Numbered from the stretch's first letter, positions 1-57,171 are shown. The stretch is 57,171 nucleotides of DNA from Candidatus Omnitrophota bacterium (GCA_041645145.1 JBAZQO010000002.1:1-57171); one strand, 5' to 3'. The notes: generated by a model from the letters alone, not told the origin. Made by a program: numbers and translations.

Positions 1-453
1 ATCAGTAAATCGCGCACTACGGTAATTTTCATCAATCAGTTGCGGGAAAAAATTGGCGTGATGTTCGGCTCCCCTGAGACCACTCCGGGTGGACGGGCGT
101 TAAAATTTTATTCATCGGTAAGATTGGATGTGCGTAGAATTGCTTACTTAAAAGAAGGGGATAAAGTTATTGGTAATCATGTTAGAGTAAGGGTAGTTAA
201 AAACAAAATTGCCCCGCCTTTTCGTGAGGCGGAATTTGATATCCTGCATAATGAAGGGATCTCCAAGACAGGCGCAGTGATTGACGCGGCAGTTAACCTT
301 GAGGTAATCGCTAAGTCAGGGACATGGCTTTCATTTGAGGACAAGAAGCTGGGCCAGGGCAGAGACGCGGCGATAAAATTTTTAAAAGAGAATCCAAAGT
401 TACAGGAAGATATTGAAAAAGAAGCGCGTAAGAAGTTTAATCTCGCCGAATAG
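1..453 (+). CDS. recA: Recombinase RecA, C-terminal part (5' end outside window)
   Basis: The frame-1 ORF is open to the window edge. [46 protein letters not shown] and the following C-terminal domain are typical RecA sequence. Confidence 0.95.
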
Positions 454-898
454 GCTGGAAAAAGCTAAAGAGTATGCTTTTCTGCTGCTTAAGTTTCGCC
501 TGCGTAGTGAGAAGGAGTTGGCGCAAAGATTAAAGCAGAAAGGTTTTTCCGAAGAGTTATGCCAGGATACGGTAAATTTCTTAAAAGATAAACAGTTCAT
601 TAATGACTGCGTTTTTGCCAAAGGCTGGGTGGCCAGCCGGCTTAAACGGCCATTTGGTTTAAAAAGGATAAGGCAGGAATTAGTTCAAAAGGGTTTAGGT
701 AAAGAGATCATCGAGGAAACATTTGCCCAGGCAAAAGAGGATTATGACGAAGATAGTATAGTCAGGCAGTTGGCTGAACAAAGATTTTCCAGGCTAAAAG
801 GCGTAGAGTCGCTTAAGGCAAAGGCGCGGGTATACGCGTATTTGATGCGCCGGGGGTTTGCTTCGGACATTGTAGGCGACATTATTAAGAAATTATGA
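413..898 (+). CDS. recX: Regulatory protein RecX
   Basis: A 161-aa ORF directly after recA, which is the conserved recA-recX synteny. It has a helical-repeat sequence ([21 protein letters not shown]..., ...[11 protein letters not shown]). The only in-frame start is TTG at 413, overlapping recA by 41 nt, so the start is uncertain. Confidence 0.8.
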
Positions 899-915
899 CC
901 GCTGATATTTTATAA

Positions 916-980
916 ATAAAGGGGACGGTTCTATTTTTCCGTCTTTTTATAAGGTTGAAAAATAGAACCGTCCCCTTTAT
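916..980. repeat. Palindromic repeat family A, copy 1; probable intrinsic terminator after recX
   Basis: A perfect 23-bp inverted repeat: ATAAAGGGGACGGTTCTATTTTT (916-938) and AAAAATAGAACCGTCCCCTTTAT (958-980), with a 19-nt loop, followed by a T-rich tract. The 16-bp core GGGGACGGTTCTATTT recurs at 35564 and 44008. Confidence 0.9.
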
Positions 981-990
981 TTTCATCATT

Positions 991-3558
991 ATGAAAGCAG
1001 ATATTATAAGAGAAAATTTTTTGGCTTTTTTTAAGGCCAGGAAACACAAGATTGTTGAAAGCGATTCTTTAGTTCCCAAGGATGACCCTACTGTATTATT
1101 CACTCCTGCCGGGATGAACCAGTTTAAGAAAGAGTTTATGGGGTTTGATTGCGGATTCAAGCGCGCAGCTACCTGCCAGCGCTGCCTGCGCACGGATGAC
1201 TTGGATAAAGTCGGCAAAACAAGTGCCCATCACACTTTTTTTGAAATGCTGGGGAACTTTTCTTTTGGTGACTATTTTAAGCAGGAGGCGATTACCTGGG
1301 CCTGGGAGTTTCTGACTAAAGAATTATGTATAGATCAGGATAAGCTTTGGGTTTCGGTTTATCAGGAAGATGATGAAGCGTATAAGATCTGGAAAGATAA
1401 AATAGGCATACCTGAAAAAAAGATCGTAAAGCTCGGGGATAAAGGTAATTTCTGGCCCGCGGAGGCTAAAACAAAAGGTCCGAACGGGCCATGCGGCCCC
1501 TGCTCAGAGATATTTTATGATTTTGGGCCTGGCGTAGGCTGCGGTGAAAAGATTTGCGATCCATCCTGCAGTTGCGGAAGGTTTGTTGAAATATGGAATT
1601 TGGTCTTTACGCAGTTTAACCGTAAAGACGATGCAAGCTTAGAACCCCTACCGAATAAGAATATTGATACGGGTATGGGCTTAGAGAGGCTGGCTGCTGT
1701 TATGCAGGGCAAGCAGAATAATTTTGAGACAGAATTATTCCAGCCGATAATAAAAGAGATAATTCGGGGACTGTCCCCGAAGGGGACTGTCCCCGAAAAG
1801 AATCTTCTTTATGCTGTTGCCGACCATCTAAGGGCAGTGGTTTTTTCCATCTATGACGGGATTTCTCCGTCTAATGAAGGCCGCGGATATATAGTCAGGA
1901 AGATTATTCGCAAGAGCGTCTTGCATTTAAGAAGTTTAGGCATAAATAAGCCGTTCTTAAATAAGTTAGTCGGCCAGCTTGCCCAGATTATGCATACGCC
2001 TTATCCGGATTTAAAAGACAGGCAGGAGGATATTGCCCAGGTTATTTTGAATGAAGAGAAGAACTTTATTAATATCTTAAATTCAAGCGAAGTACTATTT
2101 GCTAAAATTCCTTTAAATGCCGATGCTGAAGAAATAGGTGCAGCCGTTTTTAAATTGCACGATACTTACGGGTTTCCTTCAGAGGAGATAGAAAAATGGC
2201 TAAAAAAACAGAAGGTTGAGAGTTTGGCAGCGATAGCTAGCGTTGTCAGTAGAAAATTTGAAGAGCAGCGGCAACGTTCTAAATCTCAGAGTAATATGAA
2301 GGGTGACGTTTTTGATACCAAAGGATTAGGTTTAAAACTAAATGAGACAAATTTTGTCGGGTATAAAGATGATTCCACAGAAGCAAAAATCCTGGCTATT
2401 TTGAAAGATGGCAAAGAAGTTATTTTAGATCAGACTCCATTTTACGCGGAATCCGGAGGGCAGGTTGGGGACACCGGTAAATTGATAAACGGGAAAAATG
2501 TTTTTGAGGTTTTAAACACGCAGAAGATTGATAATGTTATTTTACATATCGGCAAGATCAACTCCGGCGCCTTTAAAAAGGGCGACAAGGTAGTTGCCCA
2601 GATAAATATTGAGCGCAGACTGAATATTGCCAGGAACCATACAGCTACGCACATATTGCAGGCAGCTTTACGGGAAGTCTTGGGAAGCCATGTCCAGCAG
2701 CAGGGGTCTTTGGTCGCGGAAGGAAAATTCCGTTTTGATTTTACGCATTTTAAAGGGTTGTCTAAAGAGGAGATTTCCAGAGTTGAGGAGGTAGCCAATA
2801 GCTTTGTTTCCAAAAATCAGGCGGTGAGCTGCAAAGAGATGGCTTTTAAAGAGGCGAAGAAGGCAGGGGCATTGGCATTTTTTGAAGAAAAATACGGTGA
2901 AAATGTGCGCGTGGTTAGTATAGGGGATATTTCAAAAGAGTTATGTGGAGGTACACATCTTGCTAATATCGGTGAAATCGGCATTATAAAGATAATCAGC
3001 GAGGGTTCAGTAGCCAGTGGTATAAGAAGGATTGAAGGTGCCACTGCCAGTTTTGCAGAGCAGTTTATCAAGGATGAACAGGAGAAAGCTGTTGAAGAAT
3101 CTAAGAAGAGGAGTAAGTTAAAGGAGTTAAAGGAGCAAGAGAAGAAGCGCAACTTAGAGGTGACTAACAGCCTGCGTGATGCACTACCGAGGCTTACAGA
3201 GAAGGGGATAAAGATAAACGGTATAAATGTAGTTTCTTCGCTTGAGGTTGATTTAGATATGAATGCCTTGCGGTTTCTGGCGGATAAGCTAAAAGAGGAG
3301 TTAAAGCAAGGGGTGATTGTTTTAGGTTCGCAGGATAATGAGCAAAAGAGGGCATACTTGGTTATTGCAGTTACGCAGGATTTATTATCCAGGGGGCTGG
3401 ATGCGGGGGCATTGATCCGTCAGGTTGCTCCGGTTATCGGAGGCTCAGGCGGAGGCAGGCAGGATTTTGCCCAGGCAGGCGGGACTGCTCCGGAAAACTT
3501 TACATTGGCATTTGAGAAATTAAAGGATATAATTAATAAATTAAATATGGGCAGGTAA
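991..3558 (+). CDS. alaS: Alanine--tRNA ligase
   Basis: Contains HHTFFEMLGNFSFGDYFK, the editing-domain motifs HTATHIL and CGGTH, and a C-terminal GGSGGGRQDFAQAGG. The start is placed at ATG 991 (MKADIIRENF) rather than TTG 955, which lies inside the upstream hairpin. Confidence 0.97.
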   Translation: MKADIIRENFLAFFKARKHKIVESDSLVPKDDPTVLFTPAGMNQFKKEFMGFDCGFKRAATCQRCLRTDDLDKVGKTSAHHTFFEMLGNFSFGDYFKQEAITWAWEFLTKELCIDQDKLWVSVYQEDDEAYKIWKDKIGIPEKKIVKLGDKGNFWPAEAKTKGPNGPCGPCSEIFYDFGPGVGCGEKICDPSCSCGRFVEIWNLVFTQFNRKDDASLEPLPNKNIDTGMGLERLAAVMQGKQNNFETELFQPIIKEIIRGLSPKGTVPEKNLLYAVADHLRAVVFSIYDGISPSNEGRGYIVRKIIRKSVLHLRSLGINKPFLNKLVGQLAQIMHTPYPDLKDRQEDIAQVILNEEKNFINILNSSEVLFAKIPLNADAEEIGAAVFKLHDTYGFPSEEIEKWLKKQKVESLAAIASVVSRKFEEQRQRSKSQSNMKGDVFDTKGLGLKLNETNFVGYKDDSTEAKILAILKDGKEVILDQTPFYAESGGQVGDTGKLINGKNVFEVLNTQKIDNVILHIGKINSGAFKKGDKVVAQINIERRLNIARNHTATHILQAALREVLGSHVQQQGSLVAEGKFRFDFTHFKGLSKEEISRVEEVANSFVSKNQAVSCKEMAFKEAKKAGALAFFEEKYGENVRVVSIGDISKELCGGTHLANIGEIGIIKIISEGSVASGIRRIEGATASFAEQFIKDEQEKAVEESKKRSKLKELKEQEKKRNLEVTNSLRDALPRLTEKGIKINGINVVSSLEVDLDMNALRFLADKLKEELKQGVIVLGSQDNEQKRAYLVIAVTQDLLSRGLDAGALIRQVAPVIGGSGGGRQDFAQAGGTAPENFTLAFEKLKDIINKLNMGR
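1766..1797. repeat. Palindromic repeat family B core, in frame inside alaS
   Basis: A perfect tandem duplication of the 16-mer GGGGACTGTCCCCGAA (1766-1781 and 1782-1797). The same core occurs in the intergenic copies at 4804 and 18578. Here it is translated as GLSPKGTVPEK. Confidence 0.9.
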
Positions 3559-3559
3559 A

Positions 3560-4786
3560 ATGAAGATAATCAAAGCAACCAGCAAACAATTAGAGAAGGT
3601 TTATAACCGTAGCTGCGGCCGAAATAACCGCGTTGAGGAGAAGGTCAGAAGGATCATGGATGATGTGCGCCTTTTTGGGGATGAGGCGTTGATCAAATAT
3701 ACGCGCAAGTTTGACCGGGTTAAGCTTAGCCTGCGCCAGCTCAAGGTTTCAGAGAATGAGATAAGCGGAGCCTACCAGAACATCAGCCCGAATTTTATCG
3801 CTTCCCTGAAAGTGGTCATTGAGAATGTAAATCGTTTTTACCGCAAGCAGCTGCGCAAATCCTGGAGGATAAAAGGGCCTGAAGGGATAGTGCTGGGTGA
3901 GAATTATACGCCCTTAGAAAAGGTGGGGATCTATATCCCCGCCGGAACAGCGCCTCTGGTTTCCACTGTTTATATGACCGTATTGCCGGCAAAGCTGGCA
4001 GGCGTTAAAAAAATTATTTTGATCAGTCCGCCGGATAAAAACGGGAATATTAACCCGCACATCCTGGTCATGGCGGATCTTCTAAAGGTAGATGAGTTTT
4101 ACCGTGTAGGAGGAGCGCAAGGGGTTGCCGCCCTGGCTTACGGAACTAAGACCATCCCCCGCGTAGATAAGATCGTCGGCCCGGGAAATATTTATGTCAG
4201 CGAGGCCAAGCGCCAGGCATTTGGTATGGTAGATATCGATATGATCGCCGGGCCAACGGAGCTGGTGATCATTGCCAACCGTTTCAGCGACCCGAAGTTT
4301 GTCATCGCGGACCTGCGCGCGCAGGCCGAGCATGTCAAAGGTTTGGCTATATTGATCACAAATTCCAAGAGCCTGGCTAAAGAGGTTAAATCCCAGATGG
4401 ACGGCAATAACGGTTATATTGTCCTGGCCAAGAATTTAAAGCAGGCCTGCGAGATAGCCAACAGGATAGCCCCTGAACACCTTGAGATCCTATTGCAGAA
4501 CCCCGGCAGGCTGGTTAAATCCGTAAAAAATGCCGGTGCAGTATTCCTGGGTCCGTATAGTCCGGCGGCAGTCGGAGATTATGTAGCCGGGCCAAGCCAT
4601 GTTTTGCCAACGGCAGGCACAGCCAGGTTCTTCTCCGGATTATCTGTATTCGATTTTGTCAAAAGCACCCACATTATCAGCTATTCAAAAAAAGCGCTGG
4701 AGAAGATGCGCGAGCCGCTGGAGAAGATCGCCGGCATCGAAGGCCTGCAAAAACATGTGGATTCGGTGAAGGCGAGATTTGAATAG
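3560..4786 (+). CDS. hisD: Histidinol dehydrogenase
   Basis: A 408-aa HisD-like sequence (VGIYIPAGTAPLVSTVYM, IVGPGNIYV, AGPTELVIIA, EHLEI, AGAVFLGPYSPAAVGDY). It starts 1 nt after the alaS stop. Confidence 0.95.
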   Translation: MKIIKATSKQLEKVYNRSCGRNNRVEEKVRRIMDDVRLFGDEALIKYTRKFDRVKLSLRQLKVSENEISGAYQNISPNFIASLKVVIENVNRFYRKQLRKSWRIKGPEGIVLGENYTPLEKVGIYIPAGTAPLVSTVYMTVLPAKLAGVKKIILISPPDKNGNINPHILVMADLLKVDEFYRVGGAQGVAALAYGTKTIPRVDKIVGPGNIYVSEAKRQAFGMVDIDMIAGPTELVIIANRFSDPKFVIADLRAQAEHVKGLAILITNSKSLAKEVKSQMDGNNGYIVLAKNLKQACEIANRIAPEHLEILLQNPGRLVKSVKNAGAVFLGPYSPAAVGDYVAGPSHVLPTAGTARFFSGLSVFDFVKSTHIISYSKKALEKMREPLEKIAGIEGLQKHVDSVKARFE

Positions 4787-4803
4787 TCGCGCAAGCGTTG
4801 CCA

Positions 4804-4862
4804 GTAGGGACTGTCCCCGAAGGGGACTGTCCCACGACAAAATAAGTGTTGAATAGCTAGAT
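4804..4862 (+). repeat. Repeat family B, intergenic copy (hisD-hisB spacer), REP-like
   Basis: Sequence GTAGGGACTGTCCCCGAAGGGGACTGTCCCACGACAAAATAAGTGTTGAATAGCTAGAT. It is nearly identical over about 58 nt to 18578-18635. It has a GTAG head followed by two 11-13 bp palindromes. Confidence 0.9.
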
Positions 4863-4878
4863 GTTTTAAGGAGAAAGT

Positions 4879-5487
4879 ATGAGAAAAGCAGAAAAAGAAA
4901 GAAAAACGAACGAAACAGAAATTTCTATTAAATTAAATATCGATGGCACAGAAGAAAGAAAAATTAACACCGGTATCGGCCTTCTTGACCATATGCTGGA
5001 TTTATTTGCTTATTGGGGTCATTTTGATTTAGAGATAATTGTTAAGAGAGGCGATTTTAATATCGATATTCATCATACGAATGAAGATGTAGGTATAGTT
5101 TTAGGACAGGCTTTTAAAGATGCGTTGGGGGATAAAAAAGGGATTAATCGCATAGGTTCGGCATCAGTGCCAATGGAAGAAGTAACTGCTAGTGTTACAG
5201 TTGATATAAGCGGCAGGGGGTTTTTTAATGGGATAAAATCTGATGTTACAAAGGAGCTGTATTACCAAAAGGAAGAAGGGTATTCCTTTGAATACGCCAA
5301 TCATTTTTTTGAGGCATTTGCCAAGAGATTGGGGATGAACTTGGGTATCAAGATATCCGGAATTAATCCTGATATACATACAATGTTAGAGCCCGTTTTT
5401 AAAGGTCTGGGTATAGCTTTGGACCAGGCCACCCAGATTGACCCGCGCAGAAAAGGTATCCCTTCGACTAAAGGTGTGATTGATTAA
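4879..5487 (+). CDS. hisB: Imidazoleglycerol-phosphate dehydratase
   Basis: IGPD motifs GIGLLDHMLD and HHTNEDVGIVLGQA. AAGGAG RBS upstream. Noticeably AT-rich up to about 5400. Confidence 0.93.
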   Translation: MRKAEKERKTNETEISIKLNIDGTEERKINTGIGLLDHMLDLFAYWGHFDLEIIVKRGDFNIDIHHTNEDVGIVLGQAFKDALGDKKGINRIGSASVPMEEVTASVTVDISGRGFFNGIKSDVTKELYYQKEEGYSFEYANHFFEAFAKRLGMNLGIKISGINPDIHTMLEPVFKGLGIALDQATQIDPRRKGIPSTKGVID

Positions 5488-6101
5488 TGAAGATAGCGAT
5501 TATCGACTATGGCATGGGCAATATTCATAGCGTATCCAAGGCCCTGGAGCTCTTCGGAGCCGCGATAAGTGTCACCAATAAAAAAAGCGATATAGCCGCA
5601 TACGATAAGATCGTGCTGCCCGGGGTGGGGGCTTTTGATGACGCGATGGCAGAATTGGAAAAGCAGGGTTTGGATCTGTTGATCAAAGAGCAGATCAGGA
5701 ATAAGAAACCCTTTCTGGGGATATGCCTGGGCATGCAGTTATTGCTTGAAACCAGCCAGGAGGCTAAGGAGAAGAAGGGGCTGGGTATCCTGGAAGGTAA
5801 TGTAGTTAAATTCAAAGCCCAGGGCGGCCAAAAGATCCCGCACATGGGATGGAACAATCTTAAGGTTATTGCCGGGGATTGCCCTTTATTAAAAGGTGTA
5901 GCTATAGATTCCCAGGTTTATTTTTGTCACTCATACTATCCCGCACCGGATGATAAATCTGTCATCGCGGCAACCACTGATTACGGATTAGAGTTTCCCT
6001 GTGTCTTGTGGAAGGATAATGTTTACGGGGTGCAGTTCCATCCGGAGAAAAGCCAGGCCGTTGGCTTAAAAATGTTAGAGAACTTTATTAATTTATGCTG
6101 A
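5487..6101 (+). CDS. hisH: Imidazole glycerol phosphate synthase, glutamine amidotransferase subunit
   Basis: Class I GATase motifs: PGVGAF, GICLGMQLL (nucleophile Cys) and FHPEKS. TAATG overlap with hisB. Confidence 0.95.
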   Translation: MKIAIIDYGMGNIHSVSKALELFGAAISVTNKKSDIAAYDKIVLPGVGAFDDAMAELEKQGLDLLIKEQIRNKKPFLGICLGMQLLLETSQEAKEKKGLGILEGNVVKFKAQGGQKIPHMGWNNLKVIAGDCPLLKGVAIDSQVYFCHSYYPAPDDKSVIAATTDYGLEFPCVLWKDNVYGVQFHPEKSQAVGLKMLENFINLC

Positions 6102-6826
6102 TCATACCGGCGATAGATTTAAAGGGCGGCAAGGTAGTCAGGCTTTTTCAGGGAAAGTTCAACCGGGAGAAAGTTTATTCCAGCGATCCGGTGAAGGTGG
6201 CCAAACACTGGGCCAGGCAGGGGGCGCAATTTTTGCACATAGTTGACTTAGACGGCGCGTTGAAAGGCACTCCCAAAAATTTGAAGGTGGTAAAGGAGAT
6301 CGCCGTTAAGGTCGGTATACCGTTTGAATTCGGCGGCGGGGTAAGAAGCATTGAGATGATCTCGAAGCTTCTTGCCTTGGGAGCGCAAAGGGTTGTCCTG
6401 GGAACAAAAGCGGCAAATGACGCGTCTTTCCTGAAAAAGGCAAAGAAGAAGTTTGGAGAAAAGATCATTATCAGCATTGACGCCAAAGACGGAAAGGTTT
6501 TGACCCGGGGGTGGAACCTGGGATCCACTAAAACCACGCTGGATTTTGCCGCGGAGATAAAAAAAGCGGGTTTTAAACAGTTGATTTATACGGATATCTC
6601 CAGGGACGGCACTTTAAGCGGCCCGAATATAAAAGGGATCAAGGAGTTGCTTGAGGGAACAGGTCTGAATGTTATTGCCTCCGGCGGCGTATCTGGTTTA
6701 GAAGACCTGCTTAAATTGAAGAAGCTTGAAAAGAAGGGGATTATTGCGGTTATAGTGGGTAAGGCCTTGTATGAGGGAAAGTTTACCCTTACCGAGGCTA
6801 TGAAAATAAATTATCCCGCCTCATAA
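6095..6826 (+). CDS. hisA: ProFAR isomerase (HisA)
   Basis: MLIIPAIDLKGGKVVRL..., HIVDLDGA, ISRDGTLSGPN and ASGGVS are typical of HisA. The last 4-5 codons and the stop (YPAS*) lie inside repeat family D. Confidence 0.93.
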   Translation: MLIIPAIDLKGGKVVRLFQGKFNREKVYSSDPVKVAKHWARQGAQFLHIVDLDGALKGTPKNLKVVKEIAVKVGIPFEFGGGVRSIEMISKLLALGAQRVVLGTKAANDASFLKKAKKKFGEKIIISIDAKDGKVLTRGWNLGSTKTTLDFAAEIKKAGFKQLIYTDISRDGTLSGPNIKGIKELLEGTGLNVIASGGVSGLEDLLKLKKLEKKGIIAVIVGKALYEGKFTLTEAMKINYPAS

Positions 6827-6872
6827 CATATGCTAAAATTCTCTACGATAATTTTGGCATATTCGGCGGGAT
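6813..6872. repeat. Palindromic repeat family D, copy 1
   Basis: A two-tier hairpin. The outer 8-bp stem is ATCCCGCC/GGCGGGAT. The inner 12-bp stem is ATATGCTAAAAT/ATTTTGGCATAT, with one G-U pair. A second copy lies at 56768-56845. The element overlaps the hisA stop codon. Confidence 0.9.
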
Positions 6873-6878
6873 CAATTC

Positions 6879-6924
6879 GCACATTGACTTACTCTCCGCT
6901 TACGGCGGATCGTAAGTCAAGTGC
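6879..6924 (+). promoter_or_regulatory. Stable hairpin upstream of the lipoprotein gene (function unknown)
   Basis: A 9-bp perfect stem TTGACTTAC (6884-6892) / GTAAGTCAA (6912-6920), extended by a bulged GCAC/GTGC and an inner CCGC/GCGG stem. It ends 12 nt before the GGAGG RBS. Confidence 0.6.
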
Positions 6925-6945
6925 TCATTGAAAAAGGAGGAAGGC

Positions 6946-7380
6946 ATGGCAAGAAAAGTGTTATTGTTGGTTTTAGGGATGATTTTTGTTTCTTCTTTAA
7001 GCGGTTGCGCTACTACGCGCAAGAACAATAAATTGGAGATCCAGGGGCTGAGAAATCAGGTATCCGCTCTTGAGTCGCAGTTGTCTGCTAAAGACGAGGA
7101 GATAAATAGTTTGCGTGAATCCGCTCTTAAATCCAGCGAAATGCCTGCTAAGACCGAGCAGAGATCCGGTGAGGTTAAAGAGCATCCGAAAGCCAAGCAG
7201 ATCCAGACTGCTTTAAAGAACGCCGGCTATTATCAGGGTGCTGTTGACGGCAAGATCGGCAAGGGGACCCGGGAAGCAATAAAGGCTTTTCAAAAGGCGA
7301 ACAATCTTCCTGCTGATGGCAAAGTTGGAAAGAAGACCTGGGCGGTTTTAAAGAATTCTCTTGAGGAAAAGGTAAAGTAA
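6946..7380 (+). CDS. Lipoprotein with C-terminal peptidoglycan-binding (PG_binding_1-like) domain
   Basis: Signal peptide plus lipobox MARKVLLLVLGMIFVSSLSGC. A coiled-coil-like middle region. The C-terminal IQTALKNAGYYQGAVDGKIGKGTREAIKAFQKANNLPADGKVGKKTW matches the PG-binding repeat. ATG 6946 is preferred over TTG 6928 because of the GGAGG at 6936-6940. Confidence 0.75.
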   Translation: MARKVLLLVLGMIFVSSLSGCATTRKNNKLEIQGLRNQVSALESQLSAKDEEINSLRESALKSSEMPAKTEQRSGEVKEHPKAKQIQTALKNAGYYQGAVDGKIGKGTREAIKAFQKANNLPADGKVGKKTWAVLKNSLEEKVK

Positions 7381-7387
7381 CTATTGA

Positions 7388-8143
7388 ATGTTAAGTAAGC
7401 GTATTATCCCGTGCCTGGATATCAAGGAGGGCCGCGTAGTCAAAGGGGTTAAGTTCCTGGGCCTGCGCGATGCCGGCGACCCGGTTGAGGTGGCCAGGGC
7501 TTATGACGCCCAGGCTGCCGATGAGCTGGTTTTTTTGGATATTACCGCCAGTTTTGAGAAGAGAAAAACCCTGGTTTTCCTGGTTGAGCGGATCGCCCGG
7601 AATATTTTTATGCCTTTTACTGTCGGCGGCGGGATCGGCGATATTGAAGATATAAGGAATATTTTAAATGCCGGGGCGGAGAAAGTCTCGCTAAATACCC
7701 GGGCCGTAAAATTCCCGGAGTTGATCAGCGCTTCGGCAAAAAGATTCGGCAGTCAGTGTATTGTGGTAGCTATTGATGCCAAGAGGCAGGGCGATCACTG
7801 GGAGGTTTTTATCAATGGCGGCAGAACGCCTACGGGTATTGACGCCCTGGTATGGGCAGAGAAGGCAGCCAGGCTTGGCGCCGGCGAAATACTTTTAACC
7901 AGTATGGATTATGACGGCACCAAAGATGGTTATGACCTAGAGTTGACTAAGAGCGTAACTCAAAAGGTGAATATCCCGGTCATCGCTTCCGGAGGCGCGG
8001 GAAAATTAGAGGATTTTTATGATGTTTTTACTAAAGGGGGAGCTGATGCCGCTTTAGCTGCTTCGCTTTTTCACTACCAGGAGTATTCTGTAAAACAGGT
8101 CAAGGAGTATTTAAAAGAGAGAGGGGTAGCTGTAAGATTATGA
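7388..8143 (+). CDS. hisF: Imidazole glycerol phosphate synthase, cyclase subunit
   Basis: [49 protein letters not shown] and ASGGAG are canonical HisF. Confidence 0.96.
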
Positions 8144-8472
8144 AAAAGATCAAGTTTAGTTTGAAGGATCTAAAGTTTGATAAAAACGGCCTGATACCCG
8201 TGATCATCCAGGATTATAAGAATAATGAAGTATTGATGGTCGCTTATATGAACAAGGAGTCATTACGCAGGACATTGAAGTCAGGCAAGACTTGTTTCTG
8301 GTCCCGCTCAAGAAAAGAATATTGGGTAAAAGGTTTAACCAGCGGGCATTTACAATTTGTCAAATCTGTGGCATATGATTGCGACATGGACGCGCTATTA
8401 ATCCGGGCGCGTCAAATAGGGGCAGCTTGTCATACGGGAAACAGGAGTTGTTTTTACAGGAAGATCAAGTGA
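8140..8472 (+). CDS. hisI: Phosphoribosyl-AMP cyclohydrolase (monofunctional HisI)
   Basis: A 110-aa protein with [31 protein letters not shown] and CDMDALL...[16 protein letters not shown] overlap with hisF. No HisE domain. Confidence 0.9.
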
Positions 8473-9956
8473 ATAAGTTTAAACCCACTTTAGAAGAATT
8501 CTTAAAATTAAGCAGGAAGGGAAATGTTATCCCGGTTTATAAAGAGATCAATGCCGACCTGGATACCCCGGTTTCCGCTTTCCTGAAAATTAGTGGTGGG
8601 TCTGCATACTCTTTTCTGCTGGAGTCCGTGGAGGGACAGGAGAAGATTGCCCGCTATTCCTTCCTGGGAACTAACCCGTCGCTGATTTTTAAAAGCAAAG
8701 AGAGGCAGATTGAAATTATTGATTGCCGGAATGCTAAAAGCAGGCGTTTTGAAACTTCGCGTACGCCGTTTGATGAGATTAAACAGATTATGCGTAATTT
8801 CCGCAGCGTAGAGGTAAGCGGGCTGCCGCGTTTTTACGGAGGTCTGGTCGGTTATATCGGTTATGATACTGTGAGGTTTTTTGAAAATATCCCGGACAAA
8901 AATAAAGATACCCTGAAGATTCCGGATACGCTCTTGATATTGACTGATAACCTGCTTATCTTTGACCGGCTTAACCATACGATCAAGATCGTGCATAATG
9001 TCATATTGACGGGTAATTTAAGTTACCTCAAGAAAAAAAAGCTCTATATGCAGGCGGTCAAAAAGATCGAGTCGATCCACAATGATTTTAACCGATCTAT
9101 TATTCAGGGAAAGGGAATCGCTAAACCCGAAGAGGCGCAGGCAACCAGCAATCTCAAAAAACCGGAGTTTGTCAGGATGGTCAAGCAGGCTAAAGAATAT
9201 ATACGAAAAGGAGATATTATCCAGGTGGTTTTATCGCAGCGTTTTAAGGTCAGGACGCAAAAAGACCCTTTCCAGATTTACCGCGCTTTGCGCTCCCTGA
9301 ATCCTTCACCTTATATGTATTTCTTAAAACTTAAAAATTTCTCTATTGTGGGTTCAAGCCCAGAGATGCTGGTGCGCTGTGAAAACGGTTTGGTGCAGAC
9401 CCGGCCAATTGCCGGAACACGGCAGAGGGGCAAAGACAGCGATGAAGATGCGCGATTAGAGAAGGAGCTGCTTGCTGATGAAAAGGAGCGCGCCGAGCAT
9501 CTTATGCTGGTTGATCTGGGGAGGAATGATCTGGGCCGCATAAGCAAGCCGGGTAAAGTTAAAGTTGATGATTTTATGCGCGTAGAGAAATTCTCGCATG
9601 TCATGCATTTGGTCAGCGAAGTAAGCGCCATACTTGACAAAAAAAGGTTTGATATCTATGATGTGTTGAAAGCCGCGTTTCCCGCAGGCACAGTAACCGG
9701 CGCGCCCAAGATCCGGGCGATGGAGATTATTGACGAACTGGAAAATCTGAAGCGTTCCTTGTATGCCGGCGCAATAGGATATTTTAGTTTTTCGCACAAT
9801 ATGGATACTTGTATTGCCATCCGCACGATAGTTTGTAAGGATGGTTTTGCTTATGTGCAGGCAGGCGCAGGGATCGTCGCTGACTCTGTCGCGCAAAAAG
9901 AATATCGGGAATCAGTGAATAAGGCTCAAGCTATGATGGAAGCAATTAAAAGGTAA
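8469..9956 (+). CDS. trpE: Anthranilate synthase component I (TrpE/PabB family)
   Basis: [40 protein letters not shown] and [11 protein letters not shown] are chorismate-utilising enzyme motifs. The start is set at GTG 8469 ([11 protein letters not shown]), which overlaps the hisI stop (GTGA). The longer ORF from 8379 overlaps hisI by 94 nt. Confidence 0.85.
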
Positions 9957-9961
9957 AGATA

Positions 9962-10040
9962 CCCCGCCTGATTAGGCACCTGGCCCTTACTGGAATTGGG
10001 CCAGTGCCGCCTCGTGGCGGGTATGCCCTCGTGGGCAAAG
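9962..10040 (+). promoter_or_regulatory. Structured GC-rich leader upstream of rpsP
   Basis: Nested stems CCCCGCC (9962-9968)/GGCGGG (10016-10021) and GGCACCTGGCCC (9975-9986)/GGGCCAGTGCC (9998-10008), then a TGCCC-TCGT-GGGCA hairpin next to the AAAGGAGG RBS. There is no U-tract. Confidence 0.45.
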
Positions 10041-10051
10041 GAGGATACTCA

Positions 10052-10288
10052 ATGGCAGTGCATATTCGTTTAAGAAGGATCGGCAAAAACCCCAAAGGCA
10101 AGCCGCATTTTCGCGTAACTGTATTTGACGAGAGAAGAGGCCGGGACAGCCGGGTAATTGAAGAGTTGGGCTATTATAAGCCGGTGACCGGCCAGGCAGT
10201 GCTTAAGAAAGAACGCATCGCCGAATGGGTAAAAAACGGGGCGCAGTTATCTGCTACCGTAAAAAGCTTGTTAAAAAAAGATAAATAA
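10052..10288 (+). CDS. rpsP: 30S ribosomal protein S16
   Basis: MAVHIRLRRIGKNPKGKPHFRVTVFDERRGRDSRVIEELGYYKP is typical bS16. AAAGGAGG RBS. The ORF-track start at 10004 is an upstream extension. Confidence 0.95.
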   Translation: MAVHIRLRRIGKNPKGKPHFRVTVFDERRGRDSRVIEELGYYKPVTGQAVLKKERIAEWVKNGAQLSATVKSLLKKDK

Positions 10289-10300
10289 AGGGAGGTTAAA

Positions 10301-10588
10301 ATGCCGCAGCAAACCGCAGTTAATCCGTTAGTGCAGTTTTTTCCGCTGGCCTTAATCTTTATAGTTTTTTATTTTTTGCTCATCCGTCCGCAGAAGCAAA
10401 AAGAGAAGCAGCATCAGAAGATGCTGGAAGGCGTAAACAAGAATGACGAGGTTGTTACCTCCGGAGGCATACATGGCACAATCGTCGCAGTTAAGGATAA
10501 GACCGTAACTTTACGCATTGACGATAATGTGAAGATGGAGATCGAAAAAAACAGCATCGCTTACATCAAGAAACCGCAAAACGCTTAA
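10301..10588 (+). CDS. yajC: Preprotein translocase subunit YajC
   Basis: A single TM segment followed by LLIRPQKQKEKQHQKML..GD.V.T.GG..G.I, which is the YajC signature. It sits upstream of secDF. Confidence 0.9.
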   Translation: MPQQTAVNPLVQFFPLALIFIVFYFLLIRPQKQKEKQHQKMLEGVNKNDEVVTSGGIHGTIVAVKDKTVTLRIDDNVKMEIEKNSIAYIKKPQNA

Positions 10589-10606
10589 AACACAGGAGTT
10601 TAATAA

Positions 10607-12808
10607 ATGGAAAGAAAGCTGATCTATAAAATACTGCTTATTTTGGGGGTTGTCGGGTTGTGCGCGTATTATGCTTTTCCTTTGAATAAGCGCATTAATC
10701 TGGGGCTTGATCTTCAGGGCGGGATGCATCTTTTACTTAAGGTTGATACCAGCCATTTAGAGGGACAGGCTAAGCTGGACGCCTGCGACCGGGCAGTAGA
10801 GGTAATCCGTAATCGTATTGATGAGTTCGGGGTCAGGGAAACTTCCATTCAGAAGCAGGGAGAAGATGAGATTGTCGTGCAGCTGCCCGGGGTTACTGAA
10901 CGGGAGCGCGCCATTGATATTATCGGCAAGACCGCGATGCTTGAGTTTAAGATCGTCTCCAATGATACGGATAAACTTAAGGCAGCTTTGGCAGGGACTG
11001 TTGCGGATGGGTATGAATTAAAATATACCCCTGATGAAAATGAACCGCTGCTGCTTGAGAAACAGGCGGTTTTGAACGGGGATGCCTTAACCAATGCCTC
11101 GGTGCGTTTTGACCAGAGCCAGTTCAATGAGCCGATTGTTGCCCTGCAGTTTAATGCCGCCGGCGCCAAGAAGTTTGCCCAAGTAACTGCGGATAATGTG
11201 GGTAAGCGTCTGGCTATTGTATTAGACGGTAAGATGCAGTCAGCCCCGCGGATCAGGGAAGCTATTCCTTCAGGGGAGGCAGTGATTACCGGAAGGTTTG
11301 ACGCGCAAGTTGCGCAGGACCTGGCGCTTATTTTAAGGGTTGGCGCATTGCCCGCACCTATGCATATCGAAGAGGAAAGGACCGTCGGGCCGCTCTTAGG
11401 CCAGGATTCCATAAATAAAGGCGTTAAGGCCAGCCTTATTGGCTGCGCGCTGGTCTTTATTTTCATGGCAGGGTATTATCTTTTGGCCGGGCTGATCAGC
11501 GATATCGCGCTTTTATTGAACCTTATAATGATCCTGGGGGGATTAGGTTTGTTACCCCTGCTTTTCCCGGGAGTGTCGGCAACCCTGACCTTGCCGGGTA
11601 TTGCCGGTATCGCGTTAGCTTTAGGTATGGCGGTAGACGCAAACGTGTTGATCAATGAGCGCATAAGGGAAGAGATAGCCGCAGGCAGAAACCTGCGTAC
11701 TGCCATAGGCAATGGTTATTCCCGCGCCTTTAGCGCCATATTTGATTCCAACCTTACCACTTTAATTGCGGCATTTTTGTTGTTCCAGTTTGGAACCGGG
11801 CCTATCCGCGGTTTTGCGGTTACCTTAACCATCGGTTTATTAGCGAGTATGTTTACAGCTATAGTGGTTACCCGGGTAATATTTGAGTTCCTGCTTAATT
11901 TTGGCTGGATCAAGAGTTTGCCGATGCTCAAACTTATCGGAGAGACCAAACTGGATTTTATCGGCAAGAGAAAAATATTTTACGCGTTTTCTATCATAGT
12001 AATTACGGTCGGGCTTTTTTCGTATTTTAAGAAAGGGCCTGCCGCTTTTGGTATTGATTTTGCCGGAGGACAGCTACAGGAGTACAGTTTTAAGAATCCT
12101 CCTTCGATAGATAAGGTGCGCCAGGCGCTAAAAGATATAAATCTGGCTGATGCTACGATTCAGCAGTTCAAGGATAACCCCAGGGCGGTTTTGATCAGGA
12201 CATCGAAAGATAAGAATCAGATTTTGACTAATAAGCTGAAAGAAACTTTCCCCAATGAGGATATCCAGATATTAAGGATTGAGCGGGTTGGCCCTATCGC
12301 CGGAAAACATCTTAAAACCAAGGCCGTATCAGCTTTGATCTGGTCATTGGTAGGTATCCTGATTTACGTAGGTTTCAGGTTCAAGCATATAAACTTTGCC
12401 GCCGCGGGCGTAATTGCCTTGGTGCATGACGTGCTGGTGGCTTTGGGATTTTTAGTGATTACTAACAGGCAGATCGATCTTTTAAGCGTTACCGCGTTTT
12501 TGACTATTGCCGGTTATTCTATCAATGATACCATTGTTATTTATGACCGCGTGCGCGAGAACGCCAGGCTTTACCGCAAGTTATCCTTAAAAGAGTTGAT
12601 TAATTTAAGCGTAAACCAGACCCTTGGCCGGACCATCCTTACCTCCGGTGTAACGCTTTTGGTTGTCGCGGCAATATTATTTTACGGCGGAGAAGTATTA
12701 AGTAATTTTGCCTTCGCTTTATTCGTAGGTTTTATTTCCGGCGCGTATTCTACGATCTTTATTGCCTCTCCTTTAGTGCTTGCCTGGAGCCGCAAGGGCA
12801 CAAGGTAG
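10607..12808 (+). CDS. secDF: Fused protein translocase subunit SecDF
   Basis: A 733-aa protein. The SecD periplasmic domain plus a 6-TM block (GLDLQGG, NVLINERIREE) is followed by a SecF block (GIDFAGG, AGYSINDTIVIYDRVRE). Confidence 0.93.
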   Translation: MERKLIYKILLILGVVGLCAYYAFPLNKRINLGLDLQGGMHLLLKVDTSHLEGQAKLDACDRAVEVIRNRIDEFGVRETSIQKQGEDEIVVQLPGVTERERAIDIIGKTAMLEFKIVSNDTDKLKAALAGTVADGYELKYTPDENEPLLLEKQAVLNGDALTNASVRFDQSQFNEPIVALQFNAAGAKKFAQVTADNVGKRLAIVLDGKMQSAPRIREAIPSGEAVITGRFDAQVAQDLALILRVGALPAPMHIEEERTVGPLLGQDSINKGVKASLIGCALVFIFMAGYYLLAGLISDIALLLNLIMILGGLGLLPLLFPGVSATLTLPGIAGIALALGMAVDANVLINERIREEIAAGRNLRTAIGNGYSRAFSAIFDSNLTTLIAAFLLFQFGTGPIRGFAVTLTIGLLASMFTAIVVTRVIFEFLLNFGWIKSLPMLKLIGETKLDFIGKRKIFYAFSIIVITVGLFSYFKKGPAAFGIDFAGGQLQEYSFKNPPSIDKVRQALKDINLADATIQQFKDNPRAVLIRTSKDKNQILTNKLKETFPNEDIQILRIERVGPIAGKHLKTKAVSALIWSLVGILIYVGFRFKHINFAAAGVIALVHDVLVALGFLVITNRQIDLLSVTAFLTIAGYSINDTIVIYDRVRENARLYRKLSLKELINLSVNQTLGRTILTSGVTLLVVAAILFYGGEVLSNFAFALFVGFISGAYSTIFIASPLVLAWSRKGTR

Positions 12809-12811
12809 GTA

Positions 12812-14893
12812 ATGGCCCAAAGCACATCTATCCAATATCTTAAAGGGATCGGGCCGAAGCGGGCGAAAAGTTTTGCCACCCACGGCGTTAATACTATTGA
12901 AGACCTGTTATATTATTTTCCGCGCCGCTACGAGGACCGCACTAATTTTGCCAGCATATCCGAACTCAAAGAAGGCCAGGTTTATACTATAAAAGCGCTC
13001 GTTCAGTCCGCCCGATCGCGCTCCTCCTGGCGCAGGCGCGCATTCAGCATAACCGAGGCAGCGTTGGCGGATCCTACCGGAAAGATATCCTGCGTCTGGT
13101 TTAACCAGCCTTACCTTAATCAATATCTTAAAGCCGGCGTTAATCTGATCCTTTACGGAAAAGTCCAGCGGTATAATACCAGGCTGCAGATGGATAATCC
13201 GGAATTTGAACTTGTCGGTGCTGAGCCCGACAATTCCTTGAATATCAGCAGGATTGTGCCGGTATATACTTTGCCCGGAGGGTTTAGCCAGCGCAGCCTG
13301 CGCCAGGTCATCAAGAATGCCCTGGATGAATTCCTGCCGAAAATAAATGATTGTCTGCCTTTTGATTTGCGTACCCGTAATAACCTGCTTAATCTTGCGC
13401 AAAGTTTGTTAAATATACATTTCCCGCAAAGCCTGGATTTACAAAAACAGGCGCATAAGCGCCTTAGCTTTGAGGAATTCTTTATCTTTCAGTTGCCGCT
13501 TGTTTTGAGAAAATTAAGGCGTAAAGAGAAGAGAGGAATTAAACATACTGTCGATGGCCAATTAATCGGAGATTTCATTTCCGCATTGCCTTTTAAGCTT
13601 ACATGCAGCCAGGAAAAAGTCTTTGCGGAGATAAAAGCGGATATGGCTGCGGACCAGGCCATGCAGCGGCTCCTGCAGGGTGATGTGGGTTCAGGCAAGA
13701 CGGTAATAGCCACCCTGGCAAGCCTGATCGCTGTCCAGGGAGGTTATCAGGCGGCTTTTATGGTTCCTACGGAAATACTTGCCCGGCAGCACTATGAGAA
13801 AGTAACTTCCCAGTTACGCGGATTAGTTTTTTCCGGAAGGAAGATCCGCGTAGGTTTATTGGCCGGCCAGGATAAAAATAAGGAAAAGTTGTATCAGGAT
13901 ATAAAAGAGGGGAAGATCGATTTGATTATCGGCACGCACGCCCTTATAGAGGAGGGAGTAAGTTTTAAGAATCTGGGTTTTGTGGTGATTGATGAACAGC
14001 ATAAATTCGGGGTGGGCCAGAGGGCGCTTCTGCCTAAGAAAGGCAATAATCCGGATGTTTTGATCATGACTGCGACGCCAATTCCGCGCACCTTAGCGAT
14101 TACCCTTTATGGAGACCTGGATATCTCGGTGATTAACCAGCTTCCCCCCGGGCGCGTACCTGTAAAAACTTTGCATTTTAGCCACGCACAAAAGAAAAAA
14201 GGTTACGCGATCGTCAAGGAAGAGCTCAATTACCGGCGCCAGGCGTATATTATTTATCCGGTTATCGAAGAGTCGTATGCCCTGGATATCGCCGGAGCCA
14301 AGAAGATGTTTAGTGAACTTAAAGAGGGCGAGTTCAAGAATTTCCGCCTGGGCCTTGTCCATGGCAAGCTCAAACAACCGGCGCAGGGAGAGGTAATGTT
14401 TAAGTTTAAGAAAGGCGAGCTTGATCTTTTAATCTCAACTACGATTCTGGAAGTAGGTATTGACATTCCTAACGCAACCTGCATGATTATTGAATCTGCC
14501 GAGCGCTTCGGTTTAAGCCAGCTGCATCAGTTACGCGGAAGGATCGGCAGGGGTAAGCTGCAGTCATTTTGTATCCTTATTTCCGATGCTCAAACCCAGG
14601 AGGCAAAGGAGCGCCTCTCAGCTATGGTCGCAACTAGCGACGGATTCCGTATTTCGGAAGAGGACTTAAAGATCAGGGGCCCGGGTGAGTTTTTCGGCAG
14701 CAGGCAGCACGGGTTGGCAGAATTAAAGATCGCCAATCCTTTGATCCAGATGCAATTACTTAAAGGCGCCCGCCAGGAGGCCATAAAACTGCTCGGCCAG
14801 GATCCCCGGATGCAAGAGCGGGCGCATCAATTATTAAAGGAAAAACTTCTGCAAAGATTCCCGGAGTATGAGAAATTGATGTTAGTGGGATAA
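12812..14893 (+). CDS. recG: ATP-dependent DNA helicase RecG
   Basis: N-terminal wedge/OB region, then GDVGSGKT (Walker A), VIDEQHKFG, TATPIPRTL and QLHQLRGRIGRG. Confidence 0.95.
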   Translation: MAQSTSIQYLKGIGPKRAKSFATHGVNTIEDLLYYFPRRYEDRTNFASISELKEGQVYTIKALVQSARSRSSWRRRAFSITEAALADPTGKISCVWFNQPYLNQYLKAGVNLILYGKVQRYNTRLQMDNPEFELVGAEPDNSLNISRIVPVYTLPGGFSQRSLRQVIKNALDEFLPKINDCLPFDLRTRNNLLNLAQSLLNIHFPQSLDLQKQAHKRLSFEEFFIFQLPLVLRKLRRKEKRGIKHTVDGQLIGDFISALPFKLTCSQEKVFAEIKADMAADQAMQRLLQGDVGSGKTVIATLASLIAVQGGYQAAFMVPTEILARQHYEKVTSQLRGLVFSGRKIRVGLLAGQDKNKEKLYQDIKEGKIDLIIGTHALIEEGVSFKNLGFVVIDEQHKFGVGQRALLPKKGNNPDVLIMTATPIPRTLAITLYGDLDISVINQLPPGRVPVKTLHFSHAQKKKGYAIVKEELNYRRQAYIIYPVIEESYALDIAGAKKMFSELKEGEFKNFRLGLVHGKLKQPAQGEVMFKFKKGELDLLISTTILEVGIDIPNATCMIIESAERFGLSQLHQLRGRIGRGKLQSFCILISDAQTQEAKERLSAMVATSDGFRISEEDLKIRGPGEFFGSRQHGLAELKIANPLIQMQLLKGARQEAIKLLGQDPRMQERAHQLLKEKLLQRFPEYEKLMLVG

Positions 14894-14904
14894 TATACCT
14901 TCAA

Positions 14905-15447
14905 ATGCGCATAACTACAGGAAAATACCGTAATCGTAAACTTTTTTTCCCCAGAGGCATCCGCCCTACGCAGGATAAGGTGCGTAAGGCAATCTTTGAC
15001 ATACTGGGGGATGTTAACGGATTAACATTCTTAGAGCTTTTTGCCGGTTGCGGGGCAGTGGGTTTCGAGGCGCTTTCCCGGGGCATAGGTGAGCTGACCA
15101 TGGTTGAGTCTAACCATAACGCCATATTGGCAATAAAGAAGAACATCGGGCTGCTTAAAGCCTCTTCCTGTAATTTGTATTATCTAGATGCGGCAAAAGC
15201 AGTTAAGCTGTTGGCCCGGGACAAGAAAAGCTTCGATATTATATTCATAGACCCGCCGTATCATTTGGATATGGCAAAAAAAATCTTGCAAACCCTGGAG
15301 GGTTATGATATATTATCGCCCAATGGTTTGATCATAGTGCAGCATCCCAAGGCTGAACTGTTGCCTAAAGACAGCCTAAAATTAAGCTTAATCAAAGAAG
15401 CCAAGTACGGTGATACCTGGCTTTCAATTTTTAGGAAGGAAAAATAA
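14905..15447 (+). CDS. rsmD: 16S rRNA (guanine966-N2)-methyltransferase RsmD
   Basis: RITTGKYRNRKL..P...RPT.DKVR.A.F., LELFAGCGAVGFEALSRG and IFIDPPY. Confidence 0.88.
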   Translation: MRITTGKYRNRKLFFPRGIRPTQDKVRKAIFDILGDVNGLTFLELFAGCGAVGFEALSRGIGELTMVESNHNAILAIKKNIGLLKASSCNLYYLDAAKAVKLLARDKKSFDIIFIDPPYHLDMAKKILQTLEGYDILSPNGLIIVQHPKAELLPKDSLKLSLIKEAKYGDTWLSIFRKEK

Positions 15448-15451
15448 AATA

Positions 15452-15937
15452 ATGTGCCAGATCGCTTTATATCCGGGGACATTTGACCCGGTAACTAACG
15501 GCCATATTGACCTGATTCTCCGCGCGCATGAGATCTTCCATGATGTCATCGTGGCTGTCGCGCATAATCCGCATAAAAAGCCGGTTTTTAGCGTTGCAGA
15601 AAGAGTAGCCATGCTTAAGCAGGCTACTTCCGGTATAGATGGGGTGACGGTAACGCATTTTGACGGCTTGGTGGTGGATTTTGCGCGTAAGATGAAGGCT
15701 AAGGTCCTGGTGCGCGGGTTGCGCATGCTTTCGGATTTTGAGTATGAATTTCAGATGGCTTTGACCAACCGCAAGCTCGCCGGCGATATTGAGACAATTT
15801 TTCTCATGCCGCATGAGTCTTACAGTTATCTTTCGGCAAAATTGATTAAAGAGACGGCTGTCCTTGGCGCAGACCTTTCGGCTTTCGTGCCGGATTTTGT
15901 GGGCAGGGCCTTAGAGAAGAAGTTGCGTAAAAAATAG
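15452..15937 (+). CDS. coaD: Phosphopantetheine adenylyltransferase
   Basis: ALYPGTFDPVTNGHIDL and ISSKLIKE-like (SAKLIKETA) motifs. The start is ATG 15452 (MCQIALY), after the rsmD stop. Confidence 0.95.
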   Translation: MCQIALYPGTFDPVTNGHIDLILRAHEIFHDVIVAVAHNPHKKPVFSVAERVAMLKQATSGIDGVTVTHFDGLVVDFARKMKAKVLVRGLRMLSDFEYEFQMALTNRKLAGDIETIFLMPHESYSYLSAKLIKETAVLGADLSAFVPDFVGRALEKKLRKK

Positions 15938-16350
15938 TGAAGATATTAGTTAACCAGGTTCCCTTTGAGGGGATACTTTTAGAAGAGGGGATCGATCCTG
16001 GCGAGCTCGACCTGGAAACAGAGTTGATTAAGTTTGGTTCACCTCTTAAGCTCAAGGCGCGCGCTTGGCGGATTACCAATGCGCTTAGTGTAGATTTGAA
16101 TATTAAGGCGAAGTTTCATGTGGTTTGCTCCCGCTGCCTTAAAGAGTTTGATTGGGATTGGAATAAAGATGCGCAGCTGAATTATCCTTTGGATAACAGT
16201 ATTACCTTTATTGATTTAAATCCCGAGATAAGAGAGGAAGTCATGCTGGATTACCCTATAAAGCCGCTTTGTGATCTAAACTGCAAAGGGCTTTGCAAAA
16301 AATGCGGCATTAACAAAAACGAAGGAGGATGTAACTGTGGCTCTACCTAA
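15937..16350 (+). CDS. yceD: YceD/DUF177 family protein
   Basis: A 137-aa protein with Cys motifs (CSRCL ... CKGLCKKCG). It occupies the conserved position immediately upstream of rpmF-plsX. GTG start. Confidence 0.8.
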   Translation: MKILVNQVPFEGILLEEGIDPGELDLETELIKFGSPLKLKARAWRITNALSVDLNIKAKFHVVCSRCLKEFDWDWNKDAQLNYPLDNSITFIDLNPEIREEVMLDYPIKPLCDLNCKGLCKKCGINKNEGGCNCGST

Positions 16351-16537
16351 AAGAAAGCATTCGGCGCAGCGCGGCAGAAAGCGCCGTACACACTGGAAGA
16401 TCAAGAAAACTAACCTGATCCCTTGCCCGCAATGCAAACAGCTTAAGCTATCCCATCGCGTTTGTCTGGTCTGCGGATATTATGATGGCCGTCAGGTCAT
16501 GGAAATCAAGGTAAAGGAAAAAAAGAAGAAAAAGTAG
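16337..16537 (+). CDS. rpmF: 50S ribosomal protein L32
   Basis: (M)ALPKRKHSAQRGRKRRTHWK...CPQC....HRVCLVCGYY is bL32 with a zinc-ribbon. GTG start. Confidence 0.93.
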   Translation: MALPKRKHSAQRGRKRRTHWKIKKTNLIPCPQCKQLKLSHRVCLVCGYYDGRQVMEIKVKEKKKKK

Positions 16538-16593
16538 ATTATACGGGTTGATAGCTAATTTAGCGAAAAAAACATCATCTGAGGAGATAAAGA

Positions 16594-17577
16594 ATGAAAA
16601 TAGTTGTTGATGCTATGGGCGGTGATCATGCTCCTGGAGTGGTTATTGATGGTAGCCTGGCTGCGGTAGAAGAGTATGATGTAGATGTGGTTCTCGTAGG
16701 TGACCAGCCAAAGATCGAAGCCCTTTTAAAAAAAGATAGATATACCGGCAGCAGGATCAGCGTGCAGCATGCCTCTGAAGTGATCCAGATGAGCGAATCT
16801 GCCGCCGCCAGCATCAGGAGAAAGAGAGATTCTTCTATTGTTGTTGGAGTTGATCTGGTTAAGCAAGGCAAAGCTGACGCGTTTTTTAGCGCGGGCAATA
16901 CCGGGGCCGTGGTTTGTGCCGGGACTTTAGGCCTGGGGCTTCTTCCGGGCATTGAGCGCCCGGGGATCGGTATTGTTACCCCTACCTTAAAAGGGAATTC
17001 CCTGATTATTGATGTCGGCGCTAACATTGATCCTAAGCCTTCTCAGTTATTGCAATACGGGATCATGGCGGATGCCTATTGCAAAAATATTTTGAATAAA
17101 CCTCGTCCCAGCGTGGGATTATTGAACATCGGGGAAGAAGAGAAAAAGGGCACGGAGTTTATCCGGGAAACTTACGAGTTGCTGGAAAAAAGTAAACTTA
17201 ATTTTGTCGGCAATGTGGAAGGCAAGGATATTTTTAGCGGCAAGTGTGATATTGTTATTTGCGACGGTTTTGTGGGTAATGTAGCTTTAAAGGTCGCGGA
17301 AAGCGCGGCGGAAGCAATGCAGACATACCTGAAGCAGCATCTTTTAAGCGATATCTGGGGCAAGATCGGCTTAGTCTTTATGATGCCTAGCCTTAAACGT
17401 TTTAAGAAGGAGATCGATTACGCCGAGTATGGCGGAGCGCTTTTATTGGGGGTCAACGGTGTAGTGATCATCGGCCACGGCCGCTCCAATAAGAAGGCGA
17501 TAAAGAATGCCATCAGGGTTGCCAAGGAAGAGGTTGAGCGCCAGGTTAATGCCAGGATACTGGAAGCGATACAATAG
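16594..17577 (+). CDS. plsX: Phosphate acyltransferase PlsX
   Basis: KIVVDAMGGDHAP, SAGNTGA, CDGFVGNV and GHGRS motifs. GAGGAG RBS. Confidence 0.95.
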   Translation: MKIVVDAMGGDHAPGVVIDGSLAAVEEYDVDVVLVGDQPKIEALLKKDRYTGSRISVQHASEVIQMSESAAASIRRKRDSSIVVGVDLVKQGKADAFFSAGNTGAVVCAGTLGLGLLPGIERPGIGIVTPTLKGNSLIIDVGANIDPKPSQLLQYGIMADAYCKNILNKPRPSVGLLNIGEEEKKGTEFIRETYELLEKSKLNFVGNVEGKDIFSGKCDIVICDGFVGNVALKVAESAAEAMQTYLKQHLLSDIWGKIGLVFMMPSLKRFKKEIDYAEYGGALLLGVNGVVIIGHGRSNKKAIKNAIRVAKEEVERQVNARILEAIQ

Positions 17578-17586
17578 GAAGGTCTA

Positions 17587-18564
17587 TTGAAAAAAGTGGG
17601 GATTATCGGGGTAGGCGAATACCTGCCGGAGAAAATACTTACCAATGCGGATATTGAGAAGATGGTGGATACTTCCGATGAGTGGATTATCAGTCGCACC
17701 GGTATAAAAGAACGGCATTTAGCAGCAGCAGGCCAGGCTGCTTCGGATCTGGCTTTTAAAGCCAGCGTTCAGGCTTTAAATAATGCTAAGATCAAGCCTG
17801 AGGAGCTGGATTTGATCATCGTGGCAACAATTACCGGGGATATGCCTTTTCCTTCAGTATCCGCGATCCTGCAAAATCAACTGCAGGCTAAGAAAGCCGT
17901 TTGTTTTGATATCTCCGCTGCCTGCGCAGGTTTTGTTTATGGGCTTTCCGTGGCGCAGCAGTTTATTTCCTGCGGCACTTACAAGAATGCCCTGGTTGTC
18001 GGCTCTGAAGTCCTTTCTTCCATCACTGACTGGCAGGACCGCAATACCTGTGTATTGTTTGGCGACGGCGCGGGGGCGGTTGTCCTCTCAGAGGTAAAAT
18101 CCGGCGGCATTATTTCTACTTACTTAGGATGCGACGGCTCCAAAACCGGAATATTGAATATGCCTGCCGGCGGCTCGCGTAACCCGGCAACGCATGAGAC
18201 CGTGGAAAAACGCATGCATTATCTTAAGATGCAGGGTAATGACCTATTTAAGATTGCAGTTAATACCATGACTGAGGCTGCCAAGACAGTTTTGCGACAG
18301 GCAGGCATGACCTTTGCAGATGTGGATTTGATTATTCCGCATCAGGCAAACGCGCGGATTATCATGGCTGTAGCGAAAAAATTAGGCATTCCGGAAGACC
18401 GGGTTTATCTTAATATAGAAAGATGCGGGAATATGTCTAGCGCTTCCACGGTTACCGCGCTTTGCGAAGCAGTTCAGGAGGGAAAGGTAAAAAAAGGGGA
18501 TATCATCCTTTTAGACGCATTCGGGGCAGGTTTAGTCTGGGGCGCCTGCGTTATAGAATGGTAG
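17587..18564 (+). CDS. fabH: 3-oxoacyl-ACP synthase III
   Basis: DTSDEWIISRTGIKER, DISAACAGF (active Cys), HQANARI and GNMSSAS. TTG start. Confidence 0.95.
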   Translation: MKKVGIIGVGEYLPEKILTNADIEKMVDTSDEWIISRTGIKERHLAAAGQAASDLAFKASVQALNNAKIKPEELDLIIVATITGDMPFPSVSAILQNQLQAKKAVCFDISAACAGFVYGLSVAQQFISCGTYKNALVVGSEVLSSITDWQDRNTCVLFGDGAGAVVLSEVKSGGIISTYLGCDGSKTGILNMPAGGSRNPATHETVEKRMHYLKMQGNDLFKIAVNTMTEAAKTVLRQAGMTFADVDLIIPHQANARIIMAVAKKLGIPEDRVYLNIERCGNMSSASTVTALCEAVQEGKVKKGDIILLDAFGAGLVWGACVIEW

Positions 18565-18577
18565 TTATGTATTGCTA

Positions 18578-18635
18578 GTAGGGACTGTCCCCGAAGGGGA
18601 CTGTCCCACGACAAGTTAAGTGTGAATTACTAGAT
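18578..18635 (+). repeat. Repeat family B, intergenic copy (fabH-fabD spacer), REP-like
   Basis: Sequence GTAGGGACTGTCCCCGAAGGGGACTGTCCCACGACAAGTTAAGTGTGAATTACTAGAT. It ends exactly at the fabD ATG (18636), and no SD lies between them. Confidence 0.9.
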
Positions 18636-19547
18636 ATGGAAAAAAAGCTTGCTTATCTTTTTGCCGGCCAGGGCAGCCAGTATGTTGGTATGGGCAGGGA
18701 TTTGTACGAATCTTTCCCGGAAAGCAAAGCGGTCTTTGATAAGGCGGATAAGATCCTGGGTTTTTCTCTTTCCGGGCTTATCTTTAGGGGCGAGCCGGAG
18801 ATGCTCAAGCTGACCATTAACTCTCAGCCGGCAATACTTACAGCCAGCATTGCCGCATTCGAAGCGTTTAAAGCAAGGACTGATGTTAAACCGGCGTTTA
18901 TGGCGGGTTTAAGCCTGGGTGAATATTCCGCGTTGATTGCATCCGGAAGTCTTACTTTTGAAGCCGGGATAAAGCTGGTAAGAAAGCGCGCGGAGATCAT
19001 GGATGAAGCAGCGCGCAGGTATCCCGGGAAAATGGCTGCTGTCCTTGATCTGCCTTTGGAAAAAGTAAAGGATGCTTGTTTAAAACGCGGGGCGGAGATA
19101 GCCAACCTTAATGCTCCCGGGCAAATCGTTATTTCCGGAAAAGCTGAAGCGGTAAATGCGACAAAAGAACTTTGTGAACAGGCAGGGGCAAAAAGGGTAG
19201 TTGAGCTTGATGTAAGCGGAGGGTTTCATTCTTCTCTTATGATTGAGGCTTCCGCGGAGCTGAAGCATTTTTTGGAGAATACCCCTTTTTCATCTCCTCT
19301 TATACCTGTAGTAAGTAATTACACGGCAAGCCCTCAATATAGGTTACACCAGGTTCTTGAAAACCTGGTTTACCAGATGTATTCTCCTGTTAAATGGGAG
19401 GATTCGATGAGATTTATGCTGGCGCAGGGAATAACAAAATTCTTTGAATTCGGGCCAGGCAAGGTATTGAAAGGGCTGATGCGGCGCATAGATAGCAATG
19501 CGCAAGTCGTTAATATAGAAAAAAAAGAAGATATCTTGAGGAGGTAG
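18636..19547 (+). CDS. fabD: Malonyl CoA-ACP transacylase
   Basis: FAGQGSQYVGMG and GLSLGEYSAL (active Ser). Position within the fab cluster. Confidence 0.95.
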   Translation: MEKKLAYLFAGQGSQYVGMGRDLYESFPESKAVFDKADKILGFSLSGLIFRGEPEMLKLTINSQPAILTASIAAFEAFKARTDVKPAFMAGLSLGEYSALIASGSLTFEAGIKLVRKRAEIMDEAARRYPGKMAAVLDLPLEKVKDACLKRGAEIANLNAPGQIVISGKAEAVNATKELCEQAGAKRVVELDVSGGFHSSLMIEASAELKHFLENTPFSSPLIPVVSNYTASPQYRLHQVLENLVYQMYSPVKWEDSMRFMLAQGITKFFEFGPGKVLKGLMRRIDSNAQVVNIEKKEDILRR

Positions 19548-19548
19548 T

Positions 19549-20292
19549 ATGCGTTTAAAGGATAAAGTCGCGTTAATAACCGGTGGCGCCAGGGGCATAG
19601 GCCGGGCGATTGCCTTGACTTTTGCCAAAGAGGGCGCGGATATCGTTGTAGCCGATGTTAACCTTGAAATAGCCCAGAAAACCGCTATGGAAATCGAGGT
19701 TTTAGGCCGGAAGGCGCTGGCCTTAGAGATGGATGTAACTAACTACGAAAAGGTAGAAGAAGGCATAAACAAAATTCTTGACAAAATGGGAAAGGTTGAT
19801 ATATTAGTTAACAACGCTGGGATTACCAAGGACAATCTTTTGCTTAGAATGTCCCAGGCAGATTGGGATGCGGTGATTAATGTCAACCTGAAAGGCACAT
19901 TTAACTGCATCAAGGCCGTATGCAGGCCGATGATTAAGCAGAGAAGCGGCAGGATTATCAGTATCGCCTCTATTATCGGCTTAATGGGTAATCCGGGCCA
20001 GGCAAACTACGCTGCTTCAAAAGCCGGGATAATCGCTCTTACAAAAACAGTAGCTAAAGAATTAGCCAGCCGCAATATTAACGCAAATGCTGTGGCTCCG
20101 GGATTTATTCAGACAGAGATGACCGCTGGGCTTGCCGAGGATATAAAAAAGAAGATGTTGGAGGCAATCCCTTTAGCTAAATTAGGAACGCCTGGCGATG
20201 TAGCTAATCTTTGCCTGTTTTTGGCATCTGATGAGTCAAGTTATATAACCGGGCAGACGATCACCATAGACGGCGGTATGGTTATGGCGTAA
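19549..20292 (+). CDS. fabG: 3-oxoacyl-ACP reductase
   Basis: SDR motifs TGGARGIGRAIA, NNAG and YAASKAG. Position within the fab cluster. Confidence 0.95.
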   Translation: MRLKDKVALITGGARGIGRAIALTFAKEGADIVVADVNLEIAQKTAMEIEVLGRKALALEMDVTNYEKVEEGINKILDKMGKVDILVNNAGITKDNLLLRMSQADWDAVINVNLKGTFNCIKAVCRPMIKQRSGRIISIASIIGLMGNPGQANYAASKAGIIALTKTVAKELASRNINANAVAPGFIQTEMTAGLAEDIKKKMLEAIPLAKLGTPGDVANLCLFLASDESSYITGQTITIDGGMVMA

Positions 20293-20298
20293 AGTATG

Positions 20299-20330
20299 AC
20301 ACCCCGCGCTAATCTGATTTGCGCGGGTGT
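20299..20330 (+). promoter_or_regulatory. Hairpin between fabG and acpP (possible attenuator or processing site)
   Basis: ACACCCCGCGC / GCGCGGGTGT stem with one bulged C and an 11-nt loop, followed by GTGTTTCT, then the AAGGAGG RBS of acpP. Confidence 0.4.
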
Positions 20331-20357
20331 GTGTTTCTACACAAGGAGGAAAAAAGA

Positions 20358-20594
20358 ATGGCAGCGCAAGAGAAAGTCAAGTCAATCATAGCAGAACAAT
20401 TAGGCGTAAAACCCGAAGAGGTTACTCCCGAGGCATCATTTGTCGATGATCTAGGCGCGGATTCCCTTGATACCGTAGAATTAGTTATGGCATTAGAAGA
20501 AGAGTTCGGCATTGAGATTCCCGATGAGGACGCTGAAAAAATCACTACTGTCGGAGATGCCATCAAGTATATTGAAGAAAAAAGCGCCAAATAA
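20358..20594 (+). CDS. acpP: Acyl carrier protein
   Basis: [26 protein letters not shown] contains the phosphopantetheine-attachment Ser. ATG 20358 follows AAGGAGG. The ORF-track start at 20319 is an extension. Confidence 0.97.
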
Positions 20595-20620
20595 TAATTT
20601 AGATAGCAGTAAATAAATAA

Positions 20621-20657
20621 TTTACCCCGCATTTTTAGCTTGGCGGGGTAAATTTTG
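20621..20657 (+). terminator. Rho-independent terminator after acpP
   Basis: TTTACCCCGC (20621-20630) pairs with GCGGGGTAAA (20644-20653), followed by TTTT. Confidence 0.75.
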
Positions 20658-20674
20658 AGTTACGTGCTCATTTA

Positions 20675-21916
20675 ATGAAAAAAAGAGTAGTAATCACAGG
20701 TCTAGGGGTAATTTCACCGGTTGGCAATGATATTGCCAGTTTTTGGCAATCTTTAAAGGAAGGTAAAAGCGGGGTCGGCGCGATCACCAGCTTTGATGCC
20801 GCTGATTTTGACTCCCGCATTGCGGCAGAAGTAAAGAATTTTGATCCCACCCATTACGGAATCTCCCTCAAGGATATTAAAAGGACGGCAAAATTTGTGC
20901 AGTTTGCTATAGCTGCCGCTAAGCAGGCGTTAGATTCTTCCGGTTTAGATTTGAATAAGGAGGATAGAAGCCGCCTGGGAGTAGTGATTGGTTCAGGTAT
21001 CGGCAGCCTGCATACTATTGAAGAAGAGTATAAGGTTTTTCTTAGTAAAGGCCCGTCCAGGCTATCGCCATTTCTTATCCCCATGCTTATCGTGAATGAG
21101 GCCAGTGGATTGGTCGCTATCATCCATGGGTTAAAGGGGCCGAATTCCTGCGTGGCCACTGCTTGCGCGTCGGGTTCGCATGCTATAGGGGATGCGTACC
21201 GGATGATTCTTTATGGTGATGCGGATGTTATACTTACAGGAGGTACGGAAAGTTGTATTGTGGCTACTGCTGTCGGCGGGTTCTGCGCATTAAAGGCGCT
21301 TTCTACCAGGAATAATGATCCGCAGAAGGCCAGCCGGCCCTTTGACCGCGACCGCGATGGTTTTGTGATGGCTGAAGGCTGTGGTTTAGTGGTTTTGGAG
21401 AGCTTGGAGCATGCCCAAAAAAGGAACGCGAATATTATCGCTGAGATTGTCGGTTTTGGCATGAGCTGCGATGCGTATCATATAACTGCCCCGGATCCTG
21501 ATGGGGCGGGCGCGGCGCAGGCAATGACTACGGCCTTGAAAGACGCGCAGATGAAGCCCGAGGAGATAAATTATATCAACGCGCACGGTACCTCTACCAA
21601 GCTTAATGATAAGATCGAGACTTTATCCATGAAAAAGGCATTCGGCCAGTATGCCAAGAAAGTCATGGTTTCTTCTACTAAATCCATGACCGGGCATCTT
21701 TTGGGCGCAGCCGGTGGAGTGGAGTTTGTAGTTTGCTGCCTGGCGATTAAAGACGGGGTAATTCCTCCTACTATCAATTACGAACATCCGGATCCGGAGT
21801 GTGACCTGGATTATGTGCCTAATACGGCGCGTAAAACGGATGTAACTGTCTGCATGTCTAACTCTTTAGGCTTCGGCGGACATAATGCCTCCCTTATCGT
21901 AAAGAAGTTTGAATAA
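20675..21916 (+). CDS. fabF: 3-oxoacyl-ACP synthase II
   Basis: RVVITGLG, ACASGSHAIG (active Cys), HGTSTKLND and GFGGHN. Confidence 0.96.
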   Translation: MKKRVVITGLGVISPVGNDIASFWQSLKEGKSGVGAITSFDAADFDSRIAAEVKNFDPTHYGISLKDIKRTAKFVQFAIAAAKQALDSSGLDLNKEDRSRLGVVIGSGIGSLHTIEEEYKVFLSKGPSRLSPFLIPMLIVNEASGLVAIIHGLKGPNSCVATACASGSHAIGDAYRMILYGDADVILTGGTESCIVATAVGGFCALKALSTRNNDPQKASRPFDRDRDGFVMAEGCGLVVLESLEHAQKRNANIIAEIVGFGMSCDAYHITAPDPDGAGAAQAMTTALKDAQMKPEEINYINAHGTSTKLNDKIETLSMKKAFGQYAKKVMVSSTKSMTGHLLGAAGGVEFVVCCLAIKDGVIPPTINYEHPDPECDLDYVPNTARKTDVTVCMSNSLGFGGHNASLIVKKFE

Positions 21917-21931
21917 GTTCTTAAATTAATT

Positions 21932-23188
21932 ATGGGTTATACAATCGCAGAAAAGATCTTGTTGGCGCATTGCGGCCGGAAGACAATCAAACCGGGTGAG
22001 TTTATCCAGGCCAATGTTGACGTTGCTCTGGCTAACGACATTACCGCGCCTTTAGCCATCTCAGAGTTTAAGAAATCCGGGTTTAAACAGGTATTCAATA
22101 AAAATAAGATTGTTTTAGTCCCGGATCATTTTGCCCCGGCCAAGGATTTAAAAAGCGCCAATCAGTGCAAAATCTTAGCGGATTTTGCCAAAGAACAGGG
22201 GATTAAAAATTATTTTGAGGTTGGGCGCATGGGTATTGAACACGTGCTCCTGCCGGAGCAAGGCATCGTTTTGCCCGGTGACATGGTTATTGGCGCGGAT
22301 TCGCACACCTGCACTTACGGGGCGCTGGGTGCTTATGCCACCGGCATGGGCTCGACGGATTTAGCCCGCGCGTACGTTGACGGTAAATGCTGGCTAAAGG
22401 TACCGGCAAGCCACAAGTTCATATATAAAGGCAAGCTCAATCATTGGGTAGGCGGCAAAGATTTAATCCTTCATACCATCGGCTCAATCGGCGTTGATGG
22501 CGCATTGTATAAGGTGATGGAATTTTGCGGTCCGGTAATCAGGAAATTAGGCATGGATGACAGATTTTCCATGTGCAACATGGCTATTGAAGCCGGGGCA
22601 AGGGCAGGGTTGATTGAGCCGGACGCAATTACCAGGAAGTTTGTCGCGGGTTTTAAACGTAAGCCGAAATTTTATCATTCGGATCCCGATGCTGTTTATG
22701 AAAAGATATATGAATGGGATGTTACGGAATTAGAGCCGCTCGTTGCCTGTCCGCATTTGCCCAGCAATGTCAAGCCGGCCAGCTCCTTAAAAAATATAAA
22801 AGTCGATCAGGTGGTTATCGGCTCATGCACTAACGGCCGGATTTCAGATCTGCGCATTGCCGCTAAAATACTTAAAGGAAAAAAGGCGGCAGGCGGGGTA
22901 AAATTAATAGTTTTTCCGGCTACTCAAAAGATTTATCTGGAGGCCGTAAAAGAGGGATTAGCGGAAATTTTTGTCAAGGCAGGCGGGGTATTCTCTACGC
23001 CTACCTGCGGCCCGTGTTTAGGCGGGCATATGGGTATTTTAACTGAAGGAGAGGTAGCTATTGCTACGACCAACAGGAATTTCCTGGGAAGAATGGGAAG
23101 TCCTAAATCTTTTGTTTATCTTTCCGGACCCGCGGTGGCTGCAACAAGTGCCATAACCGGAAGAATTACGCATCCGGATAGAATATAA
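21932..23188 (+). CDS. leuC: 3-isopropylmalate dehydratase large subunit (aconitase-family, short type)
   Basis: A 418-aa protein with GADSHTCTYGA, GSCTNGR and CGPCLG Fe-S ligand motifs. It is followed by the small subunit and leuB. Confidence 0.88.
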   Translation: MGYTIAEKILLAHCGRKTIKPGEFIQANVDVALANDITAPLAISEFKKSGFKQVFNKNKIVLVPDHFAPAKDLKSANQCKILADFAKEQGIKNYFEVGRMGIEHVLLPEQGIVLPGDMVIGADSHTCTYGALGAYATGMGSTDLARAYVDGKCWLKVPASHKFIYKGKLNHWVGGKDLILHTIGSIGVDGALYKVMEFCGPVIRKLGMDDRFSMCNMAIEAGARAGLIEPDAITRKFVAGFKRKPKFYHSDPDAVYEKIYEWDVTELEPLVACPHLPSNVKPASSLKNIKVDQVVIGSCTNGRISDLRIAAKILKGKKAAGGVKLIVFPATQKIYLEAVKEGLAEIFVKAGGVFSTPTCGPCLGGHMGILTEGEVAIATTNRNFLGRMGSPKSFVYLSGPAVAATSAITGRITHPDRI

Positions 23189-23216
23189 GTGAGAAACGTC
23201 CGTATAGGAGAATTAA

Positions 23217-23726
23217 ATGATTATCAAGGGTAAGGCGCATAAGTTTGGCGATGATATAAATACAGACGATATTATCGCGGCTAAATATCTGGTTTCCACC
23301 GATGCTAAAGAACTGGGTAAACATTGTATGGAGACGATTGAGCCTAAGTTTTCCCAGGCAGTCAGCCCCGGGGATATAATCGTGGCTGGCAATAATTTCG
23401 GCTGTGGCTCAAGCCGCGAGCATGCGCCTTTGGCGATCAAAGGCTGCGGGGTCTCCGCGGTACTTGCCAAAAGTTTTGCCGCCATATTCTTCAGGAACGC
23501 CATCAACATCGGCTTGCCGTTTTTAGAGTCCCCAGATGTGCATAAGATCAACGCCGGGGATATTATTGAAATTGACCTGACTAGTGGTATAATTAAGAAT
23601 ATTACGCAGAATCAAGATTATAAAACACAAGCCTTCCCGGAATTTTTGCAGGATATCGTAGAGGAAGGCGGATTGATGAATTATATCAAAAAGAGGGCGG
23701 GAGAATCATGCATAAGATCGCGGTAA
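23217..23726 (+). CDS. leuD: 3-isopropylmalate dehydratase small subunit
   Basis: A 169-aa swivel domain with DINTDDIIAAKYL and NFGCGSSREHAP. Confidence 0.88.
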   Translation: MIIKGKAHKFGDDINTDDIIAAKYLVSTDAKELGKHCMETIEPKFSQAVSPGDIIVAGNNFGCGSSREHAPLAIKGCGVSAVLAKSFAAIFFRNAINIGLPFLESPDVHKINAGDIIEIDLTSGIIKNITQNQDYKTQAFPEFLQDIVEEGGLMNYIKKRAGESCIRSR

Positions 23727-24760
23727 TACCCGGTGACGGGACAGGGCCGGAGGTAGTTAATCAGGGCCTAAAGGTCCTGCAGGCAGCAGGCAAAAAATTC
23801 GGTTTTAAGTACCAGACAAAAGTTCTTGATTTTGGGGGAGAGCGTTATCTTAAGACAGGCAAAACATTGGAGGATAGCGATATAGCGCTGCTTAAGGAAT
23901 ATTCCGCTATTTTTCTCGGCGCAATCGGCCATCCGGATGTTTTGCCCGGTATCCTTGAGACCGGGATTCTTTTAAAATTAAGGTTTTCGCTCGATCAGTA
24001 TATAAATCTGCGCCCGGTCAAGCTTTACAACGCGGCTTTTTGCCCTCTGAAAGATAAGAAGCCTGAAGATATTGATTTTGTAGTGGTGCGCGAGAATTCC
24101 GAAGGCCTTTATAAAGGTATGGGGGAGTTCCGGAATAAAGGAAGCAAAGATGAGGTAGCTACTCAAATATCCTATAATACCCGTCATGGGGTGGAGCGCT
24201 GCATACGTTATGCATTTGAGTATACGCGTAAGCGCAATAAAAGAAAAAAGCTTACCCTTTGCGGTAAAACCAATGTTTTGACCTACGCCTGGGATCTTTG
24301 GCAAAGGGTATTTAATGAAGTTGCCACAGAGTATCCGGATATAGCTACTGACTACGCGCACGTGGATGCGACGACTATGTGGTTTGTGAAGAACCCGGAA
24401 TGGTTTGACGTGATCGTTACGGACAATATGTTCGGTGATATCATAACGGATCTGGGGGCGATGATCCAGGGCGGCATGGGGATTGCCGCAGGTGGGAATA
24501 TTAATCCGCAAGGCGTGTCAATGTTTGAACCCATTGGCGGTTCAGCTCCTAAGTATACGGGCAAGAATGTCATTAATCCTTTAGCGGCGATTTGCGCGGT
24601 AGGAATGATGTTGGAGCATTTAGGCGAACTCCAGGCGGGTAAGGCCATTGAAAATGCGGTAATCGGCCTGGTGAACAAAGATTTGAAATCCCTGGCTGCC
24701 GGAAAGATGGGTTATTCGACTACGGAAGTCGGTGATCTAGTGGTTAAAAATTTACCATAG
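23708..24760 (+). CDS. leuB: 3-isopropylmalate dehydrogenase (isocitrate/isopropylmalate dehydrogenase family)
   Basis: IAVIPGDGTGPEV, VRENSEGLY, NMFGDIITDL and EPIGGSAPKY. The context after leuCD supports leuB, but tartrate or homoisocitrate dehydrogenase specificity cannot be excluded by eye. Confidence 0.85.
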   Translation: MHKIAVIPGDGTGPEVVNQGLKVLQAAGKKFGFKYQTKVLDFGGERYLKTGKTLEDSDIALLKEYSAIFLGAIGHPDVLPGILETGILLKLRFSLDQYINLRPVKLYNAAFCPLKDKKPEDIDFVVVRENSEGLYKGMGEFRNKGSKDEVATQISYNTRHGVERCIRYAFEYTRKRNKRKKLTLCGKTNVLTYAWDLWQRVFNEVATEYPDIATDYAHVDATTMWFVKNPEWFDVIVTDNMFGDIITDLGAMIQGGMGIAAGGNINPQGVSMFEPIGGSAPKYTGKNVINPLAAICAVGMMLEHLGELQAGKAIENAVIGLVNKDLKSLAAGKMGYSTTEVGDLVVKNLP

Positions 24761-24770
24761 GGAGTGCTGG

Positions 24771-25838
24771 ATGAAAAAATATAATGTGGCGGTAGTCGGC
24801 GCAGGAGTAGTGGGCATTGAGATGCTGCGTGTATTAAAACAGCGCAATTTTCCAGTCGGCCAATTGAAAGTCTTTGCCCGTTCGGCGCGGGAAATAGAAG
24901 TAGATGGCCGGAAATATCAAGTGCAGGAGATTTCTCCTGATGGTTTTAATGGTATAGATATTGCTCTATTTGCGGGGACTGAAGGGGAAAAAGGCGCGGC
25001 AGTCACTTACGCCCGGGAAGCGATTAAGAGAGGCGCGGTGGTGATTGATAACGGCGCGGATTTCCGTATGGATCCCTCGGTGCCCCTGGTTGTTCCGGAA
25101 GTCAATGCCGCCGATGTTAAAAAACATAAAGGGATCATCGCCAATCCTAACTGCTCTACAATCCAGATGGTCGTCGCGCTCAATCCAATTCACAGGAAGG
25201 CAGGCATAAAGAGAATCATTGTCACTACTTTGCAGGCCTCCAGCGGCGCGGGGAAAAGCGCGGTAGAGCAATTAAAAGAAGAGGTTAATTTGGTTGTCCA
25301 GGGCGGATTTAACAGTGTGCACGTCAATGCGGCGAATAAGTCTATGCCGCAGCAGCTGGCTTACAATTGTTTTCCGCATATCGGAAGTTTTGTGGAAGGG
25401 GACTACTGCGCAGGAGCGCGTACCGGCTCTTCCGCTGTGGCCGGGTACACCAATGAAGAGTGGAAACTGGTAAATGAAACCCGCAAGATAATGCATGCGC
25501 CGAAAATCAAGATCTCCGCAACCACTGTACGCGTGCCGGTCAGAACCGGCCACTCCGAATCCGTTTATATCCAGACAGCTAAGCCTCTAACTGCCCAGGC
25601 TGCCAGGAAACTTTTAGCCAATGCCCCGGGAATCGTGCTTATTGACGAGCCCAAGAATAACCTGTATCCCATGCCTAAAGATGCGGAGGGAAGGGATGAT
25701 GTTTTTGTCGGAAGGGTTCGCCAGGATGCCTTTGATAAAAAAGGACTGTGGCTGTGGGTAGTGGCGGATAACCTGCGTAAAGGCGCTGCCACCAACGCCG
25801 TGCAAATTGCCGAATGCTTAATCTCAAGCTCGAAATAG
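24771..25838 (+). CDS. asd: Aspartate-semialdehyde dehydrogenase
   Basis: VAVVGAGVVG, NPNCSTIQM (active Cys), SGAG and RVPV..GHS. Confidence 0.92.
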   Translation: MKKYNVAVVGAGVVGIEMLRVLKQRNFPVGQLKVFARSAREIEVDGRKYQVQEISPDGFNGIDIALFAGTEGEKGAAVTYAREAIKRGAVVIDNGADFRMDPSVPLVVPEVNAADVKKHKGIIANPNCSTIQMVVALNPIHRKAGIKRIIVTTLQASSGAGKSAVEQLKEEVNLVVQGGFNSVHVNAANKSMPQQLAYNCFPHIGSFVEGDYCAGARTGSSAVAGYTNEEWKLVNETRKIMHAPKIKISATTVRVPVRTGHSESVYIQTAKPLTAQAARKLLANAPGIVLIDEPKNNLYPMPKDAEGRDDVFVGRVRQDAFDKKGLWLWVVADNLRKGAATNAVQIAECLISSSK

Positions 25839-26575
25839 AGTATGACGGCACTCACTATTACGGCTGGCAGGTGCAAAACGGCATAAAGGCCAAGGCAAAT
25901 TACCACGCCGCAAGGACTATCCAGAACATTCTGGAACAAACCTTAAAGAAGATACTCCAGGAAGATATTAAGCTGATTGTGGCCGGGCGCACGGATTCCG
26001 GGGCGCACGCCCTTTCCCAAGTTGCTAATTTCAAGACTAACTCTAAAATACAGCCGGGGAGATTGCGCTGGGGGCTGAATTGCCTGCTGCCGGCGGATAT
26101 CAAGGTATCCCGGATCCAAAAGGTCCCTTTGGGTTTTAACAGCCGCTTCTGGGCAAAATCCAAGATTTACCGCTATACGATCTTAAACCGTAAATATTCT
26201 TCCGCGCTCTTAGCTAACCGGGTCCACTTCTCCCATTATCCGCTGGATGTAGGATTAATGCGCAGGGAGGCCAAAGCCCTGTTAGGCAGGCATAATTTCA
26301 AATCTTTTCAGGCAGCTGACGCAAGAGATGCCAACCCGGTACGCACTATCAAGCGTATTAAGATATCCAGGGATAAGGGCTTACTGCATATTGATATTGA
26401 AGCAGACAGTTTTTTGTATAACATGGTGAGAAATATTGCCGGTACCCTGTTAGAGATCGGCAGGGGAAGATTCCCTAAAGGCAGCATGCTAAAGATCTTG
26501 GAATCGCGCAACCGCAAGGCAGCCGGCCCTACCCTTCCGGCAAAGGGATTATGTTTATTAAAGGTAAAGTATTAA
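25814..26575 (+). CDS. truA: tRNA pseudouridine(38-40) synthase TruA
   Basis: LKLEIEYDGTHYYGWQVQ, AGRTDSGAHA (catalytic Asp) and FLYNMVRNIAG. Confidence 0.92.
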   Translation: MLNLKLEIEYDGTHYYGWQVQNGIKAKANYHAARTIQNILEQTLKKILQEDIKLIVAGRTDSGAHALSQVANFKTNSKIQPGRLRWGLNCLLPADIKVSRIQKVPLGFNSRFWAKSKIYRYTILNRKYSSALLANRVHFSHYPLDVGLMRREAKALLGRHNFKSFQAADARDANPVRTIKRIKISRDKGLLHIDIEADSFLYNMVRNIAGTLLEIGRGRFPKGSMLKILESRNRKAAGPTLPAKGLCLLKVKY

Positions 26576-26578
26576 TTT

Positions 26579-28063
26579 ATGCGCAGCCAGCTAAAGATCA
26601 ATAACCCCTGGGGATATTTTTCCAAGATAATTATCCTAGCATATGCCGTTTTGCAGCTGTTGCGTTTAGCTGTCCTTCCCCAGTTTATAGATATATATTA
26701 TCATCTTCAGGCCGCCTGGGGATTTATTCAGGCCGGAGGTTACAGCAGCTGGGATTTTTGGGAGTATGCCCCGTTTGGCAGGCCGCATATATATCCGCCG
26801 TTATTTCACATTCTCCTGGCTCTGCTTATGAAATCAGGGGCCGGTGTTATATTTCTTGCCAAGTTCTTTGAATCAGCGACTCCGGTTGTATTTTTAATAA
26901 TTTTATGGAATTTTATAAGGAAAACCTACGGCGAACAGCTGGGTTTTTTCGTGGTCGTGGCGTTTAGTTCCGCTTTTGCTTTTTTTATTTCCCTCTCCAA
27001 TCATATCCCAGCATCGTTGGCTTTGATTTTTGGTTTTCTTTCGCTGGGCGAATTATTTAAAAATAGGCTATTACGCGCGGTTATTTTGCTCGTTTTGTGC
27101 TTCTATACGCATATCAGCGTATCCTGGTTTATCGCCTTAAGCTATATCTTTTACGCGGTTATGGATAAGCAGTACAGAAGAAATTCCCTCAAGGTTGTTT
27201 TTTATTCATTGCTAATAGCTTTACCGATTTTGTTTCACCAGTTCCTGGCATTGCATTTTATCCGGTCATTTGGAATGGATATGCCTGAAAGATTTCACTG
27301 TCAGATCAAGGTGATTGATTATATCCTGGCTTTCTTTGGTTTAGCGCTGGCGGCTAAAATGACTCCCAGGCACAGGCTTTTTATCGGCATGTTTCTAGCC
27401 AGCCTAATTTTCTTAACATACCCCTATCGCTTTTTTTCAGGAGAAGGTTATCTTCCGGTTATTTTTCTTTCCGCTTTGACTATGCAGGCGCTCTGGAAGG
27501 AGAAAAAGATATTTGCGGGGGTTTTAGTATTATTTATTTTATTTATTTCGCCTACCTTATCCATGAATAAGCCGGAGGGCCCCAGAAAAACAGGACATCA
27601 GATAAAGTGGGTGGATTCTGCCCTTGCCGGGATGATCCTCGCAAAAGGTAATTCTGTCTGGTTCCCCTGGATGTATCTTCCCGCGGCAGAGGTTATAAAA
27701 ACCAATTCCTCAGCCGGAGATATTGTTTATGCGAATATCAATATCGCCGGCTTGATATTAAGCAACCTTTCGCAAAGAGCTACCGCCAACGCTTTGCTTC
27801 CTGAAATAGGAACTTCGGAGCGCTTTGACCCCTTTTTGTCAGCGAAAATAATTATTTTGTCCGAAGATCTAGACCAGCGTTTGATAAATGACATAAGCCT
27901 TAAATATAACCTGGTCAAGATTAAAGAGAACAAGTATTTCTCGATATTCAAGAACCCCGCAAGCGCCTATAGGCTAAAAATAAGAAAAGCAGACCTTAAC
28001 TTCCGGACAGTTATAATTATCCTTTTTATACTTGCGGGCTTGTTTTGGTGGAAAAAAAGCTAA
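26579..28063 (+). CDS. Polytopic membrane protein, possibly a GT-C-type glycosyltransferase
   Basis: A 494-aa protein with about 10 or more hydrophobic segments. An acidic/aromatic first loop (QFIDIYYHLQAAWG) precedes a soluble C-terminal region and a terminal TM segment. No family was recognised with certainty. Confidence 0.5.
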   Translation: MRSQLKINNPWGYFSKIIILAYAVLQLLRLAVLPQFIDIYYHLQAAWGFIQAGGYSSWDFWEYAPFGRPHIYPPLFHILLALLMKSGAGVIFLAKFFESATPVVFLIILWNFIRKTYGEQLGFFVVVAFSSAFAFFISLSNHIPASLALIFGFLSLGELFKNRLLRAVILLVLCFYTHISVSWFIALSYIFYAVMDKQYRRNSLKVVFYSLLIALPILFHQFLALHFIRSFGMDMPERFHCQIKVIDYILAFFGLALAAKMTPRHRLFIGMFLASLIFLTYPYRFFSGEGYLPVIFLSALTMQALWKEKKIFAGVLVLFILFISPTLSMNKPEGPRKTGHQIKWVDSALAGMILAKGNSVWFPWMYLPAAEVIKTNSSAGDIVYANINIAGLILSNLSQRATANALLPEIGTSERFDPFLSAKIIILSEDLDQRLINDISLKYNLVKIKENKYFSIFKNPASAYRLKIRKADLNFRTVIIILFILAGLFWWKKS

Positions 28064-28080
28064 AAAAAGCTAAAAATTAT

Positions 28081-28108
28081 TTGACTTTATTCAAAATTTT
28101 GGTATAAT
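28081..28108 (+). promoter_or_regulatory. Sigma-70-type promoter (consensus -35, extended -10) for rplM-rpsI
   Basis: TTGACT (28081-28086), a 16-nt spacer, then TGGTATAAT (28100-28108). The rplM ATG lies only 10 nt downstream of the -10. Confidence 0.7.
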
Positions 28109-28117
28109 CAATTTTCT

Positions 28118-28549
28118 ATGAAAAAGACCTATACAGCCAAACAAGAAGACATCAAAAGGCAGTGGTATATCGCCGATGCCAAAGGCAGGGTGCTTGGCCG
28201 CCTGGCTTCTAAGATCGCTTCTATTTTAAGAGGCAAGCATAAGCCTATATTTACCCCGCATCTAGATACCGGAGACGGGGTAATTGTGATTAATGCCAGG
28301 CAGATTAAGGTTACCGGCCGCAAACTTAAGCAGAAGGTCTATCGCAGATATTCCGGTTATCCCGGCGGCTTAAGAGAGGTAACCTTAGAGGTGCTTTTAG
28401 CCAAAAAACCGGCTACAGTCATACACTTGGCGGTAGAGAGAATGCTTCCCGGGGGGCCGTTAGGCAGGGATATGATTAAGAAATTGAAGGTTTTCGCCGA
28501 TGATAAGCATGATTTGACCGGCGTAAAACCGCTTGTTTTGGAGGTTTAA
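28118..28549 (+). CDS. rplM: 50S ribosomal protein L13
   Basis: KRQWYIADAKGRVLGRLASKIASILRGKHKPIFTPH is canonical uL13. Confidence 0.96.
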   Translation: MKKTYTAKQEDIKRQWYIADAKGRVLGRLASKIASILRGKHKPIFTPHLDTGDGVIVINARQIKVTGRKLKQKVYRRYSGYPGGLREVTLEVLLAKKPATVIHLAVERMLPGGPLGRDMIKKLKVFADDKHDLTGVKPLVLEV

Positions 28550-28556
28550 AATTTAA

Positions 28557-28952
28557 ATGAATGATTTAGCTAAATATATAGCATTAGGAAGGCGCAAGGA
28601 ATCAACTGCCAGGGTGCGTATGGAACCCGGCACCGGTCAGATTGTAATTAACAACCGGCCTTTTGAGAAATATTTTCTGCGCGAGACTGACCGCATTATC
28701 GTTAAACAGCCTTTAGCGCTCACCGAAAGCGCAAATAAATTTAATATCGCGGCCAGGCTAACCGGAGGAGGCCTCACCGGCCAGGCGGGTGCTTTGCGTT
28801 TGGGTATCGCCAGGGCGCTCTTGCTGGCGGATGCTAACTTCAAAGAGATATTCCGTAAGAACGGTTATTTAACCCGCGACCCGCGCATGAAGGAGCGTAA
28901 GAAATACGGCCAGAAAGGCGCGCGTAAGCGCTTCCAGTGGACAAAGAGGTAA
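28557..28952 (+). CDS. rpsI: 30S ribosomal protein S9
   Basis: GRRKESTARV ... GGGLTGQAGALRLGIARAL ... DPRMKERKKYGQKGARKRFQWTKR is canonical uS9. Confidence 0.96.
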   Translation: MNDLAKYIALGRRKESTARVRMEPGTGQIVINNRPFEKYFLRETDRIIVKQPLALTESANKFNIAARLTGGGLTGQAGALRLGIARALLLADANFKEIFRKNGYLTRDPRMKERKKYGQKGARKRFQWTKR

Positions 28953-29004
28953 CAAGGAGCTGTAGATAGAATATAGCAGTCAGAAGGCAAGCTAAAGTTA
29001 AGAA

Positions 29005-29030
29005 GTCCCGCTGGGAAGCGGGATTTTTTA
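29005..29030 (+). terminator. Rho-independent terminator after rpsI
   Basis: GTCCCGC-TGGGAA-GCGGGAT hairpin followed by TTTTTTA. Confidence 0.8.
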
Positions 29031-29066
29031 TTGGCGGCGGGTTTTCGTTTCCGACGAGAAAAATCC

Positions 29067-29095
29067 TTGACGGAAGATCGATTTTATTCTATTAT
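29067..29095 (+). promoter_or_regulatory. Sigma-70-type promoter for the arg operon
   Basis: TTGACG (29067-29072), a 17-nt spacer, then TATTAT (29090-29095). An A-rich tract lies upstream. Confidence 0.65.
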
Positions 29096-29097
29096 GA

Positions 29098-29214
29098 GTC
29101 AATCCTTCGGCACCCCGGCCTAAAGGACGGGGTTTGCTCAGGATTGATACTGAAGGCGGCGTAATCTTTCTCCGCTTGAGCGCCGCCGAACGTATCAATA
29201 ATAAGGAGATTAAA
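29098..29214 (+). promoter_or_regulatory. Structured 5' leader of argC (candidate cis-regulatory RNA)
   Basis: An 8-bp stem TCAATCCT (29099-29106)/AGGATTGA (29140-29147) encloses a 9-bp hairpin (29112-29133). A 7-bp GC stem GGCGGCG (29155-29161)/CGCCGCC (29181-29187) follows. Its loop carries UCUCC, which is complementary to the argC SD GGAGA (29205-29209). Confidence 0.45.
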
Positions 29215-30240
29215 ATGGTCATCAACGTAGGAATAATCGGGGCAACCGGGCAGGCGGGTGAAGTACTCATCGGGTTATTGCTTAATCATCCTAATGTCAG
29301 GATAACCCATCTTTTTAATACCGGTAAAACTACGCAGGTTATCTCTGAAGTATTCCCTAAATTCAAGCACCGGCTGGATTTAGTTTGCGCAAAACCTGAC
29401 TGGCAAAAGATCCAAAGAGATTGTGACCTGGTCTTTCTAGCCCTGCCGCATACCGTATCCATGAAATTTGCACCTAAACTTTTAAGTTTAGGAAAGAAGG
29501 TCATTGATTTAAGCGCGGATTACCGGATCAAGAACCCTTCGGTTTATGAAAAGTTTTATAAGGCCAGCCACAAGGATAAGCATAACTTAAAAGAAGCAGT
29601 TTACGGCTTACCTGAGTTAAACCGGGCAGAAATCAAAGCTGCCAGGCTGTTGGCTAACCCCGGTTGTTACCCCACATCGGCGATTTTGGCGTTAGCGCCG
29701 CTATTGGCTGTAAATTTGGTTGATACTGATTCTATTATTATTGACGCTAAATCCGGGGTAAGCGGCGCGGGGAAAAAACTGGAAAAGGAATATTTGTTTT
29801 CAGAGATTGAAGGCGATTTCCGGGCATATAAAGTCAATGTGCATCAGCATGCCCCGGAGATAAATCAGGCCCTTTCGAAAATATCGGGAAAAAAAGTAAA
29901 CGTGACATTTGTTCCTCATCTGTTGCCGATCGAGCGGGGGATCCTCTCGACTATTTATCTTAAGAAAGCGGGCGGGGTTAAGCTTAAATGCAAAAGCACA
30001 GCGGAATTATTCAAAAAATTCTACAAGAATGAGCCTTTTATCCGGATTAAACCGGAAGGTATTTTCCCGAGGATTAAGGATGTGGCAGAGACGAACTTCT
30101 GCGATATCGGGGTTAAGGATTTTGGCCGAAGGATTATCGTAATCTCGGCGATTGATAATTTATTAAAAGGCGCATCAGCCCAGGCAGTGCAGAATATGAA
30201 TATAATGTATAAGCTTCCGGAGACCGCGGGTTTATTATGA
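29215..30240 (+). CDS. argC: N-acetyl-gamma-glutamyl-phosphate reductase
   Basis: VGIIGATGQAG and NPGCYPTS (active Cys). Start at ATG 29215 after AAGGAG. The ORF-track start at 29134 is an extension into the leader. Confidence 0.93.
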   Translation: MVINVGIIGATGQAGEVLIGLLLNHPNVRITHLFNTGKTTQVISEVFPKFKHRLDLVCAKPDWQKIQRDCDLVFLALPHTVSMKFAPKLLSLGKKVIDLSADYRIKNPSVYEKFYKASHKDKHNLKEAVYGLPELNRAEIKAARLLANPGCYPTSAILALAPLLAVNLVDTDSIIIDAKSGVSGAGKKLEKEYLFSEIEGDFRAYKVNVHQHAPEINQALSKISGKKVNVTFVPHLLPIERGILSTIYLKKAGGVKLKCKSTAELFKKFYKNEPFIRIKPEGIFPRIKDVAETNFCDIGVKDFGRRIIVISAIDNLLKGASAQAVQNMNIMYKLPETAGLL

Positions 30241-31373
30241 AAAAAGTCCTAAAAGCAGTTTTACCCGCGGGGTTTAAGGCAAATGGTGTGGCCTGCGGAT
30301 TAAAAAAATCCGGTAAGCTGGATTTAGCCCTGCTTTATTCGGAGTTCCCCGCTGTTGCCGGCGCAAAGTTTACCACTAATAGTATTATTGCCGCTCCGCT
30401 TATAGTCTGCAAAAAACATCTTAAATCCGCGAAAAAATTCCAGGCGGTATTGGTTAACAGCGGTAATGCCAACTGCTTTACGGGTAAATCAGGTTTGCAG
30501 GATGCCTTTGTTGTCGCCGGATGTATTGCGCGGGAATTAAAAATCGCGAAGAACAGCGTTTTAGTCAATTCTACGGGGATTATCGGTAAACGGCTGGATG
30601 TCGGCAGGATTAAACAGGGGATCCCTGAGCTTGTCAGCGGATTATCAGGCGCAGGTATCCATAAAGCCACGAAAGCGATTATGACCACGGATACTTTTAG
30701 CAAAGAGGTAACCGCAAGCTTAAAGATCGGTTCCCGGCCGGTGCGTATTTGCGGTATTGCCAAAGGAGCAGGGATGATTGCCCCGAATATGGCAACTATG
30801 CTTTGTTTTATCATGACTGATGCCGGTATCTCTAAAAATGCGTTGAACAAGGCCCTGACATCCGCCGTAGAAAATTCTTTTAACCGCATAACTGTTGACG
30901 GATGTATGAGCACTAATGATACGGTTGTAATTTTAGCTAACGGTGCCGCAGGGAATAAAACTATCTCCGGCGGCAGGAGCCTGCGGGATTTTTCTTGCGC
31001 CTTAGATGCTGTTTGCCTGGATCTGGCTAAAATGGTAGTTAAGGATGCCGAAGGCGCTACGAAATTTATCCAGATCGATGTTTTACAGGCAAAGGATTTG
31101 CATGAGGCGAAGTTGGTTGCTTTGAATATCGCTAATTCCGTGCTTTTTAAGGCGGCTGTTTTTGGCGAGAACCCGAATTTTGGCAGGGTGGCGCAGGCCG
31201 TGGGAGCAAGCGGTATTAAAATTAAAGAAGGGGGTTTGAAAATAAAACTGGGTTCGCTAAAAGGCAGGCAGGTAAAATTGGCAGTTAATCTTTCCCGGGG
31301 CAAGGCTAAGGCCAGGGTTTTTACTTCGGATCTTACCCCGGAATATATAAAGATCAACGCGGAATACAATTAG
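30237..31373 (+). CDS. argJ: Bifunctional ornithine acetyltransferase / N-acetylglutamate synthase ArgJ
   Basis: GFKANGVACGLKK and the autoprocessing site ATMLCFIMTDA. ATGA overlap with argC. Confidence 0.93.
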   Translation: MKKVLKAVLPAGFKANGVACGLKKSGKLDLALLYSEFPAVAGAKFTTNSIIAAPLIVCKKHLKSAKKFQAVLVNSGNANCFTGKSGLQDAFVVAGCIARELKIAKNSVLVNSTGIIGKRLDVGRIKQGIPELVSGLSGAGIHKATKAIMTTDTFSKEVTASLKIGSRPVRICGIAKGAGMIAPNMATMLCFIMTDAGISKNALNKALTSAVENSFNRITVDGCMSTNDTVVILANGAAGNKTISGGRSLRDFSCALDAVCLDLAKMVVKDAEGATKFIQIDVLQAKDLHEAKLVALNIANSVLFKAAVFGENPNFGRVAQAVGASGIKIKEGGLKIKLGSLKGRQVKLAVNLSRGKAKARVFTSDLTPEYIKINAEYN

Positions 31374-31382
31374 AAAGGACAA

Positions 31383-32237
31383 ATGGAAGACGCAATAAGA
31401 AAAGCAGATGTTTTAATCGAGGCGTTACCTTATATAAAGAGGTTTCATAAAAAGGTAATTGTCATTAAATACGGAGGAAGTATCCTGGGAGATGAAAAGA
31501 TCCGCAACGGAGTCCTGGAAGATATAGTTTTCCTGAATTTTATGGGTTTACGGACGATCCTGGTACACGGGGGAGGGCCTAATATCAGCGACCGCATGCG
31601 CGCATCAGGCAAGAAAACGGAGTTTGTCGAGGGGATGCGCGTTACGGATGAAGAGACCTTGCAGCTGGTAGAAGAGGAGCTGTTGGTTTTAAATGAATTG
31701 ATTGTAAATGAGATAAACCAGCTGGGTGCCAAGGCTATAGGCCTAAATGGCAAAGATGATGACCTGATCCATGTGGAAAAAAAGAAAACCAAGGTAGATA
31801 TCGGCCTGGTTGGCAACATTAACTCCGTGAATACGCAACTTTTGGATAGCGAACTTAAGAAGGATAAGGTGGTTGTGGTGCTGCCGATGGGAAAAGGCAA
31901 AGACAAGAAAATTTACAATGTCAATGCCGATGAGGCTGCGGCTTCTATTGCCGCCGGAATGCTCGCAGAAAAATTTGTCCTCCTGACTAATGTTAAGGGG
32001 ATCATGCGTAATTCCGAAGATCCGCATTCATTCATTTCAACCTTGACGGTTGATGAGGCGGTCGGACTGATTGAGAATAAGATTATCCAGCAGGGGATGA
32101 TCCCCAAGGTAAAAGCCTGCGTGGAGGCATTAAACGGGGGGGTGAAAAAAACGCATATTATTGACGCGCGCACCCCGCACGGGCTGCTCCTTGAGATTTT
32201 TACCGACCAGGGTATCGGAACCGAGATTATAAAATAA
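31383..32237 (+). CDS. argB: Acetylglutamate kinase
   Basis: VIKYGGS, VHGGGP and NVNADEAA motifs. Confidence 0.93.
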   Translation: MEDAIRKADVLIEALPYIKRFHKKVIVIKYGGSILGDEKIRNGVLEDIVFLNFMGLRTILVHGGGPNISDRMRASGKKTEFVEGMRVTDEETLQLVEEELLVLNELIVNEINQLGAKAIGLNGKDDDLIHVEKKKTKVDIGLVGNINSVNTQLLDSELKKDKVVVVLPMGKGKDKKIYNVNADEAAASIAAGMLAEKFVLLTNVKGIMRNSEDPHSFISTLTVDEAVGLIENKIIQQGMIPKVKACVEALNGGVKKTHIIDARTPHGLLLEIFTDQGIGTEIIK

Positions 32238-33425
32238 ATGAAGGCAGAGGAAATTTTTCAGGTTTATAAAAATGATATAATGCCCACCTACACCAAGGCG
32301 CCTCTTATTTTTATCAAGGGTAAGGGCTCGCGGCTTTGGGATATTTTCGGCAAAGCCTACCTGGATTTCTTTCCCGGCTGGGGGGTAGGAAATCTAGGGC
32401 ACTGCCATCCCAAGGTGATGCAGGGGGTAAGGGATCAAATCAGCAAGTTGATTTTCGTGCCGAATAATTATTATCATCCGTTTCAGGCGAAATTAGCCAG
32501 AGAATTGATTTACTGGAGTTTTCCGGGAAAGGTGTTTTTCTGTAACTCCGGGGCAGAGGCAAACGAAGGGGCGATTAAGTTAGCCAGGAAGTTCGGCGCT
32601 TCAACCGGGGCCAGATACGAGATAATTACTTTTGAGAATGCTTTTCACGGCAGGACCCTTGCAGCCCTGGCAGCAACCGGACAGAAAAAATACCAGATAG
32701 GTTTTGAGCCTATGCCGGAAGGTTTTAAACAGGTTAAGTTTAATGATGTTGATGCTGTTAAGCAGGCGATTACTGATAAGACAGCGGGGATTATGCTTGA
32801 ACTTATTCAGGGAGAGGGCGGGGTAAATGTCGCAAACCGGGATTTTGTTCTATTCTTAAGAAAAATATGCGATGAGAAGAAAATACTTTTGATCATTGAT
32901 GAGGTGCAAACCGGAATTGGCCGGACGGGGAAAATGTTTTGTTATCAGAATTACGGCATAACCCCTGATGTGATGACTTTAGCTAAGGCCTTAGGCGGCG
33001 GAATGCCCATCGGGGCTATGTTAGCTAAGAATGAGCTTGGCGATATTTTAACTGCCGGTACGCATGCCTCTACTTTTGGGGGAGGGCCGGTAATCTGTAA
33101 GGCTGCCTTGGGGGTTTTAAGAGCGATCCAGAAGGAGAAGCTGTTAAAGAATTGCCGGAATATGGGGGAGTATCTTTTAGGGAAACTAAATCTTTTAAAG
33201 ACAGCTTATCCGGTAATCAAAGAAGTAAGGGGCATAGGCTTGATGTTGGGCATGGAGTTAAGCATAGAAGGTAAGCAGATCGTGGAGAAGTGCATAGGGA
33301 AGGGTTTATTGATCAATTGCACGCACGATAAAGTTTTAAGGCTGATGCCGGCATTGAATATAACTAAAAAGGAAGTTGATAAAGCCTTAAAAATTTTAGA
33401 GAGTGTCTTGAAGGAGTGCGTATAA
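32238..33425 (+). CDS. argD: Acetylornithine aminotransferase
   Basis: Class III aminotransferase motifs: CNSGAEANEGAIKLAR, LIIDEVQTGIGRTGK and TLAKALGGG (PLP Lys). Confidence 0.9.
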   Translation: MKAEEIFQVYKNDIMPTYTKAPLIFIKGKGSRLWDIFGKAYLDFFPGWGVGNLGHCHPKVMQGVRDQISKLIFVPNNYYHPFQAKLARELIYWSFPGKVFFCNSGAEANEGAIKLARKFGASTGARYEIITFENAFHGRTLAALAATGQKKYQIGFEPMPEGFKQVKFNDVDAVKQAITDKTAGIMLELIQGEGGVNVANRDFVLFLRKICDEKKILLIIDEVQTGIGRTGKMFCYQNYGITPDVMTLAKALGGGMPIGAMLAKNELGDILTAGTHASTFGGGPVICKAALGVLRAIQKEKLLKNCRNMGEYLLGKLNLLKTAYPVIKEVRGIGLMLGMELSIEGKQIVEKCIGKGLLINCTHDKVLRLMPALNITKKEVDKALKILESVLKECV

Positions 33426-34345
33426 TGAAAAAGGACCTGCTTTCGATTAAAGATTTGAGCCTGGCGGATATAGAAGCCATCCTTAAGCTTAGTGAGAAGC
33501 TTAAGAAGAATAAAAATAAATTCAGCAGGGCCTTATTCGGGAAGACACTGGCTTTGATATTCCAAAAACCGTCTAACAGAACGCGGGTTTCCTTTCAGGT
33601 GGGTATGTATCAGCTTGGGGGGAACTCTCTTTATCTGTCCCCTCAGGAGATAAATTTGGGCGTAAGAGAGAGCATAAGAGATGTGGCCAGGACACTCTCT
33701 CGCTATGTCGACGGTATTGTCATAAGGACCTTTGAACATAAGAACTGCCTGGATATGGCCGCTGTGGCGTCTGTGCCGGTTATAAACGGTTTATCGGATT
33801 TTTCGCATCCCTGTCAGGGGCTGGCTGATATATTTACAATCAAGGAAAAGCTAAAAAAGCTTAAAGATATTACTTTAGCCTATGTCGGCGACGGCAACAA
33901 TGTTTGCAACTCTTTACTTTTTGCCGCAGCCAAAACCGGTATGAATATTAACGTGGCTGCTCCTAAAGGATATAGCCCGAGCGAAGAAGTAGTTAAGCTG
34001 TCATTAGCAATTGCCAGCTCAACCGGCAGCCGGATAAAAATTACTGAAGATCCGTTTAGCGCGGTTAGGGCTGCGCAGGTTGTTTATACGGATGTCTGGG
34101 CGAGCATGGGCCAGGAAGAGGAGATCAATAAAAGAAAGATTATCTTTAAAGATTTTCAGATCAATGCTAAACTCTTAGCTAACGCTCCGCCGGAAGTTTT
34201 GGTGATGCACTGTTTGCCTGCGCACAGGGGGGAAGAGATAACCGATGAGGTTATGGATAGCGGGAATTCAATTGTTTTTGACCAGGCGGAAAACAGGATG
34301 CATGTGCAGAAGGCGATTTTAATAAAATTATTAGCTAAGAATTAA
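33425..34345 (+). CDS. argF: Ornithine carbamoyltransferase
   Basis: SNRTRVSFQ, DVWASMGQEEE and HCLPAHRGEE. ATG 33425 overlaps the argD stop (TAATG). GTG 33416 is an alternative start. Confidence 0.93.
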   Translation: MKKDLLSIKDLSLADIEAILKLSEKLKKNKNKFSRALFGKTLALIFQKPSNRTRVSFQVGMYQLGGNSLYLSPQEINLGVRESIRDVARTLSRYVDGIVIRTFEHKNCLDMAAVASVPVINGLSDFSHPCQGLADIFTIKEKLKKLKDITLAYVGDGNNVCNSLLFAAAKTGMNINVAAPKGYSPSEEVVKLSLAIASSTGSRIKITEDPFSAVRAAQVVYTDVWASMGQEEEINKRKIIFKDFQINAKLLANAPPEVLVMHCLPAHRGEEITDEVMDSGNSIVFDQAENRMHVQKAILIKLLAKN

Positions 34346-34376
34346 CGGATCCTGTCTGGAACTAGCAGGAGATAAA

Positions 34377-35558
34377 ATGAAAAAAGTGGTGTTGGCATAT
34401 TCAGGTGGATTGGATACCTCTTGCATAGTCAGATGGCTTAAGGAAAAAGGGTATGAGGTGATCTGTTTTGTGGCGGATCTGGGCCAGGGGTTGGGTCAGG
34501 GTGAAAGCTTTGGGGCAATTGAAGAGCGGGCTTTGGCTGCCGGCGCTTCAAAAGTTTATATCCGCAATCTGCAGGAGGAATTTATCGACGATTTTATAAT
34601 CCCCGCATTAAAAGCCAATGCGGTTTATGAGGGAAAATATTTTCTGGCTACGGCATTAGGCCGGCCTTTGATCGCCAAATATTTAGTGCAGATTGCGCAC
34701 AAAGAGAAGGCAGGAACGGTAGCGCATGGCTGTACCGGAAAAGGCAATGACCAGGTAAGGCTTGAGGTAGCCGTAGGCATACTTGACCCGAGATTAGAGA
34801 TCATTGCCCCTGTCAGAGAGTGGGAGTTTAAATCCAGGGAAGATGAGATTGAGTATGCCTTAAAACATAATATACCGATAGACGTAACCAAGAAAAAGCC
34901 TTACAGTGTTGACCGGAATATCTGGGGGGTTAGTATTGAAGCAGGTGTTTTGGAGAATTTGGAACAGGAACCGCCGGAAGACGCCTATATAATTACCAAG
35001 AGCCCTACGCACACTTTGAGCTATCCGCGGTATATTGAAGTAACTTTTGAAAAAGGCATACCGAAGAAAATCGACGGTAAGGTATTCAAATTGAAGAATC
35101 TGATCAATTATTTAAACGAACTCGGCGGGCAATTCGGCGTGGGCAGATCTGATATGGTTGAGAACAGATTAGTGGGGATTAAATCCCGGGAGGTTTATGA
35201 GGCCCCTGCCGCCACTATTCTTTATACCGCGCACAAGGAGTTAGAGGCGTTGGTGTTGGATAGGGAACTGGCGCATTTTAAGGAGATGATCAGCCTTAAA
35301 TACGCCGAGTTGGTTTATTATGGCTTGTGGTTTTCTGTTTTAAAGGAGGCGTTGGATGGTTTTGTAGAGAAAACGCAGAAGCAGGTCAGCGGCACCATAA
35401 AATTAAGACTGTCTAAAGGCACCTGTGTTGCTGTGGGCAGGAAATCCAGAAATTCACTTTATAAGAAAGAATTAAGCACCTACGGTAAAGATGATAAATT
35501 TGACCAGAAGCTGGCGGAAGGCTTTATCAAGCTCTGGGGAATGCCGTATAAGAGGTAA
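34377..35558 (+). CDS. argG: Argininosuccinate synthase
   Basis: VLAYSGGLDTS, AHGCTGKGNDQVR and the rest of the sequence are typical ArgG. Confidence 0.96.
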   Translation: MKKVVLAYSGGLDTSCIVRWLKEKGYEVICFVADLGQGLGQGESFGAIEERALAAGASKVYIRNLQEEFIDDFIIPALKANAVYEGKYFLATALGRPLIAKYLVQIAHKEKAGTVAHGCTGKGNDQVRLEVAVGILDPRLEIIAPVREWEFKSREDEIEYALKHNIPIDVTKKKPYSVDRNIWGVSIEAGVLENLEQEPPEDAYIITKSPTHTLSYPRYIEVTFEKGIPKKIDGKVFKLKNLINYLNELGGQFGVGRSDMVENRLVGIKSREVYEAPAATILYTAHKELEALVLDRELAHFKEMISLKYAELVYYGLWFSVLKEALDGFVEKTQKQVSGTIKLRLSKGTCVAVGRKSRNSLYKKELSTYGKDDKFDQKLAEGFIKLWGMPYKR

Positions 35559-35563
35559 AACAA

Positions 35564-35609
35564 GGGGACGGTTCTATTTGTCTAAATTTAGACAAATAGA
35601 ACCGTCCCC
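35564..35609. repeat. Palindromic repeat family A, copy 2 (after argG)
   Basis: A perfect 46-nt palindrome: GGGGACGGTTCTATTTGTCTAAA / TTTAGACAAATAGAACCGTCCCC. Confidence 0.9.
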
Positions 35610-35643
35610 AAGATTTCCGTTAGATGTTAGTTAAGGAGAAAAA

Positions 35644-36951
35644 ATGGCAAAAAAATTATGGGGCGGGCGATTTAAAGAAAAAATAGACAAAGATTTTTTT
35701 GATTTTCAGAAATCTATCGACTACGACTATAAATTGGCCGAGTATGATATTTATCATTCAATAATCCACGTATTCGCTTTAGGGAGAGCTAAAATTTTAG
35801 CAGGCAAAGAATGCTCTGTTTTAGTCAAGGCTTTATTGGATATTCTTGGAGAAATAGTCGGAAATAAATTTAAGCCAAGCCGGGAGTCAGAGGACATACA
35901 TACAGAAATTCAGAATAGGGTAGAAAAAAAAGTAGGGAAATTGGCACTTAAGCTTCATACCTTAAGATCTAGAAACGATCAAATTGTATTTGATGAAAAG
36001 CTTTATTGCCATAGAGAGGCATCACTAGTTTCTGATTTGCTAGACGGACTTGTTTCTACTTTGAAATACCTTCAAAACAAGTATAACGGATATTCCTGGG
36101 TAGGGTACACTCATACCCAGAGAGCGCAACAAATTGCTTTTAAAGACTACCTGGCTGCTTTTAGTTATATGTTTATGAGGGATAAATCAAGACTTATTGA
36201 CTTTAGAAAAAAATCGACAGCATTGATTGGTTCAGGTGCTTTTAAAGGGACCATTTTAACTAAAGAATATGATATGGCTATAAAAGATTTTTTGAAAATC
36301 CCTAAGAAAATTGTACTTGAATTAGCTTCCGTAATTAATGCCCCTGACAATGTCAGCGATAGGGATTTTGTTATCGAGTTTTTGAGTACACTTTCTATCT
36401 TACAAATGCATTTATCCCGATTAGCTGAGGATTTTATACTATACTCAACGAAAGAATTTAATTATCTTGATTTGCCTGAAGAGTTTTGCACAGGGAGTAG
36501 TCTTATGCCGCACAAGAAAAATCCTGATTTCCTTGAATTGGTAAGAGGCTATACAGGCCCGATTTACGGCAACCTCATTTCTCTTTTGACGACAATGAAA
36601 GGATTGCCTTTGACTTATAATAGAGATATGCAGTTGGATAAGGGGCCTTTATTTTCTTCTGTTGATATAATTAAAGACGAACTTCGGATTATGGCCAGGT
36701 TTATCAAGAATATAAAAGTTAATAAAGAAGCTATAGACAATGCTTTAAATGACGAAACCCTGTATGCTACTGAATTAGCCGAAATTTTAGTTCTTAAAGG
36801 CATCCCTTTTAAAGAAGCACATACTGTAATGGGAAAAATTGTAAGATATTCTCAAGATAATAACATTAAAATAAAAGATATGCCGGATAGCTTGCTTAAA
36901 ACATTTTGTAGCAAATTGAATCAAAAGGGAATAAAACACATTCTTAATTGA
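35644..36951 (+). CDS. argH: Argininosuccinate lyase (AT-rich; C-terminus looks short by roughly 20-25 aa, judged from memory of homologs)
   Basis: KLWGGRF and the fumarate-lyase signature GSSLMPHKKNPD. 435 aa. GC content is clearly below that of the flanking genes. Confidence 0.9.
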   Translation: MAKKLWGGRFKEKIDKDFFDFQKSIDYDYKLAEYDIYHSIIHVFALGRAKILAGKECSVLVKALLDILGEIVGNKFKPSRESEDIHTEIQNRVEKKVGKLALKLHTLRSRNDQIVFDEKLYCHREASLVSDLLDGLVSTLKYLQNKYNGYSWVGYTHTQRAQQIAFKDYLAAFSYMFMRDKSRLIDFRKKSTALIGSGAFKGTILTKEYDMAIKDFLKIPKKIVLELASVINAPDNVSDRDFVIEFLSTLSILQMHLSRLAEDFILYSTKEFNYLDLPEEFCTGSSLMPHKKNPDFLELVRGYTGPIYGNLISLLTTMKGLPLTYNRDMQLDKGPLFSSVDIIKDELRIMARFIKNIKVNKEAIDNALNDETLYATELAEILVLKGIPFKEAHTVMGKIVRYSQDNNIKIKDMPDSLLKTFCSKLNQKGIKHILN

Positions 36952-37060
36952 TATTTTATTCATTATAGCGGGTGGCTGCTAAGCCGAAGCCTTTGCCGCG
37001 CGCAACGCAAGTGAGCACGGCGAGGTGGATTGGCAGACAGGCCCCGCAAAAAAAGTTAAA

Positions 37061-38311
37061 ATGCACGAATTCAAATACAAGAATAATCAGCTTTACTGTG
37101 AAAATGTAAAGGTTGAGGCATTGGCCCGAAGTTTCGGCACCCCGCTTTATGCCTATAGTTATGCTACCTTAATCGGACATTTTATTAAACTGCGTGATGC
37201 CTTTGGCGCGGTCAAGCCGCTTATTTGCTATTCGGTAAAAGCCAACTCCAATCTGGCAATTTTAGAGGCTCTGGTAAAACAAGGCGCCGGGCTTGATATT
37301 GTCTCCGGCGGTGAGTTGTACCGCGCTTTAAAAGTGGGATGCCCTGCGAATAAAATAGTTTATGCCTCTGTAGGCAAGACCGATAAAGAGATTACCACAG
37401 CCATAAGTAAAGGGATTTTGTTTTTTAACGCGGAATCTTTACCTGAACTGGAGAATATTAATCGTATTGCCCGCAAGCTTAATAAAATTACCCGCGTGGC
37501 TATCCGCATAAACCCGGATGTGGAAGCTAAAACGCATAAATTTATAACAACCGGAAAAATTACGAATAAATTCGGGATTGATTTGGATAGCGCCTACAGG
37601 ATCCTGCTTCTGCGCGCTGAGTTTGAGAATCTGGATATATGCGGCCTGCATATCCATATCGGCTCACAGATCACTGAAAGCGCGCCTTTTGTGGCGGCAA
37701 TAAAAAAAGTAACGAATTTTATTAAAAGGCTGGAATCGAAAGGTATTACCCTTGAATATTTGAATATCGGAGGAGGCATGGGGATTATCTACGATAATGA
37801 AACTCCTCAGACTGCCCGGATTTATGCCGGTAAAATTATTCCGCTTTTGGAGAAAACCGGCCTGAAAATAATTATGGAACCCGGCAGGTTCATTGCCGGA
37901 AATGCCGGGATACTGCTTACAAAAGTTTTATATATTAAAAATACACCTAAGAAAAAATTCATTATTGTAGACGGCGGGATGAATGATCTGATCCGTCCGG
38001 CGCTGTATTCCGCTTATCATAATATCCTGCCCTTACGCAAGATTTCCCGGACTGAAAAAGCGGATGTGGTTGGCCCGATCTGCGAAAGCGGTGATTTCCT
38101 GGCAAAGGAAAGGAAGATCGCTAAAGTCAAGGAAGGCGATTATCTGGCGGTCATGGGCGCGGGGGCATACGGGTTTAGCATGTCCAGTAATTATAATTCG
38201 CGCCCGAGGCCCGCGGAGGTCATGGTAGTTAAAGATCATGTATCTGTAATCAGGAAAAGGGAGAGTTACGCGGATTTGATCCGTAATGAGCTGGCCTCTG
38301 TGATTAGATAA
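37061..38311 (+). CDS. lysA: Diaminopimelate decarboxylase
   Basis: FGTPLYAYS, YSVKAN (PLP Lys), GGGMGI and CESGD. ATG 37061 (MHEFKYKNNQLYCE) matches typical LysA N-termini. GTG 37025 is possible. No SD is present. Confidence 0.93.
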   Translation: MHEFKYKNNQLYCENVKVEALARSFGTPLYAYSYATLIGHFIKLRDAFGAVKPLICYSVKANSNLAILEALVKQGAGLDIVSGGELYRALKVGCPANKIVYASVGKTDKEITTAISKGILFFNAESLPELENINRIARKLNKITRVAIRINPDVEAKTHKFITTGKITNKFGIDLDSAYRILLLRAEFENLDICGLHIHIGSQITESAPFVAAIKKVTNFIKRLESKGITLEYLNIGGGMGIIYDNETPQTARIYAGKIIPLLEKTGLKIIMEPGRFIAGNAGILLTKVLYIKNTPKKKFIIVDGGMNDLIRPALYSAYHNILPLRKISRTEKADVVGPICESGDFLAKERKIAKVKEGDYLAVMGAGAYGFSMSSNYNSRPRPAEVMVVKDHVSVIRKRESYADLIRNELASVIR

Positions 38312-38312
38312 T

Positions 38313-39086
38313 ATGAAGAGAATAGAATTTACCAAAATGGTGGCTTCGGGAAATGATTTTATTGTCATTGATAAGAAACTGCCCGGCGGTATTGCCGCAT
38401 TGGCACGGTCATTATGCGATAGGAAATTCGGGATAGGGGCAGACGGATTGATTTTGCTTAATAAACTCTTACGCATGCGTATTTTTAATTCCGATGGTTC
38501 AGAGGCCCGGATGTGCGGTAATGGCGCCAGGTGCGCTGCTTTATTTAGCGGCAAAACAAAAGGAAAAATATTTACTCAAGCCGGCGTCATTAATACCGAG
38601 GTTTGCGCCAATCGGGTAAGAATTCAGCTTACTGAACCTAGAGATATAAGACTGAATATCCCTTTAAGAGTAAGCGGCAGGTTGATCAAGGTTAATTTTA
38701 TAGATACAGGTGTTCCGCACGCGGTAGTCTTTGTAAACGGGATTGATAATATTGATGTGGCAAGTATTGGCCGCAGTATCAGATTTCACGCGAAATTTTC
38801 TCCGGCCGGCACAAATGTGGATTTCGCAGAGGTAAAAGGCAATAATCTCATCGGCATCCGCACTTATGAGAGAGGGGTTGAGGATGAGACCCTGGCCTGC
38901 GGCACCGGAAGCGTTGCCGCGGCGCTGATCTTTACCTTGAAAAGTAATTTAGACAGGCTGGTTAAGGTCAGAACGCGGGGAGGAGAGGAGTTAAAGGTTT
39001 ATTTTAAAAAGGAAAATAACAGCTTTCGGGATGTCTGGCTGGAGGGCAGCGCAAAAATAGTTTACAAAGGAGAATATTATGTTTAA
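38313..39086 (+). CDS. dapF: Diaminopimelate epimerase
   Basis: FTKMVASGNDFIVID, and the two catalytic Cys motifs MCGNGARC and ACGTGS. Confidence 0.92.
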   Translation: MKRIEFTKMVASGNDFIVIDKKLPGGIAALARSLCDRKFGIGADGLILLNKLLRMRIFNSDGSEARMCGNGARCAALFSGKTKGKIFTQAGVINTEVCANRVRIQLTEPRDIRLNIPLRVSGRLIKVNFIDTGVPHAVVFVNGIDNIDVASIGRSIRFHAKFSPAGTNVDFAEVKGNNLIGIRTYERGVEDETLACGTGSVAAALIFTLKSNLDRLVKVRTRGGEELKVYFKKENNSFRDVWLEGSAKIVYKGEYYV

Positions 39087-39957
39087 AGGCTCAATTGTAG
39101 CCATAGTTACGCCTTTCCATAATGGCAAAATAGATGAAAATAAATTAAGAGAGTTGATCGATTTTCAGATTAAAAACGGGACCAGCGGGATTGTTCCCTG
39201 CGGCACAACCGGAGAATCCGCGACTTTAAGCTTTGATGAGCATGAAAAAGTAATTGAGATTACCATTGATCAGGCTGATAAAAGAGTGCCGGTAATTGCC
39301 GGCACAGGTTCAAATTCTACCGCAGAGGCGATCATGCTTACTAAAGAGGCGGCCGCTGCAGGGGCAGATGCCTCTTTGCAGGTTTCACCATATTACAACC
39401 GCCCAACCCAAGCCGGATTATATGAGCATTTTAAAGCCGTTGCCCAGTCAGTGGAAATACCGATCATTCTCTATAATATTGCCGTTCGCACCGGCGTAAA
39501 TATTGAGCCGGAGACAATCGCAAGGTTAGCGCAGGATTGCAAAAACATTGTGGCGGTAAAGGAGGCTTCCGGCAGCCTTGACCAGATGTCACGCATCAGG
39601 CAGCTTTGCCTTAAAAGTTTTGATTTGATTTCAGGGGATGATAGCCTGACTTTACCGGTATTAAGCATCGGAGGTACGGGAATAATTTCCGTAGTTGCCA
39701 ATATTGTTCCCGGGGACGTCGCGGCTTTAGTCAGCGCTTTTGAAAAAGGAGATATTGGAAAAGCTCAACAGTTACATTATAAATTATTGCCTTTGATCAA
39801 GGCGGTGTTTATTGAGACCAATCCTATCCCCGTGAAAACCGCAATGGGTTTATTAGGAATGTGCCGGCCGGATCTGCGTTTGCCTATGTGCAGTATGTCA
39901 GCGGCTAATTTAGAGAAACTTAAAGAAGCCCTTAAAGATTACGGTCTGTTAAAATAG
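39079..39957 (+). CDS. dapA: 4-hydroxy-tetrahydrodipicolinate synthase
   Basis: CGTTGES, PYYNRP and AVKEASG (Schiff-base Lys). Confidence 0.95.
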   Translation: MFKGSIVAIVTPFHNGKIDENKLRELIDFQIKNGTSGIVPCGTTGESATLSFDEHEKVIEITIDQADKRVPVIAGTGSNSTAEAIMLTKEAAAAGADASLQVSPYYNRPTQAGLYEHFKAVAQSVEIPIILYNIAVRTGVNIEPETIARLAQDCKNIVAVKEASGSLDQMSRIRQLCLKSFDLISGDDSLTLPVLSIGGTGIISVVANIVPGDVAALVSAFEKGDIGKAQQLHYKLLPLIKAVFIETNPIPVKTAMGLLGMCRPDLRLPMCSMSAANLEKLKEALKDYGLLK

Positions 39958-39992
39958 GGGACAGTTCTCCGATTGAGTCCAGAAACGTCCCT
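39957..39992 (+). repeat. Repeat family C, copy 1 (dapA-dapB spacer)
   Basis: Sequence GGGGACAGTTCTCCGATTGAGTCCAGAAACGTCCCT. It starts at the last base of the dapA stop codon. A second copy lies at 43120-43155; the copies differ only in the central 8 nt. Confidence 0.88.
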
Positions 39993-40006
39993 AAGAAGGA
40001 GTAGAT

Positions 40007-40720
40007 ATGGTTAAACTGGGAATTGCCGGAGCCTGCGGGAAAATGGGCAGGCGCATTTATGAACTCGCAAACCAGGATAAGGAATTGGAAGTAGGTTTGC
40101 TTTTGGAGAAAAAAGGCACTCCTTTGATCGGCAAGGATATGGGCAGGCTGAAAGTTTCATCCAATCCGGATGGTTTATTCCTGGTTGATGTCCTGGTGGA
40201 TTTTACTTTACCTGAAGCAACGGAGGAGCACCTGGATTACGCTGTCAAATACAAGAAAGCACTTGTTTTGGGAACTACAGGCTTAAGCGAGGCGCAAAAA
40301 AACAAAGTAGAAGAGGTATCCAGGGTTATTCCGGTAGTTTTTTCGCCGAATATGTCTATTGGGGTAAATGTATTGTTCTCAATTCTTCCTGAGATAGCCA
40401 AAAGGCTGGGCCCGGATTATAGCGTTGAGATCATTGAGGCGCATCATAAAGGCAAGAAAGATGCCCCCAGCGGAACAGCCAAGAAAATGGCTGAAGTCAT
40501 TTCTGCCGCTACAAAAAAAGATGTGCCGATGCATTCCATACGGCTGGGTGACATTTTCGGCGATCATACCGTGGTTTTTTGCGGGAATTCCGAGCGCATT
40601 GAGATCAGGCATCAGGCGCATTCGCGCGATTTATTTGCCGTCGGCGCCTTAAAAGCGGTTAAGTGGATTTTTGGCAGGTCCGCCGGGCTTTATTCAATGC
40701 AGGATGTTTTGAAAGGGTAA
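40007..40720 (+). CDS. dapB: 4-hydroxy-tetrahydrodipicolinate reductase
   Basis: GIAGACGKMG and EAHHKGKKDAPSGTA. GAAGGAG RBS. Confidence 0.92.
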   Translation: MVKLGIAGACGKMGRRIYELANQDKELEVGLLLEKKGTPLIGKDMGRLKVSSNPDGLFLVDVLVDFTLPEATEEHLDYAVKYKKALVLGTTGLSEAQKNKVEEVSRVIPVVFSPNMSIGVNVLFSILPEIAKRLGPDYSVEIIEAHHKGKKDAPSGTAKKMAEVISAATKKDVPMHSIRLGDIFGDHTVVFCGNSERIEIRHQAHSRDLFAVGALKAVKWIFGRSAGLYSMQDVLKG

Positions 40721-40723
40721 AAG

Positions 40724-41884
40724 ATGTTTGAATTATCTAAAAAAGTTCAGTCATTGCCGACATATTTATTCTTAGGGATTGATAAAGCCAAACGTAAGGC
40801 GCGGCAAGAAGGCCGGGATATCATTGATTTTGGGATAGGCGACCCGGATCAACCTACCCCCGGTCATATTATCGACGCTTTAAATAAAGCAGCGAGGGAC
40901 CCGGCAAACCACCGCTATGCCTTGGACCAGGGAATGCCTGCGCTGCGCCAGGCGATCGCCTCCTGGTATAAACACAGGTTTAATATCAGCTTAAATCCTG
41001 ATACGGAAATATTGCCTTTAATCGGCTCAAAAGAAGGGATCGCGCATTTTCCTCTGGCTTTTTTAAACCCGGGGGATTTTTCCCTTATTCCTGATCCCTG
41101 CTATCCTCCTTATAAAGGCGGGACAATCCTTGCCGGAGGATCAGTGTATCTTATGCCCTTGCTTGAAGAAAATAATTTCCTGCCGGATTTAAAGCGTATA
41201 CCGTTTTTCGCGCGGAAAAAAGCAAAGATCATCTTTGTAAATTATCCAAATAACCCGACCAGCGCATGCGCAACTGATGAGTTTTATTGCGGGTTGATTG
41301 ATTTTGCGCAAAGAAACAAAATTATCGTAATCTCGGATTTAGCTTACTCTGAGATGGTTTATGACGGGTATAAAGCGCGCAGCCTGCTGGAATTTCCCGG
41401 GGCGCAAGATGTGGTTATTGAATTCCATTCATTGTCCAAAACCTATAACATGACCGGCTGGCGCCTGGGTTGGGCTTGCGGCAATCCCCAATTGACCGCG
41501 GCTTTAGCTAAGGTAAAATCAAATATTGATTCCGGGATATTTTCGGCGATCCAACTGGCCGGCGTTGCGGCGCTTGCGACAGAAGAGGACTTTATGCGCA
41601 AGGCCTGTCGGGTATACCAACAGAGGCGGGATATTCTGGTGGAAGGATTACAGTCGATGGGTTGGAAGGTAATTAAACCAAAGGCAACCTTTTATCTTTG
41701 GATAAAAACTCCCGGCAATGTTGATTCTATGAATTTTGCCTCCCGGCTGCTTAAAGAAACTGATATTGTGGCAACTCCGGGAGTCGGTTTTGGAAAGTAC
41801 GGAGAAGGTTATATTCGTATGGCCTTAACTGTGCCTGAAGAGAGGATAAGAGAGGCTTTAGAGCGGCTGAAGAAGATTACCTAA
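40724..41884 (+). CDS. dapL: Class I/II PLP aminotransferase, probable LL-diaminopimelate aminotransferase
   Basis: A fold-type I aminotransferase (NYPNNPT, SLSKTYNMTGWRLGW). It sits at the end of the lysA-dapF-dapA-dapB string, and no dapD/dapC/dapE is present. Specificity is inferred from context. Confidence 0.7.
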   Translation: MFELSKKVQSLPTYLFLGIDKAKRKARQEGRDIIDFGIGDPDQPTPGHIIDALNKAARDPANHRYALDQGMPALRQAIASWYKHRFNISLNPDTEILPLIGSKEGIAHFPLAFLNPGDFSLIPDPCYPPYKGGTILAGGSVYLMPLLEENNFLPDLKRIPFFARKKAKIIFVNYPNNPTSACATDEFYCGLIDFAQRNKIIVISDLAYSEMVYDGYKARSLLEFPGAQDVVIEFHSLSKTYNMTGWRLGWACGNPQLTAALAKVKSNIDSGIFSAIQLAGVAALATEEDFMRKACRVYQQRRDILVEGLQSMGWKVIKPKATFYLWIKTPGNVDSMNFASRLLKETDIVATPGVGFGKYGEGYIRMALTVPEERIREALERLKKIT

Positions 41885-41885
41885 A

Positions 41886-42287
41886 ATGGCGATTTGTTAT
41901 CTCGGTATCGGTTCAAACCTGGGCAATCGCAGAAAGAATATAAAGTTGGCTGTTAAAAAGATTAACTCCCTGAAAGATACTTGTGTACTTAAAGAATCCA
42001 AGGTTATTGAAACTCTGCCGGCTGGCGGCCCATCCGGACAGCCTGATTTTTTGAATGCTGCATTAAAGATTGAAACCAAGCTCTCCCCGATAAACCTGCT
42101 AAAAGAACTCAAGAGGATAGAAAAAGATTTAGGCAGGACCAAAACTTCGCGTTTTGGGTCCAGGGTTATTGATTTGGATATCCTGCTTTATGGGGATAGG
42201 ATTATGCGCGGGGAGAGATTGATTATTCCGCATCCGCGCATGTTTGGCCGGGATTTTGTAACCCGGCCGTTGACCGAGGTTTTATGA
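41886..42287 (+). CDS. folK: 2-amino-4-hydroxy-6-hydroxymethyldihydropteridine diphosphokinase
   Basis: YLGIGSNLGNR, RVIDLDILLYG and IPHPRM are HPPK motifs. Confidence 0.88.
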   Translation: MAICYLGIGSNLGNRRKNIKLAVKKINSLKDTCVLKESKVIETLPAGGPSGQPDFLNAALKIETKLSPINLLKELKRIEKDLGRTKTSRFGSRVIDLDILLYGDRIMRGERLIIPHPRMFGRDFVTRPLTEVL

Positions 42288-43144
42288 AGATTTTCTACGA
42301 TCCTAAAAAGCTAAGCGCGGCAATGCGTAGAATAAAGCGGGTTAGAAAACGCATAGGTTTTGTGCCTACGATGGGCGCATTGCACCCGGGGCATTTAAGC
42401 CTCATTAAACAGGCGCGCAAAGAGAATAATGCGGTAGTAGCGAGTATTTTTGTCAACCCGGCGCAGTTCGGGCCCAAAGAGGATTTGAAAAAATATCCCC
42501 GCCCGCTTAAAAATGATCTTACGCTTTGCCGCCAGGCAGGCGTGGATTTTGTATTCTTGCCGGATAGTAAGATTATGTATACCCAAGGTTATTCCACTGT
42601 TGTTAATGTGGAAGGGTTAAGCGATGTTCTTTGCGGCGCCATCAGGCGCGGGCATTTCCGCGGTGTAACTACCGTAGTTGCCAAACTGCTTAATATTGTC
42701 CGGCCGGACCTGCTTTATCTTGGCCAAAAGGATGCGCAACAGGCGATTATAATCGCCAGGATGATCAAGGATTTAAATTTCCCGGTTAAGGTTAAGGTTA
42801 TGCCTACCATAAGGGAAAATGACGGATTAGCATTCAGTTCGCGCAACGCCTGCTTAAGCAGGAAAGAAAGGAATGACGCGGTAGTTTTATCTAAAGCCTT
42901 ACGCCTTGCGAAGTCCCTGATTGATAATGGCCAGCGCCATACAGATAGAATTATAAGCAGGATGAAACAGCTTATTTCAAAAAAGAAATCAGCCAGGATC
43001 GATTATATTGTTGTCGTGGATTTAGAGAACCTTATGCTTCTAAAAAAGATAAAACCAGGCTGTCTTATTGCTTTAGCGGTAAGAATAGGCAAAACCCGGC
43101 TCATTGATAATACAGTTGTGGGGACAGTTCTCCGATTGAATTGA
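42284..43144 (+). CDS. panC: Pantoate--beta-alanine ligase
   Basis: VPTMGALHPGHLSL, FVNPAQFG and YLGQKDAQQ. The last 7 codons and the stop (GTVLRLN*) lie inside repeat family C. Confidence 0.93.
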   Translation: MKIFYDPKKLSAAMRRIKRVRKRIGFVPTMGALHPGHLSLIKQARKENNAVVASIFVNPAQFGPKEDLKKYPRPLKNDLTLCRQAGVDFVFLPDSKIMYTQGYSTVVNVEGLSDVLCGAIRRGHFRGVTTVVAKLLNIVRPDLLYLGQKDAQQAIIIARMIKDLNFPVKVKVMPTIRENDGLAFSSRNACLSRKERNDAVVLSKALRLAKSLIDNGQRHTDRIISRMKQLISKKKSARIDYIVVVDLENLMLLKKIKPGCLIALAVRIGKTRLIDNTVVGTVLRLN

Positions 43145-43155
43145 GAAACGTCCCT
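43120..43155 (+). repeat. Repeat family C, copy 2 (overlaps the panC 3' end)
   Basis: Sequence GGGGACAGTTCTCCGATTGAATTGAGAAACGTCCCT. The panC TGA stop (43142-43144) lies in the element's central region. Confidence 0.88.
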
Positions 43156-43165
43156 GTTTAAACAT

Positions 43166-43993
43166 ATGTCTAAAAAGAGTAAGCTTAGGATTGGTATTGT
43201 CGGTTGCGGGGCAATCGGCAGTTCATTGGCAAAAGAGATAGTTTCAAGTTTTTCTAAAGAGTCCAGGTTAGTTGCGCTTTATGACATAAAGCCGGAAAAA
43301 AGTCTGCAGCTTTCGCAAAAAGTTATAAAAAGCAGAAAATTATGCGTAGGGAGCCTGGATAATTTAATTAAGAAATCAGAGCTGGTTATCGAGGCGTCTT
43401 CCGCAGGGGCTGCCTGGGGGATTGCGAGCAAATCTTTATCCGCAGGTTGTGATATTATGGTGATGAGCGTAGGCGGCATGGTCGATCATCTTAGCCGGCT
43501 GTATGCGTTAGCCAGGAAGAATAATGCCCGGGTTTATTTTCCCAGCGGGGCCATTTCGGGGATTGACGCCCTGAAAGCGGCAAATATAGGGAAAGTGAGC
43601 AAGGTGGTTTTGACTACGCGCAAGCATCCTGAGGCATTTAGCGGAGTTAAATATGTAGCTAAAAGATTTAAACTCAATAACCTGAAGAAAGATAAAATCC
43701 TATTTTCAGGCAGCGCCTCTCGCGCGGTAAAATATTTTCCGCAGAATATAAATGTGGCAGCGGTTTTAGGATTAGCCGGCATAGGCATGCATAAGACGCA
43801 GGTGCGTATAATTGCCAGCCCTTATATAAGGAAAAACATCCATGAGGTCGTAATTGAATCCGATGCGGCTAGGATATTTACGCGTACCGAAAATGTCCTG
43901 CATCCGCAGAATCCTAAAACCAGCTTCTTGGCGGTGCTTGCGGCGATTGCGACTTTAAAACAGATTTTGCAGCCGATAAAAATCGGCACTTGA
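43166..43993 (+). CDS. Aspartate dehydrogenase-like NAD(P)-binding protein (NadX family)
   Basis: N-terminal Rossmann motif IGIVGCGAIGSSLA and the central PSGAISGIDALKAA, as in L-aspartate dehydrogenase (DUF108 domain). Recognised from memory only. Confidence 0.6.
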   Translation: MSKKSKLRIGIVGCGAIGSSLAKEIVSSFSKESRLVALYDIKPEKSLQLSQKVIKSRKLCVGSLDNLIKKSELVIEASSAGAAWGIASKSLSAGCDIMVMSVGGMVDHLSRLYALARKNNARVYFPSGAISGIDALKAANIGKVSKVVLTTRKHPEAFSGVKYVAKRFKLNNLKKDKILFSGSASRAVKYFPQNINVAAVLGLAGIGMHKTQVRIIASPYIRKNIHEVVIESDAARIFTRTENVLHPQNPKTSFLAVLAAIATLKQILQPIKIGT

Positions 43994-44007
43994 CAATTAA
44001 AAAACAA

Positions 44008-44061
44008 GGAGACGGTTCTATTTTTTACTATTTTTTAAATTTAAAAAATAGAACCGTCCCC
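44008..44061. repeat. Palindromic repeat family A, copy 3 (after the nadX-like gene)
   Basis: GGAGACGGTTCTATTTTTT (44008-44026) pairs with AAAAAATAGAACCGTCCCC (44043-44061), with one mismatch and a 16-nt AT loop. Confidence 0.88.
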
Positions 44062-44098
44062 CGGATTTTAAAAAAACGAAAGGGGGTGAATTGAGAAA

Positions 44099-44338
44099 AT
44101 GGCAGAGAAAGTAATGAAAGTAGGGGTCAAGAGGGAAAAAGGTTATCTCTATTATATTGACAAGCAGGGTGATGTCTCTTGCGCTAAGATGGCCAGAGGC
44201 AACAAAAAGGGAGGTAGCCCCAAGAAGGTAGCAAAATGCGGCATCAAGAGAAAAGTAGGCTACCTTTATTTCTTGGATAAGAAAGGCGATGTCTCTTGCG
44301 CCAAGATGAAAAGAGGCGGAAAGAAGAAAAAGAAGTAA
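44099..44338 (+). CDS. Small lysine-rich protein with an internal tandem duplication (unknown function)
   Basis: A 79-aa protein with two roughly 36-39 aa repeats: K.G.KR..GYLY..DK.GDVSCAKM.RG.KK. A GGGGGTG RBS lies 10 nt upstream, and the gene has its own strong terminator. Confidence 0.6.
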   Translation: MAEKVMKVGVKREKGYLYYIDKQGDVSCAKMARGNKKGGSPKKVAKCGIKRKVGYLYFLDKKGDVSCAKMKRGGKKKKK

Positions 44339-44353
44339 GTAAGCTCTACATAA

Positions 44354-44388
44354 GCCCCGCCCTTATTTATAAGGGCGGGGCCTGTTTA
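44354..44388 (+). terminator. Rho-independent terminator after the small basic protein gene
   Basis: A 12-bp perfect stem GCCCCGCCCTTA / TAAGGGCGGGGC with loop TTTA, followed by CTGTTTAT. Confidence 0.75.
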
Positions 44389-44420
44389 TATCACCTATAG
44401 GTTTAGCCCACGAGAATCAC

Positions 44421-45881
44421 ATGGTTTTAATAAATCCAAACTCATCCAAATTCGGGATCTTCCAGAGATATGTTCCCGTTAGCGTTCCTATCGGCGCAGG
44501 TTATCTTGCCGGATATTTACTGCATCACGGCAGGAAAGCCGAAATAATAGACGAACTCATCACACCGTTATCCAGGCCGTTGCTTGCTAAACTGCTTGAT
44601 AAACTTTCTCCCCCTTATATCTTTGGGATCTCGACTTTGACCGCCTGCTCGCAAAGAAGCTACGATATCTCAAGACAGATAAAGAATTGGTATCCCGATT
44701 CAATAATTATTTTAGGAGGGATACATCCTACAGTCCTGCCGGAGGAGGCATTAGCAAACGCGGAGGTTGATTTAGTTGTAAGGGGGGAAGGGGAGGAGAT
44801 ACTGCTTGAATTATACGACGCGATCAAAAACAGGAAAGATTATTCACAGATAAAAGGACTGTCATATAAAAGCGGCGGTAAATTAATCCATAATCCGCCT
44901 GCTGAATTGCCCGTTTTAGATGATTCCTTTTTTTTCCCGTACCATCTTTTCGAGAAGGGTTTGGGGAAATATAATTTTGGTTTTATTGCCAGCTCAAGAG
45001 GTTGCCCTTATGATTGTATATTTTGCAGCCAGAGGAGGATATCCGGACAGAGATTCCGCTATCTGCCCGAGGGGGTTATCCTGAATGAAATAGATTTGCT
45101 TATAAATAAATATAAACAGGCGCACATCAACTTTGTTGACGATAATTTTACCACGGACAAACAAAGGATAATCCGCTTATGCCGGGCCATGATAGATAAG
45201 GGATTTCAAAAAATGGCGACCTTTGATTGCCAGACAAGGGCGGATGCGGTTAACGATGAGATTTTGTCCTGGCTGAAGAAAGCCGGGTTCAGGGTGATAA
45301 ATTACGGCCTGGAAACCGCCTCAGAGAGACTGATGGTATTGTTAAACAAGAAAGAAACAGTAGCGGAGAATATCGCGGCGGTGAAGCTGGCAAAAAAACA
45401 TGGTTTTGGGGTATCCGGGACTTTTATCTTTGGCCTGCCGACAGAGACAAGGCTGGAGAGATGGCAGTCCTACCGGCTGGCCAAGGATCTCGATCTGGAT
45501 TATGTGCGTTTTAATAATGCTACGCCGTATCCCGGCACGAGGTTATATGAGATAGCCAAAGAGGAAGGCCGGCTCTTTGTGGAAAAGGGCTGGACCAATC
45601 TTAACGCCTGCGCATCCTTGGTTCAGGACTCGGTTACGGAATACCTGCTGCCCTATGTACCTGAAGGGTGCGATGAGAAGGAATTAAAGAAAGATATCAT
45701 TAAGGCTAACCTGTTCTTTTCGCTTAGGCCCAGAAGGGTCTTTAGGCTACTTACTAAAAGGATCGGACCTGTAGGGTGGTTCTATCTTCCTCCCCGATGG
45801 TATCTAAGTTTAAAAGAATGGAGTTGTCTCATAAGATTGGGCGCTAGTTTATTAAGGTCCTTGGCAAAAATATATATATGA
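44421..45881 (+). CDS. B12-binding-domain radical SAM protein (class B, COG1032-like)
   Basis: N-terminal Rossmann-like B12-binding region (VLINP...PIGAGYLAGYL...IILGGIHPT). Radical SAM cluster motif CPYDCIFC at 45003-45026. Hydrophobic, basic C-terminal tail. Confidence 0.85.
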   Translation: MVLINPNSSKFGIFQRYVPVSVPIGAGYLAGYLLHHGRKAEIIDELITPLSRPLLAKLLDKLSPPYIFGISTLTACSQRSYDISRQIKNWYPDSIIILGGIHPTVLPEEALANAEVDLVVRGEGEEILLELYDAIKNRKDYSQIKGLSYKSGGKLIHNPPAELPVLDDSFFFPYHLFEKGLGKYNFGFIASSRGCPYDCIFCSQRRISGQRFRYLPEGVILNEIDLLINKYKQAHINFVDDNFTTDKQRIIRLCRAMIDKGFQKMATFDCQTRADAVNDEILSWLKKAGFRVINYGLETASERLMVLLNKKETVAENIAAVKLAKKHGFGVSGTFIFGLPTETRLERWQSYRLAKDLDLDYVRFNNATPYPGTRLYEIAKEEGRLFVEKGWTNLNACASLVQDSVTEYLLPYVPEGCDEKELKKDIIKANLFFSLRPRRVFRLLTKRIGPVGWFYLPPRWYLSLKEWSCLIRLGASLLRSLAKIYI

Positions 45882-48157
45882 AGATAAGCGGAAGGCTTAG
45901 AGAGGTCATAGGGGTGGTGGCGGTTATGCTCGGGGTAGTTTGCCTGCAATGGGATTTGTGGGTTACCGGTAGGCTGATGCTCAGCCATGACAGTATTATA
46001 TGGTTCGGCATTTTTTCTTATTTTTCCGATTGCCTGCGGTATGGAATTCTGCCTCTTTGGAATCCGTATATGAACTGCGGGGAGATATTCTTTTTGAATA
46101 TACACGTCCTCCATCTATGGGACCCTCAAACCTTACTCCTGGTCTTTGCGGGTAAATTACTTAAGGTTAATACGTTGAGTATTTATCATTATGATCTCTT
46201 ATTCCGTTACCTGATCTTTATTTGGGGAAGCTATATTTTCTTCAGGCGCGTAGCGAAATACAGGTTCAGCGCTTTCCTTGCTTTTGTTACCTTGTCATTT
46301 TCGGCGCTTTGCAGTTCCTATCTTAAGCAGCATGGTTTTATCCTCTGTTTTTATACGCTTCCCTGGATTTTATTTTTTTCCTTCAAGTTCCTGGAAGAAA
46401 GGGAGCCGGTATCCCTATTATGGTTCTGTTTCCTGTTTGGTGTTGCGCTTTCTACCTCCGGATATCATATAATGTATCTTATTTCTTCTGTCGCGGTATT
46501 ACTTGCATGTATTTTTCTTTCCAAAGGTTTTGTCTTCCCTAAAAATGGCGGTTTAGCAAATAGCCGCAAAGCCGTATTAGGCGCTATTATAATTTTCCTG
46601 CTCCTTTCATTGAATTTAATTCCGGTTTTCCTGACTTATATTCGCGATACGGTGCCGGTTGTCAGGATCTTTGAAGCGACAAAGGCTGCGAATGCCTACC
46701 CTGCCGATTTCTTCAACTTGTTTACGCCTTATTCTTTTATGCTGCATTTTGAAATGATCTATTTTAGATCAATTCTTGCGTCAGAGGCGTTTTTGTACAT
46801 AGGCTTAATCCCCCTATTTCTGGCCATAGTCGGTTTATTCTATTCCCGCCATAAATACAAAATCGGCTTTATGCTCGCCTTGGGTGTTACGGTATTATTG
46901 ATGCTTGGCCCTAAGTTTGGCGTATTGAAATTCTTTTCTTATTTTTTCCCGTTTTTTTTCATAATCAGGAACACTCATACCTTTGCCACGTTTTTTATTT
47001 TTTGCCTGGTTTACTTTACTTGTATAGGCACAGACGCAATATTGGAGCGGATGGAAAACCCGGGATCAGGAAGGGCCCTGCCTAAGGGATTGATTTTAAT
47101 CGCTCTTTTTATCATTGTTGCGGCCATTTTGATCAACCGCTATGTGCTGATGGTTTACCAGGCTCCATTAGCGAAGTCCCCGGAGCTTTATATGTTTGTA
47201 TCTTCGCGTCTCGGGCAAGATTTCGCAACGCTTTTGAATAATCTTTTCTGCCGCTCCTACCGGCATGTTTTTATATTTATAGCATCCTTCTTAGTATTAT
47301 TTTATGTTATCAAAAGGCCGAAGATAAGCCTGTGGTTTAAATATCTCACACTGGTTTCCCTGGTGCTTATCGACCTGCTTTCTTTTAACGCGGTTCTATA
47401 CAGGTCTACGACTATGCCAAAGGCTGACCTATCTTTATGGCCTAAGGAGAAGCTGGCTTATAGCGATAAAAGGGTGCCTGTTATGTTGCCCAGGTATCCT
47501 TTTTTTGGTTTTGCCCCTGCGATGCAGAGGATATTTACCTCTTTTACTTTCAGGATGCCGCCGATAACGACACATTTTTATGAAATGAAGGATTTCTTTA
47601 ATTTTGAGAATGACCAGATGATCCGGCCGGAGATAAAAGAGATCTTTATGGGAGTAACTGACGGGAGGATGAAATTTGTGAACGGCGTTGTTGTTTTGCC
47701 GGTTGAACGCCAGGCCCAGGAATGCGCCAAGCTTGAAGAAAGCATAGCCCAAAGGGTAGTGTTTATCGAGGAGCCCCCCCCGGCAAGATTTGCAAAGCTG
47801 AAAATACCCCTGGAAAAGATTGCAGATGCCCAAATCGTAAAGGGGAAAATCAAGATTTTGGGTTTTGATCCAAACAGTATGCTTTTGGAAGTGCATCCAG
47901 AGGCGGATTGTGTTCTTTATTACATTGATGGATTCGACAGGTCATGGAGGGTTTTTATAGACGGCAAAGAAAGCAAGATTTATAGGGCGAATATGGCCTT
48001 TAAATCCGTTATCCTTGAAAAAGGCCCGCATACCGTACGCTTTATATATGACCCCAAGCTATACAAAATAACCTTGTTTTGTTATTTTGCGGGCCTTTTC
48101 ATTGCGGCCATCATGTTTATTTTCCACCCCGTATTCAGGAAGGGTGTACTTAAATGA
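45878..48157 (+). CDS. YfhO-like polytopic membrane protein (GT-C-type)
   Basis: A 759-aa protein with many TM segments. It has an N-terminal LPLWNPYMNCGE loop and a C-terminal YYIDGFDRSWRVFIDGKESKIYRANMAFKSVILEKGPHTVRFIYDP plus a terminal TM segment, as in the YfhO family. ATGA overlap with the upstream rSAM gene. Confidence 0.7.
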   Translation: MKISGRLREVIGVVAVMLGVVCLQWDLWVTGRLMLSHDSIIWFGIFSYFSDCLRYGILPLWNPYMNCGEIFFLNIHVLHLWDPQTLLLVFAGKLLKVNTLSIYHYDLLFRYLIFIWGSYIFFRRVAKYRFSAFLAFVTLSFSALCSSYLKQHGFILCFYTLPWILFFSFKFLEEREPVSLLWFCFLFGVALSTSGYHIMYLISSVAVLLACIFLSKGFVFPKNGGLANSRKAVLGAIIIFLLLSLNLIPVFLTYIRDTVPVVRIFEATKAANAYPADFFNLFTPYSFMLHFEMIYFRSILASEAFLYIGLIPLFLAIVGLFYSRHKYKIGFMLALGVTVLLMLGPKFGVLKFFSYFFPFFFIIRNTHTFATFFIFCLVYFTCIGTDAILERMENPGSGRALPKGLILIALFIIVAAILINRYVLMVYQAPLAKSPELYMFVSSRLGQDFATLLNNLFCRSYRHVFIFIASFLVLFYVIKRPKISLWFKYLTLVSLVLIDLLSFNAVLYRSTTMPKADLSLWPKEKLAYSDKRVPVMLPRYPFFGFAPAMQRIFTSFTFRMPPITTHFYEMKDFFNFENDQMIRPEIKEIFMGVTDGRMKFVNGVVVLPVERQAQECAKLEESIAQRVVFIEEPPPARFAKLKIPLEKIADAQIVKGKIKILGFDPNSMLLEVHPEADCVLYYIDGFDRSWRVFIDGKESKIYRANMAFKSVILEKGPHTVRFIYDPKLYKITLFCYFAGLFIAAIMFIFHPVFRKGVLK

Positions 48158-49569
48158 AAGTTTGTTTTGTTCAGAAGCAAATCTTTCCGTATTTTGGGGT
48201 GATGGCCCTTTCCGGCCAACTCAAGAAACAGGGATATGAGACGGATATCCTGATAGATGCTTGTGAAAAAGACGCAGTTTCGGCGTTAAAAAAAGCTAAA
48301 CCTGATTTGATCGCTTTTTCCGTATTGTCATCCGAGCATGCCTGGCTCCGGCAGATATCCTCCGAGTTAAAAAAGCAGATCCCCTCTGTTCCTATAGCCG
48401 CGGGAGGGGTTCATGCAATTCTGTATCCGGAGGAGGTCTTAGCGCTCCCCGGAGTGGATTATCTGTGTCATGGCGAGGGGGAATCCTCATTTACCGAGTT
48501 GGCGCGCTGTATCGCTTTAAAGAAACCAACCTCCAATATCCCCGGTATCTGCTTAAAAGAGGAGGGGAGTCTCCTGATGCGGGGTGTTGCTCCCATAACC
48601 GGAGATCTGGATTCATTTTTTGAGGACCGGCGCCTGTATTACGAGCGTTACCCTAAACTGGGAAAGCTTGCCTTAAAGGTTTTTATGTCCTCGCGCGGCT
48701 GCCCGTTTCACTGTTCTTTTTGCGCGAACAGCTCTATTATGCGGATTTTTGAGGGTAAGGGAGAATATATGCGGAGAAAGTCGCCGCAGCATTTTGTCGA
48801 AGAGATAAAACGCGTTGTTACCGACTATCCTACCACTTCGCTGTTTTTTGCCGATGACCTTTTTGCCATGGATACCGGCTGGCTTGAAATATTCGGCCCT
48901 TTGTATAAGAAAGAAGTAAACCTTCCCTATATATGCACAGCCAGGGTTGACGTGGTTAAAGAGGAGCATGCCCGGCTTCTTGCTGAATCCGGCTGCCATA
49001 CCGTAAGCTTTGGCGTGGAAACCGGAAACGAATTATTGCGCAAAGGTCTCCTTAATAAAACCATAAGTAATAAACGTATATTTGAGGGCGCAGGCATTAT
49101 TAAAAAAGCAGGCATAAGGATGCAGACCTCAAATATGTTCTGCCTGCCTGATGAATCGGTTGATGATGCGGTAGCGACGGTTGATCTGAATATCGCCATC
49201 GGCGCTGATTATATGTTTACGACAGTCCTGCTGCCGTTTCCCAAGACCGCCTTAGCCGCCTATTGCATAGATAAGGGGTTGCTTAAGAAAGAATATTCTT
49301 TTGAGGATATACCTAATTCATTTATCCAGGATTCGGTGTTGTCTTTAAACAATAAAGAAACCCTCCTTAACATCCATAAGGTAGCCCATCTTTGCGTGCG
49401 CTTCCCCCGCATGAAACCTTTTTTGATCTATATCGCCAAAAAAATTAAATGCAGGCAACTATTCTTATTTCTCTGGTTGTTCGGAACTTTTATCAGGTTC
49501 AGGGAGGAGAGGCAGTTGAGTTTATGGAGGACAGCGCGCTATCTTTGGGAGTACCGGCGGGGTTTGTGA
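48154..49569 (+). CDS. B12-binding-domain radical SAM protein (class B), second copy
   Basis: Same architecture as 44421-45881 but divergent in sequence. CPFHCSFC at 48700-48723. ATGA overlap with the YfhO-like gene. Hydrophobic, basic C-terminal tail. Confidence 0.85.
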   Translation: MKVCFVQKQIFPYFGVMALSGQLKKQGYETDILIDACEKDAVSALKKAKPDLIAFSVLSSEHAWLRQISSELKKQIPSVPIAAGGVHAILYPEEVLALPGVDYLCHGEGESSFTELARCIALKKPTSNIPGICLKEEGSLLMRGVAPITGDLDSFFEDRRLYYERYPKLGKLALKVFMSSRGCPFHCSFCANSSIMRIFEGKGEYMRRKSPQHFVEEIKRVVTDYPTTSLFFADDLFAMDTGWLEIFGPLYKKEVNLPYICTARVDVVKEEHARLLAESGCHTVSFGVETGNELLRKGLLNKTISNKRIFEGAGIIKKAGIRMQTSNMFCLPDESVDDAVATVDLNIAIGADYMFTTVLLPFPKTALAAYCIDKGLLKKEYSFEDIPNSFIQDSVLSLNNKETLLNIHKVAHLCVRFPRMKPFLIYIAKKIKCRQLFLFLWLFGTFIRFREERQLSLWRTARYLWEYRRGL

Positions 49570-49578
49570 GCAAACTAT

Positions 49579-51432
49579 ATGGAAAGAATAGATAAATTTT
49601 GTCAAAAATGGGCTGAGCATCTGCTCTGGGCCTCCATTTTGTCGTACATCCTTGTTTTCGGGTATTTGTGTTTTTTAAAGTACCAGTCTTTTAATTATAC
49701 GGATTGGGATCTGGCAGGAGACGCCGTTGTCTTCTGGAGCAGTATTCATGGTAAGCTTCTATATTACTCCTTCCTGGAGCAGATAATTTTCGGGGCTCAC
49801 TTATATTTAATAATCTTCCTGATTTTGCCGATATACGCGGTCTTTCAAAGTCCTTTGACGCTTCTATTTCTGCAAAGCATATTCCTGGGATTGGCAGCGT
49901 TTCCCCTGTATCTTTTAGCCAGGAGCAGGCTGAACAAGACCTTTTCTTTGTCTATAGCCATTGCCTATTTACTATACCCTTCGATCGGGTATATGAATTT
50001 GTTTGAGACGCATTTTGACATATATGAGATATTTTTTCTTTTCTTTGCCTTGTATTACTTTGAAAAAGAGAATTTCAGAAGGTTTCTTGTTTTTATAATA
50101 CTGACCATCTTTTGCAAGGAAAACGCAAGTTTAGCGGTATCTATGCTCGGCATATACGCGTTGATACGGAAAAGGTCTAAAAAATGGGTCTTAATTCCTT
50201 TCTTGGCAGGAGTTGCCTGGTTTCTATTGTCGGTGAAGCTGATAATCCCGCATTTTACAAAGGACGCCCAATTATATCAGGGTGGTTTTATATTCAGCCA
50301 CTATTATAAGCACCTGGGTAGTAATCTGTTTGAGATGGTTAAAACGGTTATCCTCCATCCGGTAAGTACCGCGTTTTTTGCTTTTACCCCCCGTAAGTTA
50401 ACTTATATTCTTCATTTGCTTATGCCGGTTGGATTTTTGGGATTATTCAGCCCCCTGGTTTTGTTGCCGGCAATCCCGGTTTTTATGCAGAATTTATTAT
50501 CTGTGGCCCAGACTCATTCGTCGATTGAATTTCAATATGCTGCTTTACTGATCCCGTTCATATTCTTTTCGGTAATCCACTCCTTTGTTAAGCTGCTGCG
50601 TTACAAGGTTGTTATCAGGAATCAAGGGGCATTATTATGCTGTTTTTTCGGGTTTGTTATTTTTTCCGGTATCTATTTACAGGCCCCGCAATTTGATATC
50701 ATCGGATATATGTATCGGTACCGGATTGACTATTTTAGCGCGCAAAAAGATAAATTGATCAGGTCGGTGCCGCGCAAATCCCCGGTTATTGCGACTTTTC
50801 AGTTTTTGCCAAAATTAGCAAACAGGCGGGATCTCTATTCCATGCATCTTATAGCGATGGGTTACAAGATGTACACGAACACGAGATATGAGCCGCCTAA
50901 GAATCTTGAATACGCTTTGATAGATTTTAACGAGCCCCTTATGCTAAGCGCATTTTTCCCGCCGCAAGGGGCAGGCAATATCCGCACCTTTCTTGAAACC
51001 GGAGATTGGAGGGTTTTTAAGGCTTTTGATGATACGGTCTTATTCAAAAAGGGGTATGAGGAAGGATACCGGCTCTGCGAAGAGGTACGTAATCCTAAAA
51101 TAGGCAATCCTATGAATCTGGTCTTGAAAAACGGGATTATTTTCTTAGGGTATGATATCGTGGATAATAAAATATCCGACAGCAGGATATTGCACCTGGT
51201 ATACTATTGGAAAAAGACAAAGGGGGCAAGGCCTCCCTTGGGATTTTTTATCCAATTCTCAGATCCTCCCGGAAATGTCGTTTTTGTGAAAGGGCATATT
51301 TTCGGATACAGAGTATATTTACAGGATGAATGGAAGGATGGCCAGATAATGAAAGAACATCAGTATATCTTGATTCCTCCAGGAGCAGAAAAAAAGAGCT
51401 ACAGGATTGATTTCGGCCCATTCATTAATTAG
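49579..51432 (+). CDS. DUF2079-like polytopic membrane protein (GT-C-like)
   Basis: A 617-aa protein. The N-terminal [19 protein letters not shown] ... [16 protein letters not shown] ... [21 protein letters not shown] resembles the DUF2079 signature as I recall it. Soluble C-terminal domain. Confidence 0.65.
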
Positions 51433-51442
51433 AGGCTGCGTA

Positions 51443-54280
51443 ATGTCAACTGAAAACATAATTATCCGCGGGGCAAGGGAGCATAATTTAAAGAACATAA
51501 ACCTGGATCTGCCGCGCAATAAGCTGATTGTTGTCACCGGCTTATCAGGATCGGGAAAATCCAGCCTTGCCTTTGATACGATCTATGCCGAAGGCCAGAG
51601 GAGGTTCGTGGAGAGTCTTTCCAGTTATGCCCGGCAGTTCTTAGAGCAGCTGCAGAAACCGGATGTTGAATTTATCTCCGGGCTTTCACCGGCAATTGCC
51701 ATTGAACAGCGCTCTGCCGGAGGCAACCCCCGTTCAACGGTTGCCACCCAAACCGAGATCTATGATTACTTAAGGTTATTATTTGCCAAAATCGGGAAGG
51801 TCTATTGTTATAAGTGCGGCTCGCTTGTAGAGAGGCAAAGCGCCCAGGAGATAATCGAGATAATCCTGGATTCTGCCGCAAACAGCGATGTGCATATTCT
51901 TGCCCCCCTGATCAGCGGCAGGAAAGGCGAACATAAAGATGTTTTTCTGCAGATCCAGAAATCAGGGTTTGTGCGCGCCAGGGTTGACGGGAAAATTTAT
52001 GAACTTGGGGCAGAGATAAAATTAGCCAAATATAAGATTCATAATATTGAGGTCGTGGTTGACCGCTTAAATATCAGGCAAGATGTTTTGCCCAGGCTTA
52101 CTGATTCCATCGAGACCGCGCTTAAAGTAGGCAACGGTATGGTCATTATCAGCCCGGGCAAATCCCAGGATATGGTCTTTAGCGAGCAATATGCCTGCGC
52201 AAAGTGCGGCATAAGCTATGCCGCACTCCAGCCGCGTAATTTTTCTTTTAATTCCCCCTATGGCGCCTGCCCCGAATGTAACGGACTGGGCACTAAACTT
52301 AAATTTGACCCGGAGCTGATCGTCCCGGATAAAGACAAAAGCATTAATGCAGGCGCGCTTGCTCCCTGGAGGCGCGGAGGAAGAGGTTACATCCTTTATT
52401 ATCGCTGGCTTATCCGCCAGTTGAGTTACCGCCTGAAGTTTGATTTGGATACTCCGTTTAAAAGATTATCCAGGCATGTACAGAAGGTCATTCTCTATGG
52501 GATAAAAGAGGAAGTTGGCAATAGGCCAGAGGGCCATGGTTTGGCTTCCTTTAGCCAAAGCCATAAACCTTTTGAAGGGGTTATCCCCAATTTAGAGAGA
52601 TTATTTCATCAGACAGACAGCGATTATCTGAAAGAAGAGATAAGCTTGTTTATGTCCAGCCTTCCTTGCCCGGTGTGTAAGGGCGCCAGGCTTAAACTTG
52701 AAAGCCTTGCGGTGAGAATAAATCAGAAGAATATATGGGAGGTCTCCCGGATGTCTATAAAAGAGGCGCTGAATTTTTTAAGCTCCCCTAAATTAACGCA
52801 CAAGGAGAAACTGGTCAGTTACCAGGTGTTAAAAGAGATAACCCGGAAGTTAAAATTCTGCGTGGACGTGGGCCTGGATTACTTAAGCTTGGATAGGAAA
52901 AGCTCAACCTTATCCGGGGGAGAGGCGCAGAGGATACGCCTGGCTACTCAGGTGGGCTCGGGATTGGTGGGAGTCTTATATTGTTTGGATGAGCCGAGCA
53001 TCGGCTTGCACCAGCGGGATAATAAAAAGCTGCTGGCAACATTAAAGGCGCTGCGCGACCTGGGGAATACTTTAGTTGTCGTTGAGCATGATGAAGCCAC
53101 TATTCTCGCTGCGGATTATATTGTGGATTTAGGCCCGGGCGCGGGCAGGCACGGCGGAAAGGTTATCTTTTCCGGCGTCAAGGATGCGCTTCTAAAAGAT
53201 AAGGAGTCCTTAACCGCGAAATATCTACGGGGTGAACTTAAGATTGATTTACCGATAGTGCGCAGGCCATGGAGGACAATGAAATATATTGAAATCAAAG
53301 GGGCAAGCGAGCACAATCTTAAGAACATTGACCTGCGTTTCCCCCTGGGCACGCTTATCTGCGTAACCGGGGTAAGCGGCTCGGGTAAATCCACCCTGAT
53401 TGCCGATATACTTTATCCGGCGCTGGCCCGGAAGATTTACAGGTCCAAGATTAAGCCCGGGGCATTTAAGAGTATAAGCGGGACAGAAAACATTGATCAG
53501 GTGATTGTGGTTGATCAGGCTCCTATCGGAAGGACCCCACGCTCAAACCCGGTAACTTATACCGGGGTGTTTAGCCATATAAGGGATATATTTGCCCAGC
53601 TTCCCCAGGCGCGCCTGCGTGGATATAAACCGGGAAGGTTTTCTTTTAATGTTAAAGGCGGGCGCTGTGAATCCTGCGGTGGAGACGGGATAAAAAAAAT
53701 CGAGATGCATTTCTTACCCGATGTATATGTAAAATGCGATTTGTGCAAGGGCTTGAGGTTTAACGCCTCAACCTTAGAGATTAAATATAAGGGAAGGTCA
53801 ATCGCCGAAGTTTTAGAGATGACTGTTGAGGAGGCGCTGGAGTTATTTGTGAACATCCCAAAAATAAACAATACCCTGGGATATCTCTCTGATGTAGGTT
53901 TGGGTTATATTCAATTGGGCCAGAGCGCAACTACCCTTTCCGGGGGTGAAGCGCAAAGAATCAAACTTTCTTCGGAATTATGCAAACGCTCAACCGGCAA
54001 AACGCTTTATCTTCTGGATGAACCTACTACCGGGCTGCATTTCGCGGATGTGGCCAGGTTAATAAACGTGCTGCAGAGATTAGTCCAGCGCGCCAACACG
54101 GTTGTGGTAATTGAGCATAATTTAGAGGTAATTAAATGCGCGGATTTTATTATTGATCTGGGGCCTGAAGGCGGAGATAAAGGCGGAGAGCTTCTGGCCG
54201 GCTGTGCTCCCGAAGAGCTGGTTAAGGCGGAGAATTCTTACACCGGGAGGTCTTTAAGAGAATTTTTGTCAAGCAAATGA
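51443..54280 (+). CDS. uvrA: Excinuclease ABC subunit A
   Basis: [14 protein letters not shown], two [18 protein letters not shown] Walker A motifs, zinc-finger Cys pairs and two LSGGEAQRI signatures. Start at ATG 51443 ([10 protein letters not shown]). Confidence 0.97.
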
Positions 54281-56781
54281 AAATCGTAAAAACGGGCTTT
54301 ACAATCATTATTATTTTAACTTTAGCGGTTGATTCCCTTGCTTTGTCTGCCGGTTCAGCCGCGGCAAAGGAAACCGAGATCCTTTTTATGGCCAAAAAGG
54401 CATACGAGGACGGTTTTTACGAGGTCAGCCTGGGGATGCTGGAGCGTTTTCAAAAAGAGTTCCCGGGCTCAACTAAAGCAATGGAGGCCCGCCTTTTAAC
54501 GGGTGAGTGTTATTTTTATCAGGGTCGCTATCTGGAGGCATTAAATATTCTCGAAGGATTATTGGATGAGCCTGGTTCCAAGGATTTCAGGGACGCTGTT
54601 TATTTCTGGATTGGCGAGGTGCATTTTAAAGGCAATAATTACGAGAAGGCGGCAGCCTTTTATGAATCGGTGATCAAGGACTTTCCGCAGTCATTTTATA
54701 CGCCGGCAGCGTATTATTCGCTGGGCTGGTCATTTTCTCTTTTGGGAAAATACAGCCAGGCCTTGCAGGCCTTTGAACTCCTACGGGGAAAATTCCCCAA
54801 AGAACCTCAAAGTAAAGATGCCGCTTTCAAGATAATCGAGTGTCTCTACAATCTTAAGGAATACTCCTATTTGAGAAACAGGATCAAGCCTTATTTTAAA
54901 CTTTACGCGGATGACGCATTACGCCTATCTTATTTGTATTTTTACCTGGCTGAATCTGATTATTACCTGAATAACCTTGAGGAGGCAGCCGGTAGTTACC
55001 TTAAATCCTCTCAGGTGACCGGGGATGATAAGGTCAGAGGGCTGGCTCACTTAGGGTTGGCCTGGTCTTATCTTAAGCTTAAAAGATATAAAGAAGCGGA
55101 GGAAGTTTTCGCGGATATCAAGCAATCCGGTTTAGATAAGAAGAGTATGGATATCCTGTTATTGGGCCAGGCAGTGTTGATGTTTCAGACCAACAGGGTG
55201 TATGAGTCAAAGAAGATTTATGACCAGATTATTAGTGTAAGCAGCGATCCCCTAATATTAGTCCAGGCTTATTTGGGCAAAGCCGACACGCTATATAATC
55301 TCGCAGAATACGCCGGAGCAGCAAAAGTATATAAGGAAGGCCTGGATAAAACAGATAAAGACAGCGGAAAGGCTGGCGTGCCTGCGGAGCTGATAAATAA
55401 ACTGCGTTATAACTTAATCCTGGCTTACATTAAACAGGGCCAGTTGCAGCCGGCAATAGAGGAACTTAAGAATTTCGCCGGAAAGAGCCCTGACCAGGAA
55501 GCAAGGGTTGGCGCGTTTTCTCAAATCGGGGACGCTTATCAGAATAGCGGTGAATTTGCCAAGGCAGAAGAAACTTACGCAAATATCCTCAAAGATTACC
55601 CCAATTCATCCTACGGCGATTACGTGCAATATCAGCTGGGTGTGGTACAGTTAAAGAAAGAAGACTTAACGGCAGCAATAGCATCATTTAAGCTTATGAT
55701 TAAGAATTACGCGCAGTCAAGGCTGCTGGATGACGTGGTTTATTCCCTGGGTTTGGTTTATTTCCAGAAGGAAGATTATATTGCCGCTTGTGACATTTTT
55801 ACTAAGTTTCAAAGTAAGTTCAAGGATAGCCCGCTAGCCGCCAAAGCCCTTTATATGCTGGGGGTATGTTTTCTTAACCTGGGTAAACCAAACGAAGCGC
55901 TTTTTGTCTTTAAGGATATTAGCAGGCAGAATCCACAGGATACCGAATTATTTCAAAAAGCCGAATATGAAGTTGCAGATTGTTATTATAAATTAGGCCA
56001 GGAAAAAGAGGCGGTTAACCGGTTTAAGCTTTTGCGCGCCAGATATCCTGATTCAAAGGTTACCCCGGAAATTATGTGGTGGCTGGGGCAGTATTATTAC
56101 CGGCATGATGACCTGAATTTGGCAGGCAGATATTTCAGTTCTTTGGTCAGGGATTTTCCCGACAGCAATCTGGCCGGAGATGCTTTTTATGCCTTGGGTT
56201 TAACTTTTAGCGAGGAAGGCAAGCTTACGCAGGCAGCTGATAATTTTAAAATGGCAATTAAACTTGGCAATGCCGGTATAAAAGGCCAAGCCGCAATAGC
56301 TTTAGGGGATCTTTATTGCCGGGAAGGAAAGTTTGAAGAGGCGCTCGCCAAATATAAGGAGATAATCAGGGATAACCCGGATATAGGTAAGCTGCTTTTT
56401 TCCCAAATTGCGCAGACTTATTACAAAATTGGAGATTATGACGGGGCAAAATTATTCTATTCCAAAAGCCTTGAGGCCGCCGGCGCTAAGGAGGCATCCG
56501 GCATCCGGTTTGGTTTAGCCGAGGCGCTTGAGGCCAAGTCGGATTTTGACGCGGCAATCCAGCAGTACCTTTTGGCGGCCAGCCTTTATACAGGGCAGGG
56601 GGAGTTATTTTCGCGCGCGCTTTTACGCGCAGCCAAACTTTATGAAGATAAGGAAAATTTCAAAGAAGCGCTGAAGATTTATAGGCGGATTATCCAGAAG
56701 GGCGCACCCGAGGCAGAATTTGCCCAGGAAAGAATAGACTGGATTAACACGAACGTGAGGGTAAAATATCCCGCCTCATAA
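54277..56781 (+). CDS. Secreted tetratricopeptide-repeat protein (YbgF/BamD-like TPR units)
   Basis: N-terminal signal sequence, then more than 15 repeats of the pattern A.Y.LG.CY...G.Y..A...F..L...YP.S. The last 4-5 codons and the stop (YPAS*) lie inside repeat family D. Confidence 0.85.
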   Translation: MKIVKTGFTIIIILTLAVDSLALSAGSAAAKETEILFMAKKAYEDGFYEVSLGMLERFQKEFPGSTKAMEARLLTGECYFYQGRYLEALNILEGLLDEPGSKDFRDAVYFWIGEVHFKGNNYEKAAAFYESVIKDFPQSFYTPAAYYSLGWSFSLLGKYSQALQAFELLRGKFPKEPQSKDAAFKIIECLYNLKEYSYLRNRIKPYFKLYADDALRLSYLYFYLAESDYYLNNLEEAAGSYLKSSQVTGDDKVRGLAHLGLAWSYLKLKRYKEAEEVFADIKQSGLDKKSMDILLLGQAVLMFQTNRVYESKKIYDQIISVSSDPLILVQAYLGKADTLYNLAEYAGAAKVYKEGLDKTDKDSGKAGVPAELINKLRYNLILAYIKQGQLQPAIEELKNFAGKSPDQEARVGAFSQIGDAYQNSGEFAKAEETYANILKDYPNSSYGDYVQYQLGVVQLKKEDLTAAIASFKLMIKNYAQSRLLDDVVYSLGLVYFQKEDYIAACDIFTKFQSKFKDSPLAAKALYMLGVCFLNLGKPNEALFVFKDISRQNPQDTELFQKAEYEVADCYYKLGQEKEAVNRFKLLRARYPDSKVTPEIMWWLGQYYYRHDDLNLAGRYFSSLVRDFPDSNLAGDAFYALGLTFSEEGKLTQAADNFKMAIKLGNAGIKGQAAIALGDLYCREGKFEEALAKYKEIIRDNPDIGKLLFSQIAQTYYKIGDYDGAKLFYSKSLEAAGAKEASGIRFGLAEALEAKSDFDAAIQQYLLAASLYTGQGELFSRALLRAAKLYEDKENFKEALKIYRRIIQKGAPEAEFAQERIDWINTNVRVKYPAS

Positions 56782-56845
56782 CCTATGCCAAAATTCTCTC
56801 GCCTGCCTTTGGCAGGCGCGACAATTTTGGCATATTCGGCGGGAT
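56768..56845. repeat. Palindromic repeat family D, copy 2
   Basis: Same basal stems as copy 1 (ATCCCGCC/GGCGGGAT and TATGCCAAAATT/AATTTTGGCATA). An extra nested 8-bp GC hairpin (CGCCTGCC-TTT-GGCAGGCG) sits in the apical loop. The element overlaps the stop of the TPR gene. Confidence 0.9.
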
Positions 56846-56883
56846 TTCGCTAGATAAAAGCTTAAAGGAGCTCAAGAAAGTAG

Positions 56884-56911
56884 TTGACTTATCTTAAAAT
56901 CTTTATAAAAT
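56884..56911 (+). promoter_or_regulatory. Candidate sigma-70-type promoter for the small wHTH gene
   Basis: TTGACT (56884-56889), a 16-nt spacer, then TAAAAT (56906-56911). A GGAGGG RBS lies at 56921-56926. Confidence 0.5.
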
Positions 56912-56930
56912 AGACTAAACGGAGGGAATC

Positions 56931-57137
56931 ATGATTACTGAGATTGGTATAATCGCCGGGGAAATCTGGCATTTTCTGGATCAAAAACAAGAGGTTAGTT
57001 TAGAGGATTTAATTAAAGGTATTGACCGCCCGCGGGATAATGTTTTAATGAGCTTAGGCTGGCTTGCCCGAGAAGGCCATGTTATTTTACTGCAAGTAAA
57101 TAAAGACTACCGGATTTCCCTAAGGAAAGATGCTTAA
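56931..57137 (+). CDS. Small winged-helix protein (DUF2582-like)
   Basis: A 68-aa protein. AGEIWHFL......SLEDL.........V.MSLGWLAREGHV matches my recollection of the DUF2582 wHTH family. Good RBS. Confidence 0.6.
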   Translation: MITEIGIIAGEIWHFLDQKQEVSLEDLIKGIDRPRDNVLMSLGWLAREGHVILLQVNKDYRISLRKDA

Positions 57138-57171
57138 TCGCGGAAGAAAAGGAATAGCCCTTTTTATTGTT

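Follow-up and report, generated by a model that had tools for sequence, protein, structure and literature searches.

A probable REP-type hairpin repeat at operon junctions and within a gene of a Candidatus Omnitrophota bacterium

Introduction

A 57,171-nt stretch of DNA from a Candidatus Omnitrophota bacterium (GCA_041645145.1, JBAZQO010000002.1:1-57171; hereafter the window), which comes from a groundwater metagenome, carries closely similar repeats at two operon junctions, one between hisD and hisB and the other between fabH and fabD. An initial annotation, made from the sequence alone, read each repeat as a GTAG head followed by two tandem palindromes and an asymmetric tail. It proposed either a REP/BIME-like mobile or formerly mobile element or a double operator for a dimeric DNA-binding protein. 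What, then, are these repeats, and how did they come to lie between the genes of these operons?

Here we describe the anatomy of the repeats, the distribution of their copies, their association with transposase genes in other phyla, and their gain and loss between relatives. We conclude that they probably belong to a REP-type family, that is, to the short, non-autonomous, hairpin-forming DNA repeats associated with RAYTs (REP-associated Y1/HUH tyrosine transposases).

Results

Anatomy of the copies in the window

The identities of alaS, hisD, hisB, fabH and fabD are backed by Pfam, and the coordinates of these genes and of the repeat copies are collected in Table 1. Both intergenic copies lie where they were first reported (4804-4862 and 18578-18635), and a repeat search of the window aligned 52 nt of them at 94% identity. 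They are not the only copies. The core, GGGACTGTCCCCGAAGGGGACTGTCCC, occurs three times in the window, in the hisD-hisB gap, in the fabH-fabD gap and, in frame, in the interior of alaS (core at 1767-1793), where it had been overlooked. When at most one mismatch is allowed, the half-site GGGACTGTCCC has 12 matches on both strands versus 0.48 expected, a count that none of 100 shuffles reached.

Table 1. Genes and repeat features in the window (positions counted from its first nucleotide)
Feature	Position	Strand	Sequence	Remarks
alaS	955-3558			
Short-form copy in alaS	1763-1797	+		35-nt palindrome, TTCG + core + CGAA, in frame
hisD	3560-4786			
Copy 1, head	4793-4806	+	GCAAGCGTTGCCAGTA	Kept in 11 aligned long-form copies
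Copy 1, core hairpin	4807-4833	+	GGGACTGTCCCCGAAGGGGACTGTCCC	12-bp stem, central T·T mismatch, GAA loop
Copy 1, tail	4834-4862	+	ACGACAAAATAAGTGTTGAATAGCTAGAT	Sequence conserved, no conserved structure
hisB translation start region	4863-4881	+		AAGGAG 4868-4873, ATG 4879-4881; directly 3' of tail
hisB	4879-5487			
fabH	17587-18564			
Copy 2, head	18565-18580	+	TTATGTATTGCTAGTA	Begins immediately after fabH stop codon TAG 18562-18564
Copy 2, GTAG	18578-18581	+		
Copy 2, core hairpin	18581-18607	+		Identical to copy 1 core
Copy 2, tail	18608-18635	+	ACGACAAGTTAAGTGTGAATTACTAGAT	Adjoins fabD ATG 18636, no Shine-Dalgarno sequence
fabD	18636-19547			

The unit shared by copies 1 and 2 begins upstream of GTAG, where copy 1 has GCGTTGCCAGTA and copy 2 has GTATTGCTAGTA. 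The head of copy 1 starts 7 nt past the hisD stop codon (TAG, 4784-4786), and its GTA together with the first G of the core makes up the GTAG at 4804-4807. In contigs from another metagenome (run X3), unrelated flanks join the element at 4793-4802. The GTAG head that was first noted is present in both copies, but it is neither the start of the shared unit nor, as described below, a property of the whole family. The contrast drawn earlier between the two translation starts holds, with an AAGGAG following the hisB copy and the fabD copy running directly into its ATG. The window copies are single hairpins with an unstructured tail and not inverted pairs of the REPIN or BIME kind.

A single long hairpin with a conserved mismatch

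Two readings of the core are possible, because repeating a palindrome in tandem yields a further palindrome. The two tandem palindromes of the initial annotation, with centres 16 bp apart, are present as sequence, but they fold together into a single stem of 12 bp that has a T·T mismatch at its centre and ends in a GAA triloop. RNA folds of 71-91-nt segments gave z-scores of -3.1 to -7.2. As DNA, the 27-nt core folds at -12.2 kcal/mol on the top strand (z -4.05) and -11.0 kcal/mol on the bottom strand, and the alaS copy at -18.2 kcal/mol (z -6.85). Consensus folding of 11 long-form copies with RNAalifold returned about -21 kcal/mol for the core hairpin only and no structure in the tail. The conserved tail of about 30 nt that was reported at first thus stands as a conserved sequence of the long form but not as a conserved structure.

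Variants of the core point in the same direction. An A-T pair is flipped on both arms in the GGGTCAGACCCC..GGGGTCAGACCC variants (GGGTCAGACCC variants), and in the GGGACAGACCCC...GGGGTCAGTCCC variants the long hairpin is intact with each half-palindrome destroyed. The central mismatch is retained in about 170 of 180 pairs, and covariation between GTA/TAC and GCA/TGC in the aligned long-form copies lengthens the stem by 3 bp. Variants of this kind accompany exact copies in other genomes, and they favour the long hairpin as the unit under constraint. The apparent invariance of the 27-mer is partly a selection effect, since the loci were chosen by an exact 27-mer match. Loop length varies from 3 to about 27 nt among copies, and half-site spacing therefore varies as well. 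Overall, the palindrome GGGGAC[T/A]GTCCCC is the conserved unit. Here it occurs as a tandem pair, which on one strand folds into a hairpin of 12 bp, mismatched at its centre (T·T or A·A) and closed by a GAA/TTC loop.

By direct reading, the 27-mer is free of stop codons in all six frames. The core is followed by ACGACAA, without the T-run of an intrinsic terminator. A scan for promoter and terminator consensus sequences found nothing at either junction, where no terminator site lies on the plus strand, and its counts were equal to those in shuffled sequences. Elsewhere, runs of A and T flank some copies, which may act as terminators. Over the whole window, Rfam gave no match at the gathering score, and in the region 4700-4950 a limit of E up to 1 gave none either.

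Distribution across phyla

The exact 27-mer occurs at more than 117 loci in a collection of species-representative genomes, and the family extends far beyond the copies first reported. The hosts of the listed loci include Omnitrophota (52), 'Planctomycetia/Planctomycetales' (28), Actinomycetes including Gaiellaceae (17), Gamma- and Betaproteobacteria (8), Aminicenantes/Acidobacteriota (7) and 'Eubacteriales' (4); these are MAG labels, and they cover at least five phyla. The GC content of the loci ranges from 0.34 to 0.73. The listed matches include several contigs per MAG, and mis-binning cannot explain the spread because several matches lie on megabase contigs from long-read assemblies. An assembly artefact was also rejected, the repeat being present in MEGAHIT, SPAdes and long-read assemblies of many groups as well as in the Logan contigs of the source run. 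No exact match to the 27-mer was found in viral contigs, and hence there is no sign of a phage origin. A CRISPR-like array was considered and rejected, as the copies show no regular spacing. A full-text literature search for the half-site sequence gave only unrelated matches, such as eukaryotic primers.

In the source run, the hairpins are points at which the Logan contigs break. The hairpin reaches a k-mer depth of 242 in the source sample, compared with a contig baseline of about 27 (approximately 9-fold), a figure to which other organisms may contribute; in a second groundwater run the values are 920 and about 6. All sequencing runs found to hold the sequence in a search for RNA-seq data were DNA runs.

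Flanking sequence differs among loci. The base preceding the core is A in 80% of copies and the base following it is T in 70%, and GTA precedes the core in only 15 of 124 copies (12%). Both reported copies have a GT[AG]G foot, as do many of those in Actinomycetes; the alaS copy and the RAYT-flanking copies are without it. The flanks extend the stem by at least 3 bp in 24 of the 124 copies, versus about 2 expected.

Hairpin doublets were found only in Actinomycete loci. In the MAGs L001, L020, L038, L064, L066, L072, L077, L087, L105 and L110, the hairpin is followed at a distance of about 30 nt by a variant of itself in inverted orientation, GGGTCAGACCCC(TTC/TGC)GGGGTCAGACCC (GGGTCAGACCCCTTCGGGGTCAGACCC), in which one base pair is flipped, and the two form a REPIN- or BIME-like doublet. 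Most of these doublet copies have the GTAG foot.

Association with RAYT genes

Clustering of all ORFs of the 117 listed loci revealed a small protein family resembling Y1 transposases. In two Aminicenantes MAGs (L011 and L030), the exact hairpin lies on both sides of a Y1 transposase gene in inverted orientation. These genes match PF01797 at 54 and 47 bits (cutoff 23), and their best NCBIfam model is REP_Tyr_transpos, at 70 and 61 bits and under its cutoff of 80; the two proteins are 67% identical. Relatives at 58-64% identity in L198 and L202 have inverted flanks with the same stems and other loops (TTTGAA, CTG, TCTGCG). The same Maf/TrmA neighbour is kept in both, which suggests a vertically kept, single-copy RAYT gene. 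Directly downstream of the Aminicenantes-type RAYT gene of L202, five tandem copies of the inverted hairpin follow one another with a 47-nt period (918-1150).

RAYT relatives at approximately 44-46% identity, in L129 (Nitrospira), L400 (GC 0.46) and L401 (GC 0.45), carry single AAAAGGGGAC[A/T]GTCCCCTTTT palindromes on both sides, again inverted. In L401, a Firmicute-like locus, GerA and spore permease genes adjoin the RAYT; the genes around the RAYT of L400 point to no particular taxon. The RAYT of L402 (about 50% identity) is flanked by double hairpins, and in several of the relatives at about 44-50% identity the repeat encodes the C-terminus of the protein. RAYT genes with GGGGACWGTCCCC flanks are thus found in diverse hosts, and GGGGACWGTCCCC is therefore the repeat module of a multi-phylum RAYT clade. 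Such a clade matches the patchy distribution of RAYTs, which has been attributed to horizontal transfer and loss (PMC6006769).

For the family, though not in the window, we thus find the arrangement that characterises a REPtron, a PF01797 gene with inverted flanking repeats. The inverted, RAYT-flanking hairpins of L011, L030, L198 and L202, together with the multi-copy nature of the repeat and its variability at orthologous junctions, lend substance to the original proposal of a REP/BIME-like element that is or was mobile.

As already noted by the initial annotation, the window itself contains no RAYT; tblastn with four RAYT queries returned nothing. No RAYT flanked by the GGGACTGTCCCCGAAGGGGACTGTCCC hairpin was found in contigs labelled Omnitrophota. 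RAYT-like genes lie near the hairpin in four Omnitrophota-type loci (L048, L063, L112 and L201), where they have other flanking repeats, partly similar ones in L048, L112 and L201 (e.g., GTAGCCTGTCCCC). Among the best 80 loci with RAYT relatives in genome contigs (at most 46% identity), most carry other repeats and the module is present only at L129.

Gain and loss at orthologous junctions

At the fabH-fabD junction, the element is absent from the three closest relatives (L230, L236 and L203; FabD 87-91% identical), in which the two genes overlap (ATGGTAG). This overlap reads GAATGGTAG and contains the fabD start; in the window (18555-18640) the genes are separated by the element. Full copies are present at the same junction in the more distant relatives L210 and L017. 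One 16-nt unit is deleted in the fabH-fabD copy of L222 and in a second copy of L017, and in L226 the head and tail enclose a middle of another kind.

Of 33 Omnitrophota relatives, most have a short hisD-hisB gap, and the same long form occurs among them only in L243, with a nested middle. In other relatives, repeats of at least five further families lie between these two genes. In L244, L245 and L247 (Omnitrophota MAGs) another GTAG-headed hairpin, GTAGGGGAGGTTTAAACCTCCCCTAC, is found there, and L241, L246, L255 and L266 have TCGATAGTCGATAG-type repeats.

Three further gaps, plsX-fabH, leuC-leuD and leuD-leuB, are empty in the window and filled in L017, L206, L034 and L033, and in some of these relatives an inverted hairpin is nested inside the loop of another copy. 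In L033 (1027-1134), a copy with a 27-nt loop insertion replaces the C-terminal codons of leuD (..KKHSSRDCPRR*) and supplies an in-frame upstream ATG for leuB (MSQKMYK..).

Since the element is absent from the closest relatives at both junctions and present in other relatives at junctions that the window has empty, it has been gained and lost and is no conserved operator. It is neither limited to the two copies first described nor conserved at orthologous positions in the nearest relatives, so that both grounds for refutation named in the initial annotation fall away. Compared across these genomes, its behaviour is that of mobile or unstable DNA gathering in tolerated gaps, and not that of a conserved regulatory site.

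The window also contains other repeats. A second family (914-982, 35557-35616 and 43997-44072) consists of inverted pairs of about 26 nt, AAAGGGGACGGTTCTATTT / AAATAGAACCGTCCCCTT, set 0-17 nt apart and resembling REPIN doublets. Its pair at 914-982 lies just upstream of the alaS start and overlaps it, and the same family occupies the hisD-hisB gap in L251 and L254. A third repeat, GGGGACAGTTCTCCGATTGA..GAAACGTCCCT (39957-39992 and 43120-43155; 92% identical), has the GGGGAC motif in common. A 53-nt direct repeat (6807-6859 and 56762-56814; 81% identity) is unrelated to the GGGAC family, and its second copy is overlapped by an inverted repeat at 56784-56834 with 24-nt arms, 92% complementary, and a 3-nt spacer.

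The long form between cistrons

Copies 1 and 2 belong to a subfamily, the long form, that is confined to one Omnitrophota clade. In this form the hairpin is preceded by a head of about 14 nt (..TTGC(C)AGTA) and followed by a tail of about 30 nt (..AGCGAGATAAGTnTTGA..GAGAT..GCCAAAAGG). All 20 of the long-form copies examined lie between co-directional genes in sense orientation, a number that overstates the independent cases because some junctions are orthologous. Each copy spans from within about 10 nt of the upstream stop codon to between 0 and about 25 nt from the next start codon. The long form would therefore be transcribed, by its position, within the polycistronic mRNA as a stable stem-loop, uncoupling genes that overlap in relatives, and its tail would supply a new translation start region for the next gene. 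REPs of E. coli have been shown to act as a barrier to 3' exonucleases, and by analogy a role as such a barrier, or as an mRNA stabiliser, is plausible for the long form.

These features raise the question of whether the element serves operons first and foremost as a functional RNA module, an intercistronic stem-loop with its tail that is kept by selection rather than by transposition and that stabilises the upstream mRNA, provides processing sites or serves translation of the next cistron. The uniform sense placement from stop to start would suit such a module, as would a conserved tail that adjoins or contains the start codon, a very stable RNA hairpin and the lack of an intrinsic terminator (no T-run and no sense-strand match). 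However, the downstream genes are unrelated (hisB, fabD, fabH, fabG, leuD and leuB), the nearest relatives lack the element and have overlapping genes, and different repeat families occupy orthologous junctions. The same hairpin also occurs within coding regions in both orientations, and neither a conserved structure past the hairpin nor an Rfam match was found. We therefore regard an RNA module as an unlikely origin of the element; a role in RNA would be compatible with a REP-type repeat as a secondary effect.

Copies within genes

In low-GC loci, 32 of 68 copies are intragenic, lying in long ORFs in either orientation, and 24 lie between co-directional genes; none of the 68 lies between convergent or divergent genes. 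A single frame, giving G[LQ]SP[KS]GTVP, is shared by 22 of 26 intragenic copies from these loci. The alaS copy of the window encodes RGLSPKGTVPE in the variable linker of AlaRS, with no net gain in length relative to the A. aeolicus and E. coli enzymes. At this site, L321 has the same copy, the orthologue in L039 has an exactly inverted copy at the same place, L337 has an inverted copy with another loop, and L320 has a decayed copy. The site is free of the repeat in L323, L324 and L334, where the linker measures 26 aa versus 29.

In further metagenome contigs (L322, L328, L329, L331, L344, L346, L349 and L353), the alaS linker holds unrelated in-frame palindromes or short tandem repeats. Those of L349 and L353 are perfect palindromes of 42 nt, that of L349 being GCCACCCCTGGGGTGGACCAGCTGGTCCACCCCAGGGGTGGC.

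The hairpin is also found in frame in rfbB in 25 of the 117 listed loci, always in one loop of RfbB just past the GxxGxxG helix. These loci include L008, L027, L067 and L091, and the encoded enzyme is dTDP-glucose 4,6-dehydratase. Several copies or half-copies lie in the rfbB loop of L067 and L091, and rfbB thus joins alaS as a second hot spot of intragenic copies. REPs and Rickettsia palindromic elements (RPEs) that lie in frame within genes are already known (PMC3733652, PMC6006769); compared with these, the intragenic proportion and the frame bias of the present family are high.

The intragenic sites also bear on whether the repeats might spread or be renewed without any RAYT, by template switching at palindromes, by gene conversion among copies or by another enzyme, in which case the RAYT link would not apply to Omnitrophota. 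Such processes would be consistent with the exact inversion of the alaS copy in L039, with copies nested in the loops of others, with the excess of stems extended by their flanks, with the unrelated palindromes in the alaS linker of relatives and with the finding of no Omnitrophota RAYT that carries the hairpin. We nevertheless consider them very improbable, as local mutational processes alone would hardly yield identical 27-mers over the full GC range of the loci, and at least 7 independent RAYT loci have the module on both sides.

The double operator of the initial annotation, double-stranded DNA bound by a dimeric regulator, is hardly credible: two 11-bp palindromes with centres 16 bp apart and the occurrence of single GGGGACWGTCCCC palindromes elsewhere would agree with it, but copies lie within coding regions, alaS and rfbB among many others, and their contexts in at least five phyla are unrelated, half-sites are separated by 3 to about 27 nt, variants break the half-palindromes yet keep the hairpin, and the same junctions lack the element in the nearest relatives.

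Discussion

A model for spread and retention

Under the REP-RAYT reading, which we consider the probable one, a RAYT encoded elsewhere in the genome would recognise the hairpin in single-stranded DNA and would cut and rejoin it, and copies of the hairpin would thereby spread to new sites. Selection would filter the insertions into operon junctions and permissive protein loops, so that they would persist where they are tolerated, that is, in short gaps between co-directional genes and in permissive loops of proteins. Copies would later be lost or would decay by deletion of a 16-nt unit, by nesting and by changes of the loop.

A bolder reading, which we put forward only tentatively and think rather doubtful, is that one REP module (GGGGACWGTCCCC, with the exact 27-mer as its tandem pair) is common to the RAYT systems of at least five phyla, and that Omnitrophota have co-opted it both as a start-bearing intercistronic cassette and as an in-frame G-x-S-P-x-G-T-V-P loop of housekeeping proteins, AlaRS and RfbB among them. 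A host-associated lifestyle has been proposed for Omnitrophota, and under this reading it might have helped RAYT and REP sequences to move between phyla. REPIN-RAYT systems have been described as vertically inherited and lineage-specific. Sharing across phyla may mean that recognition between RAYT and REP has been conserved for far longer than this lineage-specific picture implies, or that RAYT and REP have repeatedly passed from phylum to phylum among co-resident groundwater and soil bacteria. One hairpin that can be traced over phyla and over a RAYT clade offers a direct test of strict REP-RAYT verticality.

For annotation, the family accounts for the repeated breaks in assemblies of Omnitrophota MAGs and the odd spacers between their genes, and for short GLSPKGTVP or GQSPSGTVP peptides in conserved proteins. 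It also provides natural variants for studies of recognition, namely single and double palindromes, flipped pairs, a kept mismatch and variable loops.

Comparison with known systems

The closest likeness is to the REP/BIME elements and RAYTs (TnpA_REP) of Enterobacteria, Pseudomonas and Stenotrophomonas. In both cases the repeat is a short, GC-rich, imperfect palindrome with a conserved internal mismatch and varies among relatives. The present repeat also appears to occur in many copies, often past stop codons between co-directional genes, and the two reported copies have the GTAG foot. Other features are atypical and count against this assignment. The GT[AG]G foot is found in 12% of the present family, the copies of the window occur singly, about half of those in low-GC loci fall inside genes, and no cognate RAYT was found in the window or, with the hairpin, in the Omnitrophota contigs scanned. 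REP families are usually species- or genus-specific, whereas the identical 27-mer occurs here in several phyla. The Aminicenantes-type loci, with a single Y1/HUH gene between inverted copies, resemble the REPtron arrangement described for TnpA_REP (PMC6006769).

The REPINs of Pseudomonas fluorescens are doublets of REPs (Bertels and Rainey 2011, PMC3116915). The Actinomycete hairpin and its inverted variant GGGTCAGACCCCTTCGGGGTCAGACCC, about 30 nt away, form a comparable doublet; in contrast, the Omnitrophota copies are single hairpins with an asymmetric tail.

The intragenic copies recall RPEs and intragenic REPs (Di Nocera et al. 2013, PMC3733652; Quentin et al. 2018, PMC6006769), which are likewise palindromic repeats set in frame in protein-coding genes without disrupting them. 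They also share the use of permissive regions and the recurrence of different elements at one site of a gene. Unlike RPEs, the present element measures 27-35 nt (versus approximately 100-150 nt for RPE-1), occurs far outside Rickettsia and is open in all six frames, with a strong bias towards a single peptide frame.

The subterminal hairpins of IS200/IS605 elements and their miniature derivatives are similar as well, being imperfect hairpins with a mismatched base, of the type that Y1 HUH enzymes recognise in single-stranded DNA. The present element differs in having no left and right end pair, no internal transposase or tnpB, and no identified target tetranucleotide.

Taken together, the family as a whole shows the main features of REPs with an associated RAYT, and on the sequence comparisons made here the element appears to function like one. 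Its identity across phyla and its intragenic bias might be worth the attention of specialists; the basic picture of REPs is unchanged by the present findings.

Follow-up and report, generated by a model that had tools for sequence, protein, structure and literature searches.

The four-gene cassette at positions 44421-51432 of the 57,171-nt stretch of Candidatus Omnitrophota bacterium DNA analysed here (GCA_041645145.1 JBAZQO010000002.1:1-57171; the whole stretch is referred to as the window) is best read as the front part of a widespread, uncharacterised cluster, here separated from the remainder; that cluster most likely makes an unusual sugar and links it to the envelope. The cassette alternates two radical SAM (rSAM) enzymes, assigned to class B, with two membrane proteins of predicted GT-C glycosyltransferase fold, and we hold, with somewhat better than even confidence, that it is the head of an rSAM-rich envelope-glycan pathway following the logic of three-component periplasmic glycosylation. 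This functional reading as a whole is drawn from gene association, and the pathway is reconstructed from relatives and not from this genome, since the 57-kb window contains no recognised GT2, flippase or sugar-nucleotide gene.

ORF calls give four co-directional genes on the + strand: rSAM-1 (44421..45881, 486 aa), the system's anchor gene; protein 2 (45878..48157, 759 aa), a YfhO-like polytopic membrane protein; rSAM-2 (48154..49569, 471 aa); and protein 4 (49579..51432, 617 aa), a membrane protein of the DUF2079 family. These ORFs lie exactly where the original prediction had placed its alternation of rSAM and membrane protein genes, and the tight packing it described can be read from the sequence, with one ATGA overlap joining the rSAM-1 stop to the protein 2 start (45878-45881), another joining the protein 2 stop to the rSAM-2 start (48154-48157), and a 9-nt gap between rSAM-2 and the protein 4 start at 49579. 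The arrangement is not due to chance, because a check for synteny elsewhere found the four genes in identical order in a further five genomes, counted at species level (L009, L010, L012, L072 and L087).

Concerning the two rSAM enzymes, the N-terminal B12-binding domains and the CxxxCxxC motifs proposed earlier are both present. Pfam B12-binding (PF02310, gathering score 32.1) matches rSAM-1 with 56.2 bits, at residues 22-131 (44484..44813, + strand), and rSAM-2 with 68.7 bits, while Radical_SAM (PF04055) matches them with 86.7 and 73.5 bits, respectively, both above gathering score. The [4Fe-4S] cluster motif of rSAM-1 reads CPYDCIFC (45003..45026, + strand), its C195, C199 and C202 being invariant in the family alignment, and that of rSAM-2 reads CPFHCSFC (48700..48723, + strand); judged by domain content and motif, both proteins belong to the class-B radical SAM enzymes. 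The rSAM-1 orthologous family is tight, with 52-92% identity in Omnitrophota, Elusimicrobia and KSB1. Orthologues of rSAM-2 in other phyla show 44-53% identity, and in three loci from such phyla (L036, L047 and L049) they adjoin rSAM-1-like and GT-C-like genes.

The hydrophobic, basic C-terminal tails attributed to both enzymes were also found, and they are conserved. The last 60 residues of rSAM-1 (45699..45878, + strand) form a basic amphipathic tail, with 12 K/R vs 1 D/E, in which the final 18-mer has the highest hydrophobic moment of the protein (muH 0.65) and W453, L456, W460 and Y461 are invariant in an alignment across phyla. We infer that this tail acts as a peripheral membrane anchor or as a partner interface. 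The tail of rSAM-2 (LFLFLWLFGTFI..., 49387..49566, + strand) is hydrophobic and basic, with 14 K/R vs 3 D/E, and its pattern is retained in orthologues of other phyla.

Neither enzyme reaches an NCBIfam cutoff, which places them, as class-B enzymes, outside every characterised family. Scores for rSAM-1 and rSAM-2 are, respectively, 183 and 113 bits against BchE (TIGR02026, curated cutoff 481), 147 and 89 against HpnJ (TIGR03471, cutoff 578), 94 and 59 against HpnR (TIGR04367, cutoff 650), and 119 and 113 against ApyD (NF050148, cutoff 750), the RiPP class-B families tested being NF050148 and TIGR03975; TIGR04072 ('lipid biosynthesis B12-binding/radical SAM') scores 112 against a cutoff of 360. 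The best matches are BchE and HpnJ for rSAM-1 and ApyD for rSAM-2. Assignment to BchE, HpnJ, HpnR, MgmA, ApyD or a ladderane-type family was rejected, all scores lying far under the curated cutoffs, and the 'anaerobic Mg-protoporphyrin IX monomethyl ester cyclase' labels carried by rSAM-1 homologues are over-annotation. BchE and HpnJ are not methyltransferases. No hpn genes were found, whether in the window or among the related loci.

For both membrane proteins a GT-C glycosyltransferase fold is predicted with high confidence, since structure prediction followed by Foldseek matched each of them to GT-C enzymes. For protein 2 (AlphaFold2 pLDDT 84.9, pTM 0.87), the 18 best PDB matches are without exception GT-C enzymes (lowest E 4.6e-4, probability 1.0), and AftD, STT3, ArnT, PglB, AglB, EmbC, AftA and DPY19 are represented among the GT-C matches. 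The model of protein 4 (pLDDT 91.8, pTM 0.90), which has a C-terminal beta-rich periplasmic domain, gives 15 matches with E<1e-3, all of them STT3/AglB/PglB, with ArnT next. Foldseek TM-scores are low for both proteins (0.3-0.48), which is normal when different GT-C families are compared.

The two family labels differ in their basis. The DUF2079 assignment of protein 4 is firm, with 199.1 bits against PF09852 (gathering score 28.2) over residues 34-422 and model positions 1-400 of 459. Protein 2 scores 25.2 bits against YfhO (PF09586), under the gathering score of 28.5, and the match is limited to some 50 aligned residues at the C-terminal end (686-735, model positions 785-834); hence the 'YfhO-like' label rests on predicted structure and not on Pfam. 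Precomputed YfhO matches exist for its homologues, some flagged as 'weak', and the subfamily has about 50 members, whose source names, where given, are Omnitrophica or unclassified bacterium.

In protein 2 the first extracytoplasmic loop, which follows TM1 in the model (45989..46084, + strand), is the candidate GT-C catalytic loop, and D38, D51, W61-N62-P63-Y64 and E69 within it are invariant in a 29-sequence alignment. By the secondary structure of the model, residues 598-724 (47669..48049, + strand) form a C-terminal periplasmic beta-sandwich domain, after which comes the final TM helix; CBM6-like Foldseek matches to this domain are weak, and it may be an acceptor-binding module. The equivalent candidate in protein 4 is the acidic D42-x-D44 motif of the first extracytoplasmic loop, also after TM1 (49702..49710, + strand), where D44 is invariant and D42 is present in at least 90% of a 32-sequence alignment. 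In the library searched we found no experimental paper on DUF2079, and characterised members were found neither for that family nor for the YfhO-like subfamily of protein 2 or either rSAM family.

The original prediction regarded the cassette as a duplicated two-gene module, which had to be abandoned. The two rSAMs are only 28% identical, with closer orthologues of rSAM-2 (44-53%) elsewhere, and proteins 2 and 4 show no similarity by BLASTP or hhalign, so that a recent duplication of the module is out. Growth by stepwise accretion is indicated instead, because relatives show nested layouts, namely rSAM1-DUF2079, rSAM1-YfhO-DUF2079 (a three-gene variant with one rSAM and two GT-Cs) and the full four genes. 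Extended by the tail genes, the progression rSAM1-DUF2079, +YfhO, +rSAM2 offers a natural series for assigning the role of each enzyme.

The carbohydrate context comes from relatives. In L087, another Omnitrophota genome whose rSAM-1 is 80% identical, the cassette occupies an unrelated chromosomal site adjoining dnaA/parAB, and the same four genes lead directly into GT9, SPASM-rSAM, E1 alpha, E1 beta and GT2. The earlier statement that no pathway is recognisable is thus correct within the window, where no GT9, SPASM-rSAM, E1, DegT, HldE, GmhA or unkA/B partner genes were found, but not for L087; likewise, the reported absence of GT2, flippase and sugar-nucleotide genes describes the window and not the relatives with the same cassette. 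The best NCBIfam matches of the L087 GT2 are the polyprenyl-phosphate glycosyltransferases ArnC, AglJ and PpgS, all under their cutoffs. A GT2 is also encoded with a GT-C in L015, L017 and L090, the last of which carries a 33%-identical YfhO-like homologue in the same type of cluster, together with two B12-rSAMs.

A survey of 79 species-level loci of rSAM-1 homologues gave as neighbours SPASM-rSAM (38 loci), GT2 (31), NDP-sugar 4,6-dehydratase/epimerase (25), DegT (20), YfhO-like (19), transketolase or E1 halves (15/11/9), DUF2079 (13), HldE-like (9), GmhA-like (9) and GT9 (8); no lipid-synthesis gene recurs in the surveyed loci. A point against a sugar pathway is that SPASM-rSAMs occur more typically in peptide maturation. 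Of the 73 rSAM-1 homologues with at least 39% identity, 52 have a large polytopic protein within 8 kb, directly adjacent in 29, vs 2 of 8 in the outgroup, and across phyla rSAM-1-like genes adjoin four GT-C-like families: YfhO, DUF2079, PMT_2 and an unnamed family of about 573 aa with a GDDW motif. DUF2079 is the most constant rSAM-1 partner in Omnitrophota. The rSAM-DUF2079 link is specific to the protein 4 subfamily, since distant DUF2079 homologues occur without rSAM linkage; one such distant gene (L088) overlaps a methyltransferase-GT2 fusion gene. A flippase of GtrA, SMR or MATE type was recognised neither in the window nor in Omnitrophota relatives, and flippase candidates appear only in wider relatives, as LPG_synthase_TM-type proteins and as paired 3-TM proteins, unkA/unkB, with no Pfam match.

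On these grounds the envelope-glycan pathway may be pictured as follows, with the substrate class, the rSAM chemistry, the choice between nucleotide- and lipid-linked tailoring, the acceptor and the attachment of the rSAMs to the membrane all put forward conditionally. A sugar would be built on a nucleotide by the heptose-type or amino-deoxy-sugar genes found in relatives, placed on polyprenyl phosphate by the ArnC-like GT2, also from relatives, and then flipped across the membrane. Held at the membrane by their basic, amphipathic C-terminal tails, rSAM-1 and rSAM-2 would modify the sugar donor from the cytoplasmic side, the most plausible reaction being C-methylation or some other radical rearrangement at an unactivated carbon. 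On the periplasmic face, proteins 2 and 4 would each move a lipid-linked sugar to an envelope acceptor. A more specific proposal, which we regard as tentative and less likely than not, is that the tail-anchored class-B rSAMs act directly on polyprenyl-phosphate-linked sugars and pass their products to dedicated GT-Cs; the chemistry would then be C-methylation or an HpnJ-like carbocycle-forming rearrangement.

Among the alternatives, one that we consider unlikely takes the GT-Cs not as transferases of single tailored sugars but as enzymes that polymerise or ligate an envelope polymer, or as its scaffolds, with the rSAMs modifying either the completed polymer or some unrelated substrate in the cytoplasm and tied to the GT-Cs through co-regulation only. 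A window without GT2 and a pairing of rSAM and GT-C that is not one-to-one, as in the three-gene variants with one rSAM and two GT-Cs, would fit such a scheme, but the tight translational coupling through ATGA overlaps, the adjacency of rSAM-1-like genes to four different GT-C-like families across phyla and the conserved acidic first-loop residues, typical of catalytic GT-Cs, argue against it.

The original prediction left the substrate as a membrane lipid or an envelope polymer. The carbohydrate context in relatives agrees with the second, whereas the first is less favoured, because it is carbohydrate enzymes, and not lipid-synthesis genes, that recur as neighbours. A lipid pathway, in which the rSAMs would methylate, cyclise or cross-link a membrane lipid of hopanoid, ladderane or tetraether type and the polytopic proteins would handle or glycosylate it, appears improbable to us. 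It draws on the partial likeness of the rSAMs to HpnJ, HpnR and TIGR04072, on their apparently membrane-directed tails, and on the action of HpnJ on a lipid-linked sugar; however, those likenesses score far under the cutoffs (147 vs 578, 94 vs 650 and 112 vs 360), and the fatty-acid genes of the window, plsX, fabH and fabF, lie some 24 kb from the cassette and belong to normal housekeeping.

The 5' boundary of the cassette is marked by an intrinsic-terminator-like hairpin (44354..44381, + strand; 12-bp stem with 9 G-C pairs), which closes the small-ORF unit lying upstream and is kept in relatives sharing this backbone, with a different stem sequence in L021. The small basic ORF upstream (44099-44338, 79 aa) is lysine-rich, contains an internal duplication, has no Pfam match and is 87-97% conserved, more so than its neighbours; it goes with the nadX backbone and is absent where the cassette is sited elsewhere (L087 and L008). 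As a RiPP precursor for the rSAMs it was ruled out, because the conserved terminator intervenes, its conservation exceeds that of its neighbours, and it is missing at other cassette loci. It should be noted that, with this ORF and an unannotated polytopic membrane ORF at 26579-28063 (494 aa), the cassette is not strictly the only block of the window outside core functions, as had been claimed; profile comparison of the 494-aa ORF, as a possible third GT-C, gave no similarity to either GT-C family. In the window, Rfam gave no match at gathering score, cobalamin riboswitch included, the tRNA search found no tRNA, and promoter counts were not above those of shuffled sequence.

These flanks bear on another improbable alternative, in which the rSAMs would be RiPP-type or protein-modifying enzymes (cf. 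ApyD, MgmA) and the GT-Cs, acting like PMT, STT3 or DPY19, would add sugars to that same protein after its secretion is directed: it finds support in ApyD as best NCBIfam match of rSAM-2, in the protein methyltransferase MgmA as closest PDB relative of rSAM-1, in the frequent SPASM-rSAM neighbours, in the oligosaccharyltransferases as best structural matches of DUF2079 and in the small ORF immediately 5' of the cassette, but is opposed by the ApyD score (113 bits vs a cutoff of 750), by the conserved terminator between cassette and ORF together with the tie of the latter to the nadX backbone, by related loci with no recurrent precursor-like gene, peptidase or exporter, and by neighbours that are sugar-nucleotide enzymes.

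Were the envelope-glycan reading true, it would reveal a widespread but unstudied means for anaerobic, mostly uncultured bacteria to decorate the envelope with sugars modified by radical chemistry, give DUF2079 and a new YfhO-like subfamily their first function, provide two new substrate classes for B12-dependent radical SAM enzymology, and widen the three-component glycosylation paradigm. In Omnitrophota, ultra-small bacteria believed to rely on other cells, surface glycans are likely central for cell-cell contact. Direct action on polyprenyl-phosphate sugars, if true, would add an unrecognised radical-chemistry branch of periplasmic glycosylation, yielding unusual envelope sugars in many uncultured anaerobic phyla, among them Omnitrophota, Elusimicrobiota, Desulfobacterota, Nitrospirota and anammox Planctomycetota.

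Three-component periplasmic glycosylation is known from GtrA/GtrB/Gtr*, CsbB/YfhO (lipoteichoic acid), ArnB/ArnC/ArnT and the GT136 pentofuranose systems, and some such systems tailor the lipid-linked donor, e.g. through DprE1/E2 (PMC11127046). The cassette resembles them in that its GT-Cs would, by prediction, draw on a lipid-linked donor at the membrane's outer face, and in being contiguous, in relatives, with an ArnC-like GT2 and sugar-nucleotide genes. It differs from them in having two GT-Cs from unrelated families and two class-B rSAMs coupled to these in translation, in the lack of a recognised GtrA-, SMR- or MATE-type flippase (in the window and in Omnitrophota relatives), and in the absence of a GT2 from the window. 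A paper on the Kuenenia S-layer glycan, which is heavily methylated, does not name the genes and is a weak lead. In the literature we found no radical SAM enzyme in any described three-component system, nothing joining YfhO or GT-C with radical SAM, and nothing on B12-rSAMs with heptose or on Omnitrophota rSAMs with glycans.

Regarding the rSAMs, rSAM-1 has the same combination of B12-binding and radical SAM domains as HpnJ and BchE and aligns with them over some 380 residues, but its scores (147 and 183 bits) fall well short of their cutoffs (578 and 481), and no hopanoid or bacteriochlorophyll genes lie nearby. HpnJ, which forms the hopanoid cyclitol ether, has as its substrate a sugar linked to a membrane lipid, and its gene accompanies that of the GT2 HpnI. 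The closest solved relatives by sequence are MgmA/QCMT (9CCB; 84 bits) and AprD4 (65 bits) for rSAM-1, with AprD4 scoring 59 bits against rSAM-2, remote likenesses at the generic superfamily level. AprD4 and the class-B C-methyltransferase GenK are sugar-tailoring rSAMs of aminoglycoside pathways, and MgmA/QCMT is a B12-dependent C-methyltransferase. AprD4, GenK and MgmA have soluble antibiotic intermediates or protein as substrates, and not donors for envelope glycans, and lack coupling to GT-Cs; they show that enzymes of this class can act on carbohydrate carbons or carry out sp3 C-methylation.

The cassette consists of four genes on the + strand, rSAM-1 (44421-45881, 486 aa), the YfhO-like protein 2 (45878-48157, 759 aa), rSAM-2 (48154-49569, 471 aa) and the DUF2079 protein 4 (49579-51432, 617 aa). 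The ORFs have exactly the coordinates of the original prediction, and direct reading of the sequence also shows the two start/stop overlaps (ATGA) and the 9-nt gap that it described, with CPYDCIFC and CPFHCSFC as the cluster motifs of the two radical SAM enzymes. Between the cassette and a 79-aa ORF upstream of it lies a terminator-like, G+C-rich hairpin of 12 bp (44354-44381), so that the cassette starts a transcription unit of its own; relatives keep the hairpin, its stem differing in sequence in one Omnitrophota locus, L021 (L numbers denote loci in related genomes). At the other end uvrA directly follows the DUF2079 gene, an arrangement shared with L072 and L021, and may be co-transcribed with the cassette, since no strong terminator was found between the two genes in the window. 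Taken mechanically, the uvrA ORF begins at TTG 51407, within the end of the DUF2079 gene; the more plausible start, ATG 51443, comes after a gap of just 10 nt.

No curated family was found for any of the four proteins past the level of Pfam domains. Both radical SAM proteins match B12-binding and Radical_SAM above threshold, and neither attains the cutoff of any NCBIfam model, the top matches being BchE (183 vs cutoff 481) and HpnJ (147 vs 578) for rSAM-1, and ApyD (113 vs 750) and BchE (113 vs 481) for rSAM-2; the 'BchE' and 'YgiQ' labels that homologues carry in databases are over-annotations. The nearest solved structures by sequence are MgmA/QCMT (9CCB), a B12-dependent glutamine C-methyltransferase, and the sugar-acting AprD4. 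Going by the names attached to homologues, the organism belongs to Candidatus Omnitrophota. The rSAM-1 family is tight, with 52-92% identity in Omnitrophota, Elusimicrobia and KSB1, and has homologues of about 40-45% identity in Desulfobacterota-type lineages, Nitrospirota, anammox Planctomycetota, Spirochaetota and others. The contig of L007 (MGDU01000015.1) bears the name 'Candidatus Uhrbacteria' and is probably mis-binned; its rSAM-1 shares 80% identity with that of Omnitrophota. In L011 (18835-21018) a 727-aa protein joins a B12-binding radical SAM enzyme to a class-I SAM methyltransferase domain; the Omnitrophota cluster to which it belongs begins with an rSAM-1 of 79% identity. Both enzymes of the cassette have conserved, basic, amphipathic C-terminal tails: the hydrophobic moment of rSAM-1 peaks in its final 18-mer, and its last 60 residues contain 12 K/R vs 1 D/E, while the rSAM-2 tail is kept across phyla. 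These tails are compatible with action at the membrane.

Concerning the membrane proteins, Pfam assigns DUF2079 to protein 4 at 199 bits and gives a sub-threshold YfhO match to protein 2 (25.2 bits vs 28.5), limited to the C-terminal 50 residues; a literature search on DUF2079 returned no papers. AlphaFold2 models built on family alignments reached pLDDT 84.9 and pTM 0.87 for protein 2, and pLDDT 91.8 and pTM 0.90 for protein 4, both with a predicted beta-rich periplasmic domain at the C terminus. The top Foldseek matches of both models in the PDB are exclusively GT-C glycosyltransferases: AftD, STT3, ArnT, PglB, AglB, EmbC, AftA and DPY19 for protein 2, and fifteen STT3/AglB/PglB matches at E<1e-3, followed by ArnT, for protein 4. 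The loop that follows TM1 is the site of the catalytic residues in GT-C enzymes, and here it has invariant acidic D38, D51 and E69 in the protein 2 family and conserved acidic D42/D44 in that of protein 4. Since confident models match GT-C enzymes and acidic first-loop residues are kept, the GT-C-like character first proposed for these proteins stands. That they are instead polymerases or scaffolds of this fold, tied to the radical SAM enzymes by co-regulation only, is unlikely.

Further polytopic proteins were observed along the way. In Candidatus Scalindua and in Deltaproteobacteria-type MAGs, rSAM-1-like genes are directly followed by those of giant YfhO-like proteins (1034-1333 aa; L048:11556-15557, L050, L056, L059). 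Tandem proteins of ~570-700 aa, which also recur next to rSAM-1 homologues (L025:14719-18055, L046, L052, L054, L057), have a GDDWxW motif following TM1, match no Pfam family and may be a further undescribed GT-C-like family. The window itself encodes, between truA and rplM/rpsI, an unannotated 494-aa polytopic protein (26579-28063, +) without a Pfam match, whose first loop (SSWDFWEYAPFGRPHIYPPLF) resembles GT-C/ArnT-type enzymes; hhalign comparison with both GT-C alignments was negative.

The cassette had been read as a duplicated two-gene module, which is not borne out: rSAM-1 and rSAM-2 share 28% identity, rSAM-2 has orthologues of 44-53% identity in other phyla, and neither BLASTP nor profile-profile comparison relates protein 2 to protein 4. 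Among Omnitrophota loci with rSAM-1 at at least 60% identity, the layouts are nested, running from rSAM-1–DUF2079 (L015, L017, L020, L074), through rSAM-1–X–DUF2079 (L016, and L021, where X is a class-I methyltransferase) and rSAM-1–YfhO–DUF2079 (L008, L013, L014), to the full four genes (the window, L009, L010, L012, L072, L087), which indicates stepwise growth round an rSAM-1/DUF2079 core.

In L087, another Omnitrophota genome with the four-gene cassette (rSAM-1 80% identical), the site is unrelated to that of the window, adjoining dnaA, yidC, mnmG and parAB, and the four genes run unbroken into GT9, SPASM-rSAM, E1 alpha, E1 beta and GT2. The same tail is present in L012, L013, L014, L015 and L017, reaching GT2 and a second SPASM-rSAM in L015 and L017 and, in L017, a small membrane protein, unkA; none of these tail genes was found in the window. 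The GT2 scores best against the polyprenyl-phosphate glycosyltransferases ArnC, AglJ and PpgS, all below cutoffs, and the GT9 is weakly heptosyltransferase-like. Clustering of 989 neighbouring ORFs from 79 species-level loci gave SPASM-rSAM (38 loci), GT2 (31), NDP-sugar dehydratase/epimerase (25), DegT (20), unkA (20), YfhO-like (19), unkB (18), transketolase-C/E1 beta (15), DUF2079 (13), E1 alpha (11), transketolase-N (9), GT9 (8) and, present in wider relatives, HldE-like (9) and GmhA-like (9) families. Of the 73 rSAM-1 homologues of at least 39% identity, 52 have a large polytopic protein encoded within 8 kb, adjacent in 29 cases; the outgroup gives 2 of 8. In the reverse test, L090 has a 33%-identical YfhO-like protein in a cluster of the same type that includes two B12-rSAMs, and distant DUF2079 proteins have no rSAMs alongside. 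Carbohydrate context of this kind makes modification of a lipid by the cassette improbable, despite the sub-threshold HpnJ- and ladderane-type similarity of its enzymes.

Several features of these relatives are observations in their own right. unkA and unkB are paralogous ~175-aa proteins, each made up of about 3 TM helices plus a cytoplasmic domain, forming an adjacent pair beside rSAM-1 homologues in 18-20 loci (L025:11520-12582; L016, L043, L048, L004 and others); members of the unkA family have a PKGG-type motif at their end, neither protein has a Pfam or NCBIfam match, and they could be a flippase or membrane scaffold of the pathway. An HldE-like bifunctional protein has a swapped domain order, with an N-terminal nucleotidyltransferase and a C-terminal PfkB kinase (L043:961-2502; likewise L042, L024, L026, L030), and adjoins a GmhA-like isomerase, which suggests a non-canonical NDP-heptose pathway. 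In L088 (8001-11616) a distant DUF2079 gene overlaps the gene of a 569-aa methyltransferase-GT2 fusion, near PEMT/ICMT-type membrane methyltransferases; such a layout would parallel the rSAM-linked one, with class-I methyltransferases in its place.

The remainder of the window holds core genes (AlaRS, TrpE, SecDF, RecG, PlsX/FabH/FabF, LeuCD, Asd, TruA, L13/S9, arg and dap genes, PanC, NadX, UvrA), with no tRNA and no Rfam match. All substantial annotated ORFs across the 57 kb (1-57171) are on the + strand, GC skew is positive throughout and its cumulative curve climbs monotonically, so that the window is an unusually long, strictly co-oriented stretch. The upstream 79-aa ORF (44099-44338, +) encodes a very basic protein with two internal repeats (KVGVKREKGYLYYIDKQGDVSCAKMARG / KCGIKRKVGYLYFLDKKGDVSCAKMKRG) and no Pfam match, flanked by hairpins at about 44010-44058 and 44354-44381. 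Relatives conserve it at 87-97% identity, against only 56-83% for their flanking genes; it co-occurs with the nadX backbone and not with the cassette, and may encode a nucleic-acid-binding protein. Maturation of a peptide or protein, to which ApyD/MgmA-type similarity and SPASM neighbours point, is accordingly improbable too, as this small ORF belongs to the nadX backbone and no precursor gene co-varies with the cassette.

We therefore favour, if by a modest degree, a general model in which the cassette is a radical SAM-elaborated form of three-component periplasmic glycosylation, the reference system for the model (PMC11127046). A sugar would be activated on a nucleotide and loaded onto polyprenyl phosphate by an ArnC-like GT2, tailored by the radical SAM enzymes, flipped across the membrane and transferred to an envelope acceptor by the GT-C enzymes. 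The model builds on domains, conserved motifs, synteny, gene context and predicted folds, from which we infer substrate, chemistry, acceptor and membrane association. The most plausible radical SAM chemistry would be C-methylation; rearrangement is an open alternative, suggested by BchE/HpnJ-like sequence similarity.

Our literature search found no paper linking radical SAM and GT-C enzymes, and no description of class-B radical SAM enzymes coupled tightly, across phyla, to GT-Cs. A glycan cluster with periplasmic GT-C transfer is itself a known kind of system, and tailed radical SAM enzymes working at the membrane would be analogous to DprE1/E2, which act on a lipid-linked donor.
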